Source of the DNA: Saccostrea cucullata
Taxonomy: Eukaryota
Reading direction: 5' to 3'
Assembly: GCF_032062105.1 (NCBI RefSeq)
Contig: NW_026918279.1
Coordinates: 62,001-126,000 of the forward strand
Length of the DNA: 64,000 nt
Position 1 is the first letter of the stretch. Each line of letters begins with the position of its first letter. The position numbers and the translations under genes were made by a program. A model generated the notes under the pieces. It was not told the origin of the DNA. It worked only from the letters and a program-made list of their open reading frames with translations, and did not search any database. This document shows positions 1 through 64,000 of this stretch, piece by piece.

Positions 1-2
1 GC

Positions 3-1403
3 CCCATTAGTGAAAACGTGTTTTCCACCATTGACGATGTGTGGGATTATTTTCAATCTAAGCATTGCTCTTTAAGTTTCATCCCTTCAGATGACATTCG
101 CCAGAAATTAGAAGTCCCTAAAGTATGTGATTGGAATAAACATCGTATCGGTGAGTGCAATGCCACGGGAAAGCTATCTTCATTTGATTCGACAGTTGAA
201 ACTGCTTGCAAGACAAACTATCATCCTTTTGGCTTGTTTCAAAATCCCTTTTGCCTGTTGTGTAACATTGGAGATGGCTTGTTTGAACCACCAATATCAA
301 CTTGCAATGTCACGGGGCAGATTGATTATATACCTCAACATTTATATGATGCATGCATGAACGATACTGTAGAAGCATTACAATATCCATATAAAAACAA
401 ATATTGTGAAGAATGTAATTTAGTCAAAACAGGAAGAACCGATATAAAATTGCAAGACGCCATATTGTTTATTTATATTTACAACAGACCAGAAAAAACA
501 AACAAGAATGGTCAATTTATTCCTGGAAAAGTGTCTTATGTATCTGAGTTTAGTGTAAGTAACGTAAATTTTTCCTATGAATCCTCGATATCAATCCATT
601 TAAATACCAAAGGACGTTTTCCGCAAGCAAATGCTGAAGATTTCGGCTGGTTTCTAAAGAGGAAATGGTGTCGAAGAGCCAAGTCCCGTATTGATGCCGA
701 TGCAGAGTATTCAGATGACAAATATTCATATCGTCCTTGTTCATGTTCTGCCGAGTGCAACAATACCAGCAGCTGTTGTGAAGATCCAAAGTATGAGCTC
801 ATTATGAAGCAAGTGAACAAATGGTCATGTGTGGATGTATCGTACCCTCGGACACTTGATTTATACCAAAATTCTTATTTTATGATAAGTAAATGCTCGG
901 AGGCTTACAATGACACTGAAATCAAGAATCTTTGTGAAAAAGACAACAAACATTATCTTAGCCTTATACCAATCACGGATAAAAATACATCGGTTACGTA
1001 CAAAAATTATTTTTGTTTTCTTTGTGTTGTACCGGATAGCGACAATATTCAAAACCACACCTACCTCGTGCCATGGACTATTTCCTTGGCATGTCCTGAA
1101 ATTTGGAATTTTAAACGTGAAGCCAGCTTGGAACTTATCATACAAAACGTTGACTCTAGGAATTGTCAGCTAAATTTTCGGCCATCCCTTTCTTTTCCAC
1201 CCGGTTGTGTCTTTTCTGTAGCTGGAAGTCTGTACTGTTCACTATGTGATCAAGCAAGAAAGACTATAAGTGGAGGACGTGAATTTACTATTAATTATCG
1301 TACGATATTCTCGTTATTTGAAAACACAGATGAAATAGGCTTAGAAAACCCTAAAGATCCTAACGCAAAATGCCAAGATAATGAATTTTTTGACATTTTC
1401 AAG
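3..1403 (+). CDS. Family-B (Methuselah/adhesion-like) GPCR paralog A, ectodomain exon (5'-partial)
   Basis: Frame is open from the window edge; Cys-rich with an SMB-like CSCSAECNNTSSCCED module and PITD..YKNYFCFLC motif; ends at AAG|GTAACT donor (intron 1404-1566, phase 0); closely similar to 29850-31235. Confidence 0.85.
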
Positions 1404-1566
1404 GTAACTATGCCATATATATACCGTTTCTCCCCATGCGTTTGATTTTTCTATTCTTAATAACAAACACATATTCCGTATGGGTTTGAGTTACATATGC
1501 CTCATTTACATTTAATGGTTCTGTTTGTTTCAATTTTTATATGATAAACTTTTTGTTTACTTTAAG

Positions 1567-3228
1567 GGAAAATGTCGACAACTTTCCTGTTTCCCTGGGA
1601 AAACCCTTGTGAATGGGAAATGTTATCCATTGATTTCATTCCAATCTCCTTTAGTTTACAACATAGCCTTTAAAGCAGTTCTTCAAGTACACCAAGGCTA
1701 CATGCAGATGAATCTTGACCAATTAATTCAAACAATGATTTCCTTCTTGATAGAGGATCTTCACAATGGTACCGATCTAAGTGTTAATATTTTGGAATAT
1801 CGACAGCGCTACAAAAGAATGTGTGAAGATACAATAACGGTGTTTGATTCAAATCCACTTGAGTTAAGCATTTTTATCAAAATAATCATACAAAGCAAAA
1901 ATAATGTGAAAGATCAAAATGAAATCGAACATAGTCTTAATAACGCTTGTACGAAGACTGGATCTTTCCAGAATTTTTCAATGGAATTTTCAGAGGATGT
2001 GAAGGCGTGGTTTCTACCAATCCAAAAGAACACATTACCGTCCCTTCAATTATGTGATACACACTATCTGTCTCTTCGACAATACAGCAATAACCCAGGT
2101 ATTGATATCACCAAGCTGTTGTTTTGTCCGCAACTGTCATTATCAACCGAAGAGTTTCAGATTTCACATGATGGACTTCAGGTACATGTATCTTCTCTGA
2201 ACCGGACATTCTTTTATAATGAATTCTCCAGAGGTGAAAACAATACGGTTCGGATATGTGCCACTGACTATACATCTACGATACAATCTAATCAAACTCA
2301 GTCAGGATCTGGGGAAAATTCAGAACATTTCTTCCTTGAAGTATTGACAATTCTAACAACATGCATATCCATTGTTTCTCTGATTATTACTTTCATTGTC
2401 TATTCCATTCTCAAAAAGCTTCGCACCATCCCAGGTCAAAATTTGATGTGTTTTGTAGCATCACTGTTCTTTGCTCAACTATTTTTACTCCTTAAAGGTG
2501 TGTTCGAAGATAACAAGATAGCATGTAACGTGGTTGGGATATTCATTTACTACTTTTGGCTTTCTACATTTACTTGTGCGAGTGTTTGTTCTTTCCATAT
2601 GTTTCGTGTGTTTGTGTGTGATGCTCGATTTTATGACAAAAACCCTTGTAATCATACCATCATATTATACTCGATTTATGCATTCCTGGTTCCTGTTTTA
2701 AGTATTTGCCTAACTATTGGAATTCATATGGCTCTCTCGCAATCTTCTCTGACAGGGTTTGGGGGAAGTTCTTGTTTTATTGACGACAAGGACACTCAAC
2801 TGTACAGCTTTATTCTTCCTATCTCTATTATTTGCTTCATAAACTTTATTTTGTTTTCTATAACGTTTTATAAAATCCACAGTGCTCCTACAATTGAAAA
2901 TACCCAATGTCGAAACGATCTTAGAATTTATTTTAAGCTTTTTCTTCTGACTGGTACAGCTTGGGTTTTTCAGATCATAGATGGACTGTTCCCCGTATCA
3001 CCCTTTTCATACCTAGTAACAGTTATAAATGGGTCACAGGGGGTGTATATTATGATTTCCTTTATCTTTACTCATCGCGTCAAACTCATGTTTGTGGAGA
3101 TGGGTTGGTTTGACAAATTGGGTCTTCGAAAAGGAAAGAAATCTCAGAGCAGTGGGGAGACAAAACTAACCCATAGAAGTGCAGCACCTTCAGAATTTGT
3201 TAGAATATTTCAACCATGTACTACTTAA
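1567..3228 (+). CDS. Family-B GPCR paralog A, stalk + 7TM exon
   Basis: TTTAAG|GGA acceptor; seven hydrophobic helices with 7tm_2-type motifs (LRTIPGQNLMC, C..VGIFIYYFWLSTF, LFLLTGTAWVF, INGSQGVYI); TAA at 3226-3228. Confidence 0.88.
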   Translation, partial: GKCRQLSCFPGKTLVNGKCYPLISFQSPLVYNIAFKAVLQVHQGYMQMNLDQLIQTMISFLIEDLHNGTDLSVNILEYRQRYKRMCEDTITVFDSNPLELSIFIKIIIQSKNNVKDQNEIEHSLNNACTKTGSFQNFSMEFSEDVKAWFLPIQKNTLPSLQLCDTHYLSLRQYSNNPGIDITKLLFCPQLSLSTEEFQISHDGLQVHVSSLNRTFFYNEFSRGENNTVRICATDYTSTIQSNQTQSGSGENSEHFFLEVLTILTTCISIVSLIITFIVYSILKKLRTIPGQNLMCFVASLFFAQLFLLLKGVFEDNKIACNVVGIFIYYFWLSTFTCASVCSFHMFRVFVCDARFYDKNPCNHTIILYSIYAFLVPVLSICLTIGIHMALSQSSLTGFGGSSCFIDDKDTQLYSFILPISIICFINFILFSITFYKIHSAPTIENTQCRNDLRIYFKLFLLTGTAWVFQIIDGLFPVSPFSYLVTVINGSQGVYIMISFIFTHRVKLMFVEMGWFDKLGLRKGKKSQSSGETKLTHRSAAPSEFVRIFQPCTT

Positions 3229-3599
3229 ACATTTATATTTGAAAATAATAATATCACCGACATATCAGAGTCTATATGTAAAAGGGTTCTCAAAACATTC
3301 ATGGACAGAGTCATAGACTTTAGACTCTTTGTGTCACATCAAATAAAATGTAAAATTTATTTAACATTATATTTTTCTTTCCACAGAATAAACTTTAAAG
3401 TATGTAGTTCATCTTTGAGTAGATTATTAAGTACATGTATTTACATATTTATCTCAATGTCGCGCGACCTAAAATATACAACCCATTTCTAATGACCAGG
3501 ATTTTTTATGAACTGTTTATAAAGTAACACTAAAATGTAAGGAAATTTTTTGTATTGCATTAGCTTTTCTAGTTAGATATGACAAAAAATTGAAAAAAA

Positions 3600-3827
3600 C
3601 ATTTTGGATCGCTGTATCAAGGTTAAGTATTATATAGGTTGCTTTGTGATCACTTACACTTTTGTCTATATCGATAGAACCCGATTCAATACAATCAAGG
3701 GTATCTGTAATAAGTATGGGATCAATACAGGTAGATTTCAAATTTATCACTCTTGTTGGCTCGGTAATATAGTTTATAAGGTTATACATGTATGTCGAAA
3801 TTATATCACTTACATATATTGGAAGCT

Positions 3828-3863
<36 letters not shown>

Positions 3864-6800
3864 CTACTGATTCTGTTGGTAAAGATCATTATTCTTTTTT
3901 TTCTTCTACTTCCTAGACGCCAACTTTGAAGCCTCATATCTCACTCAATTCTCAATTGATTTCGCTCAAATTTTCAGACGTACTAGAAGTTACTAAACTC
4001 TATTAGAATATTGTCCAAAATTTCAAAAAGTCACTTCCGATTTTGGGCTATTTCCCTTGAAACAAAAATTTTTAGGCTTTCGTTTCCAGACAAAGGCTCA
4101 GAGACGACTAAAGCTGGAGCAGAAATTCTACTGATTTAAGATAATAAAAGGATTGAAGTTGTGCACATCGGTTTTTGATTTTCGATTTCTTTATTCAAAA
4201 TGGCGTTATATAGGGGTAAAAAATTAGAACGCCTGAAAGAGCGAAAATTTACACATATTTTGCTTTTTATCTTCTAAACTAAAAATATTTTGATAAAACA
4301 TATAGAACAAAATTTGAATTTGAAGATCTTTCAAATGATATCTCGAAAAAAGGGCTGACCCCTAAATTAAGGGATCTAGAGGGGCCAAAAGTTTTTCCAG
4401 ATATCTCAAAAGGTATTGAGAATAATTATGTAATACGTCCAAAAAGCAAAGTTGTTCAAAATGTCAAACTTAATCTATTGAAGTCATCAAAATGCGTCCG
4501 GCGACGTCACTTTCGGTCAAACCGGAAGTCGTCAAAAAATGCATATTTTTGCCGTTCTTGACAAGTTTTTGGGTTAACATATGTCACTGGAAGCATAAAA
4601 CTTAATTTTCCGTCCGTTAAAATCACTTCCGATCAAACCGGAGGTAGCCAAAAATAGCTTATTTTTAAGGTTTTGATGCAAAATTGAAAGTATAAAGTGA
4701 CTGGAGACGACTTAGCTCATTGCTTTCTTTTGTTGACGTCACTTCCGGTCAAAACAGGACGGAAGACCTACTCGTTTCTTTCCAACGAGCTTTGCTCTAG
4801 TTGAAATCTATATTCCAATTTCCGTTTAATATTATATTACTTGATTGTTTTAAAGTCCTTCCAATAGAATTTTCTAACTTTTCCCAGAATTCAACTTTCG
4901 ATGTTTCAAGTCTATTTTAAAATAGTGCATAGAAAAACGCTTTTTGATTTTAGCTTGATTTCTACCCAGATTGTTTCGTCCAGCGCATTTTCGAAATTTC
5001 TACGTCTTAGAGCTTCTAAACCTTCTCTTATATAATCAAGAATTCCACCGCCATGACTAGTTCTATCTAATCTGAATGGGGAATTATATCCTTCAATTGT
5101 TAAATTCTCTGTATTAATTAGATCATTCAAATGAGTCTCGGTAAAACACAAAATATCGTTCAATTCAATGTAATTAGTTATCTTGTCTAATTTGTGTCGT
5201 ATACTCCTACAGTTTAGATGAAAGATTGTCAAACCAGTTACGTTTAGCTGAAATATCATTACATAACAAAAGTAGATTTATTAGGATTAGAATATACTGA
5301 ATGTTCAGTATATTTTTCTTGATTAAATCTACAACCTTAAATAAGAAAAACAAAATTTCTTTTGCCAGTTTGCCGATTTTTAAAATAAAAAATCTTTTTC
5401 GAATAATTATTTTGTGATACACGGAGTTGTATTTTCCAATCGCCGCACGATATGTCATAATATCATTACCCATGATCTAAAACGTCAAATCGAAATATGT
5501 AAAGAAGAGTGATTTTCGTGCGGCGATGGCTGACAGGAGTGTCGACTTCATTCATACAGCGTAACGCTTGAGTAATCATTGAGTAAAGAGAAGCTATAGT
5601 GCAATGATAAAGTGGGTGAAAAGTGAGATAGAAAGAAACATAAAGTATTGACATGGAGAAAAGTGGAAGAATTGGGAATACATGGAAATCAGTAAGAACC
5701 CAGAGCAAAGTATGGGCATGCAAGGAAATTAGAAAAAAGGATAAATGTGTCTTCATGTGTAAATTAGAAATATACATGTTTACAATATATACAGTCGTAC
5801 ACATTTAGCATTGCAAGTGTTTGAAAAGAAATATCGCTGGTTGTTTTACTTGTTTGGAATCTCTTATAAGAGTTTTTTTTATAGTAATTTGGGGATAATA
5901 ACAGTTAGTACATTTATTTGATTTAAAGCCTCGTCATCACTGACGTGGTCAACTTCTGGTAGGAAGAAAGCAATGTCACTGAGGTGATTTATCAAGATTT
6001 TGGGTGAGGTCACAGTCTCCTTTACAAGTATTCCTCCATCATTGGTCCAATATGAGTCAATTTTTTTGTAATAACGCGCCTTGGATAGAGCTTGAAAGAT
6101 GTTGTCGAGAGCGAGTAACGTCCTCGGAAAGAGAGATTTCACTTTCACTGCCTTGATCTTTTAACTCGGATTTTCCCCGGTAGACCCTATTTTTGATTTT
6201 CCAGTTGTTAAATTTACAAATAAATTGGGCTTTTCGGTTTTGGATTGATGCAATTATGTGGGACCTGTTTATATCATCCGGACTGATAGGGGGAAATTAC
6301 TTCAATTTTTCATTACAAATTCCAACCACAATTTGATCGGTCTTGTTGATTTCAGATGTAGTCATTTGAACCCCATGGAACCTTTAATAAATTTCTTCTC
6401 TTTTTACTGTTCAAGTGCTTCCAGGCCTGATTCTATCTTGTTGACTTTTGCAGATAGATTGTCAACCTCAGTTCTTAAAGTTTGGTTTTCTGAGCTTAGT
6501 TCTTGAATTATAACATTTTGAGATTCGATTTTCTGACATAGGTCTGATTTAATTGTCGTTAGATCTTGAATAACAGTGTCAATTTTTGAAGTGAGTGGCT
6601 GAAATGATTCAGCTATTAGAGTCCCAAGTTGTGGCATAAGGGCTGTGATAAAGGTTGATGCCGCTGATTGAATGAAATCAGCACCATTGATCATGATCGT
6701 AGCATGGACCAGTTTTGAGATGTTGAAGGTTTTACCCTGGTGTGTTAGTATCATTGGAGCTATACTGCCTTTTTGGACGGAGGCTAAATTGTCAAAGGAG

Positions 6801-7070
6801 TTTCTTATTCGTAGAGGTGCGGGAGCATCCACATGATCCGCCACCTCAGAGGGGCTAACAGTTTGATGAATATTTCTCTTTAAGCCGTGAGTTGTTGGTG
6901 TGAAAGATGTATCGTTGATATCACTCATATTGTATATTTGCTAGGTTTTGAGTTAGATGTTCAATGTTCAAAAATACAAGTAACAAGTTTGTATTTATCA
7001 AGATCAAGATCGACCACTCGTTATACAGGCGGTCAAGATGGTGAATACTACTCAGGCGATACTCAGTAAA
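3600..7070 (-). mobile_element. Degenerate CR1/L2-type LINE, 5' half (ORF1 + APE endonuclease, no RT)
   Basis: ORF1 pieces 6928-5879 (coiled coil, ..WTNDGGILVK C-terminus); ORF2 start 5473 then APE motifs HLNCRSI, ILCFTETHL, RLDR..GGG, and after an insertion EPTR..STCIDPIL, SDH; frameshifts and stops. Confidence 0.8.
3828..4802. mobile_element. Non-autonomous Helentron/Helitron-N inserted in the LINE endonuclease
   Basis: 13-bp hairpin AAGGTCTTCCGTT-tcc-AACGGAAGACCTT at 3835-3863; subterminal ACGGAAGACCT at 4759; CTCGTT..AACGAG hairpin; CTAGTT end in a T-run; LINE reading frame resumes on both sides. Confidence 0.8.
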
Positions 7071-8411
7071 TAAACCTTTTTAGACAACTTCCCCAAACAT
7101 CTTGTTTACATACTTTTTAACGTTATATCCTATGGCACATACCTCCAGCAGTTCATAAAAGCCTTGTCCGTAATTCTTTCATTCAATATAACACAACATT
7201 TATCCTTCAGGTAAATTTACACACCTTGTGCCATCACGTGACCGTGAACCTGGACATATTTTGTCAATTTGATCAGTACAGGATTTCAGTGATCTTCAAG
7301 CATGGCAACTTTTTTTTTTGACAACGCCTTCTAAAATCCATAGCATACATAAATAACTACAAAACTATGAATAGGGCATAAAACAAATACCTGGAAATTT
7401 TGAGCCTAGAAAGTGAGCCCTATATATATTGATCAGGTGGGTTGAAAATCCCATCTAGTCAAATTTAGTATAAAATTTACAGAATTAAAAGCCTAAAAAT
7501 TAGAATGAAACACATCGGCCAAAATGAATCGAATGATAGGTTATATTAGAGAAAAAAATCAATATAGCTACCATTGCATGTAAGTGATGATGATTTTAAA
7601 GAAGGTTGGTAAAATCCCTGTAACAAACTTATCTGTCAGTAGCCTGCCCCGGCTTAAATGTGATCGTTTTCGGAGCATAACCTTGAGAATAAGATAATTT
7701 TTATCCTAAAACATATCATTTTTATTCGATACAATGTGTTTCCTATTCGATTAGTTGTTATTCCTATTTGATAACTTGTGTAATTTGTATCGCTACAAAT
7801 TATCTTTATATCAATCTCTTTTTACTGCTGTTGCTGACAATTCAAAAAGACATTATTTTTTTTTTCATATTGATAAATTTAGATCATCACTGAAGCCTTC
7901 TACTGTCCCTGCTCAGTATAAAGTGTAAAAAAAAACATGTCTGGAAAATTACTTCTTCTCTATGTTTTATTCTCGCATTTTGAAGACTGTGGTCAAGTGA
8001 AAATTCTATGTAACGCTTTTGACAAAACTTGACATATACTGTAATTTATTCTTCCTGATTATAAAAATATACTTCTAACATATACACTTCACTTTTTAAT
8101 TACAAGGGTTGTCCAAAACATTCGTAGACACTGGTAAATTAAGTCAGAATAATTCGGTTTTTATTGGTTGAACTTAATATTTATGTAAAAGTCGCGGTCA
8201 TTAAAGATTAAAAGGCCATATACTTTGAAATAAAGTGCTAAAATTAGAATGATTTCTTTTCCTTGGTTTATAAAAAAAGTCAAAGCTTATTAAAAAAAAA
8301 ATAATAAATCCAACGCGTATAAAACGGTTATCAACATTTTCTGATGTTTTTCTTATCTCGTATTATATAGACTTTGAGAATATTAAGGCAAAACCTGAAG
8401 AAGAATGTTTA

Positions 8412-9038
8412 AACAAGAGGCCCAGGGGCCACATCGCTCACCTGAGCAAATCGTCTAGGAGAAAAGACAAATCAGAACTGAACAGAACTGAAAAGTTTAC
8501 TTAAGAGGGGTGAGGGGTGTGAATTTAATACTACCTTAGAGAGTTTTCATATTAATACAGCATATGACTTTGCTGTTCTTGATAAAAAGATTTTTAAAAA
8601 ACATTCTCTTCCTACACTATCACGAATCATTGCTTTGAAGAACTTGAGAGGACGATTTTTATAAAGATTTTTCCTAGATATTCCTATGTAAAATTTGATT
8701 AGCCATTGTGACCCCACTCTACCCCCGGGGGTCATGATTTGAATAAAACTGAATCTACACTATATGAGGATGCTTCCACATGCGTTTCTTCTTTCCTGAC
8801 CAAGTAGTTCTTGAGAAGAAGATTTTTAAAGATTTTCCCTATATACTCCTATGTAAAACTTTGATCGGCCATTGTGGCCCCACCCTACCCCCGGGGGTCA
8901 TGATTTGAACAAATTTGAATCTACACTATATGAGGATGCTCCAGATGAGTTTCATTTTTTCTGGCCCAGTGGTTTTTGAGAAGTAGATTTTTTGAAAATG
9001 CCATTTTTCACGAATTCATAATTATCTCCCCTTGGTAG

Positions 9039-9073
<35 letters not shown>

Positions 9074-9109
9074 TCTTTACCTAAGGATCTTTTGTACCAA
9101 GATTGGTTG

Positions 9110-9146
<37 letters not shown>

Positions 9147-9252
9147 GAGAAAAGTTAACGACGACAACACCAACGACAACAACGACGACAGACAACGGGC
9201 AAATTTTGATCAGAAAAGCTCACTTGAGCATTTGACTCAGGTGAGCTAAAAA
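8412..9252. mobile_element. Helentron/HINE with central ~168-bp tandem repeats
   Basis: AAACAAGAGGCCCAGGGGCCACATCGCTCACCTGAG at one end and GCTCACTTGAGC..CTCAGGTGAGCTAAAAA at the other; ~2.5 copies of a 168-bp unit (8655-9140); ACGAC microsatellite. Confidence 0.85.
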
Positions 9253-9873
9253 ATGACAGAAATGAGAAGAGATAAGGCTTTCATATTAAAAATGTGTATA
9301 ATCTGTTGCTAGAACTTTTTAAGGTACATTGATACTAAGTACTCTGATAAGAGAGATAACTCTTAATGACACAAAAGTCTATTATTCCTTATAAATTTGT
9401 CAAGTTTAAGTGCCTTTTTGTCAAATTTATCCCTGCAAGGCATGCTATAATTGTTTGTATTGTATTCAGCATATACATTTCCTTTGGAAAATCATAAAAG
9501 TTAAAGAAAAATTTCATCTGAGTGAGCACAGGGTTTATGAACCTTAGATACTAGTACACTATGATTTTTTGAGCTCATGGCCTTGAATCTAAAATATGAC
9601 CTTTTTCAAAACTTTAACCTATGTCAAAACTTTTGTTGGAGAAGAGATAGGGATTTCACATTTCACATGTGTATAACCAGGAACAAAATCTTTCTAAATA
9701 CACTAGAAGTTTTGACCGCGTGACGTTGAACCTTAATTAAGTTTGACTTACTTTTCAAATATTTAATTTGACCTACTTTTCAAATATTTAAGTTTTCTAT
9801 TTAATCAAAACTGTTGACTGAGAAGAGTTGGGCTTTCATATTTGACATTTGCATTACCCGTGATTTACTAGCA

Positions 9874-12800
9874 CAGCTTACTCCACTTATATTGAAATCG
9901 CTTATTTTGAAATTCCGCGGCTGTCGTTACAGTTAGTGACAGTAATTATCCCTGACTGACCAGATGATATACAAAGGTGTGAATAATTAAGTGTTCACCT
10001 TAAGACCTGTATACACGATGAGATTTGTAGTATACTTTTGTATTATGATACTTTCCTGTACTCAGGCTAATACATATCTTATAAGATTGTAAATAAACTA
10101 AGTATTCCAACGTGTTTTCCACGCCATATTTCTCTCTCTATCAAAGAAAGAAAAATGGAGGATGAGGCTCTGATACGAGTGTCTATCATCGTACTATGCA
10201 TTGCTTGATATATATTCCACAAGTCCTTCTCCCTTTCCCATTAAACCAGGAATTTTTCGATGTCTTTACTTGTAAAGTTGATCATTATTATTTACCATGT
10301 GCTTTTTTAGTAATGATAAAAATAGGATGACCCCTAGTGTCATTACATTTCATTGGCTGAAAGTGATAGGTTAGTAAAGACTTGTATTAGGAAATAGAGC
10401 ATTGCTCTATTCTTAATACAGTTTTATGAGATTTGAAAAATCTTATGATACACTGTATTAAGAGTGTATACACAGTAAGATTTTGTATTATAATACAAAT
10501 CTTACCGTATATATCGGCCTTTATGTGTTTTTATACTGCATATTCTTACGCAATAAAATTATTCACCGTTAAATTCTTTGTTTCCATGTATATAATACCA
10601 CTGTATACAACGGGTAACGCGGGGGAGTCGCTAAAAAGTAAGGGGGTGTCGTTTTCAACGTATGGGGGAGTCGATTTTCAACGCTTCGGAGTCAGAAGAG
10701 ATGTGGGTCACGTCTTTTTTCGGTATATGTAATATGTATTTACAAAAAACAACTAGCTCACGGAAGGAAGCAATAGTTAAGCTTTCTGTTGGTCATTTGT
10801 CCGGCTAGCATATACGTCTAGTTTTTTCAAACACTTCGAAACTATTCGACAGATTTCATATTTACGTTGATCGAGTGATAAAAACATGCATAGATTGCAC
10901 AATCTACGACTTGTGCAGGGATTGTGACAGCTAAGACAGCAAAAGCAAACGTTCATCTTTCAATTGCAACTATTCAAACTTGGCTAGAGTTTATAAAAAT
11001 TAATAATTAAGGCATTTTCTCTTCAGACAGTAATGGTTACGTAGGGGGGAGTCGTTTCTGGAAAACCACAACGTATAGGGGAGTCGCACAATTGAATAGT
11101 ACTACTATTTTAGATTTCGACTTTTCTGTTGTTAAATGCTACCTTACATAATTATTTTGGTAATTTTACAATGTTAGTAAAATGTAACATGAATAAAGAT
11201 CAATAAAAGCAATATGTATATATTAAAAAAAACATGTATTTATCGTTTCTTATGTGAAGTGCATGGGTATATACATGTACCCGTATTTCATATACATTAC
11301 TTTATGTACATTTGATATGGTTTCTGCAAGGATGAGCTGTGGCATATTCCAAATTTTCAGCATTTTAAATTAAAGGTTGTTAATGTCGAAGAAAACAATA
11401 ACTACAAATATGGAAAGGGGACTTCAGCTTTGCCAATTTCCTTCACACATAACATCAAACTCTTCTAAAGAGTATACATGTATTTCGGAATGAGGGCATG
11501 ATATTTTGATATTTTTCTTTGTGAATTTTTACAGCTCTTATTATAATTAGAACGTCAGACCCTGCCCTTACCCATAATAACAATTCTGAAATACATCTCT
11601 CGAAACAGGCACGTAGTATGAAATGTCTTCCAACGTTTTGTTGCAGAATAGTTAAATCATAGTTATATTTGCAAATGTGTTAATAAAATTTGGTTGAGAA
11701 ACTCTGTTGTAACAATCTTCTACCTACGTTTTTTGTTTGTCAAATTTTTTTCAGATAAGTTGTTTATAAATTTTTTTTTTCATACTTATGAAAAAATGTT
11801 ATTGTTAAAAAAACTATAACTAAAAAAAAGTAAAGCCTTTCTACTGTTTTCCTGAGCGGTCAAATAAATCGCTGCTTGACAGTGGAGTGAGATGTTGGAC
11901 CTGTCGATGAGATATTGCACCCCTTACTTCACAGTGTAGGCGGGGTCACTATCAGAACTTGACGGAATTGACCAAGTTTAAACTTTTGTGCGCGTGAGCA
12001 AAATTTCATCATGACAATATCATAATAAGCAATATTTAAAAAAATCATTTATCGATTGTTCTTGGACAAAAATGCTTTTTGTCAACCTATCAAACAAAAC
12101 GTTTTGCCTTCGGCCTAACAACCTCGGGCAAACAGTTTAGTTCTTCGGTCCGAAAAAACGCATGTTGCCCTCGAACCCTGTCTATGAATGTATATGTAGT
12201 GCTGACTGTGTAAACCCCAGATCATCCCAACTATTCTCAGTTAAGATACATCGCTTGTGCCTGAAGATGTGTTATTCTATATGATAAATAAAAAATAAAT
12301 TATTTATATGTCGACCAAATTAAAAGCATATACCAGTTTAAAAATTTCTAACCCCCCCCCCTCGAAAAAAAGAAGTCAAGGGGCGGGAATAAAGGGTCAG
12401 AGATTTGCACTTTTCTAATTAAAAAAAATGGCTGATATTATTATCAAGAAATTTTCCATATTATAAATCTGATTGTTCTTTCTTTATGGAGAGGCTGTCA
12501 TTGTTGAAAGTGAGGGTTCGTGATCTTCTTGAATTTTTGTGATGCATGAGAAAATTACATACTGTGCTAGGGAAGGGTCTTGTCCCCAAGCACATGTGCT
12601 CCCAGGATATATAATCCAATTGTACATGCATATTGCTGACATTTTCTTGAACTAAACAACACCAGATTAGGTATGCATTTCACTTTATTTTGCGACTCTC
12701 CTATGCTTTGTGTTTTTCCAGAAACGACTCCCCCCGGCGAAACCATTACTGTCTGAAGAGAAAATGCCTTAACTATTAATTTTTTATAAACTCTAGCCAA

Positions 12801-13663
12801 GTTTGAATAGTTGCAATTAAAAGATTAACATTAAATTTGCTTTTGCTGTTTTAACTGTCATAATCCCTACACAAGTCGTAGATTGTGCAATCTATGCATG
12901 TTTTAATCACTCGATCAACGTAAATATGAAATCTGTCGAATAGTATCGAAGTGTGTGAGAAAACTAGGCGTACATGCTAGCCAGACAAATGACCAGCAGA
13001 AGCTTAACTATTGCTTCCTTCCGTGGGCTAGTTGTTTTTTGTAAATACATCTTACATATACCGCAAAAAGACGTGACCCACATCTCTTCTGACTCCGAAG
13101 CGGTGAAAATCGACTCCCCCATACGTTGAAAACGACCCCTCTTACTTTTTAGCGACTCCCCCGCGTTACCCGTTGTATATTGTGTAATACGGACGCATTG
13201 AGGCTAAACGTAATATAGTAACCCCTATAGATTTAGAAAAGAAACTTTACTTTGGAATAAAATACGTAATGTTAATAAGTTCTATTGATAACCTTAATTC
13301 GAAATAGCTAAGGACAATTAACGCGAGTACACTTACGATGAAATACAATTAAAAGCAGCATTCAGCAGCACTCAACCGTTTGAGTCCGGTGATTTTTCTT
13401 TAAAACGTAAATAAATGCAATTGGGAAATAAACCCAAAAAAAAATTTTAACTTTCAAAAAATATTCAAGCTAATTTTCCAAGTTATGATCACTGTTATAG
13501 AAAAACGAAGACAAAATTAATTTGTTCGGGTTTGTTTTTCATTATTTTAGATCGAGATTAAACTTTTAAAATGGCGGCCTCATGATTTCGCTTATAATGA
13601 ATTACGGATATATTGAAATAATTTGCCTGGTCCCCTGAATTTCAATATATCCGGAGTAGGCTG
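9874..13663. mobile_element. Pogo/Tc1-mariner-type non-autonomous element hosting nested insertions
   Basis: Imperfect TIRs CAGCTTACTCCACTTATATTGAAAT / ATTTCAATATATCCGGAGTAGGCTG-TA. Confidence 0.55.
10604..13179. mobile_element. Non-autonomous DNA transposon with ~460-bp terminal inverted repeats
   Basis: 10604-11067 is the reverse complement of 12713-13179 (TATACAACGGGTAACGCGGGGGAGTCGC...); TA/TATA flanks; no transposase ORF inside. Confidence 0.85.
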
Positions 13664-13945
13664 TATATAACCATATAAGTTATGTCCTAACATATGCTAT
13701 AAGACTTATGACCCCTTCATTTTGATCATGTTTGACCTAATCTAAAAAGTCCACTTTTCTGATAACTTTTGAATGACATATTATAAGGCGTTCATAAAAC
13801 AATATACCACAAATATTGACAACTCACCCATAAAGACACTAATAGCGAGTGACAACAATTCTTCTGTACAAAAATTAAAGACTTGCAACAGTATTAATTG
13901 TAAATTGTATTAATTGAAAAAAAATGGGTTCTATACAAAGGTCTG

Positions 13946-15225
13946 GGGGTCGTAACATAAAGGCTATTTACGTCTAAGACCGTGCTTAAGTAGGACTTAA
14001 GTACAGTCTAAAACTTAAGACCGTAACTAGAAGCGTGCTAAGACTTGGTAATCTTAGCAAAACTTAGGCGGCCGGTAGAGGTGACTTAAGTATATCTTAA
14101 CTTTCTTGTACATATATTTAGAATTCTTTCATGTTGACTTTCGATGTTAAAATATTACTCTATTCATATTATGCATTAAAGAAAATAATTATCTCTATTT
14201 GACGCTGGTTTAAGAATTTTATCTTTTCGTGGGAGGGGGGGGGGGCTGATCACTGATTCCAATATCACTACCAACACAGCATACATGTACATATAAAATT
14301 TTATTTTAGGGATACGTCTGAAATTAGTGGGACCTCGGTTAAAGAATTAAATTGAAAACAGTAATAAACCATGGATCTGTATGTTTACTTTGAAAAAATG
14401 AGTTGAAATGATTTGTTAAATATAGAAAAGAAAGAGGATGATGACAGTAACAATAATATCATTAAAAGTATCTGTAGAACGCGACAAGTGCGAATTTAGA
14501 CAGGGCTCACTATAGTTAGAGAGAGAGAGAGAATTGCTGATAAGTGGAGATATACGAAAAAAATATCCCGATTTTTTTTTTGTATCCTTGATTAAATTGC
14601 AAATGAATATATCATAAAGCTTCTGCAGTTTTTGCTTCTGACATGCATGGCCTGATACAAAGCGGGGATTCAACATGTATTGAACTCTTTAGAGTTTCAA
14701 TTTTAAATAGATAAACGGTCGATTATCTTTTCTTGTCTGCGATAATAACAGGGTAAGTGAACATTTGTCAAAACAAAAGAGTTACAAAAGGTAAACTGAA
14801 AACATCTCAGGTGATATAACAATTGTCGTACAATTACAATGAACCACAAATCGCCACTTTCTGACAGTGCGGTATTGGTTTCCAAACATTCCGATTAATT
14901 TATAACAAATTTTAATTTTAATACGAAATCTAATCTAACATAACTTAAACCAATAGGTAAGGACGTCAACTTCAATATGTAATAAATTAAAACCTTAACT
15001 GAATCACTTTTAGCAGTATATCTATATAAAATCAGAAACCATAGGTTGACTCATATGAAATATTTTTAACATAAGTTTGACTTAGCTAGGACCTAGCTTA
15101 GTTTGCTTTATGTTACGGTTTAAGACATACTTAAGTAGTACTTAGGCAGGTCCTAAGATTGTGCCTAAAACGTACTTACGACCCTACTTAAGTCAAAAAC
15201 TTAGCAAGCTTTATGTTACGAGCCC
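13946..15225. mobile_element. PIF/Harbinger MITE
   Basis: TIR GGG(G/C)TCGTAACATAAAG; 3-bp CTG TSD (13943-45, 15226-28); removing it restores AAGGTCTGGTCACAAG of a satellite-like unit; CTTAAG subterminal repeats. Confidence 0.8.
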
Positions 15226-16371
15226 CTGGTCACAAGAATTACATATGTGAAGTATGAAAGACATAGACCTAGCCGTTCAAGGTATGGTCAAGGTTTAAGT
15301 TTGTCAATAAATATTTCTAGATTTACGATTGAATGTCGGTCCTTCTTCGTAATTAATTACTGCATAAATATCACAGGGTGAAGCTTACCTCAATATCGCA
15401 CAGGACATCGTTGAACTAAACGTAAGCTTGATAAAAACGCTTCACGTTTGTATTTTCCGAGTGCAAGAAATTAATTGTGACGTCACACGAAAATATAAAC
15501 ATTCAAAATTATCTAAATAGAGAGAATATCTGCTACTAAACACGAAAAAATATTAATTTTAAAAAATCTACTTTAGAAATTTATCACGATACATTGACTG
15601 TGACCTGTTTATTATGAAATAAACCTGATCATGACGGGTGTGTGTACTTGATGTCGCAAAACTGAGAATTCAAATACTACGTCTATGAGTTGTCACTGAT
15701 GTCAGACTGCAGGGTAAAGAGAAACAAATGTGTGGATTGGGCAACTTCACAATATCTAAATGATGGTAAGATCTTTAAAAATTTTATTAATAATAATTGC
15801 TAAAATTAAATGTTTAAAAAACAATTTTAGAATTTAGAATAAAATTACACAAGAACTGTTGATTTTAAGAACGTTTAACATGTATATCATCACCGATTAT
15901 GAAGTGATATGTCTTTTTAGTCATGTGACATGTGTCTTGTCTCCCCTTAAATTACACTGGAGAACATAAGTAACTTTTAGTCACGATACAAGATAATTAT
16001 CTCTTTTTATCGAGATATCTATCGCAAAAATACGATCATAGCTTATCTCGACTGTACTAGATAAAAGTCAATGTTGTACGACAAACCTGAAAGTTTTCAT
16101 CACTTGACGAGAAAAAATTATTTGGATGGCATAAATGTGCCACCATAACATGTTTCTTCTCAGTCTTTTTGAAATGGTAGAAATACTTCTTTGATTCTAA
16201 ACAAGACTTGAATTGAGAAATGGTCCAAGTACTAGCCTCTTTGTTGCTGTGGTCATATCAAATGGATAATTGCGTGACCTTCTACCTGCGTTGTTGTTTT
16301 TATTTATAGGCTGGGAAAAGTGTTTACTTAGCTTATGAACCTAATTTCATGTAAATAACTAGCTATTAGTA

Positions 16372-17443
16372 CGAGGGTCATTCAAAAAAATACGTAGACA
16401 ATGTTCCTTCTCATCATATTATTTTTACAAATCTTAATATCAGTGCTTTTTTAAATGTAAAAAGATATATTTTATAGATTTCTGAAGTTTCATTCTATTT
16501 GATTAAACGGAACTCATACTAGACAAATTTAAATGCAACATGTTTTGTCACCACGGAGCACGGTCAAAAACTGTGTAACGTCAAAAAATACGTCAAAGAT
16601 CATTTCTCAAACTCACAGTGCCTTTTCATTTTATACATGGTTTGTATCGTATTCCTCATTCATTAAAATGTTTCCAGAACACTTGACACCTAGTATGCTA
16701 TCAATAATTTGAGTATAATTTAAATAAGATTGTCAATGTTTTCAAATCCTTTACCATGTAACTCTGCTCTTACAGGTTCCGCAACAGTGAAGTGCACATC
16801 ACGTTTCATGACGTTACTAACTCTTTTGAAAAGATTTTTAACTATAATCTGTTTTTTGCAGAACGCCCATCGCCCAATTTAAAGTCTTTACGCCTCAAAA
16901 ATTGTCTGTTCTATTATAAACAAATGCACGACTCATTTTATGTATTTTCCCTGGTCTCTCCAGCATTTTCGGTGTTTGTTTCAAAAGTTTCGAAATGCAA
17001 AACAAAATTATATTGCTACCCGCTGCTCCGTGACGTCCTTCGACGTCATGATTTTTTGCTTTTTTAAATAAAGACTGTCTGTCGATAGAAATGGATATCT
17101 TTTAAACAAAGCAATGTATTACATTAACTTTTTGCTTTTGAAGAAATGAAACAATAGTAAATTTGAGTATGTAAATTTTATTTCATTTAAGGACAATTTT
17201 AAAGAGGTATGGCTATAGATATGAAAAGCGAAAAATCAGTCAATAACTCAATATTGACCCTGCTCCGTAACCCCATTTTTGCTGCCTTAAATCTTTGATA
17301 TTTTTGACAAACATCAAGATATATTCCAATGTCTTTTCTCAAAATATTTGAATCTGTTGTTAAAATGTACCAATTTTGGTTTAAATATGACGTTAAATAA
17401 AAAAGTTATGACAAAAGTCTACGAACTTTTTAAATAACCCTCG
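16372..17443. mobile_element. Mariner-type MITE
   Basis: TA-CGAGGGTCATTCAAAAAAATACGTAGAC ... GTCTACGAACTTTTTAAATAACCCTCG-TA; a related lone TIR at ~8101. Confidence 0.8.
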
Positions 17444-18732
17444 TAAATAGATTATTTTTGAATTTGTTTTTATAGGTTAGTTTTCAATTGAAATAATTAC
17501 CCCCTAAAAAGAGTACATTTTTTAAGAATACTGAAATTATTCCATATCATTTTATCTGGGTATAGAAGATAACCTTGGTCACAAATATTATTAATCATTT
17601 GGTTGCATTTTCGCTCACATTTTCACACGAATTGCATTTATATTTTTTTCTCTTATTTTTATTACACCTTCTTTAGAAACTTATCAACCTATCAGTTGAA
17701 AAATCGTTTTAAAAATCAATAATATAAAGTTGTACTTACCGGTATTTTTTTTCAACTTGAAACCTTAATTTTGTTTAATTTTATAGAAAAAAGTTGCTTT
17801 AAAACAGTAAATATGCTTCATTTTAGCATGAAACGCGAAGTATCGAGCAATGGAAAACCCAGGTCGACCCACTCATATGAATAAAAAAATTTTTAAAAAA
17901 AACAAACAATACTTCCATGTCTCGTTGACAGGTTTGTAATGTCCAGACCACTACTGACTGTGTAACAGCTGCTGCCATTATTTATCGATATGTCAGATTT
18001 TCTATCTGTAATATAGCACAACAATAGTTAATAATACATGGTTTCACCTGTAGGCGTGACAGTTTTCATTAACCATTATTTGCCTACATTTTATGTATGT
18101 GTAGTTTGCTTATTTTATTATTAAACATATTTCATATGTACATTTTAAAGATTTTAAGTTTTTATACAAATTATTTTTTGAGTAAAGTTTTGATATATTT
18201 GACGTAGCAAATTATTTTCTTTCCTTCTAGTTGTTTTAGCTATTATTTAATGAAAAAGAAATTCAATCAGAAAATGATCGTTTTAGCACATGCATGTAAA
18301 CATTAAAATATTCCACGGGATATAGATAGATCATGAAAGTCATTAAAGCTAAGCTTAAGAGCCGCATTAAATTAATCTGCTTAATTATATTTCAAGCTTA
18401 CCCTATTTATTGTATGTTTGAATTAATCAAGTTATCTGTGTTAATAATTGTTAACACGACAGGTCAATTTGTTAAAAATAGAAAAAGGAATGTTTACTCT
18501 TTCGAATTCATACATGTGGATATAAGAAATAGTCAAAATCAGATGGATAAAACATGCATGGGTTGTACAAGGATCATATTATACTTACCATTATTTCCAA
18601 GACTGTAACATTGTCACAAAAGGTAAACGAAATTTAAAATATTTAAGAAAAGGTTTTTTTCTTTTTAAAACCATTTTTGACGAAAGAAGAATAAAAAAGA
18701 TCCTCGATGGTAAGCTAAATTTCCTTCTTTAA

Positions 18733-20473
18733 GAGCCATTCTCTGTAATGATTTGAAATTTTATATAGGAGCTGTGGCACGCATAGTCTCAGAATTTCTC
18801 CAAACTCTCTATGATAAAAGTCATTGATACCCTGAACTGAAATCAGGCAAAAATTGGTTGCTATGTTTTATAGTTACCATGGCAACATGTCTTAAAGTTC
18901 GAAAAATGGCATTTTTTAACATGTTTAGAACCCCATAGTTAACATTTGCGGCAAAGCAAACAATTGGCAATGACTGTTTCCAAAAGTTGAAGGTCAGATG
19001 TCTCAAATGTATGATAAACATGTTTGGTAAATCAACTATTACATACGTTACTATGGTAACAAAGTATTCAAAAGTAAAAAAAAATATTCATTGAATCATA
19101 TAAAGTCATACACGTAAAAATAAAAAAGAATTATAGGATGAAATGTGACCAAATAATAGAAAAAAGAGCCTTGAAACATATACCAAGAACAAAATATGAT
19201 ATTTCATTTTGGTTGGCAATGGTTGTCAAGGTTTTTATACCACAGAGAGCCTTCAAAGTAACACTCTGCTTGTTTAAATCTGAACCTATCTTTTAAAAAA
19301 GCACATTTCCTCATATCTAATGATCAATTTTTAAAGATGTTGGTGTGCTCCTAGCTTTCCCATTTGAAAAAATTCAGATTAGATTCTTTAAATAGAGCGT
19401 TGCTATGGAGATAAGCAGAAAATATATGCTTAAAAACCTGAAAAATATTTTCTTTCCTTGGATACGTACTCTTATATGTAGATTCCCAAAACTTTTATGA
19501 TTGATATTTATTAACAGATAACCTGACTTTTAATTTTGACTATCATCCAATCTCTAAGTGGATGCAAGAAGTTGAAACAGGGTTTAATATTGATAAAAAG
19601 TTCACAAAATTGAACATTTTCCCTTCTTGGTTACCATAGCAACAGTGTTGTTTTCTTCATCAACTTTTATCAATATATGATATTCAACTTCAGTTCTAAC
19701 AGATAAGTACTATTCAAGCTGAATCCTTTAATTTGTTTCTTGATTATATGGCAGTTTAATTCTTAATGCAGTGAAAAATAATTCACTTTTAAGCACTGGT
19801 ACTTTATTTCCATGGTAACACTGCAAAGTAGCAATTTTACCCAATTTTTCTTATGGTTTTGGTGTTGCAAGGTCCTAAGGATGCATATTTGCCAGTCTTG
19901 AATTTTCATGTTTTTCCTCAAGACAGTAGCATTAACCCAATCTTAGTTACTGGTTTTGCATAGTTACACTGTGTTACCATGGCAACCATAAAATTTATTT
20001 ATAAAATAATATTGCTTATACTTGTATACTAAAGATCAAACATTTTCATTGTTTTTCTTAAGTCGATGATTGAGTTTTAGCATGTAACACCTACCATTAG
20101 TGAATATGGAGTGTTTTTCAGCATATTTCAGCATTTTAAATGTATTCCAAATGTACCCTTGGTTACCACTTACTTAGAGATATATTCTAAACAGTTTCTT
20201 TACAGTATAAGTGACATCAAGGTGTCATGTTTTTGTTAGAATGGTTTGTTTGCTTTTTCTAGTTTTTAAGTCTAGTTTTAGTCAGGATTTAAAGTGGCTG
20301 AAAATCTCGATTTTTCAAATTTTTCCGGCTGTTGCCATAGCAACCGAGACACTTAGCAACGAAATTTTGTTTGATATTTGTTTCTGGTGTCAAGTACTAG
20401 GCATGGGTGAAGTTTCATCAAAATCGGTGACCATGCGTGGCAACGAAGTTTAAGTGGTTACAGAGAATGGCAA
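18733..20473. mobile_element. Kolobok-like non-autonomous DNA transposon
   Basis: TTAA flanks; TIR GCCATTCTCTGTAA / TTACAGAGAATGGC; internal repeated GTTRCYATRGYAAC palindromes. Confidence 0.65.
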
Positions 20474-21835
20474 TTAAAAATCATTTCGATGATGGTATAC
20501 TCTTGGCTAGAAAAAGGTCTTCAAGAGTCTTCAAAATAAGTTTATATAGGTTTTAAAGGTAAAGGTCTAAAATTCACCAAAAGAACTTTAAATGAAAGTG
20601 TTGAAAATATTTTCGTAAGATAAGAAGTGGAATATCTATTCATATTATTTAGTTTTCTAGTTTTTTTTCATGTTCTTCTTATCGCTTTTCTATGTTAAAG
20701 TATTATACTAATCTAGAACGAGAGTTCATGTTGAAGGTTTCATAAAATTAAAATACTGTATTGGAAAATATTTCCAATATTAGATAACTGTTGTGCCGTT
20801 CAAGCATCTACCTCCGTTGCAAATATTATGGTTCATTTCATAACAAAAAAGGTACATTCGTCAATTTAAAAAAAAAAGATGTCTTTAAAATTAATCTTCA
20901 AATATTTTTTTTTCTTTTTTTAATATTTTCATGCAATTTTGAATATTCCTCAAGGCATTGTCTAATATATACTAGCTGTCTTATGTTAACAGCTGTTAAA
21001 AAGCATGTTTTTTTTGGGGGGGGGGCTAAAAAATGGTAATTCACGAACTGTGGTCGATCTCATTACATCAATACCTATCCCGAGTAAAAGAAAAACTTGA
21101 AAGTAAAGACAACAGTCTAGAAGCTTCTATCAGGATAGAGACATATCAATTATACCAATACGACGTATAATTTATTCTTATAAATTAGATTTCTAACGAA
21201 ATTTTTCACATTTGCAATTCCATTCTACTTTGTAAGGATTATGGGATTTAATTGTATTATAAATGTATCTAACCGTGAGTTCTAGACAAGTAAATTGTCC
21301 AAAGATTATTTCAATTTTCATGTCGTTAGCAATGAATAATGCTTTATAAAAGGTCATTTGAAGTATTGTCACTTTGATTCGAGCGTGTTCCGAACAGCAA
21401 ATGACTACAGTCAATCGTTTAATAACCGTGCAGCTGTATTTTATTGGAATCTGTTGGTCTGGCCCTTGGATGTTCAAGTTTGAATCATGTGTAGGTATTA
21501 TTACTTTAATTACTTTTTTAGTTTTCTAAGCACTTAAAATTATTGTATTTTCATGGTAAAAGAATTCTACCTCCCATTACTTTGTATTTAATAATGTTTT
21601 TTTTTTTCATCACATTATAGTCATATATTTACATCCACTGGATATTTTCTCCTTTATTTCTTAAGAAACCCCATTGCGTTCATCACTGCATAAACTACAG
21701 TAGGCAGGTCGCCTGTACAGATTTCTTAATCAGTGGCTGTTCCATCAATGAAACGTATAAAGACGTTCGCATCATTAATACAATAATTAATCTTTTTAAT
21801 CCTACCTTAATTGATTATTTAAACAGATATAAATA

Positions 21836-22000
21836 TAAACAATAAAATGCTTTCTTTGTTTGTTGTTACCGGAATGAACGGTCGCAGCTATTGCAGAAAA
21901 AATTCACATAACCCGCTTACGCGGGTTATGTATTTTTTTCTGCAGCAGCTGCTTCCGTTCATTCCAGTAACAACAAGCAAAGAAAGCATTTTATTGTTTA
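21836..22000. repeat. Palindromic foldback MITE (~165 bp)
   Basis: TAAACAATAAAATGCTTTCTTTG...CAAAGAAAGCATTTTATTGTTTA folds around CATAACCCGC-TTAC-GCGGGTTATG. Confidence 0.8.
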
Positions 22001-22227
22001 AATAATAAAGAATCAGGAAATGTTTTAGATGAGGTTTTTTTGTTTGTTTTTTTAAGGCAAAACTTAATTATGGTCTTGTCTGTATTATAAACATATGTCA
22101 CTATCTCAACTAAATGCTTATAATTGATATGAGTATGAACTTATTACCCGTAATACTTATAGCACATTTATGACAAGGAATTTTTTTTTATAATATTTTT
22201 ACTTTCAACAAGATATTGTTAAATAGA

Positions 22228-22230
<3 letters not shown>

Positions 22231-22288
<58 letters not shown>
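22231..22288. repeat. (TA)n microsatellite
   Basis: Direct read; further (TA)n tracts at 23938-23982 and 24725-24737. Confidence 0.95.
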
Positions 22289-22292
<4 letters not shown>

Positions 22293-23937
22293 CACAATTT
22301 ACAACAACTCTTAAACTAATATAACTGCCCTAAGTGAAGAAATATTAATATAGAAAGCACAAAGAAATTCACTTTTACATGGATACCCACTTCCGCCCCA
22401 GCCCGGGGTTGAACTCTCGACCTTCGGAATCTGTCTCCTAGCAGTGCAGGAACAGCGCGCTAGACCGCTCGGCTATCTAGGCAAGTCAAAAAACTTGCTT
22501 TCGATGCCGATGGAATTCTCGCGGCGCTGCCCTACACTACACGGTCATTGAGAATAGAAGTGAGATACAGTTATTTGGACATTAGTTTTAACAGAGGATT
22601 GTTACCAATACATGTTGTAATGAAATTAATTATTATTTATAAAGCACAATTTACAACAACTCTTAAACTAATATAACTGCCCTAAGTGAAGAAATATTAA
22701 TATAGAAAGCACAAAGAAATTCACTTTTACATGGATACCCACTTCCGCCCCAGCCCGGGGTTGAACTCTCGACCTTCGGAATCTGTCTCCTAGCAGTGCA
22801 GGAACAGCGCGCTAGACCGCTCGGCTATCTAGGCAAGTCAAAAAACTTGCTTTCGATGCCGATGGAATTCTCGCGGCGCTGCCCTACACTACACGGTCAT
22901 TGAGAATAGAAGTGAGATACAGTTATTTGGACATTAGTTTTAACAGAGGATTGTTACCAATACATGTTGTAATGAAATTAATTATTATTTATAAAGCACA
23001 ATTTACAACAACTCTTAAACTAATATAACTGCCCTAAGTGAAGAAATATTAATATAGAAAGCACAAAGAAATTCACTTTTACATGGATACCCACTTCCGC
23101 CCCAGCCCGGGGTTGAACTCTCGACCTTCGGAATCTGTCTCCTAGCAGTGCAGGAACAGCGCGCTAGACCGCTCGGCTATCTAGGCAAGTCAAAAAACTT
23201 GCTTTCGATGCCGATGGAATTCTTTGTGCTTTCTATATTAATATTTCTTCACTTAGGGCAGTTATATTAGTTCAAGAGTTGTTGTAAATTGTGCTTTATA
23301 AATAATAATTAATTTCATTACAACATGTATTTGTAACAATCCTCTGTTAAAACTAATGTCCAAATAACTGTATCTCACTTCTATTCTCAATGACCGTGTA
23401 GTGTAGGGCAGCGCCGCGAGAATTCCATCGGCATCGAAAGCAAGTTTTTTGACTTGCCTAGATAGCCGAGCGGTCTAGCGCGCTGTTCCTGCACTGCTAG
23501 GAGACAGATTCCGAAGGTCGAGAGTTCAACCCCGGGCTGGGGCGGAAGTGGGTATCCATGTAAAAGTGAATTTCTTTGTGCTTTCTATATTAATATTTCT
23601 TCACTTAGGGCAGTTATATTAGTTTAAGAGTTGTTGTAAATTGTGCTTTATAAATAATAATTAATTTCATTACAACATGTATTGGTAACAATCCTCTGTT
23701 AAAACTAATGTCCAAATAACTGTATCTCACTTCTATTCTCAATGACCGTGTAGTGTAGGGCAGCGCCGCGAGAATTCCATCGGCATCGAAAGCAAGTTTT
23801 TTGACTTGCCTAGATAGCCGAGCGGTCTAGCGCGCTGTTCCTGCACTGCTAGGAGACAGATTCCGAAGGTCGAGAGTTCAACCCCGGGCTGGGGCGGAAG
23901 TGGGTATCCATGTAAAAGTGAATTTCTTTGTGCTTTC

Positions 23938-23940
<3 letters not shown>
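22289..23940. repeat. Tandem + inverted array of a 352-bp unit containing a tRNA-derived segment
   Basis: Units start at 22289, 22641, 22993; inversion at GAATTC ~23217-23222; about two inverted units to 23940; each carries A box TAGCCGAGCGG and B-box-like AGTTCAACCC. Confidence 0.9.
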
Positions 23941-23981
<41 letters not shown>

Positions 23982-23985
<4 letters not shown>

Positions 23986-24725
23986 GGACTCCAAAGTGCG
24001 ATGGGACTCCAAAGTCCGATGGTCTGCGCCAAACCCCGATGGTTTGACACGCCAAAGTCCTATGGCGCAGAAAACAATAAACGTCTATGACGTCATAGTA
24101 CTACTGAGTAAGAATGCGATGCCACGCCATGCCAATAAAAAAATACAAAATATCATAAATACAAGGACTAACCCTCGTCTTTTGGATGTAGGTAAAAAAC
24201 TAAGACTTATCAGTCGAACAGTGAGTATCAACTCTAACCTAACTATCATAGGTAGGTGCAGGACTATTCTAAATCAGCCCAGTAGTGTGCGAGGACTTAC
24301 CTTAAAATCTCTCGGGTGGGCTCGAAGAAACACCTTACTTTTCAAGGACTAACCCTTAACACCCCGGTGGTGTACGAGGAATAACCCTAATACCTCTTGT
24401 GGGTGAAAACAAAAAGCAATATCCGTAAAAACGTATGTGAGACGAATACTGAATCAATGGATTTTGAATGCAGGACAACGTCATGACGTCGGACTAGTGT
24501 GACGTCATAAACGTTAAATGTTCCTCCGCACCATCGGACTTTGGCGTATCAGACCATCGCACTTTAGCGTCGCGCGTCTCATAGGAAATGAGCCATCGGA
24601 CTTTGGCGTGACCATCGGACTTTCGGGTCCGTAAAGACAGCGATCCATCGGGGTTTGGCGCAGGCCATCGGGGTTTGGCGAGACCATCGGACTTTGGCGT
24701 CACCATCGCACTTTAGAGTCTTACA
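23982..24725. mobile_element. Non-autonomous TGT...ACA DNA transposon (Ginger-like) in (TA)n
   Basis: TIR TGTAGGACTCCAAAGTGCGATGG / CCATCGCACTTTAGAGTCTTACA; subterminal CCAAAGTCCGATGG repeats inverted at the two ends. Confidence 0.75.
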
Positions 24726-24858
24726 TATATATATATAAAGCACAAAAAAACCAACAACACTGTATATCCTAAATGTCGGATCTGCCAAGTAGATACAAGG
24801 TCACGGATGGAAATTTATATAAAGCACTAAAAATGACCAACGACACGAACAATAAAAA

Positions 24859-24899
24859 TTGTCAAATTTTCGGGACGCCCTGTCCCTTCCTTAGGACAA
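24859..24899 (-). ncRNA. Minimal type-I hammerhead-like motif in the pseudo-LTR (second copy 26696-26736, +)
   Basis: TTGTC-CTAAGGA-A-GGGAC agggc GTCCC-GAAA-ATTT-GACAA: stems I and II pair; core reads CUAAGGA rather than CUGANGA. Confidence 0.55.
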
Positions 24900-25475
24900 A
24901 GAAAAAAGTTATAAAGTCATAAGAACAAAGGAAAAATAGACACAAAAACAACTAGCACTACTACTAAACACTAGATATTTACATACTTAATTACATGTTG
25001 AATTCGAAATTTTTAAGAACACTAATAAAGAAAGAACTCCGGACCGCTATGAAATGCGTCCGTTCTATCGGGTATACTCGGGTGAAGTGCGATTTACATA
25101 ATTGAACGAATTAATTATGCTAATTAATTACGACAATCAGTAAATCGTACATTGTTTCATTCTCTCAAAATGGCGTAACTTTACGTAATAAAGAATAATC
25201 AAAGAAAAATAAGATGGCAGGGATATTTAAACATATGAATTATGATCCATTATAAATTTTGAAATATTTAAAGACTTATTACCGGGAAAAAATAATTAAC
25301 AAAGGTGAAAGCAATACATAGTTATGTGGGTTGTTCGAGAGTTGGTGACGCAAATTGACTGTACAGTTTACACTAAGTTGAGAGAATAAGCTTGTTTAGT
25401 ATCATCAGGAATTGGGTCTAGTTTACGTTCATTCAGTTTGTTAATACCATTAGGGCGGAATGACTTCAATCTGTG

Positions 25476-26169
25476 ACAGGCAATACATGATAGGCAAAAC
25501 CTATTACGCTACAAGGAGAAAGACACTAGCGGTAGGGTCCCTCTGGTAACCACATATCATCCCGTCCTTAAGAACCTTAGCGGTATCCTTCAAAAGAACC
25601 TACCAATTCTCCATTCAAAGAAACGAATGGCAGAGGTCTTTAAGGAACCCCCATTGGCTGCATACAGACGCCCAAGGAACCTAAAGGACATGGTAGTAAG
25701 AACCAGACTGGACAACCCATTACCTAACGGGGGCTTTAAAACTTGCTCTGACAGAAGATGTCTTCTTTGTAAGCACAGTACTGACACAGACAGTTTTAAC
25801 AGCCCTGTTACAGGCCGCAGCTACAAAATACTAGGAAATTTGTCCTGTCATACTGACAACTGCATTTATCTCATCAGTTGCAAAGTTTGCTCCAAACAGT
25901 ATATTGGTGAAACAGGAGATCTCCGCAGGAGAGTCAATAACCACCGTTCGACCATTAGGACCAAAAAACTCAATGAACCCGTTGGGGAACATTTCAACCT
26001 TGAGGGTCACAAATAGGAGGACATGACAGTAGTGGTGATTGACCATAACCCAAGATGGACAGATGCTCAGAGAAAAAGCAAAGACAAGTTCTGGATGCAC
26101 AGATTGAAGTCATTCCGCCCTAATGGTATTAACAAACTGAATGACTTCACCAGAATGAACGTAAACTAG
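25476..26169 (+). pseudogene. GIY-YIG endonuclease end of the Penelope ORF
   Basis: Reading frame continues past a premature TAG at 26014-26016 (EDMTVVVID...FWMHRLKSFRPNGIN) to TAG at 26167-26169. Confidence 0.8.
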
Positions 26170-26753
26170 ACCCAATTCCTGATGATACTAAACAAGATTA
26201 TTCTCTCAATTTAGTGTAAACTGTACAGTCAATTTGCGTCACCAACTCTCGAACAACCCACATAACTATGTATTGCTTTCACCTTTGTTAATTATTTTTT
26301 CTCGGTAATAAGTCTTTAAATATTTCAAAATTTATAATGGATCATAATTCATATGTTTAAATATCCCTGCCATCTTATTTTTCTTTGATTATTCTTTATT
26401 AAGCAAAGTTACGCCATTTTGAGAGAATGAAACAATGTACGATTTACTGATTGTCGTAATTAATTAGCATAATTAATTCGTTCAATTATGTAAATCGCAC
26501 TTCACCCGAGTATACCCGATAGAACGGACGCATTTCATAGCGGTCCGGATTTCTTTCTTTATTAGTGTTCTTAAAAATTTCGAATTCAACATGTAATTAA
26601 GTATGTAAATATCTAGTGTTTAGTAGTTTAGTAGTAGTGCTAGTTATTTTTGTGTCTATTTTTCCTTTGTTCTTATGACTTTTTAACTTTTTTCTTTGTC
26701 CTAAGGAAGGGACAGGGCGTCTCGAACATTTGACAATTTTTATTTTTCGTGTC

Positions 26754-26910
26754 NNNNNNNNNNNNNNNNNNNNNNNNNNNNNNNNNNNNNNNNNNNNNNN
26801 NNNNNNNNNNNNNNNNNNNNNNNNNNNNNNNNNNNNNNNNNNNNNNNNNNNNNNNNNNNNNNNNNNNNNNNNNNNNNNNNNNNNNNNNNNNNNNNNNNNN
26901 NNNNNNNNNN
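26754..26910. other. Assembly gap (157 N)
   Basis: Direct read. Confidence 1.
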
Positions 26911-27256
26911 ATTATGATATCATTGTAGAAAGATAAATTAAAAAGCTGCTGACCTTAGGCAAATAAACCATCTGTTTCGATAATAATACTGAGTGTCTCT
27001 CTTCCAAATTCATATTCTTTGACTAAATAGCAATACAATTGGCTATAATGACAGTTCGGTAGGACAGCTATGATCGGAGTATAAATGGAAAATATCGAAA
27101 AACTATCCCCTTTTAACCTATATTTCTTTCAAAGTGTTTAATTGTGGCGTGTGCAGAGGACGATGATATATCAATGGTCATCTAGCTATCATTTAGGATT
27201 GTATTATACGCAGCAAATGATTACATCAGTAAACGTGGATTAGTGAATCGGAAATC

Positions 27257-27296
27257 ATGGGTTTTCATTATAGGAATGTTCAAACAAGAATTCTTT
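27257..27296 (+). CDS. Putative first coding exon of GPCR paralog B
   Basis: ATC-ATG-G start, MGFHYRNVQTRIL + T|GTAAGT phase-1 donor matching the phase of the acceptor at 29331 and placing a Met before a hydrophobic signal-like stretch. Confidence 0.5.
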
Positions 27297-29331
27297 GTAA
27301 GTATCGTAAATTATGCATTCGATATCTAAACGTTTCTTTTAATTTTTAAGCAATGAGATATATAACTATAATAAAAACTCAGATAGAATTGATAATTTTA
27401 ATGACTTGAATTGCTCCTTAATTATTTATTCTATAACCATAACTTTGATGTCTCAATTGGATTGCTCCTTAATTATATAGAGCTTATCTATTATATAACC
27501 ATAACTTTTTTGACAAACATAATAACATAATTTTTGACAAACAAATACGAAAAATGTCAAACTTTGCAAGCACAAATTAATAATAAACACAAATAGATTT
27601 AGCACGTTGAAAATTTATAATTCGTAATATTGCCCCTGATACAAAAGTAAATTATAACTTTGAGGGTTGAAGGATATATGATACACAAAAAGACATCAAC
27701 TTGTCACATGTCACCTGCAGATTTTTATTATCGATGCTTTAAAAACGCGCTTCAGTAATGAAAAATCCCTATCAAATCATGCAGACATATTTCTTTTCAT
27801 CCAAAGCCGTTCTTTATTTTTATTTAAAACTAAACTCAACGCAAAAATATTCCCTTTCAAATAAGATCTTACTTGTAAAAATGGCGCGAAAGGCAAAGAA
27901 AATATAAAGAGCGTTTATTACTACATACAATGATGAGATTGTGGAAAGCTTTCAAATGTTCATTTTAGGATCAATTTAGCCTATTTTATCTTAAAGAGAG
28001 TGATTTGAAGTATATAAAGATGACATCAACAAATGAACTTTGTAAGGAAGCTACTTGTATTGTCAGTTGTTTCAGTTTAATCAGTACTATCAATATAAGT
28101 ACTATCAAGGCCAGGTTACTGTTTTATTTATAATTATTAGAAACAGTACAATGTGACTTTCATTAATATATTTATGTATATCTTTCCGGGAACAGTTTCT
28201 ATGTTCTGTACTAAATCTGTATACGATTGAACTGAATACAAGGATGTAAATAATTAAATCCTATATTTTTAAGATTGAAGAACTATCTTCAAAATTAAGA
28301 CTTTTTTTCCCAAAATGATATTCCAAGCTGTACATGTGTTGATTATATTGTAAAACAATTTACATTTTAACTTGCCTTACCTTATCTAGTCTTCTTGAAT
28401 ACTGGCGATGCTATTGAGGTGCCGAAGCAACCATTCCGACATATCTTTCACTTGATCATTTTCACGTGTCCCTCTCTTTATTAGCGCCATTGTATGGAAA
28501 TACAGCAAAGCAAACGTATCGAATTAATATACCCCTGGTCCTTTTTTACGGATACATTTGAAACGCGGTGGTTTCCGAATGCACACAAATAATCCCAAAA
28601 CTATTGATGATATGAGGTTTTTACTATGATTTCAAAACCTTTTCGAAAACATGAAGGAAAAGGAAACCTTGAAAACAAAAACAAAAAAAAAAAACAAAAT
28701 AAAATAAAATATGATACTGATAGGATATACTTAGAAAATGAAAGAATAAACGCAAGATACAGTAGGAAATAATTGCTAGTACCTATCAATTTTACGGAAA
28801 TGTTCAGTAAATTAAAAAAAAAATAAGTTATGCCTATGATAATAAGATGATTATGGAATTTTTCAAAATGAAATATGTCTTTACATGTAGGTACAATCGT
28901 AGAGTGACATAAAATATTACCCAAAATACAGCCAGAATGCAGGATTTGGCTTCTCTATTTTCAAATTTCTTGGGGGAAACCCCCCGTACCCCCACCAGCA
29001 GGAGGGGGATACCCCCTCCCGCACGTACCCTGCTTGTCGCTTTGTGACTCGACCAGCAGCCTTTGGCTGCTGGACAACCTAATACATGAACAGGGCAAGT
29101 AAATATAAGAATATGCTAGCCCTGCTGGCAACAATGGATTTAAAGTTAGTGTCGATCCCTGTAAAGAGAACACATAAGCAGGTAATTTTTAAATTGAGGG
29201 TTTGGAATATTCTTCAAATGATTTTAAATGATCATAAACATACATATACTACATGTGTAAGGAATATTATTTCTATTTGCCTTGAACTGCATGCAATGAA
29301 ATTTAATCACAACACATTATTTTCTTTTTAG

Positions 29332-31235
29332 ATACATCATCAAGTGTCAAAGCATTCTGGTTGATCAAAATTGTCTTCTATTTGTCGATGTCTCCTATAA
29401 CTACCGAAAAAGTTGATAAAGACTGGAAGAATCTAATGAATCAATATTCCTCAATTTGTGGCAGAGACGCTATCTGTGATCAATCTTTGATAGGAACCAC
29501 CACCGACAGGAAAAGCAACGTTTCCTGTCCAAGTTGTAGCTGCGATAGAATGTGTCGGATTCATGGTAACTGTTGCCTTGATATATCGTTCAACACATGC
29601 GTGCAAACCTCGTTCGGTTCTGAAGGGAAACAAAAATTTTACTTTATGAAAAACGACTGCCTCCCAAGTGCTGATAAACAACTTGTAAGGAAGTGTCAAG
29701 AAGCAAACGAGAATAAGAATTTCCTTCGAAGAAACCCTGTTACCTCGAAATCAACTAATATGTCATATAACAATGCTTACTGTGCTCATTGTAATAATGA
29801 ATCTATTTTTGTTCCTTGGGATATTGAAACGAATTGTTCCATTGGTCAAAACGTGTTTTCCACCATTGATGAGGTATGGAAATATTTCCAATCTAAGCAT
29901 TGCTCTTTAAGTTTCATCCCTTCAAATGAAATTCGCCAGAAATTAGAAGTCCCTAAAGTATGTGACTGGAATAAGCATTTCATCGGTGAGTGCAATGCCA
30001 CGGGAAAGCTATCTTCATTTGATTCGACAGTTGAAACTGCTTGTAAGACAAACTATCAGCCTTTTGGCTTGTTTCAAAATCCCTTTTGCCTAATGTGTAA
30101 CATTGCAGATGACTTGTTTGGACCACCAATATCAACTTGTAATGTCACGGGGCAGATTGATTATATTCCTCAGGATTTATATGATGCGTGTATCAACGAT
30201 ACTGTAGAAGCATTACAATATCCATATAAAAACAAATATTGCAAAGAATGTAATTTAGTCAAAACAGGACGAACCGATATAAAGTTGCAAGACGCGACAT
30301 TGTCTATTAATATTTACAACAGACCAATGACATCAAACATGCATGGGCAATCAATTCCTGGAAAACTCACTTATGAATCTGAGTTTAGGGTTAGCAATGT
30401 AAATTTTTCCTTTGACTCCTCGATATCAATCCGTTTATATAACATAAACAGTTTTTATCAAGCATATACTGAAGATTTCGGCTGGTTTTTAAAAAGGAAA
30501 TGGTGTCGAAGAGCCAGGTCCCATATTGATGCCGATGCAGAATATTCAGATGATAAACATTCATATCTTCCTTGTTCATGTACCTCTGAGTGCAACAATA
30601 CCAACAACTGTTGTGAAGATCCAAAGTATAATATAATTATGAAGCAAGTCAACAAATGGTCATGTGTGGATGTATCGTACCCGCCAATTCCAGATTTTCA
30701 CCAGCATTCTTATTTCATGATAAGTAAATGCTCAAAGGCTTACAATAACACTGAAATCAAGAATCTTTGTGAAAATGACAATAAACATTATCTTAGTCTA
30801 ATTCCAGTCACAGATAAAGATACGTCGGTTACGTACAAAAATTATTTTTGTTTTCTTTGTGTTGTACCAGATAGCAACTATATTCAAAACCACACATACC
30901 TAGTGCCATGGACAATTTCCTTGGCATGTCCCAAAATTTGGAATTTTAAACGTGAAGCCAGCTTGGAGCTTATCATACAAAACGTTGACTCTAGGAATTG
31001 TCAGCTAAATTTTCAGCCATCCCTTTCTTTTCCACCCGATTGTGTCTTTTCTGTAGCTGGAAGTCTGTACTGTTCACTATGTGATCAAGCAAGAACGACT
31101 GTAGGTGGAAGATATGAACTTACTAATTATCGTACAATATTCTCGTTATTTGAAAACACAGATGAGATAGACTTAGAAAAACCTAAAGATCCTAACGCAA
31201 AATGTCAAGATAATGAATTTTTCGACATTTTCAAG
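29332..31235 (+). CDS. Family-B (Methuselah/adhesion-like) GPCR paralog B, ectodomain exon
   Basis: TTTTTAG acceptor at 29331; two SMB-like Cys modules (CSCDRMCRIHGNCCLD, CSCTSECNNTNNCCED); AAG|GTAACT donor, intron 31236-31410. Confidence 0.87.
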
Positions 31236-31410
31236 GTAACTGTATAGCTACATGTATGCCATATTTATACCGTTTCTCTCTATGTGTTTGATTATTCTAT
31301 AATTATTTACAAACACTTACATTCTGTATGGGTTTCAGTGCCTCATTTACATTTAATGTTTCTGTTTGTTTCAATTTTCATATGATCAATTTTTTTTTGT
31401 TTACTTTAAG

Positions 31411-33072
31411 GGAAAATGTCGACAGCTTTTCTGTTTCCCTGGCAAAACCCTTGTGAATGGGAAGTGTTATCCACTGATTTCATTCCGATCTCCTTTAATT
31501 TACAACATAGCCTTTAAAGCAAGTCTTCGAGTACACCAAGGCTATATGCAGATGAACCTTGACCAAGTAATTCAAACAATGATTTCCTTCTTGATAGAGG
31601 ATCTTCACAATGGAACCGATCTAAGTGTTAACATTTTGGAATATCGACAGCGCTACAGAAGAATGTGTGAAGATACAATTATGGTGCTTGATTCAAATCC
31701 ACTAGAGCTCAGCATCTTTATCAAAATAATCATACAAAGCAAGAATAATGTGAAAGATCGAAATGAAATCGAACAAAGTCTTTATAACGCTTGTACGAAG
31801 ACTGGATCCTTCCAAAACTTTTCGTTGGAATTTTCAGAGGATGTAAAAGCTTGGTTTCTACCAATCCAAGAGAAAACATTACCGTTCCTCCAATTATGTG
31901 ATACACACTATCAGTCTTTTCGCCAATACAGCAATAACCCAGGTATTGATATCACCAAGCTTTTGTTTTGTCCGCAACTGTCATTAACAAACGAAGAGTG
32001 TCAGATTTCGCATGATGGACTACAGGTATATGTTTCTTCTTTGAATCGGACATTCTTTTATAATGAATTCTCCAGAGGTGAAAACAATACGGTACGAATA
32101 TGTGCCTCTGACTATACACCTACGAAACAATCTAATCAAACTCAGTCAGGATCTGGGGAACATTCAGAACATTTCTTTCTTGAAGTATTGACAATTCTAA
32201 CAACTTGCATATCCATTGTTTCTCTAGTTATTACTTTCATTGTCTATTCCATTCTCAAAAAGCTTCGCACTATCCCAGGTCAAAATTTAATGTGTTTTGT
32301 AGGATCACTGTTCTTTGCTCAACTATTTTTACTCTTTAAAGGTGTGTTCGAAGATAACAAGATAGCATGTAACGTGGTTGGGATATTCATTTACTACTTT
32401 TGGCTTTCTACATTTACATGTGCGAGTGTTTGTTCTTTACATATGTTTCGTGTGTTTGTGTGTGATGCTCGATTTTATGACAAAAATCTTTGTAATCATA
32501 CCATCATATTATACTCGCTTTATGCATTTCTGGTTCCTGTATTATGTATTTGCCTAACCATTGGAATTCATATGCATCTCTCGCAATCTTCTCTGACAGG
32601 GTTTGGGGGAAGTTCTTGTTTTATTGACGACAAGGACACCCAACTTTACAGCTTTATTCTTCCCATCTCCATTATTTGCTTCATAAACTTTATTTTGTTT
32701 TCTATAACATTTTATAAAATCCACAGTGCTCCTACTATTGAAAATACACAATGTCGAAACGATCTTAGAATTTATTTTAAGCTTTTTCTTCTGACTGGTA
32801 CAGCATGGGTTTTTCAGATCATAGATGGACTGTTCCCTGTATCACCCTTTTCATACCTGGTAACAGTTATAAATGGCTCACAGGGGGTGTATATTATGAT
32901 TTCTTTTGTCTTTACTCACCGCGTCAAACTCATGTTTGTGGAGTTGGGTTGGTTTGATAAACTGGGTCTTCGAAATGGAAAGAAATCACAGAGCAGTGGG
33001 GAGACAAAACTAACCCATAGAAGTGCAGCACCATCAGAGCTTGCTAGAATTTATCAACCATGTTCAACTTAA
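31411..33072 (+). CDS. Family-B GPCR paralog B, stalk + 7TM exon
   Basis: Same acceptor, length and 7TM motifs as 1567-3228; about 1201 aa in total if the 27257 exon is used. Confidence 0.88.
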   Translation, partial: GKCRQLFCFPGKTLVNGKCYPLISFRSPLIYNIAFKASLRVHQGYMQMNLDQVIQTMISFLIEDLHNGTDLSVNILEYRQRYRRMCEDTIMVLDSNPLELSIFIKIIIQSKNNVKDRNEIEQSLYNACTKTGSFQNFSLEFSEDVKAWFLPIQEKTLPFLQLCDTHYQSFRQYSNNPGIDITKLLFCPQLSLTNEECQISHDGLQVYVSSLNRTFFYNEFSRGENNTVRICASDYTPTKQSNQTQSGSGEHSEHFFLEVLTILTTCISIVSLVITFIVYSILKKLRTIPGQNLMCFVGSLFFAQLFLLFKGVFEDNKIACNVVGIFIYYFWLSTFTCASVCSLHMFRVFVCDARFYDKNLCNHTIILYSLYAFLVPVLCICLTIGIHMHLSQSSLTGFGGSSCFIDDKDTQLYSFILPISIICFINFILFSITFYKIHSAPTIENTQCRNDLRIYFKLFLLTGTAWVFQIIDGLFPVSPFSYLVTVINGSQGVYIMISFVFTHRVKLMFVELGWFDKLGLRNGKKSQSSGETKLTHRSAAPSELARIYQPCST

Positions 33073-33081
33073 TAATTTGTA

Positions 33082-34123
33082 CGAGGGGCGTTCAATAAAT
33101 AATGTGATTGGGGCTCGGAAAGAAAAAAAAACGCTTTTCTATGATTTCGTCTGAATGATTTAACTGAAATATTCTCTTTTAATTAAAACACGTTTCCATA
33201 ACATTTTTATTCAATTTCTTATTGTTTTAGAACATTTATTTTTGAGTATGACCCTTCGTATACTGGAATATGGCAGATCCAATGATTTGCTGTAAATGTT
33301 TTTTTTCCTTTCTGATAGATGTTATCTAAGTAAGTTTGGGAAATGAAACAGTCAAAGGTTGAAAGATCTGGCAAAGTTTGTTGGTGTGACAAAACATTAA
33401 CTTTCTGTTTATCCCAAAAACTCCTGTACTCTTCTTGGCCTGTGGGTTGGACGCTGTCATGAAAAATTTAATGTAATAAATTCTTCATTTTTGGTTCCTT
33501 CCTCTCACAAGTCTTTCAATTGTTTTGCAAAAAAATGTTTTCTAGACTCCTCCAGAAATTGAACTTCCTCTCCGAATATGAATTTGAACAATAAAACCGC
33601 TAATATTTAAGAAAATAGCATTTAAAACTGTTTTTCTATCAATTTTGCTATGTGTCTTAAAGTCAATAAAACATAATCAGTGATAATTTGTTGAATTTTC
33701 GCAAATATACATTGGTTGTTGTAAGTCCTTGTTGCCAAGGACGGTACCCATTTTTCATGCCCATTATATAATTTTTGTTTATTGAAATCCACCTGTTCAC
33801 GTGTCTATTAAACGTACATTGGTTATTGTAAATTTCATATATTTCAGTTAATATATTTTCGGCATATTCTTTCACAGCTGCTTTAATGAAGCGTTTAATT
33901 TTACTCTAGTTTACTGATTCTTGACCATTCATTTTAAATGCAGTGTCTTGGATAGCCCTTGTTTTTCAGCTTTCCACAATGAAATAATGCGATGAAAAGT
34001 GGTCACACAAACTGTTATTAATTCAGTAAAGATTCAATAATCAGAGAAAGCCAAGCTTAATGTCATATGATTTCTATGTTGTATGTCATCGAGCTAATGA
34101 CATTATTTATTGAACGTCCCTCG
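33082..34123. mobile_element. Mariner-type MITE just after the paralog B stop codon
   Basis: TA-CGAGGGGCGTTCAATAAATAATGT ... ACATTATTTATTGAACGTCCCTCG-TA; the empty site is present in paralog A (~3235). Confidence 0.9.
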
Positions 34124-34703
34124 TATTTGAAAAAAAATGTATCCAAATTTGGAATTCGACTCATTAGCTTATAGAGATTGGTCCATTATACATAAGAGGG
34201 GTTCTCAAAAAATTCCTGGAGAGGATCATATGACTTAAAACTCCTTGAGATACAAGAAAACATTTATAACATTTACTTGACATTATCTTTTTCTGTCCAC
34301 AGCATAAACTCTTAAGTATGCAGCTCATCTTTGAATAGTTTAAAAGTTTTACGTATAAATTTCAATAAAGTGAAACCTAAAATTACCTATTTCTCATGAC
34401 CAGGAATTTGTTTGATGAACTGTTATAAAGTTAACACTATTCTAAGGCACTCGCTTTATTGCCTTAGTTTTTCTAGTTAGATCTTACAATAAATTCGGTA
34501 AAGTGATCTAAAAAAAATTCTGGTGAATGAAGCCAGAATTGGGTTTGTTTTGGCTTTTTGTCACAATGTATAATGTTTCTATTGAAATTTTAATATAGAA
34601 TTTGAGAAATTAAAGAGGCCAGCAAAAGACAAAGACTTTTTTGTCTAACATCCTTCTCGATACTTTTTACTCATATGGCGGGCATCTGGGTTCGATCGCC
34701 GGT

Positions 34704-34805
34704 GGCCAGATAGCTCAGTTAATGGTAGAGCACCTGAGATCTAGGGGGCCCGGGTTCGATTCCAGGTCTGGTCTTCTGCATACCGGTATTTCTCCTCTCC
34801 CGTTA
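34704..34805 (+). mobile_element. tRNA-derived SINE head
   Basis: A box TAGCTCAGTTAATGG and B box GGTTCGATTCC, no proper anticodon arm; degenerate relatives on - at ~48835-48910 and ~49035-49100. Confidence 0.65.
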
Positions 34806-35899
34806 ACTCATATGGAAACGTCATCACTTGCCGTTGGAAGGCTAAAAATGTATACAAAAACCGAGGGTCATTGTGCAATTGAAATTTTTTTCAATCTTTT
34901 CCAAAAAATTTCCTTATTTTATTTCTTCTCGGTCCCAGTGGTCAATCATTGCATAAAATTTTCCCACAGCTGAAAAAAGTCACTTTATTAATATTGTGAA
35001 GAGACATGTCAACATGGGGAGAACAAACCTGATATTCAGAATTATATTTGCGTCAAATACAATATGAATTGTTTGAAAAAATATTGGAACTCTTTTTTAC
35101 ATTCCTTTATTTTCCCATCTTTGTTGTCAGATACACGTAACAAACAGTTTCAAGCTCACATAACTCAGGAGCTTGCCAATACGGAGCTCTTAATCATCAG
35201 AGGTGAGATCAGGTGCCATTGAAGAGTGAGCATCCTCTAGTGACTTGTTACACCTGCCGTGTGCTCTTTGTCATGATAGAAATATATATATGAAATTTCG
35301 AACACACTAGTTGCGAAATAATGATTTTCGATCACAGCAGTTTCGGAATGATTTTTAATGAGACTGTTTATTTTCTTCTTTCAATATTCCTGTACAAATA
35401 AATTAAAAACAAAAATAAACGACCAAAAATTCTTGACTTAAGTTTTCGTTTTCTTATGTTGCTCTTCGAATTCTTATCGTTTCTTTTTAGTGCCTTTCAA
35501 AGTATTTCATGAACACAAATCGCTATTTAAAAACGGTATTCATTAGAAAAACGACTTAATATTATTTTAAACAAAAACCTCTCCAGTAAAGTCTCCAGCC
35601 CCCCTTTGAGAAAAAAATTGTGCAAGTCCCAGTTTTGATAAAAGTCAATAGTCTAGATAAAACTATATTATTCAAAACAACTTAGAGACGAAAATGCAAA
35701 ACATTTATTTCGAATCAGCAGGTACTGTCAAATTATCATTTTTCATGTACATCAATATATTACATCAATCTTTGATTAATAGATTAAATCCTTACCAGTA
35801 AAGCAGAAAAAAAGCATGATTGATAATGAAAATGATTAAATGAAAGCCCTCGGGTAAAACTTAATAAGATGTACATGCACAATGTTTAAAATGGTCGAA

Positions 35900-36500
35900 T
35901 TCATACAAGACCTAGACTGTTGACAGGAGAATATGTAGGAGGTTGTGTATAGAGTAGAAAAATTGGGAAAAGAATTGGGTGGACGGGAAAGGAACATAAA
36001 TAGTAGAACTTGAAGTGACAAAGAAAGAAAACGCAGAGTAGGAAAGGAGCGACTGGGAGGAAACATGCAGAGTAGGGCTGAAAAGAACCGTGAAAGAATA
36101 GAAAATGAATTGGATAAGCAAGAAATGCATAAAGAGTAGTGTGAACAGGAAAGGAACAGAGAATTAGGAAAACTAAAAAAAGAACATCAAGAGTAGGAAC
36201 TTTGTGGACTTGTTAAAAAATGGATATGGTTGTAGGAAAGGAACAGAGAATATATGGAGTGAATAGGGTAGTAACAGAAAAAGCGGAATATATAAGGAAT
36301 GAACATATAATTGGGTGAACATGGTAGAAACAAAGATTTGGTTGCACAACAAAGGAACATAGATAGGGTATAGGGTAAACAGGGAACTTGGCCAAAAAAG
36401 AAAGCAAATAATCAACCAAATTCTGATAGCCTAAAAGATGTAATAGCATTTTTAAGGAAAAGGAATCAAAGCAAAAAGAGCAAAGAAGTAGGTTTGGGAC
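35900..36500. repeat. Purine-rich degenerate repeat (GTAGGAAAGGAAC-like)
   Basis: Recurrent TAGGAAA/GGAAC words and strong A+G strand bias. Confidence 0.5.
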
Positions 36501-37488
36501 TTCAGTGATAGGAAATAAACCGGCACCATAACATATCTTTTTATACAAATGAAAAGCAAAAAATATAAACATTTTTTTAAATATTACACAAGGTAGGAAA
36601 ATAGATGTATACATTGACAGTAAATGCACTGTTTTCAGATTCATGTATTTAAGTAAAGGTAAAAGTATATATATGACAAAGCTTGAGAGACCCTTTACAA
36701 CAAGTTCGTAACATTAAAATTGAAATAAATATATGAATTATGAACATGGTTTTCATATGAAATGATATGAACATTACTTTATCAAAATGTAATGACAGAA
36801 CAGGCATACATGAGGATTCACAATGGATGTTAACAATAATGTTTGTTCACATCAAGGGATCATTAAACAAAGGTAATTCTTAACAGAAAATGTCTTATGC
36901 TGTAATATACTTACTGAAGCATAAATACTTACTTTTCTCAAAATTCTACTCAAGAAATATGACAACTTGTTAAATATGAATAAAGGACATTTGCATTATA
37001 CATTTAGTTCAAACTTTATTGTCTTTTACCCTGGAGTTCCAATACTTAAACAAAGTGTTCTATATTTTTATGTATATATATGCTGCTGTACAATTCTTCA
37101 AAACATAAGTTTATGTAAAAAAGATATTTTAGAATACATGTTTAGTAATATTTGTTCATTCTTTTATTATACAAGAGTTTTCATTAATTGACACCTTTTC
37201 AAAACCCATGGTAATGCAAACTTTTTTTGTTTGGTTTACAAACATCTGATTATACTAGGGCTATAATCTTAAATTAAGAGTATGTTAAAAAATTATCAGT
37301 GGGTAAGGTACGATGCACATGTCCTTTAGCTTAAAGCAAAGAATAGGGAAATGCACTGAAAACTATCAAAATTAAACATTTCAACGAGATTCAATGATTG
37401 AATAACTCTAATGAAGAACAGTAACTATTCAGCCAATCAGATTGAGCTCATAGTAGTAAATGGGATACTGAAGCACCATAATTTATAG

Positions 37489-51806: not shown

Positions 51807-53503
51807 TATCCCTTATACGCATAGTTTAATTTATACATACTAATATTGTAGAAGGTGTATGCAATTATTCAAACAAACTTAATATCTGAGTATATTAATC
51901 TACAGTTTTAATTTTTATTTATTCACGAGATGGGGGGGGGGGGGGGGGGGGCTACCTGGTGAGGAGTCTAAGCCTCCCTGTTGTGTATTGTACATGTGTA
52001 TTTTAACAAATATGTTGTGTATAAGTACAGTTAATCTTATCTAATCCAGACATTACTGGTTCTATAGAAATTATCAACATTTTATACAATGAAATATAAT
52101 AATTAATAATCTAAAAATTTTCGTGGTACAGCTAAGATTTCAGAATATCAATATCCAGTTTATACAAGTTTCACTGTATTTCATAAGAAATGTCTACCTC
52201 ACATTTTAATCAGATCAGTAATTTCTATAAGTTTTATTTCCCAGCAATGATGAGCTGACATTGGCTCTGAGACAGACACCCCCACAAATCAATATCATTC
52301 TGAATTCTATGGAACGGACAGTGATTATATCGAAGGACTCAAGTTCTTTATTTCCTGTGCACTCATACATTGTTTATTGAAATCCTGCATAATTTTCTAG
52401 TGATAACATCTCCATACCTGGGTTTGTTAATGATTTTTTTTTCTGATCGAATCAAACCAATTGCAACAATTTCACTGCGCTGGTCTGCACCACAAAAATA
52501 TTCACCAATACAGGGATGAGATCAATATTTCATTATAATTTTGATTAATATAATAATAAGGCATAACACCTTATGGCCATTAGTGATAATTACAAGAGAG
52601 GAATATTGTACAATCAGGGGAATACTAACCAATTATTTCTTGTGGACAAAAAAGGGAAATTGAAAGTAACATTTAATTGGCTCAATAAATCTTTACACTG
52701 AAAAAAAGTTCCTCAAGGTGAACTCATATTAAAAGCGACCAAAGCATAATGAATCAATTTATGTCTGGAAGTGATGATTATATTGATCTTAAACATTTTT
52801 ACAAGAATAGATAAAGATGTACCATTCATGATTTAATTTCATGAAAAATCTTTCTTTTATTTCATTTCATTTCATTTATTTCATTTCATTTGAACATCAA
52901 AAGAAAATGAAACGAAAATTCCCTTCCTATGAGAAATCATTGGAAAAAAAATTATTAATTATTCAACAATTTCAATTAAGAACTTGTACAGCAAACATAA
53001 TTAAAAAAAAAAAGGGTCCTTATTGATAAACTCAGGTTATCATACCCCCCCCCTCCCCAGAAAAAAATTCAACAATATCTTACATGAAAATCATGTTTTA
53101 AATATATTTTTTTTTAAAAGAGTGGATGGGACTCTAAACTTATCTATCCATATATGTATTATCAGGTTTTCAAAATTAACAAAGTACACCTGTATCAGGA
53201 ATAACAGTATCAGGTACCTATAACCATGCAGACAATTGGTTCCCTAAAACTGTTTTCTCAAGTCATCATTTAATGAAACAAGTTATTTTTTGCAAAATTA
53301 GAGATCCATCTATTTATTAAAATCAAACATCTCCTCCTTAATGCTCAGTCAAAGTGCCTCTTGTATTTTAAATGTCACAATGTTAATGAATTTTAAAATC
53401 TGATTATAAAATAGTATATCTAATTAAAATGTACCTGACTCCTTGCCAGTATGAAGGAGTTTTCTCCCTTCTGATCTTTAGCTGGAGTTCTGTCCCCTTC
53501 CAT
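37489..53503 (-). CDS. SLC38A11: Putative sodium-coupled neutral amino acid transporter 11 (13 coding exons, 486 aa)
   Basis: GT-AG exons with consistent phases: 53503-53435, 49695-49548, 46822-46748, 46300-46242, 46019-45944, 45596-45528, 45032-44923, 42477-42398, 39484-39414, 39304-39143, 38421-38309, 38162-38025, 37779-37489 (1461 nt). Motifs FNFINSIIGSGIIGIPY, AMISYNVIIGDT, TLPLSLYRNIA, FAYMCHHN, GDLLENYC..DDL, LTYPIECFVTRE, CSHGKEMPYC are characteristic of SLC38A11. Confidence 0.92.
38983..39158 (-). repeat. ~27-30-bp minisatellite spanning the exon 10 donor
   Basis: About six copies of CAGGTCACACACAAG|GTAAAAAT variants. Confidence 0.85.
39512..42012. mobile_element. Helentron/HINE in SLC38A11 intron 8
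   Basis: AAGAGGCCCATGGGCC..AGGTCACCTGAG at one end, AGGTCACCCGAG-TTTA-CTCAGGTGACCTAAAA at the other; degenerate ~160-170-bp repeats 40690-41900. Confidence 0.82.
39579..40678. mobile_element. CCC...GGG TIR element with 2-bp TSD and 30-bp tandem arrays (CMC/EnSpm-like), nested in the Helentron
   Basis: TG|CCCTAACAAAAAAATACTATAG ... CTATAGTATTTTTTTGTTAGGG|TG; arrays of TTTACTATGGTGAAAACTTTGGAACTTTGA at 39660-39885 and 40165-40630. Confidence 0.8.
42669..43040 (-). pseudogene. Decayed duplicate of SLC38A11 exon 7 and adjacent intron 6
   Basis: GATAAGGGCAG.TGACCATCAATGTTGCTAGGAAT matches 44954-44988; colinear blocks match 45040-45280. Confidence 0.7.
43284..44950 (-). repeat. 35-bp minisatellite made of the exon 7 3' end plus 5' splice site
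   Basis: Unit GTACAGGAATATAGCCCAGCTCAGTAAG|GTAGGAT on the gene strand, roughly 48 copies with 26-bp deletion variants; the terminal unit is the real exon end (44923-44950). Confidence 0.95.
45365..45468. repeat. Short hairpin MITE
   Basis: CACAGGCACCTGACGTTACTTATTTTT ... AAAAATAAGTAACGTCAGGTGCCTGTG. Confidence 0.8.
46553..46690. mobile_element. Small MITE
   Basis: TACTGTATACAGG ... CCTGTACACAGTA termini. Confidence 0.6.
47297..47438. mobile_element. Internally deleted Helentron remnant
   Basis: AAACAAGAGATG..TATGCCCCC and TATGCCCTCCC..GGGGGGCATAAAA ends; GACA microsatellite. Confidence 0.6.
47597..47799. mobile_element. Pogo/Tigger-type MITE
   Basis: TA-CAGTAAAACTCGTTTAATACGAA ... TTCGTTATAACCGAGTTTTGCTG-TA. 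Confidence 0.75.
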
Positions 53504-55411
53504 TTCTTTTCTCTGTTTTATCTCTGTTTCTTTAAATTCACTTATTTGTCATATTCACATTTTCTAAAAATACTCACACTGTAAAAAAAATGATACACTA
53601 TAAATATACTTTCATATTATAAAATATGGAAAAAATCAATAAATATACATACTTGACAGTTATTTAACACTATACACTTCCTTCCTGTATTATAAAACTG
53701 TGTGGATCAAAATTATACTGAAATATGATCTTTGCTCCTCAGATTAATTTGTTTAGGGTAAGATGCTAAACAATTTATAGCTTAATTAATGCACTCAAGC
53801 ATCAAATAACTTTGCCAATATTTAGAATACTGGTACAGAAAGCACTGCTACAGTACTAGTATTGCATAGTAATTTTACACGTTTTAAATGTGCCACCTCA
53901 ATAATTAACTCCACCCCATTCCTATACGGCCATGTTATATGAACAGCATACATGTACAAGTAATTTTATATAATATTTATATGAACAGAGCTCAGCTGTT
54001 CATTTCTAAAATAAGTTTCAAGATCAATGTTTACATTACAGTGACACATATTGATCAGCAATATGAACATGCATCCGAATTAGCACACAGATAAATACAA
54101 GAAAACTTATAATTTGTGCAAAATGTTGTTTATACTAAATAATGTTTAAAAACATCAAATAAATTTTGTCAATTACCTGCATTTGTTAACTCTGAAATAC
54201 CAGTATAAATCTGTATAGATTCTACCAGAAGCCACAATGTATTATACCAGCCACACATTAACAATGTTGCGTGAGACCGTCTGTCCTATAATTGTATAGC
54301 TACTGTGTTACAGTACGGGCTGCAAGCTGCTAGGCGGTTGAGAAAGACTCTGACGACAGTTTTTTCTATATTCGGGCTCTCTCAGATATTGATTTTAAGT
54401 GTATCAGTGAACGCAATGAAATCTACAGGGACACTAAAATCCTTGCGTGCCGAATGTATAGTCAGCTAGGAGCAATTTGTACATCTTATTCAATGGCTTG
54501 TCTGGGAGACTGTGTTCACTGAAAGAAAAACAAGGGATTAGCTCGGTCTGTTTCAGGTGATCTAGTGATCTGAGTAACAGTCTTACGGAGATTTTATCAA
54601 TCTGATTAGTCTGTGAGTGTTAAGAATAAAAATAGAGACATTATTAATTAAAAAGTCACTGTGTTACTGTTCCTATAACCTGTTTAATGTACACAGTAAA
54701 TGTACATTCAAGAATAAAATTATGAGAAAATTTTAGATGAAAAAAAAAATGAAATATTTTCTTTAGAAAAAGGTCAATTTTCTATGTGGATGAATGCAGA
54801 TAATTATATTTAACATGGTCTTCCCTGATGTAAAATGATACGTCTTAGGGTTTCCACAAAAAAGCTATAGGATATATTATTATTGAAAAGTAAGAAAGTA
54901 GATATGCTGCAGAGAGAGAGAGAGAGAGAGATTTAAATATCAGCATCTAAAAGAATTTGTAGGAAAAGAATTACAAAAAATAGATATACTGGGGAGAGAG
55001 ATTTTTTAATATTAATCAGGTCCTGTTAATATCATCAAAAGAAAGCCTTATATCAAAAGCCAAGATAAATGTGTTATGGATTACAAGTACATTGTACATG
55101 TGTCTTGATCTGTACATACAGTAATAAGTATATAGAATTATTTTTTTAAGGTAATACCGTTGCACAATAGACAGATAGAGAGTGAGACAGCAATTTAAAG
55201 AAAAATGGTCCAGATGCAAAGTGCTATCATGACAGATGGTATAATTTGGGATTCCCTGAGGATCTGGCAGTAAAATGTTTAATGGGAAATGTATCACAAA
55301 ATTCTAGACAGGATTTTATATAACAAGAAAAATACTGATTTATACCAAGTCCCCTCGAAGAATTTTTTATCATATGGGTAAAAAATTTCGTTCACTTAAA
55401 AATTAAATTAC

Positions 55412-55628
55412 TCACTTGCCGATGGAGAGCTGCAAACACCTATACCAGGCACTTGTGCCATTGAAAAAATGTACACAAAGTCGACAAGGACCTCGGTTTA
55501 TACGCTCTCATCCGAAGGACCGGTCTCTTCGTACCACATTGGGATTCGAACCCGTGACGTAAGGATTAAATTGACTCCTTATTCCGCGACTAAAGAGCAG
55601 ACGGTCTCACCACTACGCCACGCGGGCG
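55412..55628 (-). mobile_element. tRNA-derived SINE
   Basis: Minus strand GCCCGCGTGGCGTAGTGG (A box) ... GGGTTCGAATCCC (B box) followed by CCTTCGGATGAGA..TAAACCGAGGTCC; a related copy at ~63655-63965. Confidence 0.7.
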
Positions 55629-56674
55629 AGTATAGTCTATAGAAAGAAATGCGCTTATCACCTGCAGTTCAATATATCTACTGAACCACAGTTTGAATTT
55701 AAATAACTCCGATTCGAAATATAAACTACATACATGTAGATTAAGTCTTTTCCAACAAGTGAAGAAAAAAAAAACTTTTTGATTAATATCAAGTCCAAAG
55801 GCTCCTGAAGAATTCACTCACAAAACTACGTTCACTTAAAAATTAAATTACTCACCGAACAAAAATGAAAAACACCTACCCGTAGTCTACGTATGTTAAC
55901 CATGAATTAAATGTACACAAAGCCACAAGATAATTCCAACACACAAAAAAAAGTTATCTGTAAACAGAACTCGAAGTCTTTACTCAGGTAAGACGCAAAC
56001 AATAGAATTGTCAAAGCAGATGATCCTCAACTAATTTGTATAAATCATTCACCTGGCCATTTTTCGTTCTGGACCATTGAATCTTACCTTGGCAAGCAAA
56101 ACAATACAGGTATTACTCCGGCTGAAACAGGTGGAAAGTGAACTTCAGTAGATTTCAGTGCATTTTGGTGATGGTCATGTGATGTCGTCGACCTTGAATG
56201 GTGAATACTTGATTTCCTATGAGTTAAAAATGTAAGACTTGACATGTTCTACGAATGCTTTATGTGATTGCATTATTGGAGTACAAAAACTAAATTGATA
56301 TAATATATAAACCCTTAAAATTAATGTTTTTCTCGTAAATATCATGATATTAAGGGGGTATTTTAATTTAGTTCCACGTGTTTATTACTGGCTATAAATT
56401 TGCTCTTGAGTACATCTTGACCTATGATTTTCACAAGAGGAATATTTAATAAATTATTGAAAAAATTAAAATAAAAATGTTTTATTTTGAAAAGTATATT
56501 GCTAATATATAGAAAAGATAATATGAGCAGATTTTTTCATCAACTTACTTTTTTTCTTGAAATGAAGGACAGCGTGTTTTGTGCTGATTTTATGTGTTTG
56601 AATAATTAATATGTTCATTCAAATAAAAATGTCGTTTATCTAAAGAAAATTTACTTAAAATGTAGAAAAGTAGA

Positions 56675-58010
56675 GGCGGGGGTATCGTTCATAGCTAGCT
56701 TTGTCACGGTGCTCACAGTACCTCTTGTTTTTTTATGCCCCCAAAATCGAAGATTCAGGGGTATATATCTTTTGCTTTGTCCGTCTGTCTAGATAGTTAT
56801 CTGTATGTCTGTTTGTTTGCAGAGTCTTTCAAATTGTCCATTGCTATTGATTGGTTAGAGCCATCGGGGCTCTCATATTTTACACGCCTATTCCTTGTAC
56901 CAAAAAATAAGGCCCTTCTTTGGGTACCAAAATATTTGACCCCCTGACCTTTGAGTTTGACCCAATTTTGCAACAATTCACTAAACTTTAATCTTGACGA
57001 TAACTTAAAAACAGTTGCTGCCATGGTTTTCATACTTCGGATATTTATTCAAAGTGTTAATCTTGAACTTTCCATGGATATTTGACCTTGACCTTAAAGT
57101 TTTATTAACTTAGAAATACTTTAACCTTGTACATGACCTTTGAACAGTTATTGTAAGACAGTTATTCTTCTAACATAATATATTATGTTTGTACCCCCCC
57201 CCCCCCACCACACACCTTCCCTTACACACCATAAGAGAGCCTATGGCGAAAATTTCTCAAATGCACATCAGAAATGTTGATACTCAAATTAATGCCTTCT
57301 CACAAGAAATACAAATGTGTAATATATAACCCTAACATTCCCTGTTTAAAAATTAATGCCAAGGTTAACGTTTTTAAAGGCAGTTCACACTCCGGGGTCA
57401 AGCTAAAATGATTCAAAAATAAGGCCTTGTCACAAAGATTACATATGGGTAGTATGAAAGCCCTAGCCCTAACTGTTCAAAAGTTATGATTAAGGTTAAT
57501 TTTTTTAAAAAGGGTCAAAGTCCTCGGTGTCCAACGAAAGGTGTTGTCAAATGGATTAAATATGTGAAGTATGAAAGCCCTAGCCCTAACCCTTAAAGTT
57601 ATCGTAAAAGTCTGTTTTGAGAAAGTAGGTCAAACTCCAATGGCAAAGGGTCAAAGTTCTTGGTATCACATGAAAGGTCATTTCTCAAGGATTATATCTG
57701 TGAAGTATGAAAGCCCTAGCCCTTACCGTTCAAAAGTTATGACCAAGGTTAAAGTTTTTTTAAGGTACGTAAATCGTCAAGGTCAAAACGTCAATTAATA
57801 GTTGTTGTTATCCAATGGAAGGTCCTGTCACAAAGAATACATATGTGAAGTATCTACCGTTCAAGAGATAGAGCCAAAGTAAAAGTTTAGAATTTTTTCG
57901 TAACAGTGTGTCAAACTCCAAGGTCAAGGTAAAAGGGTCAAATTTGGTGGTACTTTAAGAAAGGTCTTGTCACAAGGAATACACATGTGAAATATGAAAG
58001 TCATAGCTTA
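56675..58010. repeat. Helentron remnants and degenerate satellite-like units
   Basis: CCTCTTGTTTT / TATGCCCC ends; recurrent AAGGTCTTGTCACAAGGAATACACATGTGAAATATGAAAG units 57380-58010. Confidence 0.6.
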
Positions 58011-58227
58011 ACTTATACTAAGTAATCTCGAACTGGAATATATAACTACGCACAATTTTACAACTTGGCATATACAAGCGCATAGCATATAAGACCATGG
58101 TCTTCATAGATGTGTAAATTTGTAATTTAACCCCCCCCCCCCCCCCCAAAAAAAAAGTATGTCTATTGAATGAATTTTAAGGTTTTACGCTCCACAGCCA
58201 GGAAGGATAACCCATTACATTAATTTT

Positions 58228-58782
58228 TAAGTGATGACTTAACTTTTCTATCGTCAACTTCCCTTACCTATGCCGCAATATACCTTCATCACCTGCATAC
58301 AGAGTTTACATATCTCAGATGATTCGATGCGCTGGAGCATGCTCTACGTATGAACAATTTCTAAAACGAATTAAATTATTGACAAACAAGTTGATGAAAC
58401 AAGACTATCAGCAGTCTCGTATAAAGTCATCATTTCGTAAGTTCTATGGTCGATACCATGACCTTGTCAGCAAATACAATTTATTATTAAGTCAAATGCT
58501 GGCTGACGTTTTTCACATTAATTGTTAGTCCATTATTTATAAACTGAATTGAGGAATATTTTCCGTTATTTCCCGATTATGATAAGGAGCACACGGCGAG
58601 TGTGTAAATTTTTAACTAAACATAAAAAAAATATGTATTGAAGGGGATTTTGTTTACTCCTCCATGGCACCTTATATATAAATCTCTGATGTTTTTGAGG
58701 CCAGTGTTTGCTCTGCTCCTATTTTGTATTGTTTTATGAACTTCGATATTGAATACTGTTGGTTATCTCCATTTCCTTCATT
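58228..58782 (+). mobile_element. 3' fragment of a Naiad-like Penelope element
   Basis: FSIVNFPYLC..IP..PAY..YISQ.IR.A.ACS..F C-terminus plus 3' UTR, homologous to 61815-62325 (-). Confidence 0.75.
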
Positions 58783-58934
58783 AATATATAAATGTCTCAA
58801 AAAATTAAACTTAAAATTGAAATTTTTGTGCAGCAATAACTGTTTTCATTTAAGCTCATCTCTACGAAGTCAATGAGCTTATGCTAAACTCCTGGTGTCG
58901 GCGTCAGAGTGAGTTCCATTTTTATGGAGAGAAA

Positions 58935-59880
58935 GCAGCTGTCAATGATATCAAAAAGCCTGTACTTCATAATTAATTTATCGTGGGGAGTGGTTGTGTA
59001 TGAAGGTGAAAAAAGTAAGTTTTTTTAACATTTAATGGAACTCGCTATGTGCTAGTATCTTTGTAAGGTTTTCTTATGAAGTTTCGGAATCCAATATAGA
59101 TATGGTAGCTCAAATTCATTTTGTTCTTTGGAATATCAAAATATTCAAAACTGGCATATGATTTTGAAGAATTTCTTCCTTAGAAAGGGAACTATCAGTA
59201 TAGGTTTAAGGTTACCACCTGTAGAATTAAATCCAAGTTCTTTAAAAGTACAATTCATGTAATGAGCCTTACAAACGAAGACAATGTTTACTTAGTTGTT
59301 ACCAGCTTTGTCAGCAGGGACCAGTACGTACTGGTCTTGTAATCTATCTAGTTCTTTTTTCACTTCTCGATTATTGAATACAGAAGGATAGATGGTTTCA
59401 TTTTGCCCCTCCATCTAGATCTTTTAATACGAAATTTTATCATGGATCTGATACATTTAATCCATTTTGACAAAGTGTCAACGTTTTCTTTTTCATACCT
59501 GGCCCATCGCCTGGCGTAATCTTCAACAGAATCCATAATATTTATGAAATTCTGACGCCAGTTGAATGATCGGGGTTCCCTATATTTAGATCGAACCTTT
59601 GAAAATAAGTGATCTAAGTTGCTCATTATTAACCGTATTTACGTCACCTGTAATAACATGTCCAGTAGTACTATAGTTTTAGGGTGAAGAAGAATATGAA
59701 CACGATGGAGGATTTATGTTTCAGATACTCGATATCCAGGCCATGTAAAGTTTTTGTAATTAAAAAGTTTGGAAGCAATAGTCGACGTATATTTGTAGGA
59801 AATACAAGGTTTAGTCTTTAACTTGAAATATGGTGGAATACAAGACTAGACCCTTTTGTGATAAAGAATATTACTTATTT
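58935..59880 (-). mobile_element. Internal fragment of the same Penelope-like family
   Basis: KYREPRSFNW, YVLVPADKA; colinear with 63090-63480 with deletions. Confidence 0.7.
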
Positions 59881-60084
59881 TAACCGCGTTAATTCCTTTA
59901 TCGGCATATTGAAGTTTAAGGAAAAGACGGGTTGTTTTAGCTGCATTTTCTTCAGTAAAACGTGGGGGTTAAAAAGCCTGTGATTTGCAATATCCATAAT
60001 TATGCACAGATCCGAACCTATTTTCTGGTGTTGAGAGAACAAAAAATGGACTTTCCTTGACCTTTTCAACAGAGAAAAAAAAAG

Positions 60085-60553
60085 CTGTGATTGGTCATAT
60101 CTTAATGGAAGCATCCTGAGATAGAGCTGATGCAAGTCTGTTCAAGTCATGACCCCAGGGTGTAGGATGGACCACCGTGGGGGATCAAAGTTTTACATAG
60201 GAACATATAGTAGGGAAATTTTTTTTTCTCAAGAACAGAGAAACCATGATTAGTCATATTGATATGGATGCATCCTTATGTAGTGTGGAATCAGAGTGGT
60301 TCAAATGAGTGCCCCCAGGGGTAGGTAGGGCTGGCCCACAATGGGTGTCAAATGTTTGCAAATGAATAAGTAGAGAAAAATTTCCCTAAGAACAGCAAAG
60401 CTATGCATTTGCTTGATTGATTTGGAAGCAGATACAGTTTAAAATTCAAGTCCAAGAAAAATTAATTTTTTCAATGCTGAACTGATTTGCTTTTTCCCCT
60501 AACCAGTGTGCTCAGGTGAGCGATCGCGATGTGGTCCATGAACCTCTTGTTTT
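60085..60553. mobile_element. Helentron/HINE terminal fragment
   Basis: Satellite-like units then CTCAGGTGAGCGAT..GTGGTCCATGAACCTCTTGTTTT; reverse of the 8412 end. Confidence 0.7.
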
Positions 60554-60959
60554 ATATATATCTTAAAACAAAACTTGGTAATGAACTGTAATTAAACGTT
60601 AAACCGACATCGACACTGGTTCCAACGCCGAGGGTATAGCATAAGCTCAATGACTTCGTCGAGGTGAGCTGAAAAACGAAAACTGTTGCAAAAAAAATCA
60701 ATTTTAAGCCTAATTTTCAGACATTAAATAATATATTAATATAATGGGTTATCCTTCCTGGCTGTGGAGCGCATAGCCTTAAAATTCATTTAATACATAC
60801 TTTTTTATATTTAATTAAAAATATACACATCCATGAAGACAATATTCATATGTGCTTGTGCAAAAATTGTCAAATTTTATGTATAATTATAATCTAGTAA
60901 CGATCTCTTATCACTGGCACTCCAAAGATATAGCGACAGAAGTCATTACGTGCTTAACC

Positions 60960-61245
60960 ATGACCCGTACTAGAAGACATACACTGAGCTGCGTTCTTGT
61001 GTTATTTGGGGCTATAACAGTAAGCTATGCATCAAGTGGTATTGAAAAAGAAATTTTGGACATCCGTGCAATTCTAAAAGAGCAAGAAATGGAAATTAAA
61101 GAACTCAGAAGAGAAAATGGTAAACTTCGCGCTGATGTTAACAAACTTACCGAGGAGGTAGACAAGCTAAAAAATTTGGATGACGTCATTAGAGATGATT
61201 TGATCAAGGACAAAAACATCAGTAAAGACATCGAGACGCACACTA
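60960..61245 (+). CDS. First coding exon of a secreted coiled-coil protein (possibly C1q-domain or lectin family)
   Basis: ACC-ATG; signal-like LSCVLVLFGAITVSYA; heptad coiled coil ILDIRAILKEQEMEIKELRRENGKLRADVNKLTEEVDKLK; A|GTGAGT donor. The C-terminal domain is not visible. Confidence 0.65.
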
Positions 61246-61814
61246 GTGAGTTCTTTTATTCTTAATTCTTTTTTATCGAGTTTTTCCCCATAAGTTATAA
61301 TTACAAATTTTACTTCTGCCATAAAGGTGGAGAGGACGAAGCAAAATAGCACATCCCTTCACCAGATCCTATAGAAGTGTAAGCAAATTTTAAGGTCCTG
61401 ACCTTTTTGCTTCTTCACTAACATCACTAACTTTGATCTGTCGCAAAATATAGAATATCTTTTGTTTTCGAAAGTTATATACGGGAATATTTGACAAAGG
61501 TAATGTTTTTTCCAGGTTCTTTGTTTAATTCGTTTAAAGCGCAGCAGGATTCGTAAAACGAATCTTCGATCGGACTCTCGCTATTGCTAAGGACCCCTGT
61601 ATAAAGGGCCTGACTTAGTCACTGTTCAGTGAAATCAGTCAACACTAGTGTAGACGGACGTAGGCTATATGCAGCACTCGGTAGTGACAAAAATAACTGT
61701 AATACTTCTTCAAATGCAGCAAAGTAAGATACCAAAATGACTTACAACAGTTGCACTGGTCAGTGCAGTATACAAACAAACACAGGTACACATAACTGCA
61801 ATTAAATGTAAGAA

Positions 61815-63485
61815 GGATATGGGGATAACGAACAGTATTCAACCTCAAAGTCCATAAAACAATACAAAATAAGAGCAGAGCAAACACAGACCCTCGAAAC
61901 ATCAGAGGTGGGATCAGGTGCCATGGAGGAATGAGCATCCCCTCCGACCGGTCACACCCGCCGTGTGCTCCTTGTCATGATCAGGAAATAGCGGAAAAAA
62001 TCCGACGTCAATTCAGTGTATAAATAATGGACTAACAATTGGTATGAAAAACGTCAGTCAGCATTTGACTCAATGATAAATTGTATTTGCTGACAAGGTC
62101 ATTGTATCGACCATAGAACTTACGAAATGATGACTTTAAACGAGACTGCTGATAGTCATCAACTTGCTTGTCAATAATTTACCGCGTTTCAGAAATTGTT
62201 CATACGTAGAGCATGCTCTTGCGTATCGAATCAACTGAGATATATTTACTCCGTATGCAGGTGATGAAGGTATATTGCTGCATAAGTAAGGGAAGTTGAC
62301 GATAGAAAAGTTAAAGTCATCATGTAATCATATAGTTTGGTTGTTAGATTACCATTAGCGTCTTTTTCAAATAAAATATCCAAGTATGATACAGAAGTGT
62401 CAGACTCTGTGGTATCTTTTATCTCAAGCTCACCAGGATATATCGTATCGACGTAGGAATGGAAATTACTCGAGTACCATTGTTAATTGACAATACGTCG
62501 TCGATATATCTAAATGTCGAGTTGAAGGCCACAGAAAGTGTTTTCTTCTTTTCACGCATAAGATTTTGCATAAATTGTGTTTCATATGAATATAAAAATA
62601 AGTCTGCTAATAACGGAGCGCAATTTGTACCCATGGGAATTCCTATAGATTGTTGGAATACCTGGTCTCCAAAAACCACATAGATATTGTCAATCAGAAA
62701 CTCAAGCATCTTCTTGATGTCAACTTCAGAGTACTTATGTGTGCAATCAGAATCTGTTTTAACAAAATAATTTTGCAAATGACCAATGATGAGGTAAGTA
62801 AATTTACGGGTTCCAATTTTATTGAAGAAGCAGCTGTCAATGATATCAAAAAGCCTGGATTTTAATTTGTCATGGGGAATTGTTGTGAATAAGGTTGAAA
62901 AGTCGTAAGTTTTTAAGCTGGTGATTTTTGTAAAGTCTTGTGATTTCAAATTGTCCAAGAGTTCTTAAGAATTTCTTAGTATCCACATCTGATTCACACC
63001 ACTTCTTGAATATATAGTTGCACAGTACTCTTGAAGTTTTTCCTTCACTACTGTCAATATCTTAGTGAGGAGTAACGAAAGAGGCTTGGTTGAACATTTA
63101 CTGGAACCTGCAATGTATCTTTGTTTGTAAGGATTCTTATGAAGTTTCGGAATCCAATAATATAAGGTAGTTCAAATTCATTTTGGCTCTGTGGAATATT
63201 AAAAGTATTCAAAACTGACACGTGATTTTGAAGAATTTCTTCCTTAGAAAGGGAAGTATGAGTATAAGTAGAATTACCCTTTGTAGAATTAAATCCAAGT
63301 TCTTCTAGAATGCAATTTATATAATGAACCTTACAAACGAAGACAATGTTGTTACCTGCTTTGTCGGCAGGAACCAGTACGTACTGATCATGTAATCTAT
63401 CCAATTCTTTTTTCACTTCTGATTTATTGAACACAGAAGGATAGATGGTTTTCATTTTGCCCCTCAATCCCCTAATACGCGACTT
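61815..63485 (-). mobile_element. 5'-truncated Penelope-like retroelement RT (Naiad-like), disrupted
   Basis: PADKAGNN, YDFSTLFT, GIPMGTNCAPLLADLFL, FRYIDD motifs; the ORF ends without a C-terminal GIY-YIG; frameshifts. Confidence 0.85.
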
Positions 63486-63654
63486 CAATATAGAACAAAG
63501 GTAATGCAAGATAACCAGCACGAACACGTGTCGCCATTCCATGTTGAGACCCGTGACAAAAAAGTAGTCAGGTGTAACGGATGTGAAGAGTATATCCTGG
63601 TATTGATATCGTAGATTATAATATCGAAAACTGCGTACGCCTATTCATATGTTC

Positions 63655-63965
63655 AGTTTTAACGCCCTTTCAAGAATTTTTCACTCATATTGAGATGCCA
63701 ACAATTGTCAATGAAAAGCTGCAAATGAAGACCTGTAATCAGGGCCTTGAGCAGTGGAGGATCTTTTTCGTGCCAACAACTACCTTTAGGAAGTTTGTTG
63801 CTGCCCTACACACCACAGGGTGTAAGGGACCATGATAATGATGATGACCTACCGGAACTCGGGACTTCGGTTTATATGGACCGGTTTCACGTTCAAACGA
63901 ATGTTTCGAACCCGCGTCGTTAGGATCGGCTTCAGAGCAAATGCAATAACTACTGCTCTACGCGA
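63655..63965 (-). mobile_element. Degenerate tRNA-derived SINE
   Basis: TTCGAACCCG B box on -, body similar to 55412-55628. Confidence 0.6.
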
Positions 63966-64000
63966 TTACCAAAAAAAAAAAAGACAGGGTAAATGTTTTA

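Follow-up and report, generated by a model that had tools for sequence, protein, structure and literature searches.

A non-coding repeat of Saccostrea cucullata that is arranged in tandem, reverses its orientation and continues in tandem on the opposite strand, and that borders on (TA)n microsatellites at both ends, raises the question of which machinery copied it and from what kind of template. The initial annotation of the window analyzed here (the whole stretch of 64,000 nucleotides) had taken the 352-bp unit of this repeat for a candidate tRNA-headed Pol III SINE that uses the reverse transcriptase (RT) and GIY-YIG endonuclease of a Penelope-like element (PLE), a combination which it considered an unusual partnership. 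The integration of PLEs is itself undefined as regards the origin of their tandem and inverted copies, their one-sided tails and their preference for microsatellites (PMC8557442).

Anatomy of the array and its recurrence in the genome

The left arm of the array (22290-23223, minus strand) comprises 2.65 units and has its 3' end leftward, where the (TA)n target microsatellite at 22231-22289 (period 2, 29.5 copies and 100% matches in Tandem Repeats Finder) runs as (TA)29 into AAAGCAC at 22290, which in the sense of the element reads GTGCTTTA; this terminus, at unit positions 77-84, is referred to below as site B. The right arm (23217-23937, plus strand) comprises 2.05 units and ends at site A, GTGCTTTC at 23930-23937, followed by (TA)22 at the start of the right flanking microsatellite (23938-23985, period 2, 22.5 copies). 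Owing to its stop at site B, the left arm is the one that bears a “tail”, of 64 nt. The two arms meet head to head at 23217-23223 in a 7-nt overlap, GAATTCT, which is common to both, their 5' ends being unit positions 205 and 2. Tandem Repeats Finder reports a period of 352 with 2.7 copies at 22282-23223 and 2.1 at 23220-23942 (99% matches, no indels), an inverted-repeat search finds arms of up to 734 nt with 99-100% complementarity, and the units in the window differ from each other by at most 2 bases. The arrangement that had been read from the sequence, in which about 2.6 units are followed by about two inverted ones, the orientation flips at a GAATT(T)C microhomology near 23217 and both outer ends are GTGCTTT(A/C) running into (TA)n, is thus borne out.

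Between the right-hand (TA)n tract and the next one lies a 737-bp MITE-like element (23986-24722) that is unrelated to the repeat. It has terminal inverted repeats of about 21 nt and subterminal repeats of 18-20 nt, and a genome search returned about 948 first-look candidates for it, at 84-92% identity and with constant ends.

The same anatomy recurs across the genome, as the initial annotation had proposed to check by scoring orientation, tandem number, flanks and end points. A search of the oyster's own genome gave at least 232 scored matches to the repeat at 93-100% identity, drawn from 1257 first-look candidates; bases were read at 20 fetched places, which amount to 19 separate loci outside the window because L045 and L048 are the same, and the other matches are known by their coordinates only. 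The repeat sits in (TA)n at all 20 fetched places as well as in the window, a bias towards microsatellites like that of Neptune and Naiad, and it is in tandem at every locus, with arms of 0.3 to about 10 units. Two arms are present at 12 of the 19 distinct loci and in the window, and at all 12, as in all the mixed contigs listed, the minus arm precedes the plus arm so that the 3' ends point outward. Throughout the fetched loci the outer ends fall only at unit 19 or unit 83, and both sites read GTGCTTT(C/A) followed by TATA, while the inner 5' ends range over the whole unit, between positions 2 and 342, and are joined by overlaps of 1-17 nt or by short fillers. One arm ends at site A and the other 64 nt further on, at site B, in 11 of the 12 two-armed loci, and nine more minus-then-plus pairs found by listing the motif in the genome likewise have mixed ends, none of them C/C. 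The motif GTGCTTTM(TA)6 occurs 1284 times in the genome, compared with 6 times for a reversed control. The copies seen elsewhere are neither single nor tailed with poly(A) or a LINE end, and all of them lie in (TA)n. Locus-specific variants are common to all units of both arms, a pattern which suggests that the tandem arrays were made at insertion. The repeat is young and was recently active.

Termini shared with a resident Penelope-like element

The element that had been described as an adjacent Neptune-like copy with the same inverted layout and the same terminus is indeed present at 24738-26753, with ends of the form ...GTGCTT(TA)n. Its left arm (24738-25434, minus strand) consists of 3' UTR only, with its 3' end at 24738 (site 2, ...GGTTTTTTTGTGCTT followed by (TA)n) and an internal site 1 motif at 24820-24833. 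Its right arm (25435-26753, plus strand) carries the end of the RT, a CX4CxxC linker, the GIY-YIG endonuclease (Pfam 3e-7 in the window) and the 3' UTR; it contains one in-frame stop, at 26014-26016, and reaches a stretch of N at 26754-26910, and the one row of the genome-wide motif listing that lies in this stretch was set aside. Copies of this PLE elsewhere in the genome are 97-98% identical, abundant and young, and the element has an open stretch of 894 codons in which RVT_1 (3e-10) is followed by GIY-YIG (1e-7), with the linker FKTCSDRRCLLC upstream of the latter. By its domain order and linker the partner fits the architecture of Neptune-type PLEs, in which the RT precedes a C-terminal GIY-YIG endonuclease with a CX2-5CxxC linker and a CCHH motif; with its CX4CxxC linker it is probably a PLE of the Neptune/Nematis type.

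Like the repeat, the PLE lies in (TA)n as two inverted arms, and its 3' end falls at either of two positions some 80 nt from each other, each of which reads (A/T)GTGCTTT followed by TATA; at both of 2 loci the resulting tail of about 80 nt is on one side only. The last 90 nt or so of the element are 88-91% conserved in Ostrea edulis, compared with 74-76% in the ORF; the Logan contig L057 stops at the ORF and so offers no 3' end for comparison. The terminal repeat region also carries a predicted minimal hammerhead that fits the min-HHR traits of PMC4209133. Its core is found at 24859-24899 (minus strand) and again at 26695-26737 (plus strand). The window copy is mutated, with CUAAGGA instead of CUGAGGA, and other copies of the PLE have an intact core (CUGAGGA, a 5-bp helix I, a bulged A, a 5-bp helix II with G10.1-C11.1, and GAAA-AU-UU), which is kept in the O. 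edulis relative. Rfam does not call this minimal hammerhead in the PLE.

When six termini are aligned, T-GTGCTTT-(A/C)-TA is invariant, and the repeat and the PLE share, besides this motif, the (TA)n target, the layout, the doubling of the terminus motif, the one-sided tail, the 5' truncation and the recent activity. A tail at one end only is a known feature of PLEs, where it measures 30-40 bp (PMC8557442). In sequence, however, the 3' module of the repeat and the 3' end of the PLE agree only in the short motif and in the fact that it is doubled: their extended local alignment reaches a z of about 1.7 over shuffles, which is not significant. The partner may therefore be another, more similar PLE family, or the likeness may have arisen by convergence. 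Among the insertions examined there was none with one repeat arm and one PLE arm, which would link the two RNAs to a single event.

Target, layout, terminus, tail and truncation together give good support to the earlier proposal that the repeat uses Penelope RT/GIY-YIG machinery, and they make it probable that the 352-bp unit is a non-autonomous retroelement that is copied into (TA)n by the enzyme of a co-resident, active Neptune-type PLE. That this enzyme is the copier is our inference, as are the sequence in which the two ends are primed and the kind of template used. In the proposed mechanism, the endonuclease would break a (TA)n tract, and both DNA 3' ends would then prime reverse transcription on repeat RNA at GUGCUUU(C/A) and the UA-rich run that follows it. 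One arm would begin at the upstream site A and the other 64 nt downstream at site B, which would leave the one-sided tail typical of PLEs. Synthesis would cross several units of one template species and would halt at arbitrary points, after which a short microhomology would join the two cDNA ends to give “<<< >>>” arrays.

Several narrower schemes were considered and rejected. Twin priming on a single RNA, with the first cDNA extending up to the second primer, is contradicted by the 5' ends of the arms, which miss the priming site of the other arm. A second arm templated on the first by snap-back is not the general route, since the junctions are asymmetric except at L034 and L043 and the lengths of the arms differ. 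The phase of the (TA)n primer does not lie behind the pairing of sites A and B, both of which, on inspection, tolerate either phase.

The tRNA-derived segment and the rival explanations

The tRNA-derived segment of one unit occupies 23808-23899 on the plus strand; it recurs at 23456-23547, and the left arm carries it on the minus strand. A motif scan finds in it a box A-like TAGCCGAGCGG at 23815-23825 with 1 mismatch and, 60 nt from box A, a box B-like AGTTCAACCCC at 23875-23885 with 2 mismatches. In every unit TTTTTT lies 5 nt upstream of GCCTAGATAGCC; this T6 (23797-23802) is the sole run of four or more T in the unit, and it lies 5 nt before the start of the tRNA-like segment and 13 nt upstream of box A. 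It lies in a small hairpin, GCAAGT-TTTTTTG-ACTTGC, at 23792-23809 on the plus strand and also at 23440-23457, and the tRNA-derived segment and the 50 nt upstream of it make up the two halves of a long imperfect hairpin (RNA fold z = -3.9). The tRNA-Leu/Ser-like head that had been claimed for each unit thus stands as regards the quoted string, the box motifs and the T6 run, but not as a tRNA fold: the tRNA model of Rfam has no match on 131 nt even at E<=10, and ARAGORN finds no tRNA with its defaults and nothing better than a poor cloverleaf once the threshold is lowered to 80%.

The RNA libraries, whose evidence is indirect, contain the repeat and cover its head most deeply. Few reads of it occur in an oligo-dT library, where it is scarce, and it is very deep in random-primed libraries, a disparity which fits a non-polyadenylated RNA, the contig depths being not normalised. 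No discrete starts or ends of RNA are seen in the oligo-dT library, and both reads and contigs cross the boundary between T6 and head. Joints between successive units, such as a circular RNA of unit length would show, are present in 40 raw reads and in contigs from 3 runs; transcripts of tandem arrays would produce the same joints.

These features give some substance to an explanation in which the repeat is a true Pol III SINE: Pol III would start from box A/B just after T6 and would stop in the next T6, and the unit-long RNA would be copied reiteratively by the PLE enzyme, through end-to-end jumps or on a circle. Such an explanation would account for the spacing of the boxes and the T6, for the depth of RNA over the head and for the contrast between oligo-dT and random-primed libraries, and reiterative copying would sustain arrays of up to about 10 units more easily than the copying of transcripts from 5'-truncated arrays. 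Inside arrays, moreover, variation is confined to the length of the T run (T5-T8 in 12 of 87 units), although simple slippage would also produce it, and the head is the most conserved part of the unit in diverged relatives and is joined to another body at L040:2171-2259. Multimeric transcripts of source arrays that are themselves homogeneous would, however, give homogeneous arrays just as well, and further evidence is against the proposal: the tRNA start is predicted at unit 242, and of about 30 arm 5' ends not one maps within 15 nt of unit 237-242; the copies are multi-unit with their sole T run internal, no pile-up of RNA starts or ends is reported, and no tRNA fold is recognised. We therefore regard a Pol III SINE as possible but unlikely, and the identification made in the initial annotation as one that is not supported in the form given. 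A solitary old copy that appeared to end exactly at the tRNA 5' end, a hint of RNase P, was set aside when proper alignment showed it to span 1.03 units and to begin and end in the segment of the T run, which is ambiguous. The tRNA-derived segment reflects ancestry and does not mark the ends of copies; it may still drive or process transcription. A more elaborate idea, which we hold to be distinctly improbable, is that the segment replaces the hammerhead of retrozymes, with the host tRNA machinery setting unit lengths (by Pol III at T6, or by an RNase P/Z cut and a host ligase) and the Penelope enzyme copying the unit RNA, possibly circular, round and round. If that were true, the repeat would be a protein-processed, ribozyme-free counterpart of retrozymes and a natural minimal template, two-site priming included, for the telomerase-related RT of PLEs.

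Two further explanations carry far less weight. Dispersed short satellite arrays carried by Helentrons are known from oyster genomes (PMC7492417, PMC8268682), and the TA-rich sequence that follows both ends of the repeat would make microhomology with (TA)n available to a satellite spreading at the DNA level through extrachromosomal circles, rolling-circle replication or a Helitron/Helentron carrier. Yet only the two GTGCTTT sites serve as ends, other TA-rich stretches of the unit (e.g., TTATATTAG) are never used, the asymmetric 5'-TC...CTRR-3' end of Helitrons is absent, and the palindromic layout with 3' ends outward, variable centres and the termini of an element that encodes RT and GIY-YIG points to target-primed reverse transcription, so a DNA-level satellite is very improbable. 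That the window locus is an assembly chimera is hardly conceivable: the near-identity of its units and the N stretch 2.8 kb away would favour misassembly, but the same architecture recurs at the 19 other distinct loci, where junctions and arm lengths differ and the flanks are unique, and independent read sets contain unit-to-unit joints.

Relation to known passengers and significance

The repeat resembles the non-LTR retrozymes of metazoans (Cervera & de la Pena 2020, PMC7229834; Li, Clavereau & Pollet 2026, bioRxiv 10.64898/2026.07.22.740005), whose non-coding units of about 170-400 nt likewise lie dispersed in tandem, in arrays that range between dimers and large multimers. Retrozymes are AT-rich, highly self-paired as RNA and abundant in total RNA; they too are regarded as non-autonomous derivatives of PLEs, and the mussel retrozyme monomer measures 353 nt (PMC7229834; bioRxiv 10.64898/2026.07.22.740005). 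Retrozymes by definition carry a type I hammerhead in each unit, whereas the repeat has the tRNA-derived segment instead: Rfam finds no ribozyme at E<=5 over 22200-24000, and neither strand of the unit contains CUGANGA. In addition, (TA)n targeting and back-to-back arms, both present in the repeat, do not figure in the parts of the retrozyme description considered here. The non-autonomous PLEs of the Chlamys group in Chlamydomonas, such as MRC1 (Craig et al. 2021, PMC8557442), are also non-coding passengers, with pseudo-LTRs, multicopy head-to-tail insertions, no canonical hammerhead and a bias to microsatellites (PMC8557442). They resemble their autonomous family at the 3' end (PMC8557442); between the repeat and its PLE the likeness there is that of the motif and its doubling. 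The partner of the Chlamys passengers is a PLE of green algae with an N-terminal endonuclease and (CA)n or (C)n targets, while that of the oyster repeat has a C-terminal endonuclease and targets (TA)n; and only the oyster passenger contains a tRNA-derived module.

Like tRNA-derived SINEs (SINE2), the repeat is short and non-coding, has box A/B-like motifs of the 5' half of a class II (Leu/Ser-type) tRNA, and probably depends on the enzyme of a retrotransposon through a cis-element at the 3' end. Unlike them, its copies start away from the Pol III start, span several units with the terminator inside, lack a poly(A) or LINE tail and have a PLE as partner. The joining of the arms recalls the twin priming of L1, which Ostertag and Kazazian reportedly described in 2001 and in which both 3' ends of the broken target prime cDNA, giving an inverted segment joined by microhomology. 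In the repeat and the PLE, the second cDNA would be primed at a defined motif, located 64-80 nt downstream of the first site, and not at a random internal position, and both arms can span many units of the template.

The pairing of repeat and PLE is thus a variation on a known theme and not a classical SINE, and it is less unusual than the initial annotation had supposed, since hammerhead retrozymes and the Chlamys MRC1 are already known as non-autonomous passengers of PLEs. A limited search of the literature found neither a tRNA-SINE/PLE partnership nor, in work on oyster satellitomes, a description of the 352-bp repeat. To our knowledge, no in vitro system for PLE integration exists. The 352-nt passenger combines the tandem and inverted copies, the one-sided tail and the microsatellite preference of PLEs in a very small, young and abundant package with two clear priming sites, so that the PLE mechanism could be tested biochemically on a compact substrate. 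Genome annotation will misfile such arrays as satellites or SINEs. The repeat indicates, moreover, that no ribozyme is required to build tandem arrays like those of retrozymes, which bears on whether hammerheads are needed for the propagation of PLEs or merely ride on it.

A recurrent back-to-back array in (TA)n tracts

Tandem Repeats Finder resolves the repeat at 22290-23937 into 2.7 copies of a 352-bp period at 22282-23223 and 2.1 copies at 23220-23942, with 99% matches and without indels, and a search for inverted repeats pairs the blocks with each other at 99-100% complementarity across up to 734 nt, which bears out the tandem-plus-inverted structure proposed in the initial annotation. The blocks overlap by 7 nt (GAATTCT, 23217-23223). 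At the outer end of the left block (TA)29 is followed by AAAGCAC, which in the element sense is GTGCTTTA, and the right block ends in GTGCTTTC followed by (TA)22. Each unit contains the string GCCTAGATAGCCGAGCGGTCTAGCGCGCTG...AGTTCAACCCC, upstream of which lies a hairpin with a T6 run as its loop, and an ORF check returned no noteworthy ORF in the repeat.

In the organism's own 1.17-Gb genome, at least 232 unit matches at 93-100% identity were scored from 1257 first-look candidates, and the family includes subfamilies of the same layout whose periods span 348-352 bp. Twenty further places, which correspond to 19 distinct loci, were fetched, and base-by-base reading covered ~220 kb of the genome, exclusive of the N stretch 26754-26910. 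The place counted twice is represented by L045 and L048, which have identical flanks in reverse orientation on contigs C15022 and C11934 and are probably haplotigs or a recent duplication. A (TA)n tract surrounds every one of the 20 places, and at all 12 two-armed loci the minus arm precedes the plus arm, so that the 3' ends point outward; the same order is found in every contig of the genome-wide match list that has both orientations. The inverted, (TA)n-flanked layout first noted at a single locus recurs genome-wide.

The outer ends of the arrays occupy just two positions, site A at unit 19 and site B at unit 83, where GTGCTTTC and GTGCTTTA respectively run into TATA, while the inner (5') ends of the arms are spread across the entire unit, with joints that consist of overlaps of 1-17 nt or short fillers. 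In single-armed arrays (L031, L039, L041, L042, L046 and L049) the truncated 5' end lies directly against (TA)n. The combination of fixed 3' ends with random 5' ends and joints at microhomology is characteristic of target-primed reverse transcription, which here starts from both sides of a break; the array is neither a chance arrangement nor an artefact. The (TA)n tracts are also re-used, in that Penelope-like element (PLE) arms and more repeat arrays share a microsatellite with the arrays studied (L036:4443-6093; L043:2600-2680; L047:5441-5692).

The adjoining Penelope-like element and its 3' terminus

The partner PLE at 24738-26753 is a 5'-truncated inverted pair, on both strands, which carries the end of the reverse transcriptase, a CX4CxxC linker, a GIY-YIG endonuclease interrupted by one in-frame stop (Pfam 3e-7) and ~700 nt of 3' UTR. 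A C-terminal endonuclease together with the linker motif defines the Neptune/Nematis type (PMC8557442), to which the element is assigned on these sequence features. One copy has an open stretch of 894 codons, with RVT_1 and then GIY-YIG in its last 729 residues, and the best named relatives are proteins from oysters (Crassostrea virginica, 86%; Saccostrea, 88-93% in partial matches; Ostrea edulis, 77%), which identifies the host as an ostreid oyster. The PLE family is both numerous and young: 1668 first-look candidates were counted in the genome, and the copies, which elsewhere again form minus-then-plus pairs inside (TA)n, are 97-98% identical.

A candidate minimal hammerhead-type core (in intact form UUGUC-CUGAGGA-A-GGGAC-AGGGC-GUCCC-GAAA-AU-UU-GACAA) is found in the partner at 24859-24899 (-) and 26695-26737 (+), ~45 nt upstream of the first 3' terminus, and comprises a 5-bp helix I, a bulged A, a 5-bp helix II and GAAA-AU-UU. 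It has the traits described for PLE minimal hammerheads, in that a bulged base precedes helix II, helix I is short, 15.2-16.2 is palindromic and G10.1-C11.1 is present (PMC4209133); Rfam made no call on it. Both window copies carry a G5-to-A change, the core is intact in other copies (L053/L054, C2999), and it is kept in an O. edulis relative (L058:9560-9660), where its loop and N7 differ.

The partner can stop at either of two 3' sites, which lie ~80 nt apart: three arms end ...GTCGTTGGTCATTTTTAGTGCTTTA then (TA)n, and three, the window's left arm among them, end ...GTGTTGTTGGTTTTTT(A/T)GTGCTT then (TA)n. When six termini are aligned (two sites from the unit, two from the PLE and two from an O. 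edulis chromosome), T-GTGCTTT-(A/C)-TA is invariant, and GTTG(G/T) with a T-rich spacer lies upstream of it in five. GTGCTTTM(TA)6 occurs 1284 times in the genome, compared to 6 times for the reversed control. In the related PLE of O. edulis the last ~90 nt are 88-91% identical to those of the partner and the ORF 74-76% identical, a contrast that suggests constraint on a 3' cis-element. The terminus which the initial annotation had seen as shared by the unit and the Neptune-like element is common to both as a motif, but outside the motif the similarity is weak: a local alignment of the last 330 nt of the PLE with a unit dimer, although collinear across both motifs, scores only ~1.7 SD above shuffles. 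At L058:9657-9702 (O. edulis OX387709.1) a single (TA)n tract lies between two different elements that point towards each other and both end T-rich-GTGCTTTA, so that the terminus motif and the target are common to several element families across oyster genera.

A 737-bp MITE-like element at 23986-24722, with (TA)n at either side, has ~21-nt terminal inverted repeats (TAGGACTCCAAAGTGCGATGG) and arrays of 18-20-nt subterminal repeats; because its copies in the genome (~948 first-look candidates) are only 84-92% identical with constant ends, it is older than the two adjoining retroelement insertions. Long open stretches, one of 628 codons and one of 568, lie at 29361-33072, and since the second contains a secretin-family 7TM domain (Pfam 7tm_2, 6.5e-14), the region downstream of the repeat cluster probably holds a host receptor gene. 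The sole tRNA-model match in the window is at 34688-34776 (Rfam tRNA, 38 bits; ARAGORN tRNA-Ile(AAT) with an odd D-loop insertion).

Template and identity of the unit

Locus-specific substitutions are common to all units of both arms at L037, L040, L044 and L047, which fits a single event with one template species. That species cannot have been a Pol III monomer copied once, because arms reach ~10 units and each unit contains T6. The template is one of two kinds: a long transcript of several units, or a single RNA of unit length that is copied over and over, whether circular or through end-to-end jumps. The homogeneity seen inside each locus is compatible with both, and the persistence of long arrays despite pervasive 5' truncation is an argument that favours reiterative copying. 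The sole variable spot within arrays is the length of the T run (T6 in 75 units, T7 in 8, T8 in 2 and T5 in 2), which is compatible with a jump point and also with plain slippage.

Of the 12.8 million records in an oligo-dT raw-read library, 260 match the repeat, with the strands about equal; these reads run through the T6/head boundary without a break, 40 span the unit-to-unit joint, and their starts and ends were not reported to pile up anywhere. Three random-primed metatranscriptome runs from the same organism give the repeat a summed contig word depth of at least 10^5, with its peak over the tRNA-derived segment. DNA carry-over would be an unlikely source of this depth, because the contigs of these runs total ~1/10 of the genome size. 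A repeat that is scarce in poly(A)-selected RNA but abundant in total RNA would fit a transcript lacking a poly(A) tail. The unit RNA folds more stably than shuffles (z = -3.9 and -3.3 on the two strands), and around the T6 hairpin the tRNA-like 5' half is paired to a partial, inverted copy of the same sequence.

Points in favour of a tRNA-derived SINE, the candidate reading of the initial annotation, are a box A-like motif with 1 mismatch that lies 60 nt from a box B-like motif with 2 mismatches, the position of the unit's only run of at least four Ts, 13 nt upstream of box A, and the head, the tRNA-derived segment, which is the best-kept part in diverged relatives and is also joined to a different body at L040:2171-2259. 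No covariance-model tRNA match was obtained for the head, however, even on 131 nt at E<=10, ARAGORN needs a relaxed threshold to give a cloverleaf, and then a poor one, and 0 of ~30 arm 5' ends lie near the predicted start. Because the arms do not begin at the head and the tRNA fold has no model match, the trait which defines a SINE, that a copy represents one Pol III transcript, is absent from the repeat, although Pol III may still transcribe it. The hammerhead that defines a retrozyme is missing too: neither strand of the unit has a hammerhead core, and there is no Rfam ribozyme match.

Two copies at L040 differ from the arrays. The element at 2171-2259 (-) is diverged (81% identical), has the head alone in common and starts exactly at GCCTAGATAGCC, after which the other body follows; it may point to a wider element family built on this head. 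A solitary copy of 1.03 units at 5439-5798 (-), 18% diverged, is neither tandem nor within (TA)n. It runs from unit 230 to unit 241 of the next round, with each end inside the T-run/GACTT segment. Nothing closely related to it occurs elsewhere: the best remaining matches are 82% identical and belong to tandem arrays. As a single case it hints at an older linear form.

One-sided tails and known passengers

Site A is used on one arm and site B on the other at 11 of the 12 independent two-armed repeat loci, while the exception, L043, is A/A and belongs to the pair of loci whose junction is near-symmetric. With an independent choice of ends at the overall A/B usage, the probability of at least 11 mixed loci would be ~0.002 (our calculation). 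Nine further minus-then-plus pairs with the C-type end, from the first 100 rows of the genome-wide GTGCTTTM(TA)6 list, are all mixed, and the PLE shows the one-sided pattern at both of its readable two-armed loci, C121 and C2999. Single-armed arrays end at site A five times and at site B once. We infer mobilisation of the repeat by the PLE enzyme, the nature of its template, and an order of priming in which the first strand would prime at the upstream site of the repeat RNA and the second DNA end would then prime on still-free RNA downstream of the first priming site.

Neither the 352-bp repeat nor a tRNA-SINE/PLE pair was found described in a limited search of the literature. The repeat works like the known non-autonomous passengers of PLEs, which are hammerhead retrozymes (PMC7229834; bioRxiv 10.64898/2026.07.22.740005) and Chlamys elements such as MRC1 (PMC8557442), but differs from them in the absence of a ribozyme, in the tRNA-derived module of its unit and in its very clear back-to-back, one-tailed insertion signature. 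The one-sided tail is a published feature of PLE insertions (PMC8557442); the tail, which is 64 nt long in the repeat and ~80 nt in the PLE, terminates in a second copy of the terminus motif, and it is this second copy that is added here to the published description.
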